From the NCBI RefSeq assembly GCF_004010195.1, contig NC_057758.1, positions 809,029-873,028 on the forward strand: a stretch of 64,000 nucleotides of DNA, in the 5' to 3' direction. The DNA is from Chiloscyllium plagiosum. Taxonomy: Eukaryota. This document shows, piece by piece, positions 1 through 64,000 of this stretch (position 1 is the stretch's first letter; the number at the start of each line of letters is the position of its first letter). The translations under genes were made by a program, and so were the position numbers. The notes beneath the pieces are model-generated. The model worked only from the letters and a program-made list of their open reading frames with translations, made no database searches and had not been told where the DNA came from.

Positions 1-820
1 TTTGGGGAGGATTTAAGCTGATGTGGTAGGGGGGATGGGAACCAGCTGAGGAGATTAGTGGACAGTAAGGAGGGAGTAAATAAAGCCTCTAAGCAATTAG
101 ATCATGAAGTCTGCGTGACTAAACGGAATAGTAGGCAGAGAGCACATGATAAACGCAAAGGGACTGGTTGGCAGAGGTGCATTTATTATAATGCAAGAAG
201 TTTAGCTGGTAAGACCGATGAACCTATGGCCTGGATGAGTACTTGGATGTTTGATGTTTTAGCTATTAGTGCAATTTGGTTGAGGGAGGGGCATGACTGG
301 TAGCTAAATATCCCAGAATCTCAAGATATTGGTGCCTCAGGTGGGATCTAGAGGTAGGTAAAAGGGGTGGAGAAGATTCATTACTGGTCAAAGAGGATAT
401 CATAGCTGTGCTGAAGGAGGGCATGATGGAAGACTCAAGCAAAGAGGCAAAATTGGCAGAGCTCAGAGAGATCAAGGGTGTGCTAAAAATTTTGAGGCTG
501 TCCTACAGTCCTCCCAACATTGACAGAGGTACAGAAATGTAAACAGGCTATGGAAAGATGTGATCGTGATAGGAGATTTTAATATTCCCAACACTGACTG
601 GGGTTCACTTCGTGGAATCTGGATCCAGATGGAACAGAATTGGTAGGAGCATCCAGGAAGCGTTTTCTCGAGCAACATGTAAATAGTCCAACTCGGCAAT
701 GGTCTGTAACTGGACCTAAAGTTGGGGAATGAGCCCGGCCAGTTGGTTGAGGTTTCAGTCGTGGATTACATTGGAAATAGTGATTACAGTTCCGTATGTT
801 TTAGAAACTTTTTGACAAAA
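1..820 (+). mobile_element. CR1 LINE remnant, start of ORF2 (AP endonuclease region), degraded
   Basis: Translates to CIYYNARSLAGKTDE..DVLAISAIWL; GDFN and LDL motifs follow in shifted frames; multiple stops. Confidence 0.85.
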
Positions 821-824
821 ACGT

Positions 825-1547
825 GTGTTGCTGAACAAAGAGACCTTGGAGTGCAGGTTCATAGCTCCTTGAAAGTGGAGTCGCAGTAGATAGGATAGTG
901 AAGAAGGCGTTTGGATGCTTTCCTTTATTGGTCAGAGGATTGAGTACAGCACTTGGGAGGTCATGTTGGGGCTGTACAGGACATTGCTTAGGTCACTGTT
1001 GGAATATTGCGTGCAATTCTAGTCTCCTTCCTATCCGAAAGATGTTGTGAAACTTGGAAGGGTTCAGAAAAGATTTACAAAGATGCTGCCAGGGTTGGAG
1101 CATCTGAGCTACAGGAAGTGGCTGAACATTTTGGGGCAGGTTTCCCTGGAGCGTCGGAGGCTGAGGAGCGACCTTATAGATGTTTACAAAATTATGACGG
1201 GCATGGATAGGGTAAATAGACAAAGTCTTTTCCCTGTGGTCGGGGAGTCTCGAACTGGAGGGCATAGGTTTAGGGTGAGAGGGAAAAGATATAAAAAAGA
1301 CCTAAGGGGCAACATTTTCACACAAAGGATGGTACGTGTATGGAATGAGCTGCCAGAGGATGTGGTGGAGGCTGGAACAATTGCAACATTTAGGAGGCAT
1401 TTGGAAGGCTGTATGAATAAAAAGGGTTTGAAGGGATATGGGCCGTGTGCTGGCAGCTGGGACTAGATTGGGTTAGGATATCTGGTCGGCATTGGACGGG
1501 TTGGACCGAAGGGTCTGTATCCATGCTGTACGTCTCTATGACTCTGA
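825..1547 (+). mobile_element. CR1 LINE 3' end (ORF2 C-terminus plus tail)
   Basis: LEYCVQF, VQKRFTKMLPGLEHLSY, LERRRLRSDLIDVYK, VWNELP motifs; ends in ctctatgactct tail. Confidence 0.92.
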
Positions 1548-1619
1548 CTTTAAGAGTGCTAAATTGAGGGAAGGCCAACTATGCCAAAATTCAGCAGCAG
1601 CTGGGAGATGTAGATTGAT

Positions 1620-2535
1620 CAGAAAGTTGGCAGGTCATGTTGCTGGCGTACAAGACTTTGGTTTGGTCACATTTGGAATACTGCATAGATTTCTGATCGC
1701 AACAGTAACAACTGGATGTGGATGAATTAGAGATGGTGAAAAAGACGTTTAAAAGGATGTGTCTTGGTATGAATGTTGCGAGCTATGAAATCAGGTTGAG
1801 CAGATTTGGATTATTATCGTCAGAAAGATTCATGTTGGGGGGGATCCTGATTAAGGTCTAGAAACTTACGAGAAGTATGGACAGAGCCAATAACAAGTAG
1901 TCATTTTTTCAAAGCTTCGGGGACGCAATTACGCGGAGTCACGGTTTCAACATGAGGGGAGAGGGGGAAACCTAGGGGAGATATGCGTGAAAAACTCTTT
2001 AAACAGAGTTTGGTAGATGACTGGAATGCGTTGCCACTGAACATGGAACGATAGCATAATTTATGATGTATCTAGGCAGAGACAAGAATGGACAGGGAAC
2101 AAAGGAAAACGGATCCTTAGAATATAGCCAAAAGGTTTAGATAGAGGATCTGTAACTTTCTTTGTTCTTTGTTCTTCCCGATGTTATATGATCAGGAGTG
2201 GCATTGATAATGCGATTGTTCTCAGTCTTTTCCATTGAGTGATGAATCAAGGACTAGAGAGCATCGCTTTATGTTTGGAGGGGAAAGAATAAATGGGAAT
2301 CTGAGGGGCAACCTTCTTCACACAGGAAGTGGTACGCATGTGGAATAAGCTGCCAGTGGAAGTTGTTGAAACGGGTATATTAGAACATTTAAAAGGCAGT
2401 TGGACGAATACATGGTTAGGAAATGTTTGGAGAGATAAGGGCCAAATGAAGGGAAGTAGAATTAATGTTGATCGGCATTTTAATCGGTGTGGACCAGTTT
2501 GGGCCGATATCACTGTCACCATACTGTAGGATTCT
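1620..2535 (+). mobile_element. Two older CR1 3' fragments in tandem
   Basis: Degenerate RPHLEY, DLIEVYK and WNKLP motifs; (gttcttt)n tail near 2160. Confidence 0.75.
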
Positions 2536-2869
2536 GAGTCTGTGTCTCAGTAGTTGCTTTACCTCCACCCCCGCCACCCCCATTTGCAACTCACGTACCA
2601 GGATATCCAGATCCCACTGAGCCACAGAGCTTTGCTGTATATTCACTTGGCAATCATGTTTCTGTGGGAAGAGGCAAGAATTTGGAATTGAGGATGATCA
2701 GATCAACCACGATCTCATTGAATGGCAGTATAGAGTCGCTGGACCGAATGGCTTACCTCTGCTTCTGCGTACTGTGGTCTTTTCTGTATTTGTTTTAAAA
2801 TATAAAATCTAATAACCAAATGGACATCATCTCATTTTACAATTTAGACTCCGGCTCCATGATCATCTT

Positions 2870-3187
2870 GGAAGGATTGTGTGTCGGAGGCAAGTGACGG
2901 TGGGTTACTTTTCCTGCAATTCCTCCAAAGAACCATCGATTTTGCCTTCATATTGTCAAAAACATAGGTCTAATACAGGTTATTGATCCAAAAGTACATG
3001 TAAGGATTGTCCACCAAGGAAAGAAGGATTTGGAAGGATTATGTGTAGAAGGCAGGTGAGAGTGGGTTTCCTTTTTGTTAAACATTCCTCCAGAGCAGCA
3101 TTGCTTTAACCCTCATGTTTTCAAAAGAAATAGGTATAACACAGGTATTGATCCAACACTGCATGTAAGGATTGTCCACCCCAGAAA
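2870..3187. repeat. Diverged ~160-bp direct tandem duplication
   Basis: Both units begin ggaaggatt(g/a)tgtgt and contain tattgatccaa...catgtaaggattgtccacc. Confidence 0.85.
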
Positions 3188-3729
3188 CTGGGAGTTGCAC
3201 TGTCCAGCGTAATATTTATGAAGAAGAGCGGAAGGGATGCCTGGAGTGTCTCCTGTCCGTATTAAACCTTTCCCTGGGTTCGAAATAAGGCTCCACAGCT
3301 GTCACATTGGACCTCCCCATTCTAAAAAAGCACTGGCTCTCCTTCCTCATTCAGCTATTGTGCCGTTATATTCCTGCCCATACCAAAATTCAGTCCAGTA
3401 ATTCTGGCTTTTTCTGCATGCACAATTGCAATCCATATGAAACACCTGGCAATTGCTGCGTAGTTACCAACGTCAATGGTTGTAGCTATCCTTGAATTTG
3501 GCAGAGATATTTACAACTGTGCGGATGACAGTATGGAACTCGAAAGGGACGTTGACAATTTGATCAGTTGGACAGACGGGGCGGAAGTGCAGTTTCACGT
3601 TCAGTATTGGACGTGCCTTGACTAGCTTAGAAGACATGATTCCGAATTATCCCTACACCCTTTCTCGCCACAATTCCCAAATAGAATTCTACCTACCCAC
3701 CACCGCTTCCTTTATTCAGGTATAGCTGA

Positions 3730-5240
3730 AATAAAGAAATAGGAACAGAGGAAAGCCATTCAGGCGCTCGAGCCTGACCTGCCATTTAAAGCGACCATGG
3801 CTAATGTTACCTCGTCATTCACTCCAGTTTCCAGCACACGCCCTTCAACATATTACCAATTTAGAAATTAGCACGTCTTCTCCAATATTCAGTGTGCAAG
3901 CATCCACTGTACTCTGGAGTAATGAAGTTGACACACTCGCGACCGTTTGAGAGAAATATTATTTCCTTAATTCTGCTTTAAATCTAATACCCCTTATCCG
4001 AAAACAGTGAAGTTTCATTCCAGATTTCCACTGAAGATGAAGCATTTTCGTATCAATCTCTGTAGCATTTTACTGATCTTAGATTGATCTATTCGCATTC
4101 TGCCAAACTCCACAATGCAGGCCATACTTCTCATCCCGAAGTCAATGAATGAACCTTCGCCGAACCGCCTCCAATACAACTACATACCTCCTCAAATAAG
4201 GGGAGAGCAGTTACATGCAATAATCCAAGTTTAGTCTAACTACTGTCTTGTAGAGATGCGGTGACACCGACTTACTTTTATGCTCTATTCGTTTCTCAAT
4301 TAATGACAAAAACTAATTTGTCTTCCTTATTTCATACTCTCCGTGCATGCAGGTTGTGTTTAATTCTTACAAATGGCCACCCAAAGATCTCTGCAGCAAA
4401 GCAGTTTGAAGGATAACGTAACTAATTAGCTCAGAGGCTGAACCGTGGTGCTATTACCACAAAGGACATGGTGGAAGTAAAGGGGGAAAGGGAAGGTTGT
4501 GGGTGAGCGAGTTTGTTGGCTCAGTTGACTGGACAGCAGGCTTGCAATGCAGAGTGATTTCAGCAGAATCCGCTCGATTGCTCAGAGATGTTAGGGCTAT
4601 CGCGCCAAGAGTTCTGCTACCATATGACCACTCATCTGAGACATGACGGCTCCCTGGATAGCCTCAGCACTGAGTCACCTCTCTAGTGAGTCAGCAGCGC
4701 TGCGATGTTAGTAAGACCATGGGAAGTAGGACCAACAGGCCTCTTGAGCGTGTTCCACCTTTAAATAGGAGCACGGATGGTCTGACATACCTCGGGTTCA
4801 TCTCCTTAGCCTTTCTAACCAAGCCTCAATTTCCTATCACAATCAAGAATCAATCAGCTCAATCTTAAACATACACAAGAACTTTACTCCAGCAGTACTG
4901 TACGAAGTCCCAAAGACATACAATCCTCTGACAGATGAAATTCCTCCTCTTCTGAGTCCAAAATAGCATTCCTTGTCTTCGAAGGTGACCTTCTCTGATT
5001 CTTGCATGAACGCGAAGCATATTCTTAGCATTAAAGTTTATAACCCACTAAAAATTCTCTATTCAAATGAGATCACGTCTCTTTCTTCGACATTGCAGAG
5101 AATAGAGTCCCACACTGTTTAGTTTATGCCCAGAAGGCACTGCCTCCGTAACGGGGTTCACTCTCGTGAAGACACAAATAGTTGCTTTCCATGAAATAAT
5201 GGTTATAATCTCAACACTAGCCCAGATATGATCTCATGAA
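3730..5240 (-). mobile_element. Old CR1 3' fragments (two), with a SINE-like piece near 4500-4720
   Basis: Reverse-strand CR1 3' ends (aggaacagaggaaagccattcag...ctcgagcctg; gtaggaccaacaggcctcttgagc) followed by degraded ORF2 sequence. Confidence 0.6.
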
Positions 5241-5249
5241 AATCGAGAA

Positions 5250-5425
5250 GTGTGAAGCTAATAAAGCACAGCAGGTCATGCAGCCCACAAGGGACATGAG
5301 AATCGATGTTCCGGGCATGAGGCCTTCATCAGGAATGAAACGTTCATGCCCGAAATGCCTGTTCTGCTGTTCTTGTCGAGCGACACCCTTTTTGACTCTG
5401 ACTTCCAGCGTCTGCAGTCCTCATT
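5250..5425. mobile_element. Short Penelope terminal-repeat-derived (MITE-like) element
   Basis: aagtgtg..aaagcacagcaggtca...ccttcatcagg...tgcccgaaa...tccagcgtctgcagtcctca; the same motif family recurs across the window. Confidence 0.65.
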
Positions 5426-5499
5426 TTGGCCGTCATCTCAGGTACACGTTGTACATTTACAGTAACACTTGCCTAATTTATACTTGAAATAACACCCAA

Positions 5500-5890
5500 C
5501 ATAGAATCAGAGTCATACAGATGTACAGCACGAAAACAGACCCTGCGGTCCAACTCATCCATGCTGACTAGCTATCCCAATCCATCTCGTCTCACCTGCT
5601 AGCACCCGGTCCATATCCCTCCAAACCCTTCCTATTTCTATATTAATCCAGATGCCTTTTAAGTGTTTTAACTGCACTAGCCGCTACCAATTCCTCTGGC
5701 AGCTCATTCCATACATGCATCACCCTCTGCATGATAAAGGTTTCCTCTTAGGTCCCTTTTACATCTTTCCCCTCTCACCTTAAACGTATGCCCACTAGTT
5801 CTGAACTCACCCACCCTAGGAATAGACTCTGTATATTTATGCTATCCATGCCCAGTCAATAAGTCCTGCTAAGACTTGCTTTCCCCAAAA
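5500..5890 (-). mobile_element. CR1 3' end, 5'-truncated
   Basis: Reverse complement of the same family as 825-1547 (agagtcatacagatgtacagcac...). Confidence 0.85.
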
Positions 5891-6229
5891 AACACATTGT
5901 CACCTGTTTACTCTTCACTAACAATGAATTTACTCACTGATTGCAAACGTGCTGTGGCAAAAAAGGTTTTTTTTTTCAAAGAGAACAACCCTGCTATATC
6001 CCATATCATCACCATTTTCCATACAATCATATGTCTGTCAATATAGAATTATAACAAACGATATATGTGCTTCCATTTCATGAACATTCGAAAGAAAACT
6101 GATTGAATGCAGGCAAAAAAATATTCAACTACACTTGTGAAATGTACCACAATCATAATGAGGTATTTGCGACAAAGGAGAGGAGACAATATTATATAAT
6201 CAAGTAGCAACAGAATCACTCATTGTCGG

Positions 6230-7230
6230 AAGTGTCATGCTGACGACAGAAACCATTAGTCAATCGAAACTGCATATGTCCTACATTACCCTCCAGCGAG
6301 TTTCTTCCTTGTCCCCTCTATTTCGGCGCACCACATTGAACTCCATAACCATGTAATGTCGCTTTCTAGCAGCTCGACGTAACCTGCTTCCACTAAATTT
6401 CCAGGCAGTCCGTTCCAAAACCGAACGACACATTGGGTGAAGAATTTCTTCTACTCACTCCATATTTGCTCCGTTTTTACCTTAATCTAAATAAAATCGC
6501 GGCTTGTTCTTGTGACGTTTAGGGGCAGGAACACCTTCTCCCCATCTCTTCTGTCATGTCCCACTCCACGGTTTCGGAAACATCTATTAGATCTCTCTCA
6601 GGAGAACAGAACCATTTCTGTCAATCGATCCTCATCACTGAAATTCCTCATTCTTTGAAACATACCTTTAAATGTCTTCTGCAATCTACCTCCAATGCGT
6701 TCACATTTTTCCACTGATGTGGCACCCACAAATGTACTCTGTGCACGATATGAGGTATGACAAAGGTTTGGCACGAGATCATCATTTCCACTTTGCACTG
6801 ATACGCTGTACAGATCTTACTAAAACCATTGATAGTGAATATTTTATTTAATGCTCTCTCGCTCTCTTCTTACATTTTCACTGAATATGCATATGTTCAT
6901 GCAGATCCCTCTAGTCCTGCGCCCTCCTGTCAAGTGTACCTCTGATTTTATGCAGTCTTTAAATGTTCTCCCAACATAAGCGCATCACCTCAACTTTATC
7001 TAATAAATTGTCAAACTACATCTGCACACGACCTGCCAACTGAAACAATTGCCAATTTCGTTTTGGAGTTTCTGGCTGCCAACCTCATGATTTACATTTC
7101 TGTTCATATTCGTATCAACTACAAAACGTTTGAAATTTTACTCCTCACATATCAAGATCCAGAGTATTAATGCATATGAGGAACATATCACAATATTTTT
7201 ACAATATTGGCATATGCTGAACTCCACACT
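6230..7230 (-). mobile_element. Degraded CR1 ORF2 fragment
   Basis: Minus-strand translation resembles CR1 (LQKTFKGMFQRMRNFSDEDRL). Confidence 0.65.
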
Positions 7231-7950
7231 ATATACAAACTAATTTGTAAACGTCTGGTATGCTTGGCAGGAGTGTGTGGAGAAAGAAATATTGGGAAGT
7301 TCCCATCTGGTGACCTTTGGGAGCGTTCAGATATGTCACAGAAAAGAAACTAGGCTTTGCAAGGAGAGACAAGAGCTTGGAAGCACAAACGGGAAATTCA
7401 TTTTCAGAGTGGAATCTAGCGGACAGATGGCGAAAGAGAATATGTGACTAAATGGATTTTAGGGGAAACAAAAATGAATTGGGGTGATGGGTGAACAAAG
7501 AAACTAAGAAATGTAAATGTGGAAGGAGTTTAGAGTGGGAAATGTCAAAAGAACAATACATATCAGTTCAAACGGACTCAGAGATTGCATTCGATTTAGA
7601 GTGGAGCAAGTTCAGATCTAAAATCTCAGAGGTTTTGTTTATGTTGACAGCTGTGAGTGGAGACTCCACATTTTCCACGGGAGTCCAAAATGTGAAAACA
7701 TCTCTCGTCTCTTTTTTAACCGTTGCCAGCCCAAATTGCCTTTGCATTTTTCCCTTGTCAATGAATATTTTCGTCAGAGTGTTTTATGCTTCCTTGCCCG
7801 CCCTTGTCAACATTGAAAACTGGGAGGGTAAAATATGAAAGAAAGAACGGTTTGAATTCTGAGAGAAAAACATTAATGCCTGGGGAAACTCAGCTGGTCT
7901 GGCAGCATCTTTGGAAAGAGGGGCAGAGTTATCCTTGCAAATCTAGTGAC

Positions 7951-8324
7951 GCAACATGAGACACTCGGACTGCTGTTGCCACTCGCGTTTCAGGCAGTGG
8001 TTTCAGCTGACACCTTTTTGTCTCTGCTCATGTTGCGAGGAGCCTGTGGACTGTACTGAGAATGTTCTGCTCCACTGAGGAAATCCTCTGACGTCTAAGC
8101 AGACTTTAAAGAGTGGATACCTTCAGCGAACCTGCACAACAGGATGGGAAGAGGGACACATGATTCAGGGAATTCCTGTTTACATTTTGAAGACACTGGC
8201 TGCAATCAGCGATGGATATATTCGTTCTACCAGATTACAACGTCTATAATCAATCATTATACAAACTGACCTTTATTAGCATTATGAATACAGTGGCTAA
8301 AAGTGCCTGGGAATACTGCGGCAT
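7951..8324 (-). pseudogene. Possible three-exon beta-defensin-like pseudogene
   Basis: Exon 8324-8271 MPQYSQALLATVFIMLIK|gtcagt; 11-nt exon 8131-8121 with a strong acceptor; exon from 8043 reads LLAT*AETK/GVS*NHCLKRE/GNSSPSVSCC. Only 3 of 6 Cys codons are intact. Confidence 0.3.
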
Positions 8325-8739
8325 ATTTTGAAAGGTCTCCCGAGTGGATAGAAGAAGGAAACATAACAGCGACACATTTAGTGTCCCTAGAGACAGGCAT
8401 AAATTGTAGGCTCTGAACAAACACGTTCAGCTGCGTGTCTCAAATTGTGCCTTGTGCCCAGACTGGGAGAAAAATAATCGTTGTCCAAATTGATGTGTCC
8501 AGAAATAGAATTCCTTTTTAAAAAGCACAAACTGAAGTGGCAATCGTGTTAATCTTCCAGTTTTGTTTTTTTAATCTTAATTTGAGCCAGCGGTGATTTT
8601 GCTAAATGTGTACATCTTAAAAAATATAATGACAGAGGCAAAATGTGTATATGTTGGCCCCTTAACGTAGGGTCAGTGATGATGTGCGGAGGGAGAACTG
8701 CCTTATTAATCTGACACAAGTATGCTATGCACAAAACAT

Positions 8740-9885
8740 GGAATCAGTGAGCCATATAACGTAGATACATGCCATTCAGCAGTATACGTCTATGCTGACG
8801 AAGAAACAGCAAGGTATGCTAATCACACTTACCTCTACTTGATCCGTAGCCTGGAAAGCCCCAGCGTGTTTCGTGCTCAGACAGATGTTTTTTTCTAAAT
8901 ACTCTCAGAGTGCATGATTTCACCATCCACTAAGAAGACACGTTCTTATTTTTTCCATCCTCTGTGTGGAAATATAACAATTCTCAGATCTCCACTAAAC
9001 CACTTGCTTCTCACTATACTCTGAGGCTGATTCGACTTATACACCGAGAACAGAAAACAAACTTCAGCTCTGAATGTTGCGCCGATCTGTGGAACCAGTC
9101 TGAATCCTATCCAGCCTACACTATTCCATTTTCATACATATGTTTATCCAATGACCACTTTCATGCCCTCTCCTTTTCATAAACTCGCCAAGTTTATGGC
9201 GAGTCGACTACTTTTGCAGGCATTGCCCTCCACGCTACTGCTACTCTCTGAGGGAAGAATCCATTCCAAAACGTCTATATCCTTCCTATCATGCCGTGAC
9301 CAGAACTGTATGCAGGTGCAGCCACACTAGAGATTTGTACCGCTGCAGCATGTCCTCTTGGATCTATAACGCAATTTCAATACCAATAACAGCAAACACA
9401 CCGCATGCTTTCTTAGCAAACTTATCAATCTGGGCGTCAAACTTCATGGAACTATGTCCAAGGACTCTGGGACCTCTCTGCACTTCTACACTACCAAGAA
9501 TCTTACCTTTAGCCCAGTACTCTTCCTTTTTTACTCCTTCCGAAGAGAATCACCTCACCATTTTCTGCATTAAACTCCATTTGCACCACTCAGATCAGCT
9601 CTGCAGCTTGTCCCTCTGGAACCTGCAACATCCTTCAGCACTATCCACAACTTCGCTAACCTCATCCACAAATTTACTAACCCATCCTTCTGCGCCCTCA
9701 TCTCAGTCATATATAGAATTGACAAACTGAAGAGTTCTCAAAACAAACCCCTGCGCTGCACCTCTAGAAATTGAAGTCCAGGATAAATATTTCCCATCAA
9801 CCACCGCCCTCTGTCTTTTTTCTGCGAGCCAATTTATAGTCAAAACTGCTATGTCACCCTCAATCCCATGCTTCCGTATGATGTG
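8740..9885 (-). mobile_element. CR1 fragments (RT to 3' end)
   Basis: IRKHGIEGDIAVLTINWLAEKRQRAVVDGKYLSW..GAAQGFVL is CR1 RT. Confidence 0.85.
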
Positions 9886-10184
9886 AATTGGATATGACTT
9901 GATTTGATAATAATCAAAGTAATCAAGATCTTTTGCAAAGTAACAGAATGGAATGATGGGGGGATTCAGATTCACAATTAATGAAAAAAGAGTGAATAGA
10001 AGCAAGGTGTGCGCAGACGAATGCAGCAAATTTGAGTGTTTAAAAATGAAAGGGCAATAGTGTCAAAGCTGAAACTGATGCGATCTGTACAGCTTCCAGT
10101 GTAAGCATCTCGATGGAGGTGGGATATGTTTGCCGATTGGCTGATGCGTTCCTCCCATTGTACAGTTTATATCGACGTGGTTAT

Positions 10185-10625
10185 GATGGTGCGACACTTC
10201 CATATCCGCCACAAATTCACCTGCACCTCCCCACACATCATCTATTGCATCCGCTGCACCCGATGTGGCCTCCTCTATATTGGCGAGACAGGCCGCCTAC
10301 TTGCGGAACGTTTCAGAGAACACCTCTGGGACACCCGGACCAACCAACCCAACCACCCTGTAGCCCAACATTTTAACTCTCCCTCCCACTCCACCAAGGA
10401 CATGCAGGTCCTTGGACTCCTCCATCGCCAGACCATGGCAACATGACGGTTGGAGGAAGAGCGCCTCATCTTCTGCCTGGAAACCGTCCAACCACAAGGG
10501 ATGAACTCAGATTTCTCCAGTTTCCTCATTTCCCTTCCCCCCACCTTGTCTCAGTCAAATCTCTCCTGTTCCTTGGATGCTGCCTGACCTGCTGCGCTTT
10601 TCCAGCAACACATTTTCAGTTATGA
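10185..10625 (+). mobile_element. Penelope-like element 3' part (GIY-YIG endonuclease)
   Basis: FTCTSPHIIYCIRCTRCGLLYIGETGRLLAERFREHL..HPVAQHFNSPSH; ends in a terminal-repeat motif. Confidence 0.92.
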
Positions 10626-12639
10626 TGATGGGAGCCAAGCTCACAAAAAAGGAAAATCAGGGCACACAAAATAATTCCAAAGGTGAATAATGCTGAAAAA
10701 GGAAACAAAAAAATTATTGGTCAGAGAGCGAATAACTCGTAAATCAAATTTGCCGTACCTGCACGTGAATACAATGTATCAAATAAATAGGATTAGTTCG
10801 ACACAGTCACACTTTTTCACTCTCCTCACCTTTCCACGCTCCCATCACAAAAAATGACAATGTGGGTATTCCAAAGTCTGGATCTTATGGAAGGAAAGGC
10901 TGCGCGTGGTTTATTGCTTGGAAGAAGATCTTACAGACACATAAGAAAATTGATTATGTTAAATGTTTGGTGCTTGGGGCGGTGGAGTTGGTGGGGTGGT
11001 GGTTTGTAGAGAGGAAAAGAGAAAGAGAGGAACGATGGTCCATGTCCAAAAAGGGATTTGGATTGCGCATTAGCAAGAGATCATTGTGGAGGATTAAGAC
11101 TTGTTATATCATAATGTTCCCGTTGGGAAAGGACAGCACAGGCCTGGAATATCCAGAATACGGTCAAAATGAACGGAATGGGAAAGAATGTCACAGAGAA
11201 GCTGGATGCCCTACCTTCAAGGCTCAAAGGCAACGAAACCAGGCATGTGATTAAGGAGGAGTTCATGCAGTCCTAATCGCGGGAGACAGAAACATACTGG
11301 ACAACAACAGACTGTAATTGTTCAAACTCTCTTGCACCTGCTTCACCATTCAATATATCCATGATTCCTTCTATTGCGTTTCTATTTACACCTCCTCATT
11401 CGCCTCCAATAACAGTCCATTCCTCTGTTGACGAGAAACTGTTCGACTGGGTCCGCAAACATCTTTAATAATCCACATCCACAGCCTTCTGTGTTGCAAG
11501 ACGTTCTGTGGTTGCATATTGCCTTTGACGAAAGCGAGAGAAAGAGAATTCACATCTCTCTCCTGAAAGTGCGAATCTCCTGGCCATTCCCCTCACCACG
11601 CCCTGCCCATTGTACATCAGTGCATTTTCTTTCCGGACCACCTACACCAGTACCGAATTCCTCCCAGCATTACTTCTTCAATCAGGTAATATGCTGCTGC
11701 TTCATTCCACTCTTCGAAACCCAAGTTGTAACAAGCCCAGTCTGTACAACCTTTACCCAGGAAACAATCCTATCGCTACAGTGATTAAACCAAGAATCTT
11801 CCCTCTGAACCAACTCAGATGCAAACATACCTTTCTTTTAATTACGAATCCAAAATTCATATTACATTCCCGATCTGATATTATCAGCCCCCTATACAAC
11901 TAAAACAGAACATGCGTGTACTCTCCGTCTTGTCTGAAGTATAGAACGCCATTAGTCTCCTTTATTATGTTTTGTGGATATGTAATAATATGTGTGCTCA
12001 AAGATGTAAATCATTCTAACACGTCAGAATTTTGTAAAGGTTCCCTGTTGTAACTGTTTTGCTTTTATTTTTAAGGTTTTCTGTCAAATGAGCATTCCAT
12101 TTTCCTACACTGTATTCCAGTTGCCGACTTTCTGTGTCTGTGATCTGCAAACGCTTTGTGCTTCTCCAAAACGTACGCCCCTCCCGATCTTGGTGCTGTA
12201 TGTGAATTTTACAGTTTTACCTTCTCTCATTTCTGCAAGTTCATCAGAAAAATTGCCTGTCCTTTGTTTCCATGCGTCTTGTCTCTTCTTATTCCTGGTC
12301 CTTCTCTCACAATTTAAAAAAAAACCTATCTATCCAACACGTTGGGAAACTCCTTGATGTAAGTGTCTATCTCAGTCTATCTTTCCTACATCGATATCTG
12401 TCTGTATTTGATTGGCATCGCCCGCTTTCTGCTTGTCTTCCTTCCTCTGTTCTGTGTACCTTTCTTTCTCTTTTCTACGTTTCTTTAATATCGCTACATG
12501 TTCGCTTGTTAATCTCCCACTATTTCACAATCTCACTCTGTTTTAAAGATATTGCTCACGTCACTCTCACTCGGAGTGTACAAAAAGAATACCAAAACAG
12601 GGGAAGCTTTAGACTATGTTACATAAATTATTTGATTTG

Positions 12640-13590
12640 AGCATAAGAGGTATCGTGAGTAAGTTTGCAGATGATGCCAAAATTGGAGATGTAGCGGGCA
12701 GAGAAGCAAATTACCTTAGATTATAAAAGAATGTTGATAGTTGGGGCAATAAGTTGAGAGGTGACAGATGGAGCTTAATTCAGGTAAATGCGAGGTTCTG
12801 CATTTTGGAAAAACAAACCTACTAGGACTTATACACTTAATGGTCATGTCCTAGGGTGTGTTGCTGAACAAAAAGGCCATGGAGTGTTGATTCATAGCTC
12901 CTTGAAAATGGAGTCACAGGGAGATAGAACAGTGAAGAAGGCGTTTGGTATGCTTTCCTTTATCGTTCAGAGTACTGAGTGCAAGAGCTGGGAAGACATG
13001 TTGCGTCAGTTCAGGAGATTGGTTAGACCACTGTTGGAATATTGCGTGCAATTCTGGTCTCCCTCCTATTGGAAAGATGTCGTGAAACTTGAAATGTTTC
13101 AGGAAAGATTTGCAAGAATGTTGCCAGGGTGGGAGAATTTGAGCTGTAGGGTGCGGCTAAACAGGCTGGGGTTGCTTTCATTGGAGCTTCGCAGGCTGAA
13201 AGGTGACCTTATAGAGGTTTACAAAATTATGAGGGGCATGGATAGGATAAATAGACAAAGTCTTTTCCCTTGATTGGGGGAGTCCAGAACTAGAGGGCAT
13301 AGGTTTAAGGTGAACGAGGAAAGATGTAAAAGAGAACTAAAAGGCATTTTTTCCTTGCAGAGGGTGGTACGTATATGGAATGAGCTACCAGAGGAAGTGG
13401 CGGAGTCTGTTACAATTGGAACGTTTAAATGGCATTTGGATGGATATATGAATAGGAAGGGTTTGGACGGATTATGGGCCAGGTGCTGGCAGGTGGGACC
13501 AAATTGGGTTGGGATATCTGGTCGGCATGGACGAGTAGGACAGAAGGGTCTGTTTCCATTCTGTACATTTGTATCACCTGTGACTCTATA
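12640..13590 (+). mobile_element. CR1 LINE 3' ~1 kb
   Basis: SKFADD, LVRPLLEYCVQFWSP, LRRLKGDLIEVYK, IWNELP; tgactcta tail. Confidence 0.93.
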
Positions 13591-14197
13591 TTGATGTTCC
13601 TTGAAGAGAAGTAATTTCTCATCACCTCTGTTTTAAATATGCTGCCCTTGTAGCTTAAAACAGTGACTTGTCGTTTTAGATTTTCCTACATGAGGAATCA
13701 TCCTCTCGACTTCTCGCTTGTGAACCTCTTCGGTATCTTATAGACTTTAAGTTGATCTTGTCTGAATGGTCTGAACTCAGGAAGCAGCGTGCAGTCTAAA
13801 CTGTTCGATGTCTCTTCATGAGACAAAACGCTCACCATTGGAAAATATCTAGCTTTTATTCCAAATTTGCTACTCAAATGAACACAAGCTTTACTGAAAG
13901 TAAATAATATGCAGTCAGGTGGTTTATTTATTCAGCATGAGAGTTCAACAACATATCATATGATTATTCAACACATGTGGTTCATTCTTAAAGATCATTC
14001 TTAAAGATCGTTACGTGACTGTTATGCTTTTTAAAAATTATTATCCACAGTTTATCCGAAAATACTGAGTATTTTCTGAATTAAGGTGTGTCTCATTTAC
14101 AAATTGTGATCAAGATTTTTAAACTGAGGCTCATGTCAACTTCTGCACAGACACAGAAACCGTCATTGACAAAAGTCGCTTTCTGCTGTTGTTGCGT

Positions 14198-14340
14198 ACA
14201 CACACATTTACTCACTCATGCACACATATTCACACACTCGCTGAGGCACACACATTTCCACTGCCAAACCCATAAATACACAAACACTGAGATATGAATA
14301 CGCACACAAGTATACACAATAATACACTTACAAGCAGACG
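14198..14340. repeat. Degenerate (CA)n tract, continuing at 15518-15760 beyond the CR1 insertion
   Basis: cacacacatttactcactcatgcacacatattcacacac... Confidence 0.7.
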
Positions 14341-15517
14341 TGAATACTGAGTCACAATTAAGTAGAATGGATGGCTTTGAGGTATGTAGAGAAGAGGTGT
14401 TGGAAATTCTGGGAAGGGTGAAAATAGATATGTCCTCTGGGCCTGATGGCATTTATCCTAGGATTCCCTGGGAAGCAAGGGAGGAGATTGCAGAGCCATT
14501 GGCCTTGATTTTTATGTCCTCGTTGTCTACAGGATTAGTGCCAGAAGATTGGAGGCTAGCAAATGTGGTTCCCTTGTTCAAGAAGGGGAGTAGGGATAAC
14601 CCTCGTAACTATAGGCCGATGAGTCTCACTTCTGTTGTGGGCAAAGTATTAGAGAGAACTGTAAGGGATAGGATTTATGAACATCTGGATAGGAATAATG
14701 TGATCAAGGATAGTCAGCATAGTTTTGTGAAGGGCAGGTCGTGCCTCACAAACCTTATTCAATTCCTTGAGAAGGTGACTAAGGAGGTNNNNNNNNNNNN
14801 NNNNNNNNNNNNNNNNNNNNNNNNNNNNNNNNNNNNNNNNNNNNNNNNNNNNNNNNNNNNNNNNNNNNNNNNNNNNNNNNNNNNNNNNNNNNNNCGGTGA
14901 AGAAGGCATATGGCGTACTGGCTTTTATTGGTAGAGGAGTTGAGTTCTGGAGTCCTGAGGTCATGTTGCAGTTGTATAAGACTCTGGTGAGGCCACAACT
15001 GGAGTATTGTGTGCAGTTTTGGTCGCCATACTATAGGAAGGATGTGGAGGAACTGGAACGAGTGCAGAGGAGGTTTACCAGGATGTTGCCTGGTATGGTA
15101 GGAAGATCGTATGAGGAAAGGCTGAAGCACTTAGGGTTGTTTTCATTGGAGAAAAGAAGGTTTAGGGGTGACTTGATAGAGGTGTACAAGATGATTAGGG
15201 GTTCAGATAGGATTGACAGTGAAAATCTTTTTTCACGTATGGAGTCAGCTATTACAAGGGGGCATAGCTTTAAATTAGGGGGGGTAGGTATAGGACGGAT
15301 GTTAGGGGTAGGTTCTTTACTCAGCGAGTCGTGAGTTCATGGAATGCCCTGTCAGTAGCAGTGGTGGAATCTCCCTCATTATGGGCATTTAAGCGGGCAT
15401 TGGATAGGCATATGGAGGATAGTGGGCTAGTGTAGGTTAGATGGGCTTGGATCGGCGCAACATCGAGGGCCGAAGGGCCTGTACCGCGCTGTATTCTTCG
15501 ATGTTCTATGTTCTATG
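14341..15517 (+). mobile_element. Young CR1 LINE (RT and C-terminus), spans an assembly gap
   Basis: Open frames SSGPDGIYPR..PEDWRLANVVPLFKKGSRDNPRNYRP..GRSCLTNL and LVRPQLEYCVQFWSPYY; (ttctatg)n tail. Confidence 0.95.
14789..14894. other. Assembly gap (N run)
   Basis: Ns. Confidence 1.
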
Positions 15518-16264
15518 TACACGCACAGAGGCATGTATTCTGATGCCCACACTCAGAGTGGTATATGATCACGTAATTATGCACGCACACATAGAGATAC
15601 ACATTGATGCACACAACAAGATAATAATTGAGATGCACACATACACTGACACGCATGCATGCACTCTCATACAGAGACGCACATTCAGACAAACACACTG
15701 AAAAAGACGAATGCTAACATACACTGATACTCACACGAGCAAACATGCACCTACACCTACAATAAAGGGAGGTCATGCTTTCAAGGTGAGAGGTCGAAAG
15801 TACACGGGCATACACGCAGCAAGTACTTCGCACAGAGGGTGGTGTGCGTTTGGAACACGTTGCCGGCAGACGTGGTAGAGGTCGGCACGGTAGATTCATT
15901 TAAGATGCTTCCAGACAGATGCATATTTGGACATTCAAATGCTTGTAACTTCCGTATCGCCTGAAGTAATACAATGTCCACTGATTGAAATGGTTGATAA
16001 TTGGACACACATCAGTGTGCAAACATTAATAAAACAGTAACGACAGTAATACAATGCCTACTGAGTTGGGTCGTTGATATGTGGACACTCAGCCTTGTGC
16101 ACCTGTCTTGTCTGCAGTAATGCAATTTTGATGGCGTGACATGCCTGACGTTTGCACATACAGAAGTGTGTACTGTCTATAGCAATACACTATTTACTGT
16201 TGGGACACCAGTTGCTTCGGCAGTCAGCACTAAGCAACCCATACACCGCTCACAATGAAACTGT

Positions 16265-16572
16265 GGGCGGCACGGTGGCACAGTGGTTAGCACTGCTGCC
16301 TCACAGCGCCAGAGACCCGGGTTCAATTCCCGCCTCAGGCGACTGACTGTGTGGAGTTTGCACGTTCTCCCCATGTCTGCGTGGGTTTCCTCCGGTTTTC
16401 TCCGACAGTCCAAAGATGTGGAGGTCAAGTGAATTGGCCATGCTAAATTGTCCGTAGTGTTAGGTAAAGGGGTACATGTAGGGGTATGGGTGCGCTTCGG
16501 CGGGGCGGTGTGGACTTGTTGGGCCGACACTGTAAGACACTGTTTCCACACTGTAAGTAATCTAATCTAATC
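16265..16572 (+). mobile_element. HE1-type V-SINE (tRNA-derived), near full length
   Basis: ggcggcacggtggcacagtggttagcactgc (A box), gggttcaattccc (B box), V-domain tgtgtggagtttgcacgttctcccc, (taatc)n tail. Confidence 0.93.
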
Positions 16573-18849
16573 TATACTGGTTGTTACACAAAGTCAATAG
16601 TGCAGTGGATTGACACTTGAAATTCAGCAGTGTCCAACCTGTGTGCTGAGCACGCAATGAGGTGCTGGATCTTTTTAAGCCTTTGCAGTGGGACATTCCA
16701 GCCTTTGTGGAACTCTCAGAGACTGAATGGTGACTTGAGGCCAATAAGATTCGTTTTGCAGGCAATTATTTAACAGACCGACTGACTGATCAAAATAATC
16801 AATGATTGTTCCATTCACATCCATGAAATGGAAATATTTCTTTAAACTGCGTCCACCTCCGAGCATTTAACGATACCTTGCGTCCATGACGAATATTGAG
16901 ATTCGAAATGGTTCTCAACCAATGGGTGACCTTTCCAACACTTACAGACAAGTTGTTGAGGAATCTTGTACTATGAAGAAGGGATCTTTTCTATCTTCTT
17001 ACTAGTGATATGGGACGACTGGGCTCATACACCGTACTCTCACATCAAACCCACAAAGCATAAAACCATGTTTGAAATAGCCCTAATATTTTGATCAGAT
17101 TGAAGAATGGTTGTTTTTTTTTGATGCCATATTGGCAAGAGGAAAGCAAAAACTGTTTGCGTCTGTGTTTCAATATATTGAAGTGGGCGGGGAATGATGT
17201 GTTTGGATCTTTGAAAGAAGCTGAAAGATTTTGCCTACACCATTGTTTCTCTTTTTCCGATTGTTCAGGTATGACGTTCCTTTCCGATTACATATCTACT
17301 TCCAACCCCGCATGGTACGATTGTTTACACTCCTGTCAGCATGGAAGGGTACAGAAATAAAACTTGAAGGATATTTTCCTCATTCTCAAACTCATCCTTC
17401 TCCCAGTTCCTAGTAGTATACATCTACTGATTCCTGAAATTCTGCAATCTCAAACATGTCTTGGAAGTAGATGTGAAGGTTGCCCAGTCAATGCTCTTTC
17501 TCCAGTCCGTATCTTCGACTAAACCAGCCGTTATTTCGTGGCAAAGATTGGGAGCTGATTGTGCAAACTGGCTGCGTTATCTTTATATTAAAACAGTAAC
17601 AGTACTCAAAATCAGTGCATATTTCCAACACTTTGAGAAGTCGTGGGTACTTTCACGGTGCTGTGAGCTAATTATTTTAATTCTGTATCTTTCCCAAATG
17701 GCCCACTTGCAAGTTACTCACGCTGCTCAACACCCCTGCAACCACACTTCTCTCTCCCTTTTAATTTCTACCTGGAGTCTGCATCCCTCCGTCTCTACCT
17801 GACCATTCTCTGTCTGGTACTCTCTTTAATTCCTCTGTGCAACTCCCTTTCTCCAGTCTCATTACCTCCCACAAACTCAACTTTCGAATTTCCCAATTAT
17901 TTTCCACTTTTTCTATCTTGATGCTCCTAAGTCGGAAGAAAGTACGCACACTTTAACACAGAAAATACTTTCTGAAATTTGAAGAAAATTTAAAGATTAC
18001 CCAGAGCTGCCAAAACAGAACAGCTAATAGATAGGATGTCCAAAAACAGATGCATGTAGCAGTTAGCTGTACAATGGATATTCGAGATTTGGTTGCGGTT
18101 TTCAGATCAATTCAATTTTAGTCTATAATATTAAAAACAAATTGCGTTTAAATTTACTGTAATCACAGGATCGGAGAAATGAAAGGGAATGACGTTGATA
18201 AAAACATAGCCACTGTTCCGTCCTGCAGTCTTGCTCCAATTGGAGGCGCCACAGATCTCTCTGTGGATAATCCTCATTGGATGCCCTCCTCATGGCGCAC
18301 CTTCTCTCCTGGACCATCCAATCACATGGCAGTACTCATACCACTTACTTCTCCACAGACCTGTTCAAATATCAGTCTCAGGTCCCCCTCATCTTTTTTC
18401 AGTTCCTACATACCTCTCTCTCTCCTCAGTGGTGCATCGACCTGTCTGTACCTCATCATCGTTCTGAACATTGACACTTTCTTGCTTTCCCTCTTCTTTC
18501 CGACGTCACTCACAATCTACTCACAGCACAGATTTTCCAAGACGTGATGACATCGTTGTTTAGATTACCATGCCTTTCCATTGGTTCTCCCTTCCGTCAG
18601 TCACATTTAATTACACACTGAACAGTTTCCACGTGCGTTTCCCATTCCTAATGACATGCCTTTCTCTCTTCATATGCCCCACCGATTAACAATATTTTCT
18701 GACTGGCCTGTACTTGCCCCCACGCTTTTGACTTCTATTCCGAAGGGACAGCCCGTCTATTAAAGGAGAAGCACCGCTTTTAACACGCCCTGCCAATAAT
18801 TCGGAAAGGTGCATTTTTTTTTCTGGAATGAGGTGTGAGATGGTCTCTA

Positions 18850-19210
18850 GGGGACAAGCAGACGAAACGCATCCAGAAACCCTCGCCACTCTCCCCTATA
18901 TCAAGGACTTTACGGAAATGACTGTCAGACTACTCAGATCCCTTGGAATCACGGTAACCCACAAACCCACTAACATACTAAAACAGCAGCTAATGAACTT
19001 AAAACACCCTGTACAGACGACAAGCAAATCTGTTGTCATTTACAAAAATAGTGTGCAACAACTGTAACGAATACTACATTGGACACACATGCAAAAAATC
19101 TGCCACCAGGATACATGAATATCAACGAACCAAAAAACAACATCACCCTGTCTCACTGATATCCCTACATACAGATAAGGATGGACACCACTTCTACTAG
19201 TACAAGCACA
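18850..19210 (+). mobile_element. Penelope-like fragment (RT-endonuclease linker and GIY-YIG)
   Basis: ATLPYIKDFTEMTVRLLRSLGITVTHKPTN..SVVIYK, then YIG in a shifted frame. Confidence 0.85.
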
Positions 19211-21978
19211 AAATTAAAAATTACACCACACCAGGTTATAGTCGAACAGCTTTTGCAGCATTGATCTTTCATCAGGTGTTTATGGAGTATAAGATCTTAG
19301 GACACAGAAGCTATAGCAAAAGACTACAGCATGATGTAACTGAAATCATATGCTGGAAATTACAAATCAGCTTTCGGAATGTACTGTTTTTCTGCTTAAT
19401 TTTCATAGCAACGTTTTGCTCTCTCCAATTTATCAGCCAATACTTTTTTTAGGATAAATTCTTTACACCACAAATTAACAAAATGCTTTGTCAAGAATAG
19501 AATGCTTACAGCCAAGTAAAGTGACTACTCATTTCATTTATGCCACATTGAGAGGAGCTGCTCAACGCATTTCGACTTTTCATCTTTGTCTCAGAAATGT
19601 ATGCATTCTGTACCGAATGTGCAATGGTGGCGACACCAACCAGAATATACCACGCCATTGAAACCCCCATACAGGCAACTCAGCTAGGCGCCTGGTTACA
19701 CAGAACGAATGGAACAATATGCATGAGCCTGTGAGGTGAAGCAGAGCAACCCCTCTGTTGAGTAACATCAAGGTTGGCGAATGGGAAATACTGGAATTCT
19801 GGAAGCAATTTTGTCTTTCAACCAATCAGAGCCGCCCTATTGTCTGAATGCGGACGGTCAAGAATGGGCTTTTGAAGCTGCTAAATCCTGCTCAGTAAAG
19901 TTTGCTGCAGCTTCTCATCTCTCTCTGAATGAAGGTTGTGCTTCACCCAGACTGAAACTTACTGCACTGTCAATAATCTGTGAGCATAACACTTTTTTTC
20001 TTCCCATTCCAGTTCCTTTCTCATTCGGGTGGAAGTGTTGACATGCAAGTATTGAACGGGAAGAGAATTAATCCAGACAGGGTGCAGATCTGAAAAGATT
20101 GGCCCTGTCTTCCGCTCTCTGAAAGACATTGACATCCTTTACATGCTTCGTTTGGCACATGAATTTGTCTGGCGGACAGAACGCCGTCTTTCCTAATGTT
20201 CACAGTTAAAAGGAAGTTCTTTTCTGAATGTCAAACCTGTCATGTGATGAGGAATTCACTTAATATCAGGTTGAGCCACGTTTTGTTTTGTTACGACATA
20301 TACATTTCAAAATATCACGCTTCTATAACGTTCATGTGCTATTTCTAGTCTCAAATGAGAGATTTTCTGTGAAATTCTGTATTCCAGTGATGGACTCGTT
20401 ATGGAAGAGCAATTCATATATGTGCCGACTCCCCAGCAATCATTCTATCTGCATATGGCTGTCATCCCGCAAGTTCATTCCCACCATCGGTTCATCCAAT
20501 TGTATTTTGATATCGTATTTGAGTCTATTGAGTTTGTAATCAATTGTCAGAAGTAATTCTTGTCACCTCCTCATATGCAGATGATTCTAGGTTGTGGTAA
20601 ATCGATGCTTAACTCGCATTCTTCCTTAAATCCCAGATGTCTTTCACCAAGTGGTGCAGACTAGCTAAGTTGAAACGTTTTCATCCAGTATTCTGCGTAT
20701 CTATCCTAAGAAAAAGTACAAATCATGAAGTACAGATCATGAATGCCCATCTCGCCAAAAGCGAGATGGGTATTCATATGTACACCAGTTACAAGATGGG
20801 CTGAATGACCGAGATCAGTACTGTAGACTGATGTGATTCCGTGAGCAACAGGAAAAGGATTCGTGAGAAAGAAACAAAGCAAAGTGAACACAATGGAATA
20901 CAGACAAAACGAGAGAGACACACAGACAGACAAAGGACGAAGGAAAAACAATTACAGATTTGACTGAATAGACTTCGCCACAAAGTGCAGCGTGCCATTA
21001 TGAAGGGAGTCTAGCATAATGATGAGAATTTTAAATTCGAGATGGTGCCCAGATGGGAACCCATGACCATCGTAAGCAACAGGGATGATAGTGCAAAGGT
21101 GGTTAGCGTCAATTAATGACTGGTTGACAAGTTCCGGATCAGCTCTGTTCATAGATGCTTGTACCTTTGGAGCCGATAAAGAATTGGCAGATGTTCACAA
21201 TAATCGAAGTGGTTGGAGGTAGATTGGTTTCAGTCACAGTATTAACTAGTGGCATTAATGACATCCTATTCAGGTCAAACAGTGAGCTGGAAGATTGATG
21301 TTGTGAATGGGTGATGAACAAGATGTATGCGGATGAGTGAAGAGAATAGCCTTGGTTTTTGATAGCTTTAAATACGAATTAATAAGTCACAATGAGACAT
21401 GTTTTCAGACCTAACATCTGATGATTGAGAATCACAGGGCAGAAAGACCAGAGAACTTTGGAGAGATCATCGCTAATTTTCTAACTTTTTTTCATGTTTT
21501 TGATAGATCTGTGTGTGGGGTCAGAAGTGAACTTTGAACAGCAACGTGTGGGAAAATGGAGTACAACAGACAGAAATGCTTTTTAAAAATCCTATCATGG
21601 AAGGTACTGATAATTAATTACAAGCCTGTGGAATGAGTAGAGCGATTCAACATCTAGTCCTGCTTTCCCCAGTGATGCATGTTGAATATAATCATCGAGG
21701 GAGGGCAGATGTTAACCAGGAGAACACTGAAAATATTGCTTAAAATAAAAAAAAGAATTAAAACGTCTCTGATTGATTTTGGTCGGGCTTACTGACTGAG
21801 ATCAATTATTCATGAACTATGTTTAGCAAATTTGGGAAACTGTGCGTAAAATTGAACATTTTAAGTACACTTCGTTACGAATCCAGATATAGAATAATTG
21901 ATTTAGTTTGGCTTACTAGTCCTATATGAAAAACCTGAGAAACAGCAACCTTAAAGTATATTAATTTAGTACTTTTTG

Positions 21979-22166
21979 TCACTGTCTTTCACAATTGTGC
22001 ACAAATACGTCCCTAGAGCTCAGACACCAGCTGGAGAAGAAAGTAAATGAACCGCAGTAAAGTCCGCTTTCCAGCACCAGTCACGGATGGGAAACACTTA
22101 CCCGGAGCCCAGTAATAGCCACAAAGAGACAATAAAATATTTAATAATCTTAAGTGACCAATACAT
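21979..22166 (-). CDS. Candidate secreted-peptide gene fragment: leader exon, 71-nt intron and short Cys exon (possibly a defensin-like pseudogene)
   Basis: ATG at 22166; MYWSLKIIKYFIVSLWLLLGS-GG|gtaagt; acceptor ttcatttactttcttctccag|; in-frame continuation GWCLSSRDVFVHNCERQ*. Confidence 0.45.
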
Positions 22167-23959
22167 CCTCAGATGTAAATTCATTCATTTTTGGTTCTAA
22201 TACATACAGTTAAGCTCATCAGAAAACTATTTTTAAAAATATTGTTACATAGAAAGTGTTGATCACAAATCCTGTTACATTTTCTATGCAGTCTCGAAAT
22301 TTCAATATAGCCTCGTATGTTGTGGGGGTGAAACAGTGCTCTCTCTAATACAGTGAAAGGACACATTGGGTTGTCAGTTCTTCTTAGGAAAAGCAGGAAA
22401 TGCATCATTAACACAATGAGACCTGGGCCCCCACCATTATTACCTCATTCCCTAAGTTGGAACATGTTCAGTTTCCAGTCACTGATTTCTGAACAACAAT
22501 GAAACATTATTTCTACCCGAACGTTTGCAAAACTGCGCGAGAGATTTCTGAAGATCTGGGACCAACGGACTGAAACTGCAATAACGTACGGTCAACCAGA
22601 CAGATCACCAAATGATCACATCATCGATGCTTTCCATTCGATGCCTGCAGCCCATTCGATTGTGTCTTGCTGTTGGCAGATGAACTTTTGTGATATTTCG
22701 AGGCACATCCCAATCATGAGCGACGTCTGAGATTGGTGTCTTATCGCTTGAGCCCAGGATGAAGCAACATGAAAAATGTTCAGAATTAGTTTCCAGAGGA
22801 TGGCCCAGCTAGGACTCCTGAAATACCAGCATCACTGCGTTGGTTTTTCATTTCCAGCAGATTCTCTGTATGTCAGATAGTATCACAAGCAGATGAAGAT
22901 ATTGATAACAATAATTTCACTCCCCTGTCAGAGTATCCACCAAATGCAAAAAATGTGCATATATGGAGCCAGTAGACCTTCGGTGTCCAGCACACTGACA
23001 CTGTTAGAAACTCCACAATCTGTGAAGTAGACCAAGTTTTGCCAGACCAGAATAAAGCAAAGGAATACAATCACCTAATCTGGGCAGTTCCCATCACTCA
23101 CTCGGCTGCAGTTACTCCTCAGCAAACAGATGGACAGCATTATTGAGCAAGCTATCAGTCTCATGTAGATACAAGTCATTGATGTTCAGAGTGATATCCA
23201 CAAGTATCACTCAGATCGACAACCTCCCTTACAGCCTTGTATCGAATTGAAAAAAAAAATATTGGAGACGTAAGGTGAAAGAGAACACCTCTGATGGAAG
23301 TTCAGCATGTGTATGAGAGTGACATCCAGCAGAAAACTAGGGCAGACTCTTCACTGAATGGAGTTTGGAATAACATGGTTCAGGTCGTTGGCGATCAATC
23401 ATCTCCTACCTCTCTGACACCTTTCCAGAAACTTAAAAATATTGAATCTTGGGGCAGGAGAAGAATACTCGAATTGTCTAGACTATTCCAAGATTCAACA
23501 TGACCATAACAGATACTCCATCTCAATCTGCTGCTCCCACTGGCTTCCTCAAAAGTTTCGATCACATGATTCCACAGAATGTTATCCAAACCCCTTTCTC
23601 GAAAAATGAATCACTGTTTCCGCCTCAGTTGCTTGCTCTGACAGAGAATTCGAGACGTTGACCACAGCGTAGGTCAAGATAACTCTCCTTATTTCTTGCA
23701 AGGAAAGGCAAGACGAACCCTTTGACTTTGACTACAATGTATTTGTACTCTGCATCATCGGGAATGTTCTTCTTGTGCTCTTTTCAGTCCTGAGCAAAGT
23801 TATAAGATTTGGAGGGATCGTAGCTCATTCGCATAAAGACCACTGATCGTGTCTTCCTTCATTCGTCAGCCCTACTGTCCCATGATTCAGTCTTTGTTGC
23901 ACAGTTTTAATTTTCAGAATATACTTCCTCTTATCAGTAGGTAGAAAAAACTGCATCTT

Positions 23960-24028
23960 GTGTTCCACTGTTAGTGCAGCGTGTTCCACTCTTAGTGCAG
24001 CGTGTTCCACTATTAGCGCAGCGTGTTT
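23960..24028. repeat. 21-bp tandem repeat, about 3.3 copies
   Basis: gtgttccactNttag(t/c)gcagc units. Confidence 0.9.
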
Positions 24029-24029
24029 T

Positions 24030-24380
24030 ACAGTTGGAATGACAATGTTTCTGAGAGTCGCACTGTTGGAGAATTATAGCTGAAAGAAAGCCTCACTGAG
24101 GGAGGTTCAGTAATAAAGGAAATCCATATTGTCAGAAGGTCAGTGCTGAGGGAGGGCCTCACTGTCAAGTGATCAGTGCTGAGGTATTGCGTCACTGTAG
24201 ACTGGTCATTAATGAAGAAACGTCCCACTATTGGAAAGTCGGTTCTGGGGGATTACTGCTTTGACGAATGGTCAGTGTTGAGGAAATAATGCATTGTCAG
24301 GCTGTCACTATTGAGGAAGTGCCGTACTGTTGGAGGATCAGCATTGAGGGAGTAAGATTCTACTGGAGGGACAGTGGTCG
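24030..24380. repeat. Degenerate ~33-bp minisatellite
   Basis: Recurrent cactgt(c/t)ggaggNtcagtgctgaggga-like units. Confidence 0.75.
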
Positions 24381-24539
24381 TCAATTCAATGAAAACATTA
24401 GTAGAAGGGAGGGTGAGAAAACTACCCCATGATTATTGTCTGTCACGTGTCTGCTGTTTTTCAAATAAGTTTTTCTGCTCTCCCAGAGTGAAGTGATTAA
24501 TTACAAAATCTGTGAGGACATGACACTATCAGAGCACAA

Positions 24540-25400
24540 CAGACATTGGGTGAAGATCACTTGGTAAAGATGTGCATGATGAATTGTGGGTCTTCAAAAA
24601 GTGCAGAGTGTCAGAAGTGTGAATGTCGATAGACCCTGACGGCAGCAGCACAGGTATAGGAGATTGGTGAGACGGTATACAGGACATTGTATCAGGCAAG
24701 GAAGTTAGATATATGTGTAGAAACGTATGCAATTCTAAGCCACTTCCCCCCTCACTTTAAAGTTGTGTTCCTTGGTCACAGGCACGTCTGCCGTGGAGAA
24801 AGTTTCTCACAATCTGCACCATCTATGTCACTCATAATTTTATATACGTTATTCAGATCACCCATATCTCTTCTGTTCGAAGGAAATTAACCCCAACCAA
24901 TCCAGTCACCCTTTTACACTGAGCCTTTTCATCCAAGGCATCATCCTGATGAAGTTCTTTTGCACTCTCGACAGTGAAATCAGTTCTTCTGATAGCGTGA
25001 CGACAAGCACTGCACAAAGCATTCCAAGTGGACCTAATGTTTTATAACGTGGTAACAAGTTCTTGTTACTCCAAATATGACACGTGGCTAATGAAGGCAA
25101 ACATCTCATATGCCTGCACCATCCATTCTATCTATGCTGATACCTTCAGGGAAATATGATATTGAAAACCAAAATCCAGCGATTCCGCAGTGCTCTCTGG
25201 GGCATTTATTTCGTACGTCCAACGCTTACTAAGCCTCCCAAAATGTCTCACTTCGCATCTTCCTTTGTTCTGCTCAATTTAACAGCTGATTAATATCACA
25301 CTGTGTCCTGAGACCATACCCATCCTTATCAACAGTTATCTTCAGACTTAATACATAACATTTACATTGTGATTCGAGTTGTGAATGTATCGTCCAGAGT
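24540..25400 (-). mobile_element. Old CR1 fragment
   Basis: Minus-strand RYKTLGPLG..SRVQKNFIRMMP is CR1 ORF2. Confidence 0.7.
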
Positions 25401-25639
25401 CGAGAATTAGGAACCTTGTGCCCAAAAATAAGGAGGTGCACAAATAAAATAGAGATGAGAAAGGTTTTGTTCTCCCGCTCAGTAGTGCATCAGTCTTTGG
25501 AATTCCCTCCGTGAAAAACAGTGGAATTGGTTAAATTCATTTTTTTCAATGGCGGATGCAGCTAGGTTCTTGATGACTGAGAGAACAAAACATGATCAGC
25601 GGGATCGCAGAAATGAAGAGATGATAATAAAATTGAAGC

Positions 25640-25920
25640 AGGAGAAAGTGAGGACTGCAGATACTGGATAGCAGAGCCGAGTTTGTATTGCTTGGAAAGT
25701 GCAGAAGGCAGCATCCGAGGAGCTTTGCTAATGAAGGACTTCTGCCCGAAACGTCGATTCTCCTGCTCCTCGGATGCTGCCTGACCTGTTGCTGGGAAAA
25801 CACAGCAGGTTGGGCAGCATCGGAGAAGCAGGAGAATTGACGTTTCAGGCATAAGCACTTCATCAGGAAAGCTTCTTGGAAGCTGCCTGCTGTGCTTTCC
25901 CAGCAACACATTTTCGACTA
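25640..25920. mobile_element. Nested inverted Penelope terminal-repeat fragments
   Basis: gagaaagtgaggactgcagat..., gcccgaaacgtcgattctcctgctcctcggatgctgcc and its reverse complement adjacent. Confidence 0.8.
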
Positions 25921-26522
25921 TAAAAGGGAGTCAGGCATGATCAATGTGTGTATGCGGGGGGTGTGGTAGTGAGGGAGAATGATAGACTCGACGTGTTAAG
26001 TCACCTACGTTTTCCTTGCCGCCCATATCTTCTGTTTGTAACAGGAAAATTCTTTTTATGTATCTTCTCCCACTCAGTTAACCTCCTGATACATGTTTCC
26101 CTCCATGTTTCAATGTGTACTAGTGGTTGACACAGAACCAGCACATGTTTTGCTCCCTTCGACATTCCAATGCAGCTCCCAGTTTTTGCGCTCAGAACCT
26201 ATGACACCTGAAATTTTTGGTGTGACGCAAACTATCATTTGACTTGAACAAATCGCCCCTATGGGAAAACGCAAAATGAGCCAGCGACTTTGGCTGCAGT
26301 CTTTGTGTTGGAAATGATAGAGCACTGAATCATAGAACGGAATAGTCTGGGAGAGGCCCATCAACTCATTGGGTCTACAACGTGAAATAATGCCAGAAAC
26401 TCACACTCGAACAATATAACAAAAAGTGGTCAATAAGTCTGAATATGAGGACACTTCAAGTGGTGCATCCAATAGCTTTTGAAGGATTGTAAGTTTCCCC
26501 ACCTCAGCTACCTATCCAGAAC

Positions 26523-26939
26523 GCTTTAGATTCGTCCCATCATCCAGAGATGTGCTAATGAGATGGATCAGCCACGCTAAATTTTTTACGATGGATGCAG
26601 ACTACGTGTTTTTACTATTAGGAATGCAATGTAGTAAGGATGAGTTGTTTCTGCGTGGGATGATCTTTAGTAAGTTAGTGTTTCATGTTTTGTTTGAAAG
26701 TATTTATCGTCAACTTCCATCTAAATGTAAGCATTGTGATAGTCCGACATTGTGAAAGCAGGTCGATCGACCCATCGAATACACTAACTTACTAAAGATC
26801 ATCCCAACCAGACCCAACTCATCTTTACTACCTTGCATTTCCAATAGTTAAACCACGTAGTCTGCATACATTGTAAACAATTTAGCGTGGCCGATTCATC
26901 TCATTTGCACGTCGCTGCATGATGGGACGAATCTGAAGC
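26523..26939. repeat. Inverted repeat, ~160-bp arms and ~100-bp spacer, derived from a degraded HE1-like SINE (minus-strand copy extends to ~27065)
   Basis: 26523-26681 matches the reverse complement of 26781-26939, including a perfect 26-bp stretch tgggatgatctttagtaagttagtgt. Confidence 0.9.
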
Positions 26940-27069
26940 AACCGAATGAAACATACACACAGACACGTGGAGAATGTGCAAATTCCAGAGAGATAGTCGT
27001 CCAAGGCTCGAACAGAAGCCGGGTGCCAGGCAATATGAGGCAGTAAGGCGAACCACTGAGCCCACTATA

Positions 27070-27990
27070 CTCCTCCAAAGGCTTCTGCCTTTCAATGTCA
27101 AACTATGCCCCCTTGTCATTGACCCTTCAAATGAGGGTAGCAGCTTCTTTATGCACACTCTGCCCGTGTTCCTCATAATCTTGTATAACTCAAAAAGGTT
27201 TCCCCTCTAATTTCTCTGCTCCAAAGAAAACAGCCCGAGTATGTCAAGCCTCTCTTTGGAAGTAGGCTGCTCTTTTGCACATAGAAAAGTGCAGCGCAGG
27301 AAGAGGCCCTACTGCTCACCATACGTGACCAAACAACGATGCCGTTGTAAATTGCTCCCATCTGCCTGCATATTGCCATTATCCCAAGAAACTCTGCATG
27401 TTCCTGCGTCTGTTTCAATGCTTTTGCAACATATCCTTTTCTCCCACTTCCCCGGCAATGTGTTCCAGACACTTACCACCTTCTGCGTAAGACTCTTACC
27501 TCACATATTATCTCCACATGTTTCCCCCCTCACCTTTATTTTCTGCCTACTCGTCTTTGCCATTTCCCCCAGGATATAGATTCAGGCTAGGTAATCTATC
27601 CACTTTTCTCAACATATTATGTAGTTCTATAATTTCGCCTCCGGGTCTGACACTTCAACGAAAACATTCTAAGTTTGTCCAAATTCTCCTTATTGCTGAT
27701 ATCCAACCAATACGAGTAACATGCTGGTGAACCCTTTTCCCACTCTCTGCAAAGCCTCCACATCCTATCTATACTGTTGTGACTAGAAATGCGCACAGTC
27801 CTCAAGCTGTGACCGAACTGAACGCCTACAAAGCAGCTAAACTGCTGCAATAAAAATACCATCAATATCCGTTGACCATTTTGCCCTCCCTCCTATCTGT
27901 CACTATTTTGAGATATTCATTTGAACATAAAATGAGCCATGTATAATCAGTGCTTGTCAGTGTCATCCAGTTTTATGCACATACTTGAGA
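27070..27990 (-). mobile_element. Degraded CR1 3' fragments
   Basis: Minus-strand NKENLDKLRMFSLKCQTRRRN; CR1 3' UTR motifs. Confidence 0.65.
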
Positions 27991-28117
27991 AAACAGTGGC
28001 TTCAGGCTCATTGGATTGACGCCATCAAATCGAGCCTGAATTCCTTCAAGGACAGATTACTCCAGTACGAAATTCAAATGTTTTCCAGCGTTGTAAGTTG
28101 CCTTTTCTTCATTCATG

Positions 28118-28242
28118 TCACAAACGTACGCAACACACTTGAAAGAGTGGGCATCCCCCATTGACCATAGCCATTCCGGCACGGGTGTCGCATGGTTTCT
28201 TACTGCAGTAACTTTTTTCTAAAACGCATGAAAATAATGGAG
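28118..28242 (-). CDS. Beta-defensin exon 2 (mature peptide)
   Basis: Branch-like ctaat plus acceptor ttttttcttcatttactctgtatcctag|CT (phase 1); (T)PLFSCVLEKSYCSKKPCDTRAGMAMVNGGCPLFQVCCVRL*; C-x6-C-x4-C-x12-C-x5-CC; no repeat similarity seen. Confidence 0.88.
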
Positions 28243-29639
28243 CTAGGATACAGAGTAAATGAAGAAAAAAATGTTATTAGTTTGATACAGCAGGACGTCC
28301 ATTTGCATTCTCATAGACGTTCAAAAAGCCAGAGTAAAGCAAATTGCTACCTCCCTGTTCTAATCAGAAGTTATTGATGTAACAACAGTTCAGATTGCTT
28401 TAACCGTGTTCTGATAACTGTTTGTGAAGCCCTGAACCATGTACAGTGGTTATAATATTGTCATAGCTGGTGCAAAACTGAATGATATGTCCCCATTGTC
28501 GAGAAGCTAGGAAAGAGAGACAATGAGGTTCTCGAACAGTTTTTTTTTGGCAAGGAGTGAGACGGCATGGGAAGCTTTGACGGGCTTCAAAGTGGACAGA
28601 TCCCCAAGTCCGTAATTCAGAAACGTCTTTATTCACAGAGTTGTCAGGATATGTAACGTGCTGCTGTGGGATCGTAATGTAGGCGAATTCCACGAGAGAG
28701 TGAGTCTCAAAAGAGAGTCAGATATAGGTTTGGCAGGGTCGAACGGGGAAGGACATGGAGATACAGACGAAAAATGAGAGCAGTTGGGCAACTCTTTTAG
28801 GAGCCGGGAAAGAGACGCTGGGTTAAATGTCCTCCTGTTGTATGGTAAACTCTATGATACTGACATGATGAAAAGCTGAACAAATGCTGCCCAGTTAGTG
28901 ACAGTTTCAAGACCGGTGTGAAAGGACGTGATGGACATAGTTCCTTTTAGAGGAGGTACTTTATCTTCGGGACCAGGCATATTGAAGCACAACTAAAAAT
29001 GACAGCATCAAGCATTGAAGATCAGATATGGAGGAGCTCAGATATCGTGAAAGTTTTCAAACAGGAGCGAATTGCAGATAACAGAATAATAGTTGGAGCA
29101 GCAGAAGTGGGCGGTGCATGCCATCTGTCTCTTTTGCATTTCAATGAGATCGTGGTTTTTTTGATAAGCCTCAGGTACATTTTCTAAATTTTTCCTGATC
29201 ATTTTCGATTTCCCTCCTTATTAAAAATCGACATGTCTGTCTGGCCACGGAACCCTCTCCAGTGTGCCTGCAATGTCGGCGCGCATTTCCTCAGAGGAGG
29301 GTCCCAGAGCTGTTCTCAGCATTCCAGTTCTACTCCGAATGCAGTCTTCTACAGAGTAGAATTTTCGGACAGCCTCCTGATTTCCATGGTTCATTCCCTT
29401 TGAAATGAGATTCGGACAAAGACTTTAAGCAATTCTCAAATCAACCTGCTCAGCCATGTTATTACAAACCTCTGGAACAGAAAGGAATTAAACACAGTTC
29501 TTCCTGAAGCAGCAGTGAGGGCTCTACCACAGCACTTCAAAAGCCCACGGTCAGTAAGCTGCATCATGTCAATGGGACATCTGAGGAGAAAGGGAACAAC
29601 TGTTTGACTATCATTATTTTAAGAAAATTTGAAATCAAC

Positions 29640-29835
29640 TCAGAGAACGTGGGGACTGCAGATACTGGAAATCAGAGTCGAGACTGTGTTCCTGGAAAAT
29701 CACAGCAAGTTAGGCATCATCCAAGAAACAGGAAAATCGATGTTTCGGGCATAAGCCTGATGCCTGAACAGTCGATTCTCCTGCTAATTGGATGAATCCT
29801 GACCGGCTGTCCTTTTCCATCAACACACTCTCTGT
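29640..29835. mobile_element. Short Penelope terminal-repeat-derived element inside the defensin intron
   Basis: ggactgcagatactgga..ggaaaatcacagcaagttaggcatcatcc..cgatgtttcgggc..ttccatcaacacactc. Confidence 0.7.
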
Positions 29836-30052
29836 CATTATTTGGGATTATGGACAGGCTCGGAATTCTGATTGGTAGCTTTCTCAGTAGAATCCTTTTA
29901 CTCTTCCATGATAAAAAAAAGAAAAAGTAGGGTGAGCTGAACGAATGAACAAATGTGATCCAACCGAACAGCAGTACACACCGAAATACCACAGTGGCCC
30001 CTGTTCCAAACTGTAGTTTCCGTATTTTCCAATGGGAAGATGTACAAACATC

Positions 30053-31177
30053 TTTCCCCATGGTAGGCTTATGCGGAAAGTCAGGAGGCATGGAATAGAG
30101 GGAGATTTGGCCAGTTGGATAGAAAACTGGCTAACCGGTCGAAGTCAGAGAGTGGTGGTAGATGGTAAATATTCAGCCTGGAGCCCAGTTACAAGTGGAG
30201 TTCCGCAGGGATCAGTTCTGGGTCCTCTGCTATTTGTAATTTATATGAATGACTTGGATGAGGGAGTCGAAGGGTGGGCCAGTAAATTTGCAGATGATAC
30301 GAAGATTGATGGAGTTGTGGATAGTGAGGAGGGCTCTTGTCGGCTGCAAAGGAACTTAGATATGATGCAGAGCTGGGCTGAGGAGTGGCAGATGGAGTTC
30401 AACCCTGCCAAGTGTGAGGTTGTCCATTTTGGAAAGACAAATAAGAATGCGGAATACAGGGCTAANNNNNNNNNNNNNNNNNNNNNNNNNNNNNNNNNNN
30501 NNNNNNNNNNNNNNNNNNNNNNNNNNNNNNNNNNNNNNNNNNNNNNNNNNNNNNNNNNNNNNNNNNNNNNNNNNNNNNNNNNNNNNNNNNNNNNNNNNNN
30601 NNNNNNNNNNNNNNNNNNNNNNNNNNNNNNNNNNNNNNNNNNNNNNNNNNNNNNNNNNNNNNNNNNNNNNNNNNNNNNNNNNNNNNNNNNNNNNNNNNNN
30701 NNNNNNNNNNNNNNNNNNNNNNNNNNNNNNNNNNNNNNNNNNNNNNNNNNNNNNNNNNNNNNNNNNNNNNNNNNNNNNNNNNNNNNNNNNNNNNNNNNNN
30801 NNNNNNNNNNNNNNNNNNNNNNNNNNNNNNNNNNNNNNNNNNNNNNNNNNNNNNNNNNNNNNNNNNNNNNNNNNNNNNNNNNNNNNNNNNNNNNNNNNNN
30901 NNNNNNNNNNNNNNNCAGAGTGTTACAAGGGGACATAAATTTAAGGTGAAGGGTGGAAGGTATCGGGGAGATGTCAGGGGTCGGTTCTTTACCCAGATAG
31001 TGGTGGGGGCATGGAATGCGTTACCTGTGGGAGTGGCAGAGTCCGAATAATTGGCGAACTTTAAGTGGCAATTGGATAGGTACATGGATGGGTGCTTAAG
31101 CTGGGACAAATGTTCGGCACAACATCGTGGGCCGAAGGGCCTGTCTCGTGCTGCATTGTTCTATATTCTATGTTCTA
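30053..31177 (+). mobile_element. Young 5'-truncated CR1 inside the defensin intron (antisense to the gene), spans a gap
   Basis: PHGRLMRKVRRHGIEG..SGVPQGSVLGPLLFVIYMNDLD..SKFADDTKI (RT); (ttctatg)n tail. Confidence 0.95.
30466..30915. other. Assembly gap (N run)
   Basis: Ns. Confidence 1.
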
Positions 31178-31207
31178 TCTGTATGTAAGATTAATGGAAA
31201 AACGTAC

Positions 31208-31268
31208 TAGCTGTCGCGGGTTCCATTAATACCAAAGCTCCAAGCAGCAAAAGCAGCACGTTGAACAT
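31208..31268 (-). CDS. Beta-defensin exon 1 (signal peptide)
   Basis: ccatcATG (A at -3); MFNVLLLLLGALVLMEPATA plus A|gtacgt; the phase-1 donor matches the phase-1 acceptor at 28242; A-x-A cleavage motif. Confidence 0.82.
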
Positions 31269-31290
31269 GATGGTTGTGCTTCTGAGAGTG

Positions 31291-31327
31291 AGAATGATAA
31301 GACAGGAACATAGCTACACTTTTTATG
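31291..31327 (-). promoter_or_regulatory. Candidate core promoter of the defensin gene
   Basis: CATAAAAA (31327-31320) about 32 nt upstream of an Inr-like TCATTCT (31297-31291); the same pyrimidine stretch could instead be a splice acceptor for an upstream non-coding exon. Confidence 0.4.
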
Positions 31328-32429
31328 AGCTCACAGAATATGCTGGTGGTTTTAATCATTGACACAATATCGACTGCCTCCACTTGTATTCTATTAAGAC
31401 TTAAATCACGAACTGAAACGGACGACAACTGAAATCAAATATTAAAGCTGTATCCTGGACTATCGATTTACAATCCAAAAACAAATGCAGGCCTGACTAA
31501 TGATTGAACTGAACGAAGATCGTAATCAATTTCATACTGTAACAGGAAGAAGCCACTCATTCCCTCGAGACAGCGTAACCACTCTATAAGAACAAGGTTG
31601 ATCTATGGGATAACTCCACATGGTCGATATTTTTAATATCCATACTTGTTTTTAAAAAAGAAAACCACTTCAGTTGTAAATTTAAGAACGTAAAGTGACC
31701 ACCAAATAAGTAAGTCAAAGTTAAAACTCTGAAATTCTTTCTACCTAGAAATGCCTTCTACCATAATTCCTGAATAAATTGGCCTTCATTATTAAGAGAT
31801 TGACATGGCCGAAATCAGAAATTATTTTCTGTCCCTGGTTGATTTTTGAGAAAGTGAAGATAAATGATTTTTTTGAACTGTTATAGCTCACATGATGTCC
31901 GTAGACACAATATCGTTGGGTGGTGTGATGGGGGTGATGGGGGGAAGTGAGGATAAAATTTCAAAACTTTTATTCCACTGCATTTTTCACGTCAACCTCA
32001 ACCTGTGAAAATAGCTTTTCATAATCGATGTTGTCTCTCTAAGTTACCACCAAGAACATTTCGATTATATCAGCGCAAGCTTCGTCCAGTTTGAAAACTT
32101 GAAGATTTAGAATTGAAGATCCTGATCTTTTAAAATCCAATTTCTGCGAGACGATTTCTATCTATCTGAATGAGAGCTGACACGTCACTTCCTGAACTAA
32201 CTGAATAAAACTTATTCCAAGAGCGACAGCCTCGTCTCCACATCTTATTACTCCTTCACAATTGTAACTTGTCTGATGGACAGAGAGGGCAGGCAATGGC
32301 AAGACCCCATTGTCGACCAAGTTACAATCAAATTGTCGTGTTGTATGCCAAACGGGACTGCAAGGTTCACACATCACCTCGCCAACTGCAAGGCCTAGGA
32401 AAGCTGCACTTTCAGTCAGTTCAATATTG

Positions 32430-33440
32430 TGACTGCCTGGGCCCAGCATTTATTGCTCATCCCTAGTTGCGCCTCGAGAAAGTGATGGTCGAACCACTGC
32501 AGTACCACGAGCTATAGGTAGACCGGGAGCGAGGGAAATCAAGACTTTGATCCAGAGACACTGAAGGAACCGCAATACAGTTGTGAGTCAGAAAGGTGAA
32601 CTGCTTTAAGAGGAACTCCAAGGGGATTATGTTCTTATACAACATAAATGAGTATAGCAGAGAAACGCCGTTCAGCCATTCATGTTTGGACCAACCATCA
32701 TGGTATTTTAAACGTATCACATTTTCCTACTATCCCTCTATTACTTGTTTGCTTATGTGTCTGTTTTCTGCCTTTTGCTTCTAGATCTTAGTGGCTGTGG
32801 TTTTGCAAAATGTCAACGAAGAACCCTTGAGTTTCTGAACAATGCCTTGTAGACAGGACACTTCGACTGATCGTGAATGTTGGAGAGAGTGAATGGCTAT
32901 GGATGTAATGTCAATCCTATGGGCTGCTTTGTCCTGGAAAGTGTCGGGCCTCTCAAGTATTGCTGGAGCTGCATTCATGTAAGAAAGCTTGGAAGTGCTG
33001 CATCACACTCCAGATGGTTATGGGGGTTTTGAATGCGAGATAGTTGCTGCAGAGTTCCAACCTTCTGAACGGCACGTTTAACCACTGCATGGAGTAGTTC
33101 AATTTCAGGTCAGTTGTAAACGCCGAGCTATCAATACTGGGCAATTTAGTGACTGCAGTGCAGTCAAGTCAAGTGGTCTTGATTAGATTATCCCTTTTCA
33201 GAGGTCGTCATTGTCGGGCAGTTATGAAAGTTGAATGCTGCTGCCAGTTATCAACCCAAATCAGGATGTGCCCAAAAGTTGTTGTCTTTCGAAATCTTGA
33301 GTCAGTATCTGAATGATGCTTGATATTGTGTAGTCATGAGCGAACATCCCACGTCTTTCCTTACGATGCAGGTAAGGCCCTAGAAGGTAAGGCCCCATAC
33401 AGGTGAAGATGGTTGGGCCGAGGGCAGTTGTAATGTTTGA
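32430..33440 (-). mobile_element. Old non-LTR (CR1/L2-group) 3' remnants
   Basis: cagcatttattgc(c)catccctagttg..gagaa(g)gtg motif, also seen at ~61340 and ~63735; degraded ORF follows. Confidence 0.6.
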
Positions 33441-33776
33441 CAAGTTGTTCAGAAAATTAGCATGTGCAACATTTCTGCAGAGAATCTATCAGGAAAACAG
33501 TTAGGCAAGAATTTTTTTTTACATTTTGACCAGGCAAGTTGACACTGGTTGGTTAATGCCTACGGCTGACCCTACAAACTTTGTTGGTTAACACAGGCAT
33601 AATGCTTAATCTGTTTTTAATGTTTGCGAAGGTTGGGCCACTGTCTCTCAATGTACATCGCTTGAAGCACGTACTAGTAAGCCTGACTAGTAACCCAAAT
33701 GTCAATCTTAGATTATTTGCTCGTGTCATTGATTGCACCATCGGGTTTGATGAGCACTTGCTGTTGAACGGTGTCG

Positions 33777-34108
33777 TGTTTTGGGATCAGGCCCCGATCC
33801 CCTCAAAACATCTCAAGAAAATATCCCAGACTCTACCCTTTCCAGTTGTTTTAACCAGGCGTATAGTGTACGCACCAGGAGAGATACCACTATTCAAACC
33901 ACTTCGTGATTTGGAATAAAAATATTTTTTTCCAATATTAACGAATTAAACACAAATGAAAGAGAACAGAATACCACAAAAAAATTAGCCTATCAGAGGC
34001 CAGAAGCCCAACCGACCCCACCACCTTAATGACACTGTTGCAAACACTTGCCACCGACCACAGAAACACTCTTTGGCACTACAGGAAAAATCAAACTCAG
34101 GGTTTGAC

Positions 34109-34141
<33 letters not shown>

Positions 34142-34452
34142 GAGATTACCATCATGGATCTGCTTCTTTGGGTCCAGCATTGTCAAAACGCTACTCCTTG
34201 CTCACCTTAATGAAGAGTAGCCGAAAAAGTTCTGCTGGGAGAACTGGGCATTCTCTTTTCAGTGTACAAACGGTTTTTTTTTCCAAGTAACACTAAAAAT
34301 CCTGACGACTGAGGCAGTAACTGTTAGCTATAATCAAACCCACCCTAAAACCCTTCGAATCCCGAACTTCTTGGAGTTTGTGTCTGTTACGGTCTCCTGA
34401 AAAAAAAATTGCAAGAGCATCATAATCTTCTTAAAGAAGCAGCATCGTCATG
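33777..34452 (-). mobile_element. Solo Gypsy-type LTR
   Basis: Minus strand starts (ca)tgacgatgctg and ends gttttgaggggatcggggcctgatcccaaaaca, resembling the LTR ends at ~46430 and 50273; contains (GA)n. Confidence 0.6.
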
Positions 34453-35224
34453 CCTCAAACCCTAAAAAAAAGCCATCAATTTCCAAGGATCGTTTCATGT
34501 TTAAAACACCTTAAATGTAAACTTTTTGTAATCTAAAACACACAAATACATTACATTGACAATAATCATTCAAATATGCGCTACTAAAGTTTGTTTCAGT
34601 CTATTTCACTCCTGCCACCAAATGCGTGTTTCTCATTCAAGCTTCACGAATGTATCAGTAATCTTGTTTTCTCATCCTGGCACATGCACAACTTTCAAAT
34701 TCAATAGCTGTAACAACAAGCTCCGTCTACGAATCTCACCCAGAGACATTTGCACACATTATCGTCTCTGGCAACAGAGTCACGGGCTGTGTTCAATCAA
34801 GATCTCATTCAGTTCCAGGTTTGGAAGCTAAGCAGACCAGTATGGTAATCGATGGCGTTTCTCAAACATTACTGCCCAACAGTACACACTCCAGTCAGTG
34901 ACATTTTGCTAGCCGAATCTCCATTAGTAAACAGACCCCTGAATCCAGCCCATCTGCATGCCTATTGCCCGTGCCCACACAGCTATTCTGAGCAAGAATG
35001 TTAATTGTGCTCACTCTCTCTCTCTGTCCTCTCAATGTGCCTGTCTCTGTGTAAGTCTATCTTCTGTCGCTCAGTCATTCACTCTTTGTCTCTTTCTCTA
35101 TCTCAGACACACTCTCTGTCTGTCACCCACTGTCTGAATTTCTCTTGAAAACGGACTATTTCTTTCAGTTTCTCATTTTTTTTCTTCTGAACATTCGATC
35201 TTTGTCTCACTCCATGTCAAATAT

Positions 35225-36400
35225 TCTATCAATCATTCGAGAACGTACAACAGAAAACAACGGCGCAGTACAGACCCTTAAGCCCTCAATGTTGTTTTAT
35301 TCTACTCTAAGGTCAGTGTAACCTGCATCGTCTTCATTTTAATAAAATCCATGTGCCTGTCCAAGAGTCGCTTATATGTCCCTAATGTATCTGAGTGGTG
35401 CTGGAAAAAGCACAAGTCAGGCAGCATGTGAGGAACAGGAAAATTGACGTTTCGGGCAAAAGCCCTTTCTCAGGAATGAGGCTTGGAGCGTCGGGTTGGA
35501 GAGATAAATGTCAGTTGGGACAGTGGGGAAGGTAGCTGAGAGTGCAATAGGTGGATGGAGGTGGGTGTGGAGGTGATAGGTCGGAGAGGAGGGTGGAGCT
35601 GATAGGTGGGAAGGAAGATTGACGGATGGGACAGGTCAGGATTCTGTGCCCTATAGCTATCTGTGGCAAGCAGTAGCAAGCATTTGAAAGCTTCTCAGAG
35701 ATGACGTTCTTCCTCATCTCTGTATTCAATTGTTGATCCTTTATTCTGAGACTTTAATACTTGACTGCCCCCCATGAGGGAAATCAGCCTGACTCCCCCC
35801 CTTAATAATCCTGCGTACTTTACATTAGAACATATTCATTCTTAAAAACACCAGTGAGTTGAGACCTAACTGCGTTAAACTTTGCTCATAAAATAATCCA
35901 TTCATAACAGGAATATTGCAAGTGTACCTTCTCTGAACTGTTGAAAATGATAGAACCTTTCCTTCGATAAGGGGACTAAACTGTTCACTCTACTCCATAT
36001 TTGGTCTCACCAGCCCCTTTTGCATCTGCAATTCCCTACTGCTTTACTTCAATGCCCTTGAAGTAAGAGACAACAAAATATTCACCATTCTGACTACATT
36101 TTTTTTCCTGTGTGCAAGCTTTTTTGTGCTTTTGCACGTAAGTACTCCTACGTATTGTAGTTTTCTCCATTGAAATAACATTTCGTTGTTTTGTTCTTCT
36201 TCCAAAGGAAAGAACAGCTTCTATTCTTCTCATATGATATACCACTTGATTATCTTTTGCCCACTGACTTAACTTAACTCTTGATAAACTGTTTGTATCC
36301 CTCTCACAATCTGCCTTTCCACCTTTTGTTATATCGTCGACAATTTTGGCAATAGTACGTTTATCTCCATTCATACAATTCTGGCCCCAAATTGTCCAGC
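35225..36400 (-). mobile_element. CR1 tail, Penelope 3' end (35395-35640) and old CR1 fragment
   Basis: CR1 tail motifs; gctggaaaaagcacaagtcaggcagcat..gacgtttcgggcaaaagccc; IAKIVDDITKGGK-like RT remnant. Confidence 0.7.
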
Positions 36401-37339
36401 TCTCTCCTGACCCAAGCTGTGGTAATCCTAAGGTGATACCACTACAATTTGTCTCCTAATTGTTAAACATTGCTCATGAGCTTTTGTCGTTTTCTTCAGT
36501 GATTACCTTTGAAGCGGAACCAGTCGCCCTCCTGTCTGACATTCTTTCTGAAGCTGTTTGGAATTTGTGCCCTCACTTTGAACCAACAGGTTAAATATTG
36601 TCTGAATTGCAGCAAGCCATCAGGAAGGCAAATGATACGTGAGCGTCCGTTGCTCCAGGATGAGAGATCAGATTGGGATGACATGTGTAAGCTACATAAG
36701 AGCGTGGTGAGACCACACCGAGGACACTATTTGTATTTTTGCTGTCTTTAACTCAAAGAGGATATTCTCATCATAGACGGATTGATCATCGAGACTGCTC
36801 CGGCACTCAATATGATGGTTCATATTGAATCATCCCAAAATCGACTTTTTTGTCTATTCCCCAAAACCGTCGATTCGCTCCCTGTTTTAGAATACTTGGA
36901 GAGACTTAAAGACACATCCTCTGTGGCCTTCTTCTTCTCCAAATACTCTAGAAGAGAAGAAATTCCATTTCATATCTGACTTAAATTGGTGACACCGCAG
37001 AGTAAGAAAATGCTCTCTGCTCCAAGGTGCTGTCAGACAAGAGACAACAACTCTTCCTCATCTACCAAGTCGTCTTTCCTCAGATCTTGTATTTTCAATA
37101 ATTTTAACTCTCATTCCTCTGAAGCCCAATGTGTACAGGCCGAAGGTCAATTTCACCGCATCTGACAGACGTTTTGTATTTGGAATAAAACGTAAGAACC
37201 ATCTCATTAGAAAGAAGGGCAAATGGGCTCAAGGTCCATCAGAGAAGTTGGAGCGTGGTCTTCCTCAGCCATTGACTGTCTGTACCTGGACTAGCTCTTT
37301 AAGTAGAAAGAGAAATGCTGGGCAGAGCTCTTGCTCTCA

Positions 37340-37870
37340 TGTGACAGCACTTGAAGTATCGCTGACAGTTCTGGTTGCCGCATAATATGACGAATGTCGA
37401 AGCTTTGGAAAGTGTTCAGAGGAAAATTACCAGGAAGTTGCCTGGTATGGAGGGAAAGTTTTATGAGATTGGTCTGAGGGACTTGAGGCTGTTTCGTTCG
37501 AATGAAGAAGGTTGAGAGGGAGCTTAATAGAGATATGTAAATGATCATAAAATTGGATAGTTTGGACAGTGAGAGCCTTTTTCTTCGCAAGGTGATGGCT
37601 AGCATGAAGGGACATAGCTTTAAATTGTGGGGTGATAGATGTAGGACAGAGATCAGAGGTAGTTTCCATACTCAGGAAGTAGACAAGACCCTACCTGCAA
37701 AAGTAGTAGACTCGCAAACTTCAAGGGGATTTAAACGTTCATTGGTTAAACATGGATGATAGTGGACTACTGCAGGTTAAGTGGACTTCTGTTTTGTTTC
37801 ACATGTCAGCGCAACATGAGAGTCGAAGGGCCTGTACTGCACTGTAGAGTTCTATGCTCTACGTTCTGTG
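37340..37870 (+). mobile_element. CR1 3' fragment
   Basis: MIIKLDSLDSESLFLRKVMASMKGHSFKLWGDRCRTEIRGSF; gttctatgctctacgttct tail. Confidence 0.85.
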
Positions 37871-39424
37871 TTGCATGTTCAGCTGCTCAGTGCTCTATCC
37901 CAAACTGAGACTGCACTTCAGGGCTGGAAAAAACATCTGAATCAGTCCTGTCACAGCTAAAAATTGTTTCCTAGAACTGAAGCAAAATGTTGCTCAGGCC
38001 ACATTTGAGATTATTGTACGCACCTCTGTAATTCACATGGATGACCGCAGAGTGATTGGCCGTTAAGCATTGTTTTCCTCAGAAAAGACATTCAGCGGGG
38101 CCATGACCGAGAGGTATAACTATGTGAGGAACAGAAAAGGACAAAAGGACAATAATGCCTCCCTTGATTGAGGCATTAATGACCAGAGGGCATCGATATT
38201 CAGTAAGAGAAAGATGATTTACAGAGGATGTGGAATTTTCGTCATCCTCAACTTGTTGAGAATGTGGACCTTAATGGTCCGAAATCTTGTGGATGCAGAA
38301 GCACTCCAAACATTGAAGAAGTATTGAGAATAAAGTACACAACGATGTCTTACGGTTCAAGAAAATACCTCCTGGAAGTGCAGTAGCAGACCTGGGCGCC
38401 TGATCTTATGAAGGAGACAATGATCCGGGAGGGAAGTCAATGCAGCTTAGTAACAGTGCACGATTAAGGGAGTTTTAAATGACGCTATCTTTGGACAGTC
38501 ATGTTTCTTTTATTTTTGAAGGGCGGAGGTGAGACGATATTGTTCTTTTAAAAAACGTTCTGCATTCTTTGGTCGCTTCCTGGACGGCTTGCAAACGACC
38601 GAGTTTCCGATTTATCAGGTGGGTAAGTATTGCTAATGCCTAACAGATACTTCCCAAGGGCAACGTGAGTGTAAAAAGAAACTTTCAGTTTTTTTAAACA
38701 CTTGTACAATGAAAGGGATTTTTGTAGTTTAGTTTGGTTTTAGCAGTTAAAAAGCTGTTGGTAGTAGAGAAGCAGCCAAAGTGAACGAATGACTTGCTGG
38801 AACTTTCTCTCTGATATCTATGCTGCTGGTAACAACCCTTGTTTGATTTTATCTTTTTGCCAAAGAGTCTGATTATGGGCATGTTGCAGGAAATTGAAAC
38901 AGCTCTTTGTTGAGTTCTGGGGATCATGTCCGTTGGGTTTTCGAACAGCTGTTATTTTACACACTATTTTTTGTTTGTGGTATACATTCAGTGGTATGTA
39001 AATCAATTCTGCTTTACTTGAAGTCGAGTTGTTCGAGCATTTGCATCATTTATACGATATCCACCTTATAACACAGAAAAGTGAGGGACTGGGCTACCTT
39101 CTTAATGCGTTTCGTGGCATCTAGCCTTGCCCATTACATACTTTTCTGAATGTTTGTCAAGACTGTTTGAATAAAAACGGATTCGGCCATAATGCAGAAA
39201 TGTTTTTTTTTAATGCCTTCATCAACAATACCTGCCTGCACCATCATCAAAACCCAAGGACTAAGGATTACATTTCTCCTCTTTGGCTGATGTTTTACTG
39301 CATTAAAAGCTACTTGAAGGGTGAAAGTTCCTTCGATGATGACACAGACGATCCTGCAATTTATAATTGTAAAACAACATTGTGCTGATGGAACTCATAA
39401 TGCACACGTTCATTTACTTACAAG

Positions 39425-39810
39425 TCAAACAGTAACAACCACAGACTCAGAGGCACACACACTCAAACTTACTCTCACACTCACATAGATGATAGCTAAA
39501 CACTCTGACGTGCACATTCTCGCACATGCAGAAATACACACCCACGAACACACACACTGACATATACAAACATATACACTCAATTGCGCAGGTGCACATA
39601 CGTTTACATACACAAATGCACTTATGCACAGAAACGAATGCAAACTCACACAGGCAGGCATGGATATGCATTAATACACGTTGAGACACTCGCAAACACA
39701 CATAAACACCACCAAACAAATGCACACAGAGACACATGCAAACTCACAAACACCCTCATATACACATATAAACACAGACACACACATTCGCATGCACACA
39801 GTTGCACGTG
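39425..39810. repeat. Degenerate (CA)n-rich tract
   Basis: cacacacactcaaac...cacacattcgcatgcacac. Confidence 0.85.
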
Positions 39811-39975
39811 AACACTGACAACTGAAAATTTGCGAGCGTTTCAAGGGCATCACGTGCGCATTTGAAAGACAGATTCATGCTCTGCAGTTTGCTTAATATA
39901 TTTCACATACTTCAAGTAAAATTATTACAAGAGATAAGTGAAAGCTGGCTCATTGCTACCTCCAGTCAACATCCA

Positions 39976-40123
39976 CTAATGATCAGGCTTGTCCTTGACA
40001 CGGCTTGCAATGACAAGAAACAGGGCCGGTGGCTCATTCGGCTCTCTGATTTAGCGATACAATGGCGTGTAACGGGGCCGCTTCGTCTGGAAGCATTCAA
40101 ACTCTGATTCCCGTGGGCCATGG
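39976..40123 (-). pseudogene. Possible beta-defensin pseudo-exon
   Basis: tttgcag| then EC-FQTKRP-R/TRH-C-IAKSESRMSHRP-C-FLSLQ/(t)gc-cgt-VKDKPDH*; x6, x12 and x5 spacings equal the intact gene, but it needs two frameshifts and two cgt>tgt changes. Confidence 0.33.
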
Positions 40124-42329
40124 CTGCAAATAGCGCTCCAGCAGACAGTAGGGAGATCGGACAGATCTGTTGGAAGTATATGCCTTTCAATAGCAGCTGA
40201 ACGTTGTGTGAATGGGATTAGGGAGGAACATCCAGTAACAGGCCTCAGACAGTTAGTCTCACGCACACAGAACCACCATTATTCTCTTTGGTGGAGGGAT
40301 CAGCCATGAAAGGGAAAAGATTTAAGGAGATGCCTTTAAAGGAAAGATTTCAGTGGAAAACCAGAATCTGGTTTTCGTCTTCTAATTGGAGATACTTACA
40401 ACTTACCAGCTGTGACGAAATCAGTTTTATTTTAGAATTCCATTAGCCCATAAGAGGTAAGACTAGGATTAGTCAGGTCAGCCCCTCGAGCCTCCGCCAC
40501 CCTTTAAAAGGCTCGAGGTTGATCTCACATTCCTCACATTCACTTTCCTACACTTTCCCCACAAAGATCTATTCCCGCACTGATACAGAATCCATCTCTC
40601 TGAACCTTAAATAAACACCACGATTCTACCCCACCTCCTGTCTCACGCCTCAGAGACAATAAATTTATTCTTTTCCCAATTTAAATTTGTGCCAGTTTTT
40701 CCAGAATTATTACCGACCTACCCCCCTACCCCCATCCCCACCCAATTCTGACACCAGTCCTTTTAATTTGACGATGGGAAACAGCATTTATCGCGTCAAA
40801 ATAGCAAGATTCCTTCAGGGTAGGTAACTACAAGACAAAGAACTACACAGTAATTTTGAAAGAAAAGCAGTAACTGTCGAAGGTCTGGCAGCATCTGGAG
40901 CGAGAAAGCAGCGTTAACTTTTCAGATCCTTTGACCGTTTTTCTGAATATTTCCAGAGTTATTTTCCAACTTTTGTTTTCATTTTCTTTCTGATTTCCAC
41001 TATGTGCTGTCTTTTTTTTTGGTTCGTAATTAACGATGTTACATTTAAATGAAGAACAACAGGTTGAAGATTCAATTTCATCATTTGGCATTGTAATTCA
41101 AGGCCTATGTTTCCATGCCTTATACCGCCTTCAATCCCGTGTGATGTCCTTGTCATTGTACATGGAATGTCAGAACGCATTTTTAGAAGTTACTATTCCA
41201 ATTCCTCAGTCCTTCAATCTCGGCCAACTCGGCTACTGTTGCAGGGAGAATGGATGTGTGAAGAGGCTAAATTCATCATTCGATCTGAACTCCGTCTGGT
41301 GGCAGAGGATGATGCTTTCCCTGAACATGTGTCGTTCTGCCATTCATTTTTCCGGGTGAGACAACAATCTATGCGACTGTCCCTGAACTCAAGAATTCCA
41401 TGAAAAGTTCTGCATGATCAATTATTGTTAAATGCCGTCCGCGTTGCTGTATCTGATCCTTATGTCAATGATGAGTGCTCCTGGAAAACGATAACTACAC
41501 TGATGTTCCTGCTTATCCGTTTTGTTTGGCTTCATGAGCAAATCAAGAACGAGCAGGATTTGTTTCTTTACGTCTACCTTAATATGCTTACCATCCTTAC
41601 TCCTGCTCCCCAACATGGATATTTTTCTCTTATTCCTCTTAAAATGCATCACATTCCTTTGCAATCTCGCCTCTGAAGTGATTCCCAATAGCTGATGATC
41701 CACGTTCGCCTTCTCCTTGCTTGTATCAGACAATGGACCAAGTAGAGCAGATCCTCTTGAATCCTGTAGTGTTCCCCGTTCTGCTGCCTTCCCCAAAATC
41801 TTGCCAAACACACTGGTAGTATCGGAGAGCCGATTCAAGCGGTTTCTTCTACACAGCCGAGTCATTGGTTATACATGACACCTTTCATCCCAACTGTTTC
41901 CACTTGTTGACAAGGTAGTGACGAAGGATCACAGATTCAAAATTTTCCACAAGAGATGTAGAGAAGCATAATTACACAGAAACCTTTACAGGATTTGCAA
42001 AGTTTTGGCTGGGAGTGTGGTGGAGATGGATTCTATCAATAGTTTTTCAAAGTGGAGCTTGATCATTTGAAATGGATAAATGTAGAGGACGACAGCGATA
42101 GGGTTACAGATTGGTCCTGTCTGGGTAGCTCTTTCAGTACCTGGTACTCATTTAGTGAGACGAATGACCTCCTTATATATTTTTAAATTCTATGATTCTG
42201 AATGAACACGTGGAATGGGCAGATTGCTTTGTTTGCATTCCTTACACAATACTTGCTCAGCAAGTCTTCTAAGTTAAAATAGAAAGAGAGCATGGTCATT
42301 CTGCGATGGAAAGAGAAATCCTACAGTTT

Positions 42330-42592
42330 GAAAACAGGTGTTTAGGCTAACAAGTAGATTACGACCCTCAGAACAGTAATCCATCCAGACCTACTTCCTG
42401 CTGACTAATGCACCTAACCTACCCATCACTGAACACTATGGGCAATTTAACACAGCTAATTCACCCAATCTGCACACGGGAAACGCACGCAGAGACGGGA
42501 AAAATGTGCAAACTCCACACACCTGCACGAGGCCACAAACGAACTCTGGTGCTGTGAGGCAGCAGTGCTAAGCATTGAGCCATTCTGCCACC
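42330..42592 (-). mobile_element. Degenerate HE1 SINE
   Basis: gactaatgcacctaacc..atgggcaattta..tgtgcaaactccacac..gctgtgaggcagcagtgcta. Confidence 0.8.
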
Positions 42593-43856
42593 AGTAGTTT
42601 TGCTAAATTTAAAGTACAGCCGCAGCTGCCAGTATGCAGTACTGCTAAGAGACAGGCTCTACCGAAATAAATATATGTGGCAATTGGTTGTTAAATGGAT
42701 TTATCTGAATTTTGCTTGATGCTTTGACAACTATTCAATCTTGAACAGTTACTTTAAGTTATGCCCGTATAAGAAAAGCCAACTGAGCTTGAATTTATAT
42801 TGTATTGGAAATGTCCAACCATCTAGAATCTACGATGTTGGGGGCGATGAAGGACGAAGATATTTTGAAAATTAGTCAGAGAAATTACCTTTCTAAATGG
42901 CGAGCAACTGCCCTATGATGAAATAAACATCTTGCTCAAAGAAATCTCAGAAGGTAATATCTGCGAGAAGTTACCATTTCCTGGTAAAAGCAATAAAGAT
43001 TAAGAAGACAGCAGAGGAAAAGGCAGAAGAATTGGAAGGACAGAAGAAAGTAACAGATTCGGAAGACTGGAATGGAGACAGCAAAAGAGACTGCGTGGAT
43101 TTGAGATTTCGTTAATGTATTGTTTAATAATTTTGTCTTTGCAGCAGCATTTTGTGGTTTTGGGAACAGACAGTAATTAGTTGCAAAAAAGGGCTCGGAT
43201 TTGTTGTTAGCTTTTGTTCCGTGTTCATTGTTGCAGTGAGGAAAGTAAATAGATGCTTCTGAAACAGTGGAAATCAGAGCTTTTCTTTCACTTACTCAGA
43301 CTTTAGCAGAGTACAAGGCGATGTGAGCTTTTCTGGGAAATTTGGTTTTAATTTAGCAGAGAGGTTCGAAAAGATTGGTCTCGTCGTCTGGGATTTGGAC
43401 AGCTTTAGACAGAAAGATTGCTTTCCGAGTTGAGAAAGAATCGACAAAGACTGCCTGAAATCTCCCTAGCATGCACCAACTGGAGAGGGAACATCGCCAA
43501 GGTATTAACCCGGCCAAGCATCAATGATGTCAAATCAAGATCGTACCAGCCTCCCACCGCCTCCAATGAAAAATAATTCTACCTGTGGTAGAGTCTGTGA
43601 CTCCGAAATGTTACCCTACCACCACTGCAGAAGCTAACTTCCGAGTGAAATTGAGTCATTCTCGATTCTGAGGACCATCCAAAGAAGCAGAAGACCTCAG
43701 GAATATGAAGCTCTTCATCCCATGCATTTCTGCTCAGTTAGGATATGAATTTGGGGAACATATGCTAGAGGTTGTACAGACATTAGCGAGGCCACAACCA
43801 AGGCAAACAAACAGACTTTCTGGCAAGAGTGAGTGAGTTGGAAAATAACCCAGTTT

Positions 43857-44165
43857 TAGATTAGATTACCTACAGGAAACAGGACATTTGCCCCAACCAG
43901 TCCACACCGATCCTCCGAAGACTAACCCATCCTGACACATATCCCTCTGACTAATGCACCTATCCCTATGGGCAATTTAGCAAGGGAAATTCATCTGCAC
44001 ATTTTTTGACTGTGGGAGGAAACCAGAGCAGCCGGAGAAAACGCACGCAAACACGGGGAGAACGTGCAAATGCCACATAGACAGTCGCCCGAGGTTGGAA
44101 TCGAATCTGGGAGAATTGCGCTTTGAGGCTAGCAGTGCTAACCACTGAGCCACCGTGCCACCCCA
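43857..44165 (-). mobile_element. HE1 V-SINE, near full length
   Basis: (ttaga)n tail; acacggggagaacgtgcaaa; cagtgctaaccactgagccaccgtgcca head. Confidence 0.92.
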
Positions 44166-44172
44166 ACACCTG

Positions 44173-44244
44173 TTCCCTGACCGGAAATTGAACCCGGGCC
44201 GCCGCTGTGAAAGCGTCGACTCCTAACCACTAGACCACCAGGGT
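44173..44244 (-). tRNA. tRNA-Glu(TTC)-derived copy, probably a pseudogene
   Basis: accctggtggtctagtggttaggagtcgacgcTTTCacagcggcggcccgggttcaatttccggtcagggaa resembles vertebrate tRNA-Glu; 1:72 mismatch and three anticodon-stem mismatches. Confidence 0.85.
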
Positions 44245-45382
44245 TTTAAGTGGGTATCGAATGCTCGAGCGACGAGACAAGTGTAAAATGAAACAGTGGG
44301 CACTGAGGAAAAGGCAAAAAGACTCCAGAAGGCATCCGAAATGCCGAAGGAATTTTATTAATGGGCATTGACAGTCTCCTACTCTTCCAGAGGAAGATTC
44401 TGCATGAATTAATAGAGGTGTCTAAAATTATCAAGTGTTTCGATAATGAGGTTACAAAGGATTGTCTCATCTTCGAATACAGAACATAGAATAGTACAGC
44501 ACAGTGCATGCATTCCGACTCACGATGTTGTGCCAATCATTTCTCTTAAACTAAAGTGAACCAAACCTCCATTTACTGTAGTCCATGTGCTTGTCTAGTA
44601 GTCGCGTAATTGTCCACAGTATCTCTGACTCTGCTGTTGTTGGCAACACTGCAACTGCTGCTGTCCTTACTCGATTGTTGCCAAAAAATTGTGTAAAGAA
44701 TTCAGAGAATAGTTCATCACTCGGATAGTCACAAAAGTTCGTTGAACAATTGCATTTTTCACGATTGAGACCTTGTTTCTCTCTGAGGCAAAACTGCTAT
44801 GTCACCAATCATCCTTCTGTATGTCAAAGTTGTACCTCAAAATTATTGCTGTTAGTAAACTGAAGTTTCGAATCTCACCAGTGGTAAAAATTCTAATAAA
44901 CAGATCTAGAATTATAAATTTACTGCTGACGATTGAATCGTTTTCTATTGACATAAAACCTCACCAGATTCATTCATAGAATAAAGGTGAATGACCTCGC
45001 CTTACCTCGTACATATGCCTTCAGAAACCGACTCTGCGACGACTAACGTCTAATTGCTCTCTGAAACAGCTATTTAGGGCAACGTGACAACAAACAGGCA
45101 ATAAATGCCGTCTGACCTGTAATACATAATGCATAACGATCCTACTCCAGATGCAAGCCCTGAAAAGATTATTTGATTTGAGTTGATTCTGAGTAAATCA
45201 GCTGATAATTAATCTGGTACGAAGTTTTCTTCAAAGGACAGATTATGTCCATGAATATCTAAATCAAACACTACTTTACAAGCTGTGATCGATACAATGT
45301 GTCTGTAAATGAGCACTAATACATGATCTATCAGAGGCAGTAAAACAGGAGTTCACTCCCACGTCCTACATATCCCATCCAG

Positions 45383-45515
45383 CGCCATACAAACTCTGGA
45401 GATCATCTAACTGGCTGAAGTCCGGCTCTTGTCATGCAGATGAACGGAGGAAGAAGCCAACATGGATGAGGTGCTCTGTACATTGGTCTGAAGGTGTTGC
45501 AAATACATTAGGCTT
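45383..45515 (+). pseudogene. Possible beta-defensin pseudo-exon
   Basis: Phase-1 acceptor cccatccag|CG; PYKLWRSSNWLKSGSCHADERRKKPTWMRCSVHWS/RCCKYIR; C3-x3-E motif, C4 and CC present; C1 is TGG, C2 is absent, one frameshift. Confidence 0.33.
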
Positions 45516-46433
45516 CACACAAACACAAACGTTTCGAGACGGGAGTGGAAATCTAGTAGTGGTGTTCACCCACCCCTAAGAATGGGGACTGACGATCTGA
45601 TTGTAGAATGGAGAAATCTGTAGGCCATTCACTCCACCAAAATTGTTCTTTCATTCAGTGAGATCGTGGCCCACCCTTCACTGCATTGTCCTGAAATTTT
45701 CGCCTAATTCTTGATTGGCACTTTTAATCCCCATAGAGATAGATGAGAACAGTCTCTGCTGAATGACAGTAAGGCATCATTTAAGGAGACAATTTTGAGG
45801 GGTCAAGGTGTCACAAAGCTAGCCCGTTTTCTTCTAAATTGTGCTCTGGCTCAATGATATTCTGTTCTTAATTTTCTTCAGAGTGTTAATAAATCCGGCC
45901 ACGCTCCAATTAGTCTGGTTTGGTATGGAGACTTGGTATTGAGAGCCTTTTTCCATTTGTATGCAATCAGGCGAGACTTCAGGTTAAAGCAGTCATGTTT
46001 TAGAAATGACCGGTAAAAGGAAAGGAAAGTGGTCAGTTCTCTCGCTGAGCGGAACAGCTTAATTCAGTACTGAACTGGTTGAGAGTTCAACAGAGAGCTG
46101 TGTGGAAACTCTCTCTTCCATCCTTCTACCTTCAACCTGGAAACATCGGATACTTATTTGTACTGTGCTTTAAAAGGTGTTTGCTTATTGGCACTGTTGT
46201 GTATATTCGGAAGAGTATACTTAAGTCTAGTTTGGATAGATTGCTTCTGTTCTCATATTTCATTGTGTAATCATTTTGAATACATTTTTTGTCAGTTTCA
46301 AATCTGGTAGTCAACGTCTGCAAATTAATCTGCATAACTTTCACTGTACATTTACTGATAAATGTTGCGAGGTTATAGTCTTGGCTGACTGCTTGAAAAT
46401 GTTTTGAGTGGTCTGGCCAAGTAGATAATAAAT

Positions 46434-46451
46434 TGGGGGCTCGTCCGGAAT
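46434..46451 (+). promoter_or_regulatory. Primer-binding site, tRNA-Pro
   Basis: tgggggctcgtccggaat, 17/18 match to the complement of the tRNA-Pro 3' end, directly after the LTR. Confidence 0.85.
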
Positions 46452-48289
46452 TTTAAACATCGAGTGGTCGTTTCAAGTATCTTTATTTATTTTGTTGGTT
46501 TGCTTGGGTGGACAAAGCTTGGGATAGTAAGGGCTCTTTCAGTCGCCAAACGTTTTCTAGATGTGGATGCAGTGACTTTGGAAGTTTTGGAAAATTGAAT
46601 AAGACAAAGCTGCAGGAATTTGCAGAGAATCTGGAATTGAAACTCCTTCCTTTTAAGAGGAAATGAGAGATAATTACATCAGTAGCTTAGTATTTCAACT
46701 GGCTGGAGAAACCATCAGAATCTATAGAGTTGGCAATAATTCAACTGAATATGAAGCAGCTCGAGTTAAAGGCGATCACAATTGTGTGATCACAAGATCA
46801 CAGAGGCACAAGCTGAAGCAGGAGAAATGAAAAGGCACAGTTAAGAAAGTTGACAATGTCCTATCCGAGACTTTTTTGACCAAATAAGTGACACAGTGAA
46901 GAAGCAAAATGTCAACATGCAAGTTTATTTAGCTCTGCTAAGCTGATTCTGTTACAGCAGAAAATGAGAACCTTAAAACGTTATATCAGAAGGCATTCAT
47001 AGAGAAGGAAATTCAATGCATTCCTTGTGTATTATTACTTAGCAAATGATGTCTTATGAAAAAGGAGGCCATCACACATTCAAGTAGATGGGAAATGGGC
47101 AGAGATCCATCAAATTCTTTTGCCAGTAGGGTTTGGAAAGGAGGTGCAGCGAATGTCACATGAGCGACCACTTGGAGGTCATTTAGGTGTGAGGAAAACT
47201 CAGGCTAAAATACAAAGACTTCTTTTTAACTGGCCTGCACTACACAAGGATGTAGTTGAATTTTGCCAGGTATGTCATATGTGTCAGCTAATCGGAAAGC
47301 CAGAGGGAGTAAAGAAACCTGAAAGTTTAATACATCTTCCAGCACTTGAGAGACATTACACAGGTGTCTTGATTGATTGCATAGGTCCCGTACCTCAAAT
47401 AAAATGTGGGAATAAGTATTTATTAACAACAATGGACATGTCGACTAGATTTCCAGAAGCAATCCTATTATGCAACGTCTGAGCTGTAAGGGTTGGAGAA
47501 GAATTACTTAATATTTTTACGAGATGCAGACTGCTGATACAGATCTAGTCAGACAAGGAACAAACTTCACATCCAAACTATTTAGGGATGTTATCGATAG
47601 CTTGGGAATAAAGAAATTCAAATTTACTGCGTACCATCCTGAATCACAGGGCATGCAAGAGAAATGGCATCAAACACTAAAGATCATGTTGCGATCTTAT
47701 GGTCAGGATTATCCAGATGACTGGGATCAGGGAGTTCCGTTTGTACATTTTGCGATAAAAATGAACAGAATAAATCGACCAAATTCAGACCATTTGAATT
47801 ATTTTTGGGCACCAAGTTACAGAACGGTTAAACTTGATGAAGGAGAAATTAAAAACTCAGAATTCAGTGAGCACACAATTGGACTAGGTATCACACTTTA
47901 GAGAATTATTAAGTATAGCTGCATTTACAATTATCAAAGCATAGAATGAAACTGCAAACGGATAAGAAATCACAAATTCATAATTTTGCAATTGGGGATA
48001 AGGTATTACTTCCAGTGAGAGGTCAACACTGAAAAGCAAGCTTTAGGGAACCTTATCAAATCGAGAGAAAATTGAATGAGGTGAACTACTTGATAAGGAC
48101 TCCAGACAGGAAGAAATCGCAAAGAGTATGTCATGTGCATATGCTGAAAAGATATTTTGATAGGGAAGGAAAGCAAGAGGAGATAGTGTTAATCATTACA
48201 GCACAGAAGGAAGAACAAAGCTCAGAGGATTCCGAATTGGCCATTCCTCAAATCAAATTGGACAATGACGAAGTTGTCAAAAATTGGGA

Positions 48290-49714
48290 TAAATAGTTCT
48301 CCCTGTACTCCGTGAGATCTAACCTTGCTGATCAGTGTCCCATGGAGAACCTTGTCGAATGCCTTACTGAAGTCCATATAGATCACATTTACCACTCTGC
48401 CCTCATCAATCCTTTTGGTTACTTCCTCAAAAAACTCAATTAAGTTTGTGACACATAATTTCCCCCGCACAAGAATATCGAAATGATCTCAGAGAGTCAT
48501 AGAGTCATGGAGAGGTACAGCATGGAAACAAACCCTTCGGTCCAACCCGTCCATTCCGCCAAGATAACCCAAACCAATCTAGTCCCACCTGCCAGCACCC
48601 GGCCCATATTCCTACAAACTCTTACTCTTTATATAACCATCCAAATTCCTCTTAAATGTTGCAATTTTACCTGCCTACACCAGGTCCCCGGCAGCTCATT
48701 ACATACACGTACCACCCTCTGTGTGAAAACATTGCCCGTTGGTCTCTTTCATATCTTTCCCCTCTCACCCTCTAGTTCTGGACTCTCTGACCCCAGGAAA
48801 AGACTATGCCTATTTACCCTATCCATGCCCCTCATAATTTTGTAAACTTCTATAAGGTCACCCCACAGCCTCCGACGCTCCAGCGAAAACAGCCCCAGCC
48901 TGCTTGGCCTCTCCCTGTAGCTTAAATCCTTCCAACACTGGCAACATGCTTGAAAATCTTTTCTGTACCCTTTCAAGTTTCACAACATCTTTCCAATGGG
49001 AAGGAGACTAGAATTGCACGCAATATTCCAACAGTGGCCAAACCAATGTCCTGTACAGCTGCAACTTGACCTCCCAACCCCTGTACTGAATACTTTGACG
49101 AAGAAAGGAAAGCATACCAAACGCCTTCTTCACTATCCTATCTACCTGCCACTCCACTTTCAAGGAGCTATGAACCTGCACTCCAAGGTGTCTTTGCTCA
49201 CCAATACTCCCAAGGACCTTTCCATCAAGTGTGTTAGCCCTGCTAAGATTTGCTTTCCCAAAATGCAGCACTTGGCATTTATTTGAATTAAACTCCATCT
49301 GCCCCTTCTCAGTCCATTGGTCCATCTGGTACAGATCCTTCTTCGCTGTCCACTGCACAACCAATTTTGGTGTCACCTGCAAACTTACTAACTGCACAGC
49401 ATTTGCTCATATCCAAATTATTTATGTAAATTACAAATATTAGAAAACCTAGCACCGATCCGATCCTTGTGGAACTCCACTGGTCATAGGCCTCCAGTTT
49501 TCTATCTTTGAGCCAGTTCTGTATCCAAATGGCTAGTTCTTCCTGTACTCCGTGAGATCTAACCTTGCTAATCAGTCTCCCATGGGGAACTTTGTCGAAT
49601 GCCTTTCTGAAGTCCATATAGATCACACCTACCACTCTGCCCTCATCAATCCTTTTTGTTGCTTCCTCAAAAATCTCAATTAAGTTTGTGACACACGATT
49701 TCCCCCCAACAAAG
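48290..49714 (-). mobile_element. Two CR1 pieces nested in the Gypsy element (48290-48475 RT fragment; 48495-49714 RT to 3' tail)
   Basis: TNLIEFFEEVTKRIDEGRVV.VIYMDFSKAFDKV; LEYCVQF; LERRRLWGDLIEVYK. Confidence 0.92.
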
Positions 49715-50214
49715 NNNNNNNNNNNNNNNNNNNNNNNNNNNNNNNNNNNNNNNNNNNNNNNNNNNNNNNNNNNNNNNNNNNNNNNNNNNNNNNNNNNNNN
49801 NNNNNNNNNNNNNNNNNNNNNNNNNNNNNNNNNNNNNNNNNNNNNNNNNNNNNNNNNNNNNNNNNNNNNNNNNNNNNNNNNNNNNNNNNNNNNNNNNNNN
49901 NNNNNNNNNNNNNNNNNNNNNNNNNNNNNNNNNNNNNNNNNNNNNNNNNNNNNNNNNNNNNNNNNNNNNNNNNNNNNNNNNNNNNNNNNNNNNNNNNNNN
50001 NNNNNNNNNNNNNNNNNNNNNNNNNNNNNNNNNNNNNNNNNNNNNNNNNNNNNNNNNNNNNNNNNNNNNNNNNNNNNNNNNNNNNNNNNNNNNNNNNNNN
50101 NNNNNNNNNNNNNNNNNNNNNNNNNNNNNNNNNNNNNNNNNNNNNNNNNNNNNNNNNNNNNNNNNNNNNNNNNNNNNNNNNNNNNNNNNNNNNNNNNNNN
50201 NNNNNNNNNNNNNN
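49715..50214. other. Assembly gap (N run)
   Basis: Ns. Confidence 1.
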
Positions 50215-51559
50215 GGTATGTTCCGGGCTGCCTGCTAAAGAATGTTTTGAGTGGTATTGCCGAGACTGTAACAAGGGACACGTTTCTATGTCTGCTTCAG
50301 TTATGACTTTTCTCTTGGATCAGTCTGACAATTGCAATAGAACAGAATGACTAACCTATGAGGAGAATTTAAGAGTAAAGTATGAATTTGTGGCTACAAC
50401 TATTTTGAAATTGCACAATGCCAAATGAACCTTAAATGTTTCGGTCTTCTGTCTCCTGGCATGTTAATATGTTTATTTTATTCCGTTGTAGATGAATGGC
50501 AATGAATATCCGAATACGTATTATCTGTTTCACGTTGCACCATGGAGATGATGCTGAGCTTCCTTCTTTCGCCATTTCATTCACTAAGGTAGACCGCAAT
50601 GCCCTGAAAAGGGGATTCTGAGATTTTGACGCAGCCACGTTGAAGGAGCAGTGACAAATTTGTCAAAGTCTTGAGTGCACTGTGAAGCTGCACACATCCA
50701 GGAAAATAGAGCGTGTTCCACTACACACATGACAGTTATGCTTTTGATGGAGCCAGGAGGTGAGTTACCAGCTTCTGTACTCCAAACTCACTGCTTTTGT
50801 ACTAGACCCCAGTCTAAATCAGAATGGAAATTGTATAAGTAGCTGCGATGAAGCTTCAATTTTAACTTCCATGGTTGAAAGAAGTGTTGTTGAGATGTCA
50901 TTGGATCAATACAATTAAGGAAACAAAGACATAAAATATTAACTTCAGTAGCGCCTGGCAGTAGCATTTGATTCATTTTTTGTGACACAATGTGAACGTC
51001 TGAAGCTGTAGACATTGCCAATGTATTAGAGTTTAATCATTTTCAAAGTGTTTATTCATTGTTCTTTCCTCAGAATTGCACGGAAATTCATTCTGGGGAA
51101 GTGAATTCCATCATTCGTTCTGAAAAACGGGCATCATTGTGATCAGTCAAATGCAATCTTATCGGGATGCATATAGCATTGAAATGTGAACAGCGCTTCC
51201 AGTGGAAGCCCCAAGTTATCTGGACGAAAACTGTAGGTAGGATGTGCTTCAAATCGATTCAGAAAGGGAGAGTGGTTGTCCAATCACTAATTAACTCAAG
51301 GAGTTACATCTGTATTGCTGTTAATCGAAAGGATTATCTTATCAGGTTTCTTTTCTTTTGTCTGTCACTCCAGTGTTGATAGAGATGGAGGAAACCATGG
51401 AATTCATTGTGTTTGGGGGAGCTCCTGTGAAAGGTGGAGACCTCGCAGACACAGTTTAGTGCACCATAAAGCCAAATAGTCATTTCATTCTTAGATATTG
51501 TGTTATTGTAACATTCCACTTTTTTTGCAAAGGGATATTTATTCCCCTTCAAATTTGAG

Positions 51560-51785
51560 TAGATTAGATTAGATTAGATTACATTACAGTGTGGAAACAG
51601 GCCCTTCGGCCCAACAAGTCCACACCGACCCGCCGAAGCGCAACCCACCCATACCTCTACATTTACCCCTTACCTAACACTACGGGCAATTTAGCACGGC
51701 CAATTCACCTGACCTGCACATCTTTGCACTGTGGGAGGAAACCGGAACACCTGGAGGAAACCCACACAGACACGGGGACACGGGG
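51560..51785 (-). mobile_element. Young HE1 SINE, 5'-truncated
   Basis: (agatt)4 tail, acagtgtggaaacaggcccttcggcccaacaagtccacaccg..., V-domain. Confidence 0.92.
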
Positions 51786-51972
51786 TACTAACATGGTTTC
51801 TCAACGTACACATGTTTTATGGAGAGCAGTTTATAATCACCCTGGAATATTTATCTTACAAATGATATTGCATTAAGTTGATGCTTCTGAGGAAGCAACA
51901 TTTAAATATATATTTAATTACAATGTAATGAATCCAAGATCCATCACTTGGTGTGCAAATCATGATCCAATA

Positions 51973-52060
51973 NNNNNNNNNNNNNNNNNNNNNNNNNNNN
52001 NNNNNNNNNNNNNNNNNNNNNNNNNNNNNNNNNNNNNNNNNNNNNNNNNNNNNNNNNNNN
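51973..52060. other. Assembly gap (N run)
   Basis: Ns. Confidence 1.
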
Positions 52061-52519
52061 NGATTAGTCAAACTACACGTCTTGAAGCCATACACTCTAT
52101 TTTAATACTGCTGTCAAAATGCAGACTCTTCAACGAAAAAGCACAGCAGTAATTCTATCGAAATACTAAGCAAAACCAATGGATATATTGAATGCTACGA
52201 ATTAATGATTCCAATAGAGTTACACCGTATAAGCCTACACTTGACAAAGGCAAAATCAACAAAGCAGATTGAATCAAATGCAAGTATAACAGCAGAAATA
52301 AATGGCAAGATTTTACCTGTAACATCCACTGGAATAAAGTATTCTACATTCAACATTGTAACCCCAGGACTGTGAAAAGCTACGACTACAAATTCTCATC
52401 TGCGGGAGTTTTACCCCAACCATTCAGACTGCGCCTGTTGTTCCAACTTTAAAAGAGAACAAGACATCACAAGTTGTTTACTGTGGTGGCTCTAAGTAGA
52501 GTACGCACTCCCTCTGTTT

Positions 52520-53270
52520 CAACCTTGCTTCACCAAAAAAGGACAAAATAAAATGCTGCAGCATTTTATTAGGAAAACATGGACCATTAACATATCAAGG
52601 TAGATTCATTTACAGAAATCTTTAGCCTTACGATATGAATACACTGCAAAGCACATGTTCTGCCCTGCTGCCAATTTCAGTCCATTTTCTTGCAGCACCG
52701 AACGCATCGGTCTTCCTTCATCAAATTTATGGCTTCACATCTGCAAATGCGTTTTGTCACCCTGTCACATATATGTTTCCAAGCTGAATGGATGCAATAA
52801 CCACCTCCATATTAACAGTCTGGAATGTTTGTATTTATTTTTCTCCACAAACTTGGAGGGTTTATGATTTGTCTTTGCAAGTGACTCAGATTGGCAACAT
52901 CAATGTTGACATTTTGTAAATGAAGCACGAGAAGCAATGTCTCTTTCGATTATTATAGAATATTTTTATTGATCATCATTTCGTTGTCTGGAAGAGAATG
53001 CCCAATAGTTTGTTTTTCTCTTTCTTCTCGTCTTATTCTTGTAAGATTACAGTACTGTCACACAAATCACTCGCATCGGCAGCCACCTTGAATGGCTTTG
53101 CATAACCATGTGTGGCCAAGACTGGATTAGTGGTCAAACTCCTTTTGACATTCATCCGGCCCCTGAAATTTTATACACTTCTTCAACAAGTCAGTCAGTG
53201 AAGCAACCACATTGCTAAAATGTGGAGCGAGCTTGTCATTAAAAAAAAACTCATTCCCAGGAATCCATGA
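52520..53270 (-). mobile_element. Gypsy RNase H remnant at the end of pol (Gmr1-like order)
   Basis: Minus-strand YAKPFKVAADASD..VILQE, ..LLHPFSL..IYVTG*QNAFAD, then non-coding 3' sequence with no integrase. Confidence 0.75.
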
Positions 53271-53419
53271 CTTTTTTCATTGGAGAAAATGAGGAGAAGA
53301 GGGGACCTAATTGAGGTAATTGAGGTAATTGAATTACCCTGAAATAATTTTGTTAGCTGGTCTTCATTAAAAAAAATAACATTGACCTATTAAAGTTCTA
53401 CTATCATCACAATGTCACT

Positions 53420-54830
53420 ACACAAGCTTCATCTTATTGGTTTGGGGCAAATTATGTCGACACTGGTAGGGAAGCGAATGGAGAAGATATGAAGGGAGAG
53501 GAGAAATAGGCATTTGGAAGACAATGAGCTTATCCGTAATAAGAAAAATGGTTTTGTGCAGCGAAGATAATGTCTTACAAATTTAATAGAATTCTTTGAA
53601 GAGATGACAAAGTGATTGATGAGGGAATGGATGTAGATGTCATATAGATGGACTTTTGTAAAGCATTTGATAAGATTCCCCATGGTAGGCTGATGAAGAA
53701 GGTGAAGTCACATGGGGTTCAGAATGTTTGAGCTAGATGCATAGAAAAGTGGTTGGACAACAGGAGACAGAGAGTAGTAGTGGAATACAGCTCCTCAAAA
53801 TAGAGACCTGTGTCCAGTGGTGTCCCACAGAGATGCATGCTGGGACCACTGTTGTTTATGATATTCAGAAATTATTTGAATGAAAACGTAGGTTGCCTCA
53901 GAAGAAATTTTGCAGATGAAACTAAGATTGGTGGAGTAGTAGATAGTGAGGGGGAATGTCAGACAATACAGCAGAAGATAGGTAGATTGAAGATTTGGGC
54001 AGAGAAATGACGGATCGAGCTCAATCTAGACAAATGTGTGGTTGATGCATTTCGGAAGATGCAATTTCAAAAGCGAACTATGCAGAAAATGGAAAAGTCC
54101 TGGAGAAAATTGAAATACAGTGAGTTTTGGGTGTTCATGTCCATTGTTCCCTGAAGGTGGAAACGTGGGTCAGCAGAATGGTCAAGAAGGTATACGGGAT
54201 GATTTCCTTCATCGGACGGGGTATTGAGTACAAGCATTGACAGGTCATGTTACAGTTGCATAAGACTTTGGTTCGGCCACATTTGGAATGTTGCAGTCAT
54301 TTCTGGTCACCACACTACCAAAAGGATGTGGATACTTTGGAGAAGGTGCAGAGGAGGTTCACTAGGATGCTACCTGGTATGGAAGTTGGTTGATATGAGC
54401 GGAGGTTGATTAGATTCGGATATTTTCATTTGGAAGGCGGAGTTTGAGTGGTATCCTGATAGTGGCCTGAAAATCAGGAGTGGTTTAGACACTGTGAATT
54501 GCAAGAAACGTTTTCCCATCGTGGAAGACTGAATTACTAGTGGTCACGAGTTCAAAGTGAGATGGGACAAGTTTAGGGGAGATAAACGTGGAAAGGTCTT
54601 CATGCAGACGTTGGTGTGCGCCTGGAATGCGTTGAATGCGGAGGTGGTAGGGGCGGGAATGATCGAGTCAATGAAGATGTATCTAAACAGATAAATGAAT
54701 GGGCAGGGAGCGAATGATTACAGATCCTTAGAAAATAGGCAACAGGTTTACATCGAGGATCTAAATCGGCGCAAGCTTTGACGGTCAAAAGGGCCTGCTC
54801 CTCTGCTGCAAGTTTCTTTGTCCTTTTTTC
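53420..54830 (+). mobile_element. CR1 LINE, RT to 3' end, degraded
   Basis: SSGVPQRCMLGPLLFMIF..NFADETKIGGVVDSE; LVRPHLE. Confidence 0.9.
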
Positions 54831-54859
54831 TTCTTTTATCAACGAAATTCTGCATGTCA

Positions 54860-55545
54860 AAAGGAATTGTTGGCACGTTTGCATTGAACACTGAGAGCTA
54901 GCAGACGAGGTGCAGGAGGTAATCTGGAAACTGAATAGTTATTATGATGAAGTGTAAGAGTAGACAAGTCTTACAGCAACTGGTGAAGGTGCTGGTGAGA
55001 CCTCATCTGGAGTACTCAGACGTTTTGTCACCTTAGTTGAGGGAATACATTATTTCATCGCAGGCAGTTCGGATGAGTTTCATCAGGAAGATCTCCGGTC
55101 TGTAGATATTATCTGAGAACCTTTCGGGACTTCAGCACTGGAGTTGAGAAGAATATGATGTATTATCCTTGTAACATATAGGAATCTTAAGGGTGTTGGC
55201 AGTTAAGTGCTGAGAGGATCTTATCACTCATGGCACAGCCAAAGGCAAGATGACATTTTTTCAGAATTAAACGGGACAACGTACGACTTTAATGAGGAGA
55301 TATTTCTTCTCTTCGACGATTTGGAGTCATTGGCACTCGTTTCCATAGAGGGGCTGGGGACAGAACTGTAATGTTTATTTAAGGCTCCAATAGATAGATT
55401 CTTGATCAGTACAAGAAATGCAGTTGCGTGAAATTGGCAGGAAGGTGAACATGTGTAATGTTGGATCAGCCAAGATCCATTGAATGGCAGAACAGGCGTG
55501 AGTGGCCTTGTCCAAAAAATGAAACAACCCCATCTTCCTATTTCT
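54860..55545 (+). mobile_element. Older CR1 3' fragment
   Basis: ctggtgagacctcatctggagtac (LVRPHLEY); tail ttgaatggcagaacaggc. Confidence 0.75.
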
Positions 55546-56029
55546 TAAGGAAATCTAAATAAAGCATGGAATTTGCACAGATCAACCTGTATTGATCGAG
55601 GTCCTGCAAGTTACAACAACAAGCCAGAACTATCAAAGACCTTCTTGTCACTTATTCTAAAATTGGGAACACTTTCACATAGATCAATCAAACATCAGTT
55701 GGACATATTCATACAAACAGCTTATCCAGTCAATGTCACTGGCCCCACAATTTCTGCCTGGGCAGTTTCTGAGCGACAGACAGACAACTGTCAGAACCTG
55801 GCACATCGGTATACGGAAGAAAGGCAGTTTCCTCAGGAACCTGAAAATTTGATCCCTGGCCTCAACAAAACTCGCATGGAACATTACTCTGCCTAATATA
55901 AATTGGTGTACATTTATGTTAAGAGCCACAATATATTCTGGGTATGGGACTTCAATCTCCATCAATAAGAAGAATCCCTTCGAACACCAGCATGGTGTTA
56001 GCCAAATTATTCTTCTGCGGTATCATAAA

Positions 56030-56340
56030 TCAAAGAACTGTGGATGCTTGAGGTCTGAAACTAACAAAAACAAAAAATGCCCGATAAACGCAACAGATCA
56101 GGTTGAAACAATCAAAACAGAGATTGCTATAAATGTGAAACAAGTGGAAGTTGCTGCAATTATGAAACAAACAGAAACCGCACTTGATGGAGATCAGAAA
56201 TGAACAGAAACATAATAGATTTGCAGAGATCTGAAACATGCAGAAACAGAAGTTGTCGATAATATGAAGCAAAAGCAACCAGAAATAGTTGTAATTCTGA
56301 AACAAATCAAAACAAAAAATTGATGGAGATCAGATCAAGC
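56030..56340. repeat. A-rich degenerate tandem repeat
   Basis: Recurrent (c)tgaaaca..aaacaga and ttgatggagatcaga units. Confidence 0.5.
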
Positions 56341-56679
56341 ATTAAGATGGTGTTAAGTCTACTGGTATATCTGCGGTGCTGCAATGGGTGAAGGTGAGGG
56401 AGTCCATGAGGGGTACATTTATTGGAAGATGGTATTACCAGCAGCTATTAGATGAATTCATCCATGACAGTAACTGGAGAACTGGGAAATGTGCATTCCC
56501 TTTCGAAACAACAAATCATCTTGACTTTGAGGATATATACCACTGTGTTATGAAAGAATATTGTTTTGCTCAGTTGGGCAGACTGTAAGCAGCTGCAAAA
56601 ATTCAGAACTGTCTATCTGTAATCTGCTGTGGGCATAGAGCATCAGTTGAATGACATTCGCATTCAGCCTGCACCGTCA

Positions 56680-57310
56680 CCACTTTGGACTCTTGCGTTC
56701 GTGACACTACCTCTGAACAGTGGGAGAATGGAGTATTTAAGCACAGGAACAAGGACGTCGTCCCTGGTGCGGCCACGCCTGGAGTATTGTGCACAGTTCC
56801 AGTTTTCATGAGCGAAGAAGTATATTCTGGAAATGGAGGATGTGCTGTGAACATTTACCAGATTAATTACTGGAATGGTCGTACTGTGGCATGAGAAGCG
56901 CTCGAGTCTGTTAAGAGTATTCAATGCAGTTGAAAAGAATGAGGGGGAATCTAATATAAACGTAGAATATTCTAACAGGACTCGACAGAGTAGGCACAAG
57001 AAGGATGCCAGGGGATTCCGAAAAATAAGTCAGAGTTAACAAAGTCACGGTGAATAATTCAGGATGGAGATGAAGATCAATCGTTTCACCCAGTGAGGAT
57101 TGACCCTGTCGAATATCTGCCTCTGAAAGAAATCGAAGTCTGATTTAAAAAGTGAGACATACATAATTCTTCAAGCTGCAAGGTTGCAAGATTATGGCAT
57201 ATATGCACGTGCAGGTTCCTGAGTTGGATGGTCAGCAATGATCATAATGAATGGTTGATTAAGTTTGACTGGAGGAATGACTTACTCCTGCTCCCAGCTT
57301 CATTCTTTCC
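56680..57310 (+). mobile_element. Old CR1 3' fragment
   Basis: SLVRPRLEYCAQF. Confidence 0.8.
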
Positions 57311-57574
57311 TTGGATCAGATTAAGACTTTGCATTCTCAACACATCCAGTTGTGAATGGTAGTGGACTAATAACCTGCCATTCGGAACAATATCCTAAAG
57401 TATATTTTCCTGAAAACCGAGGGAGCCCACAACATTCGTGCAAAAGACAGCAGAAATATCTACGTGAATCTACTGCTGGCTGTTGGGAGCGTATTCGATC
57501 CTGCCTCCTCATAAGGGATGCAGTATCATAGAGACCAAAAGCAACAAATTCAGAAACATCCAAGTGTTAACCAT

Positions 57575-59995
57575 ATAAAATAGAACAGTACCACACAATA
57601 CAAGATCTATGGCCAAAAATGTTGTGCCAAGATTCATCTTAATTTAAGATCAACAAAACCTGCACATCCCTCAATTTACTACCGTCCATGTGCTTGTCTG
57701 GCATTGGTTTAAGTGTCCCCAATGTCTCTGACCTGTTACCACTGCTAGATGTGCATTCCACGCACTCATCTCTCTCTGCGTCAAAACCTACTTCTGACAT
57801 CTTCCCTACAATTTCATCGAATCACCTTAAAAGTATGACCTCTCGTGACAGCCATTTCTGCTCTGTGGAAAGGTCTCCGGAGAACTACTTTATAGAGTCA
57901 TTATCTTGTATGCCTCTTTGTAATCAACTCTGCTTCTTATTTTTTCCAGTGTAAAAAGTCCTATATCACACAACATCTCTTCAAAAGATTTGTCCCCCAA
58001 TTCAGGAAGCAGGCTGGCAAATCTCCTCTGCAGCCCATCTCAAGCATCCACATCTGCTCTATAATGAGGCGACCAGAACTGGGCACAATATATAAGAGTG
58101 ATATAACCAGGGTCTCGTTAAGCTGCAGCAAAACCTTATGGCTCTTAAATTCAATCCCCCTGGTAATGAAAGCCAAAATACTATATGCCTTCTTAACAAC
58201 CTATCCACTTTTATGGCAACTTTGAGTAATCTATGTATGTGGATCTCAAGATGCTGCTGTTTTCTTTCACACTTTTAGGAATCCTGTCTTTATGACGTTA
58301 TCACCATTCGAATTAGACCTTCAAAAGTGAGTAATTTCTCATTTATCCAGGTTGAAAATCTTTTTGCCACTTCTCAGATAAGCTCTGCATCATGTCAATG
58401 TCTTGTCAGCCATCGAAATTGTCTACAACACCTTTATGTCATCGGAAGAGCTACTACCCCACTATTCCACTTCATTCAATTCATTCATAAAACTACAAAG
58501 AACAGAGCTCCAAGTACAGATCCCTGTGTGACACCACCAATCACAGATCTCCAAGTGGAAGAAGCGCTGCCCTCTTTCAGCCAGCTAATTCTATACACAG
58601 GCAGCCAAATTTTCCTGTACCCTATACCACCTAACTTTCTGAATGAGCCAACCTTGGAGAACTTTATCAAATGCTTTATTGAAGTCCATATTCAGTACAT
58701 CTACTGCTCGACCTTCATCAGCTTGTATCATCACATCCTCAAAGTACCCAGTCAGATTTATGAGGCATGACCTGCCCCTAACAAAGCCATGCTGACTCTC
58801 TTTAATCAAAATAAAATATCACTTTTTCCAAATCGTTATAAATCTTTTTTTCTCAGAATCCTTTCCAAGACTTTGCTTACCACACATGTAAGACTGACTG
58901 GCCTGCAATTCCCATGAATTTCCCTATTCCTTTCCTTAAACAGAGGTACAATATTCGGCTCCCTGCAATCAACCCATACACATTGAGGACGCAAGGAACA
59001 TGGCCAGAGGCGTAATATTCTCACTCCTCACTTCCCATAATATCCTTGGATATATTTGGTTCTGTCTTGGGGGCTTATCTATCTTGATGTGTCCCAGAAA
59101 TTCCAGCACATCCACTTTCTTAATGTTAATCTGTTAAAGTCTATTAAAATGGTCCACATTGTTCTATCAAACGGTATCACCCTCCAGCAAAATAAAACTC
59201 ATGTGGAAACTTGCCTAAGTCTTCAGACTGACGTATAGAACACCTTTTCCACTATACTTCCCGCCACGCCTTTTTCTATGTTCCCCTCCTCACTTTCCTC
59301 AGTACATTTTAGTTCTTTCCACGCTACGCTGCAATCCAGTAAAATTGTGCCAGACCCTTGGTTCCTCAACCTTAAGTAAGCTTCCTTCTTTTGACGAGAA
59401 GCTCCTCTTCTCTTGTCATCCAATGCTCCTTCTCCTTAATATTCCTTGACTGCCTCAGTGAGAAAAGGTTATCCAACATTCCCAAGAAGTGCTCCTTCAG
59501 CAGCGTCTACATTTCTGTTTGGCCTTTCCCGTAGAACAGTTGCTCCAAATTTCTACTCCAAAGCTCCTGTTTAATAGTAGCATAACTGACGTTCCCCAGT
59601 AAAATACTTTTCCATATTGCCTGTTCCTCTCCGTCTCCATGGCTATAGTAAATGTGAGGCAGTTGTGGTCACTGCCACCGAAATGGTCTCCCACCAAGAG
59701 ATCGGAGACCTAAACTGCCTTGTCGATGAGCACTAAATCCATTATTGACTCCCGCACAGTCGGCCAAACTGCATATGGAGTCAGGAATCATTCAATCATT
59801 CATGACACAATACATTATCGGCTCCAACTAAACAATCTGCATGAGGTAGGTTTCAATCAATATTGGGGAAGTTGAAGTTACCCATAACAACAACTCATTT
59901 ACATCTGCACATTCTCAAGATTTGCTGGCCACTCTATGATTCCATCTCTCAGCTCATATTGGGAGAATTAAAAGAAAACTCCCAATAAAATGACT
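57575..59995 (-). mobile_element. CR1 LINE, ~2.4 kb, endonuclease through 3' tail with internal deletions
   Basis: VGDHFGGSDHN (endonuclease), NIVPLFK..GNCRPVSLT, QHGFVRGRSCLINL, MDFNKAFDKV, GVTQGSVLG. Confidence 0.92.
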
Positions 59996-59999
59996 ACTC

Positions 60000-61000
60000 C
60001 CAGGAGGTCCAATACCATCACAGAACACACCGGATGGCCTCCATCTTTGAAGACCACAATTTTGCCTCCCTCGTGATCGATGACGCACTACCGTGCATAT
60101 CATCAAGTTTCCGTACCTCTGCCTTCGAACCACAACAAGAACAGATAACCCCAGTAATCACCTTTCACGCCACCAACGTCCGAATACATGGCATTATCCA
60201 CTGCCACCTACAAACAAGCCCCCCCCCCCCCCAACCAGAGATGCATCCCCCCACCCCTATCCGCGTTCTGTAAAATCCATTGCAGCCGTCAATCCCTTGC
60301 TATGTCCACTTGCCCCACTAACCTGCACACCCCTCTGGACACCTTTCCATGCCACCACACGAATTGCAAAACCTACGCACACATCTGCCCCCTTACATCT
60401 ATTTAAAGTCACAACGGTGCCGACCACATCCGTTCGACACTGTATCTATTGTTGACGATGTGGTCTCCTCTACATTGGGGAGGCAGGACAGCTATTTGCA
60501 AATCACTTCAGATCACATCTCTGGGACTCACGCATGGAACAACCTCACCCTTTCCACCAAGGACATATAGGTCCTGGGCCTCCATCACCTCCAAAAACAT
60601 ACCGCCCATCACTTTGAGGAAGAAAGCCTCATCTCCGCCTTGGCGCTCTACAACCAAACGGGATTAGTGTGCATTTCATCAGTTTCCTCACTTCTCCTCT
60701 TCCCTACTTTTCCCAGAATCACGCTTCCAATTCCCCCTCACCTTCTGACCTGTCCTACCTGTCATCTTCCTTCTCACCTATCTGCTCCACCTTTCTCGCT
60801 GATCTCACATCTTTACCCTTAACTTCATCCAACTATCATTTTTTCAGGGACCTTCCCTCTAGCCCCACTCCCTTCCACATATCTCTTAGTGTCCTTGGGT
60901 CACCCCCTCATTCTCGATGAAGGGTGTATGCTCGAAGCGTCGATACTCCTGGTCTTCGAATGTTGAATTGTGTTTTTTCAGCAACACACTGTTCGACAAA
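60000..61000 (+). mobile_element. Penelope-like element 3' region, degraded
   Basis: MASIFEDHNF..ITPVITFHATN, GIY-YIG-like remnant (ctctacattggg), pyrimidine-rich 3' part, gatgaaggg..cgaagcgtcga terminal motif. Confidence 0.85.
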
Positions 61001-62679
61001 CTACACACAGTCAGGCAAGGCTGGTATTGAACCAACCTCTCTGGCACTGTGACGCAACTATGCTAACCACTGATTCACTGTGCAATCCTTTTACTGAAAT
61101 AGCAATGAGAAAGGAATAACCGCGGCGGTGACAGCGTTTACTTCTGCAATGCAACTGATCTATAAGCTTCACCACTGCCTTGAACCAAACTTGGCGAAAA
61201 ACAGCAGAAATTCACAGGCTGTCTGGCATCAACCTTATAGTAAAAACTCAAGGCTTCCACACTGCTGGATAAAAGGCAAGGTCTCGGAAAGTTGCCTTTT
61301 CAAATTTACTCGTGGGACGCAGGTGTAACTGTCTGGGCACAGCATTTATTGCCTGTCCCAATTTCTCCAGTAAAGCAGGTGCTGGTGATCTATATTGTTG
61401 AAAATCTGCATTTCATCTTCTGTCGGAAGACCCGCAGTGTGGATGGGGCGTGAATTCCAAGATTTTGCCCAAGTGACACTGCAGGAATGGTGATATATTT
61501 CCAAGTCAAAATGGTGAGCAGCTTAGGGGAGAATTCGTAGGGGTGGTACGTTCATGTATCTGCTTCCCTTGTTCTTCGAGGTGGAAGTGGACATGAGTTG
61601 GCTGTTGAATGAGTCTAGATCAAACTATTGATTATGTTGATAGCACCTTGATGCTGTTTATTAATACAACCTGTAAAGTAATGAAATACTGTCAGATAGC
61701 AATTCATCAACAGGATTGGCAATAATCAATACTGTTTTTCTTGTTGAAAACATCATATCCATCACTACCTTATATTTCATTGTTGTAATGCTGTATTTTC
61801 TGCGAGTGGCCTTACGTTATTTTTAAAAAAATATCTAAGGATGTCGTTGAGTTATAAAGTCAGGGAGAGCTGCAGCAGAGTAAAAGACCATTCAGCACAT
61901 CGAGTCAGGGCCAGCTGAAAAGCAATCGAATACTATTTTCTCGCAGTTCCAGTCTTGCAGCTTATCGCATTTCAAATGTATATCTGGCATTGCAGAAGTG
62001 TATCGAGTATCAAATGTCTCAATCCGGATATGATTGACATCAAATTCAAAGCTGAAGACGCATTGTGTTTTTTTTACTAACTTCAGTTAGTGACTTCAAC
62101 TAACAGCCATTATCAAGAGTTCAACGGGGTCTCTGGGAAACTTCCCAATGCTTTATGCAGTCTTCATTTAAAGGAGTAAACACAAGTTTCTCAGCCAAGT
62201 TTTTTGCCTCAGGACACGTGACTAGTTCATGCATGTATCACCTTGCCGCACGCTCTCCTATCATTATTCACCCTTTCAGTGTCTTGTCACAGATTGTGAT
62301 TGTGCAGTACTTTAAACAGAACGTGCGTGACAGAGAAGCAGAAGTATCTCCTCCGTTCAGCAATGGAATTTTCACTCATCTTTCAGATACAACGTATTTA
62401 CTATCAGTTTCTAGCTTGTCTTTGAAGTTTTTGGTAAGACATCACATCCGTTTTTAATGAAGTAAAGCTGCGGGGAAAGTGCTTCTGTGTATGACAATAA
62501 TTTTCTGACGAATTTGCTTTATACAGCTACTCGTAATGTCTTGTGCCTAAGTACAGTATGCTTTATTTTTTTTTCATAGAAGTGCCTCAAATTTCTTCTT
62601 CTGGAGAGTTAAAATGTGGCTTTCTTGAAACAATTTCAATGTTGGTTGTAACCTGTATTCAGCTTCAATCTGACAGTGG

Positions 62680-63335
62680 AGAAAAATTACATTAGCATGT
62701 TGTGGAGGTACGCATAACCAGCTCAGACAGTGAATTCCCGACACGCAACACCCTCTGCATATGGAAGCTTTTCCTCATGTCCTCTCTGATAAGTCTGCCA
62801 CTTAACCTGAATCTTTAACCTTTGGCTGTTGAAATCTTTGCGAAGGGAACCAAGTTCTTCCTTTCCACTCTGACTCTATCTCACACAATTTTTTATACCT
62901 CATCCACCAGCCTTTTCTGTTTGATGGAAATCAAAACCAGCATCTGTAATTTGTCCCCGTAGCTGCAATTTTCCATCCCAGGCAACATGCTGGCAGGTTA
63001 TATTTGCACTCTCTCCATAACCATGCATTCATCCTGCAATGTGGTGATCAGAACTGCACAGAATACTCCAGCTGCAACCCCGGCAATTGTGGCCAATCAT
63101 GTAATGTTTCAACCTCCTCTGCTTGAATGCAATTTTTATTCAGAATTAAACTTTACAGTCCAAGCAATAACCTGGCAAATCACGTTTGCACCGTCACCAA
63201 ATCAATCACATCCTTCTTCTGATTTGGATTACAGAACTGCACACCATGCTTCAGCTGTGGTCCAACTAACGTTTGACAAGGTTCCAGCTTTAGCTCCGTG
63301 CTCTCAAACTCTATCTCTCGGCTCATAGAGATCGT
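62680..63335 (-). mobile_element. Old CR1 fragments
   Basis: atcagaactgcacagaatactccagctg is the reverse complement of QLEYSVQF. Confidence 0.65.
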
Positions 63336-63842
63336 ATTCCATATCCGTCCGTTTCAAAATAGATGGAGTCCCTCAGGTGAATCGGTCTATTGGAAGACGG
63401 TATGCAATGAGTGCTTTAAAAGTCTGAGAATTAACTGAAAGAGCAAATACAATTGCTTCAACAATGGCAAATTAACACTTCTGACATCTTGGCAGCCAGG
63501 TACAGTATAAGTGAACAGAAGTGAAATTCACTTTTGAAATGCATTTTGATAGTGTTTATATAAGAAGAGTTTAATGGTGTTTTCGTCAAATCTAGTGTAC
63601 AACCATATTAATTGATTATATTTAGTGCTGCATTCTGGTTCCAACACAAATCACAGCAAAAAAAAACAGTGAATACAATGTCGAGTCTAAAGTTGAATAG
63701 ATGGGTTCAACTAATTTATGATCATTGGCTTGGTCAGTATTTATTTCCCATCCCTAGTTGCCTCTATGAGAAGGTTGTGGTAAGCTACCTCTTTAAACTA
63801 CTGCAGTCCATGTGCTATAGATACGCAACATTGTATTTTAGG

Positions 63843-64000
63843 TAGAACATACAGCACAGAATAGGCCCTTCGGCCCACGATGTTGTGCCGAACATTTGTC
63901 CTACCTTAAGCACCCATCCAATTGCCAAGGTTCCAGCTTTAGCTCCGTGCTCTCAAACTCTGTCATCAAAATTCTGACTCTACCACTCCCACAGGCAGCG
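63843..64000 (-). mobile_element. Young CR1 3' tail, runs off the window
   Basis: tagaacatacagcacagaataggcccttcggcccacgatgttgtgccgaacatttgtcc; same subfamily as 31020-31177. Confidence 0.9.

Follow-up and report, generated by a model that had tools for sequence, protein, structure and literature searches.

A probable divergent beta-defensin gene of Chiloscyllium plagiosum belonging to a large gene family in a beta-defensin cluster

In the 64,000-nucleotide stretch of Chiloscyllium plagiosum DNA that was analysed (the window), the minus-strand exons 31268-31208 and 28242-28118 make up a structurally intact gene for a short, presumably secreted peptide, probably from a divergent, lineage-specific branch of the beta-defensins. 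The gene is a member of a large, fast-evolving family within a giant beta-defensin gene cluster. Its features are listed in Table 1. The two exons meet at a phase-1 junction and give a 186-nt coding sequence for a 61-aa precursor. The signal peptide has a hydrophobic core with a mean Kyte-Doolittle value of 3.19 over residues 4-15 and ends in A-T-A, with small residues at -3 and -1; its cleavage is predicted after Ala20. The mature peptide of 41 aa has the cysteine spacing 6-4-12-5-0 and five Lys and Arg against two Asp and Glu (net charge +3), and C1 stands only five residues past the predicted cleavage site, without a propiece. At the donor, position -1 is A and not G, and the acceptor sequence ...ttttttcttcatttactctgtatcctag/CT (the slash marks the splice site) lies directly 5' of exon 2. 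Both exon sequences are identical in the DNA contigs of sequencing run X9. The preliminary description of this DNA had read the same two-exon model from the letters, and its coordinates, junction, peptide lengths, charge and spacing were all reproduced. It had also called the gene invisible to the ORF track, which was correct: the exon-2 frame is short (51 open codons) and contains no ATG, so that an ORF list would not show it.

Table 1. Features of the gene and its flanks (positions within the window; a slash marks the exon-intron boundary)
Feature	Position	Strand	Details
Conserved promoter blocks	ATTGTGTCAATGATTAA, 31368-31352; TCTTAATAGAA, 31399-31389	-	From the alignment of 15 copies
5' UTR and proximal promoter	31269..31420	-	Common to paralogues
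TATA-like CATAAAAAG	31327-31319	-	52-59 nt 5' of ATG
Exon 1, coding part	31208..31268	-	ATG at 31268; 61 nt; ends ...GCT A/GTACGT; codes for 20 signal-peptide residues and holds base 1 of codon 21
Splice donor GT	31206..31207	-	A/GTACGT, phase 1
Intron	28243..31207	-	450-N run at 30466-30915; paralogue introns ~1.8-2.1 kb
High-copy intron repeats	~29983-30465 and 30916-31178		Flank the N run; one starts ~30 nt past the donor
Acceptor region	28243..28280	-	Branch-point-like CTAAT 28280-28276, polypyrimidine tract, AG 28244-28243
Exon 2, coding part	28118..28242	-	41-aa mature peptide, six Cys; stop TGA 28120-28118
Probable 3' UTR	27960..28117	-	CATAAA at 27977-27972, ~140 nt past the stop

The species' own assembly (3.56 Gb) was searched with the exon-2 peptide and with the exon-1/promoter DNA. 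The peptide had 42 genome matches, 34 of them at E ≤ 1e-3 (24 without an internal stop and 10 with stops), although copy numbers are uncertain, as many copies come from small unplaced contigs and could represent duplicated haplotypes. The window gene does not stand alone but is one of dozens of family copies. Within the 64 kb of the window, the family profile found no further family exon, the next best match having an E-value of 0.58. Among 20 distinct exon-2 copies, 19 have an acceptor AG placed two bases ahead of the first complete codon, and all six cysteines are in register with the AG in 19. The intact copies all keep the six cysteines together with S-Y/F/H-C-S, G-x-C-P, and CC, and the invariant columns of exon 2 are the six cysteines, the S that follows C2, the G of G-x-C ahead of C4, and the P that follows C4. 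Exon 1 with about 150 nt of promoter had 35 genome matches, approximately 30 of which span both parts at 69-77% identity. Of 15 exon-1 copies aligned, 13 keep the ATG in register, and at the aligned donor position 11 copies have GT, two have GC, and two have lost the site; ATG and donor are both lost in two of the 15. Copies of subfamily E have the same GTACGT donor as the window copy.

The two parts of the gene recur together in the paralogues. At five loci (on contigs C97408, C98700, C101047, and C96582, and at 7.83 Mb on C49), the exon 1/promoter lies about 1.8-1.9 kb upstream of exon 2 in the same orientation, and the two parts are about 2.05 kb apart at three subfamily-E loci. For two subfamily-B copies (L034 and L035), the 9 kb or so upstream yielded no exon 1. 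The cysteine spacing of the paralogues is 6-4-11-5-0. Subfamilies C and D have net charges of -1 to -2 and C-terminal tails of 10-17 residues; as they are acidic, bactericidal action cannot be assumed for the entire family. Subfamily E and the copy L041 are cationic and have a G at the second or third position ahead of C2.

These copies bear on the explanation that the reading frame arose by chance or belongs to a transposable element, which can be regarded as effectively refuted. The window is indeed repeat-rich, and the sole Pfam match among its 25 ORFs of at least 110 aa is a fragment of a retroelement integrase. However, both exons are at the depth of unique DNA in run X9 (about 15-26), whereas the word depth in the same run is 1e5-1e6 for the intron repeats and about 11-45 for the flanking unique DNA. 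The family copies are found mainly on C49 and small unplaced contigs, and they are exon 1-intron-exon 2 units in which promoter, splice sites, and cysteines are conserved. The window contains two instances of a relaxed six-cysteine pattern, which none of 50 mononucleotide shuffles produced. The second occurrence, at 32909-33001 on the plus strand, has TAA directly before C1, lacks an acceptor, and matches only Pfam DUF7267 (E 0.12). It lies inside a dispersed repeat (509 first-look candidates, with a match in 40 of the 40 scored, on many contigs) and is therefore not a second gene, and to this extent the window does provide an example of what the transposon explanation supposes. A weak match to the canonical profile at 43994-44128 on the minus strand proved to be an in-frame reading of a tRNA-derived SINE-like repeat.

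The window family is very likely homologous to the beta-defensins. The preliminary description had assigned the gene to them and had suggested a HMMER comparison with beta-defensin profiles; this comparison failed to recover it, as neither the precursor nor any of 12 family members matched Pfam Defensin_beta or Defensin_beta_2 (PF00711/PF13841) at E ≤ 10. As a control, three of three canonical exons of the same genome, found by a PF00711 search (L053 on C101976, L055 at 5.71 Mb on C49, and L060 on C74664), scored 24.3, 23.7, and 25.9 bits in hmmscan against the Pfam cut-off of 21. Protein databases queried with the 61-aa precursor and with two family alignments or members returned no scoring match; a protein-representative match to the exon-2 peptide, a 962-aa tandem-repeat protein, was judged spurious. 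Among PDB sequences, the family profile found no defensin; its sole matches were an antibody chain and a RING peptide, at E 0.16-0.36. What speaks for the assignment, at moderate strength, is clustering on the same contig, profile-profile alignment, and the neighbours of the predicted fold.

The Pfam-positive exon types had 42 and 59 genome matches, many of them on the 10-Mb contig C49, where they extend from 3.30 to 8.90 Mb and are interleaved with the window family (0.84, 2.60-2.61, 6.09-6.51, 6.73, 7.83, and 8.26-8.87 Mb). The window copy, at 0.84 Mb, is thus on the same contig as the beta-defensin cluster and outside its dense part. In hhalign, the family profile aligned with the Pfam-positive exons over 37 columns with all six cysteines matched (probability 64-79%, E 2e-5 to 6.5e-5). 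The observed score of 24.1 was reached by none of 100 full column shuffles and by one of 100 shuffles that preserved the cysteines (mean 12.3, sd 3.6). The two groups may also be compared by motif. Beta-defensins carry G-x-C before C2 and before C4, and their usual spacing is about C-x4-8-C-x3-5-C-x9-13-C-x4-7-CC. The spacing of the window peptide falls inside these ranges, and the G two positions ahead of C4 does not vary among the 18 sequences aligned from both groups. Before C2, the window peptide has S-Y-C, and subfamily E has G-R-F-C, with the G three residues ahead and not in a strict G-x-C. On their sequences, subfamily E and L041 bridge the window family and the Pfam-positive exons. 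The departures remarked on earlier are real: S-Y-C replaces G-x-C before C2, and the Met-containing C3-C4 loop is longer by one residue.

Gene structure provides a further point of comparison. An excerpt of PMC7203481 gives an intron of phase 1, placed 5' of the cysteine domain at its very end, as a common mark of beta- and big defensins. Such an intron separates the signal exon from the cysteine-domain exon in the window gene and is kept in the paralogues; the earlier judgement that this arrangement is typical of beta-defensins agrees with that criterion.

The predicted fold was sensitive to the alignment supplied. With an 18-row alignment that took in four Pfam-positive beta-defensin exons, one of five AlphaFold2 models was confident (pLDDT 81.7) and showed three strands (10-13, 23-26, and 35-39), while the family-only alignment gave a pLDDT of 56.8 and a low-confidence model for which Foldseek returned no matches. 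For the confident model, the sole PDB match of Foldseek at E ≤ 10 was human beta-defensin 1 (2plz, E 8.9, TMq 0.49). VIA-align against 48,161 chains gave 22 at Z ≥ 2, with a low maximum of 3.1, and by title all 22 are defensin-type: 12 beta-defensins, four alpha-defensins or RK-1, one big defensin, and five cnidarian Cys-rich peptides. The two nearest ESM Atlas clusters are PF00711, at scores of 0.84 and 0.79 that are below the lead threshold of 0.9, and serve as a lead only. Structure prediction, one of the checks suggested beforehand, thus returned the three strands and defensin-type neighbours, but from a single confident model in five and at Z values of at most 3.1. The disulfides of the window peptide would be expected to pair as C1-C5, C2-C4, and C3-C6.

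It is quite improbable that a non-homologous family of secreted six-cysteine peptides converged on the spacing and gene structure of beta-defensins, with another fold, other disulfides, or another role, for example as reproductive or signalling peptides. Convergence would accord with the missing Pfam and PDB sequence matches, with the unconfident family-only model, with the acidic, C-terminally extended subfamilies C and D, and with the one cysteine-preserving shuffle that attained the hhalign score. However, Pfam-positive beta-defensin exons are interleaved with the family on one contig, the phase-1 intron occupies the position that it has in beta-defensins, G-x-C before C4 is common to both groups, and every structural neighbour is defensin-type. 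The bridging position of subfamily E and L041, cationic copies with their G ahead of C2, likewise argues for homology.

The window gene resembles the vertebrate beta-defensin genes (PF00711) in its signal exon, phase-1 intron, and single exon for a six-cysteine peptide of about 40 aa, and its peptide shares with theirs the G-x-C before C4 and the net positive charge. Its family, likewise, is a tandem multigene cluster with pseudogenes and a faster-diverging mature exon. The beta-defensin chains near the predicted fold include hBD-1 (2plz and 1e4s), hBD-2 (1fd3), crocodile CpoBD13 (7t9q), and mallard AvBD3 (7lzl). In contrast to vertebrate beta-defensins, the window peptide has no Pfam match, S-Y-C before C2, and a longer, Met-containing C3-C4 loop, and its sister subfamilies are acidic with long tails. 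The Pfam-positive exons of the same genome (L053, L055, and L060) are present in many copies in the same cluster, and as in window exon 2 an acceptor precedes the exon, here of 36-39 aa with six cysteines. L053 and the window peptide have in common P-F-S-C, N-G-x-C, and a C-terminal ...CC-x-x-L. The Pfam-positive exons are just 21-34% identical to the window peptide, and the exon-1/promoter DNA, searched against the genome, has no detectable similarity to the Pfam-positive genes.

Other defensin classes and small cysteine-rich peptides were also compared. Alpha-defensins have the spacing C-x-C-x3-4-C-x9-C-x6-10-CC and a long anionic propiece, and are ruled out by the 6-4-12-5-0 spacing and the absent propiece. 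The big defensins of invertebrates and amphioxus, like the window gene, have a C-terminal six-cysteine domain after a phase-1 intron (PMC7203481, in the same excerpt), and oyster Cg-BigDef1 (6qbk) is a structural neighbour of the model at Z 2.2. A big defensin was nevertheless rejected, as the window precursor has no hydrophobic N-terminal domain and only five residues between signal cleavage and C1. The top VIA-align score (Z 3.1, within 1 Z of the beta-defensins) was obtained by cnidarian tau-AnmTx Ueq 12-1 (5lah). This peptide, helianthamide (4x0n), and ShI (2sh1) are small three-disulfide peptides like that of the window, but they differ in phylum, gene structure, and function, being ion-channel or enzyme ligands, and no sequence evidence of kinship with the window peptide was found here.

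The coding sequence appears to be under constraint. Against six paralogues, the dN/dS of the window copy is 0.23-0.59 at a dS of 0.7-1.4. DNA identity to subfamily E is 52% in the mature exon, 75% in the promoter and exon 1, and 70% in the 3' flank; a mature-peptide exon that changes faster than the signal exon is the classical beta-defensin pattern. Over 270-400 nt of the 3' flank, identity to the B and E paralogues is 66-70%. At the aligned place, four of four paralogues have AATAAA and the window copy has CATAAA, the next AATAAA being 577 nt downstream. The intron length of 2965 nt reported earlier holds as the assembled distance; as a true length it is nominal, because the run of 450 N lies inside it.

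Some of these features would be expected if the window copy were a silent or decaying paralogue of a functional beta-defensin-like gene, a recent pseudogene or a relic on the margin of the cluster, which we consider unlikely. Its poly(A) signal deviates from that of the aligned paralogues, repeat insertions have brought the intron to 2965 nt or more, compared with about 1.8-2.1 kb in paralogues, and the nearest other family element on C49 is about 0.8 Mb or more away. The family does yield pseudogenes, as seen in the 10 of 34 matches with stops and the two of 15 exon-1 copies without ATG and donor. However, all 61 codons, the ATG, GT, and AG, the TATA-like box, and the nine family-invariant residues are intact in the window copy, although its non-coding flanks differ by 30-33% from those of the nearest paralogues. 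The dN/dS values also oppose decay, and CATAAA is a usable minor poly(A) signal.

A structurally intact beta-defensin-type gene remains the preferred reading, and transcription of the window copy is reasonably likely. Two single-cell poly(A) RNA runs labelled as this species, of which about 2% and 6% were read, gave reads on the intron repeats and none on either exon, which is no test of expression. Transcription from the TATA-type promoter would give an RNA of about 0.4 kb, in which exon 1 would supply the 20-residue signal peptide and the phase-1 intron would be removed directly before the cysteine domain. Exon 2 would then supply the 41-aa, net +3 peptide on a three-stranded beta-defensin scaffold with the three disulfides named above. 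Outside the cell, the peptide may act in host defence by perturbing microbial membranes or by signalling to immune cells. Antimicrobial activity as such falls somewhat short of likely.

A wider and tentative reading is that this cartilaginous fish has one of the largest beta-defensin repertoires among vertebrates, holding a Pfam-invisible, radiated clade that includes the window gene. Under the same reading, defensin-type exons would number more than 100, the majority of them on a single 10-Mb contig, and C46 would carry a second cluster, a count and arrangement that we find doubtful; the clade would have radiated, which is possible but not probable, into cationic members, acidic members with C-terminal tails, and four-cysteine members that lost C4 and C5 together. 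If this reading were true, part of the family would have exchanged microbe killing for novel functions outside the cell, and defensin diversification would originate at the base of the jawed vertebrates.

An excerpt of a 2019 review names transferrin, squalamine, and kenojeinin I as the only antimicrobial peptides of cartilaginous fishes (PMC6795676), and a table taken from a 2025 review has kenojeinin I only (PMC12734493). Judged by title, the full-text literature contained no paper on a cartilaginous-fish beta-defensin, with subscription journals and database annotations outside the scope of the search, and papers containing both "defensin" and "elasmobranch" dealt with other subjects. To our knowledge, beta-defensins are to be expected in all jawed vertebrates, so the value of the finding is comparative and not conceptual. 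Standard Pfam-based annotation would miss the whole subfamily. Little has been described of the antimicrobial peptides of cartilaginous fishes, and the window gene and its cluster offer concrete candidates for shark host-defence peptides, as well as an outgroup for the expansion and diversification of the beta-defensin locus in jawed vertebrates.

The window copy has the anatomy of a two-exon gene and belongs to a multigene family. Its coding sequence, translated from the joined exons, has 186 nt and encodes 61 amino acids. Reading of the minus strand, translation and residue counting reproduced the preliminary description letter for letter, including the predicted mature part of 41 amino acids with six cysteines (C1-C6) at a spacing of 6-4-12-5-0. 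This part contains five Lys/Arg and two Asp/Glu residues; the signal part, which ends in A-T-A, is strongly hydrophobic in its core (mean Kyte-Doolittle value 3.19 across residues 4-15). The exon boundaries described previously stand, but the 2965 nt given for the intron is not its known length, because a run of 450 N lies inside it. The intron DNA flanking this run is a very high-copy repeat; word depth in the DNA sequencing run X9 was 1e5-1e6 on the intron repeats, whereas the unique DNA surrounding the exons had about 11-45.

Features of the window copy and its surroundings (a slash in a sequence marks the exon boundary)
Feature	Position	Strand	Remark
ATG	31268	minus	reading of minus strand
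Exon 1, 61 nt	31268-31208	minus	3' end ...GCT A/GTACGT
Very high-copy intron repeat	29983-31178		starts about 30 nt past donor
Run of 450 N	30466-30915		in intron
Acceptor	28243/28242	minus	...ttttttcttcatttactctgtatcctag/CT; reading of minus strand
Exon 2	28242-28118	minus	
Stop TGA	28120-28118	minus	reading of minus strand
Poly(A) hexamer site, CATAAA	27977-27972	minus	about 140 nt past stop
Second six-Cys motif	32909-33001	plus	chance; in dispersed repeat
Weak canonical-profile match	43994-44128	minus	E 0.0026; spurious
tRNA-derived SINE-like repeat	43994-44170	minus	its frame is the source of the spurious match
Integrase_H2C2 zinc-binding domain ORF	47120-47479	plus	Pfam E 6.3e-13; retroelement remnant

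A relaxed six-Cys pattern occurred twice in the window versus never in 50 shuffles. The second occurrence, despite its defensin-like spacing, was rejected as a gene: a TAA directly precedes it, it has no acceptor, and it lies in a dispersed repeat with 509 first-look candidates genome-wide, which marks it as chance. The Integrase_H2C2 ORF was the only one of the 25 window ORFs of at least 110 aa with a Pfam match, and a family-profile search found no further family exon in the window (next best match E 0.58). That the frame of the window copy itself arose by chance or from a transposon is extremely improbable.

In the 3.56-Gb C. plagiosum assembly (101,977 contigs; the window is C49:809029-873028), the exon-2 peptide matched 42 places, 34 of them at E<=1e-3, and 24 of these 34 had no internal stop. 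The 20 loci read contain 22 copies; because two of the loci overlap, 20 copies are distinct. In every intact copy, the six Cys, the S that follows C2, the G-x-C-P motif at C4 and the CC pair are retained, and AG lies exactly two bases ahead of the first full codon, after a pyrimidine tract, in 19 of the 20, so that the intron phase is conserved. Copies with stops are also present (L003, L018, L019). Two further members, L040 (C49:2610073-2610189) and L042 (C49:2597078-2597194), have open frames and good acceptors and have lost C4 and C5 together, leaving four Cys (…G-E-G-P…R-W-R-C…); their tails end in …LESI, as in subfamily C, and an exon-1 copy precedes L040 by about 1.8 kb.

Exon 1 with 150 nt upstream gave 35 matches in the same assembly, about 30 of which span exon 1 and promoter at 69-77% identity. 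Five contigs carry such a copy and, about 1.8-1.9 kb downstream in the same orientation, an exon-2 copy; at three loci of the more distant subfamily E, the distance is about 2.05 kb. Of 15 aligned copies, 13 have the ATG in register; 11 have a GT donor, two have GC and two have lost the donor. Conservation extends to a TATA-like CATAAAA and to other upstream blocks. The predicted two-exon model is confirmed by these paralogues because they keep exon 1, promoter, ATG, splice sites and spacing to exon 2, the strongest evidence available without RNA. At locus L021 (G000:C97408:9500-16500), two exon-1 copies (at about 838 and 2567) precede two exon-2 copies (4451 and 5205), an order of E1-E1-E2-E2 rather than E1-E2-E1-E2. 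Alternative exons, unequal duplication and misassembly of this small unplaced contig are possible explanations. Two exon-1/promoter copies on C49, L030 (1.63 Mb) and L033 (2.40 Mb), are probably solitary pseudo-exons, since ATG and donor are lost and the nearest 8 kb or so yielded no six-Cys exon.

The preliminary assignment to the beta-defensins failed in direct sequence tests. In the profile check, neither the precursor nor any of 12 family members had a Pfam match at E<=10, a family-profile search of PDB sequences found no defensin, and homology searches of a large protein collection gave no match; the sole match of a full HMMER search, a repeat protein, was judged spurious. Indirect tests point the opposite way. 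A PF00711 search of the assembly recovered acceptor-preceded six-Cys exons (L055/L056/L058, L060 and L053), scoring 24.3, 23.7 and 25.9 bits on hmmscan against a Pfam cut-off of 21. The two types among these canonical exons matched 59 and 42 places, many on small unplaced contigs and many at 3.3-8.9 Mb of C49, interleaved with the family of the window copy (0.84, 2.6, 6.1-6.5, 6.7, 7.8 and 8.3-8.9 Mb). This C49 region and a second one on contig C46 (3.76-4.40 Mb) are, by profile, very large clusters of predicted Pfam-type beta-defensin exons. Profile-profile comparison of the family with the canonical exons aligned 37 columns and all six Cys (probability 64-79%, E 2e-5 to 6.5e-5). The observed score of 24.1 was reached by one of 100 shuffles with Cys columns fixed (mean 12.3, sd 3.6) and by none of 100 with all columns shuffled. 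In addition, each of the 18 sequences from the two groups has G two residues ahead of C4. A phase-1 intron just ahead of the Cys domain is a structural mark of beta- and big defensins in the available text of one study (PMC7203481), and the window copy has one at the same place. The two nearest ESM Atlas clusters were both PF00711, with scores (0.84 and 0.79) that amount to no more than a lead. Homology of the family to beta-defensins is probable, and convergence on these features without homology seems quite improbable.

AlphaFold2 with ten paralogues only gave pLDDT 56.8, and Foldseek found no match for that model. With 18 rows, including four Pfam-positive exons and thus not independent of the defensin hypothesis, one of five models reached pLDDT 81.7 (pTM 0.52, three strands), the others 55-59. 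The sole PDB match of the confident model in Foldseek at E<=10 was human beta-defensin 1 (2plz, E 8.9). Among 48,161 chains compared by VIA-align, 22 reached Z>=2, with a maximum of 3.1. Their titles identify 12 as beta-defensins, 4 as alpha-defensins or RK-1, 1 as a big defensin and 5 as cnidarian Cys-rich peptides. The predicted structure is compatible with a beta-defensin fold; this grade was chosen because scores are low and the alignment is not independent, though the neighbour list is uniform.

The main rival reading, that the window copy is a silent relic, is unlikely. In its favour, the 3' flank of the copy aligns to paralogues over 270-400 nt, and its CATAAA stands where four of four aligned paralogues have AATAAA, the nearest next AATAAA being 577 nt downstream; the -1 base of the donor is A, repeats have enlarged the intron, and the copy stands apart from the main cluster. 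Against this, the reading frame, its ATG, the GT and AG splice sites, the TATA-like box and each of the nine residues invariant in the family are intact, and both exons are identical in X9 contigs despite 17 listed differences in the unique flanks, two of them between TATA-like box and ATG. Two poly(A) single-cell RNA runs, sampled at 2% and 6%, a depth that cannot settle transcription, gave no exon reads; in one, reads fell only on intron repeats. Taken together, the window copy is likely a structurally intact, divergent beta-defensin-like gene. It would be transcribed, and its product would be secreted after signal cleavage at Ala20, stabilised by three disulfides and active as a cationic host-defence peptide.

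Subfamilies of the family
Subfamily	Members	C-terminal end	Net charge
A	window copy, singleton	...CCVRL	+3
B	L002, L004, L005, L017	...CCVRL	+1 to +2
C	L009, L011 to L016, L020	17-residue tail	-1 in core
D	L006 to L008, L010	10-residue tail	-2
E	L027, L028, L031, L039	...CCLPL	+1 to +5

The C1-C2 loop of subfamily E is G-rich (D-G-G-G-R-F-C), and L041 (contig C8) takes an intermediate place between A and E. Rough estimates from 40 codons, comparing the window copy with six paralogues, gave dN/dS of 0.23-0.59 and dS of 0.7-1.4. DNA identity to subfamily E was 52% in the mature exon versus 75% in promoter and exon 1 and 70% in the 3' flank; thus the mature-peptide exon has changed faster than its non-coding surroundings, a pattern also reported for mammalian beta-defensins.

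For cartilaginous fishes, the available text of a 2019 review names only transferrin, squalamine and kenojeinin I (PMC6795676), and a table in the available part of a 2025 review lists kenojeinin I only (PMC12734493). A full-text literature search, with subscription journals and genome annotations outside its scope, found no paper on their beta-defensins. Since all jawed vertebrates are expected to have beta-defensins, the window gene adds a member to a known kind of gene; of greater interest, as by-products, are the size of the clusters and the partly acidic subfamily that escapes Pfam.
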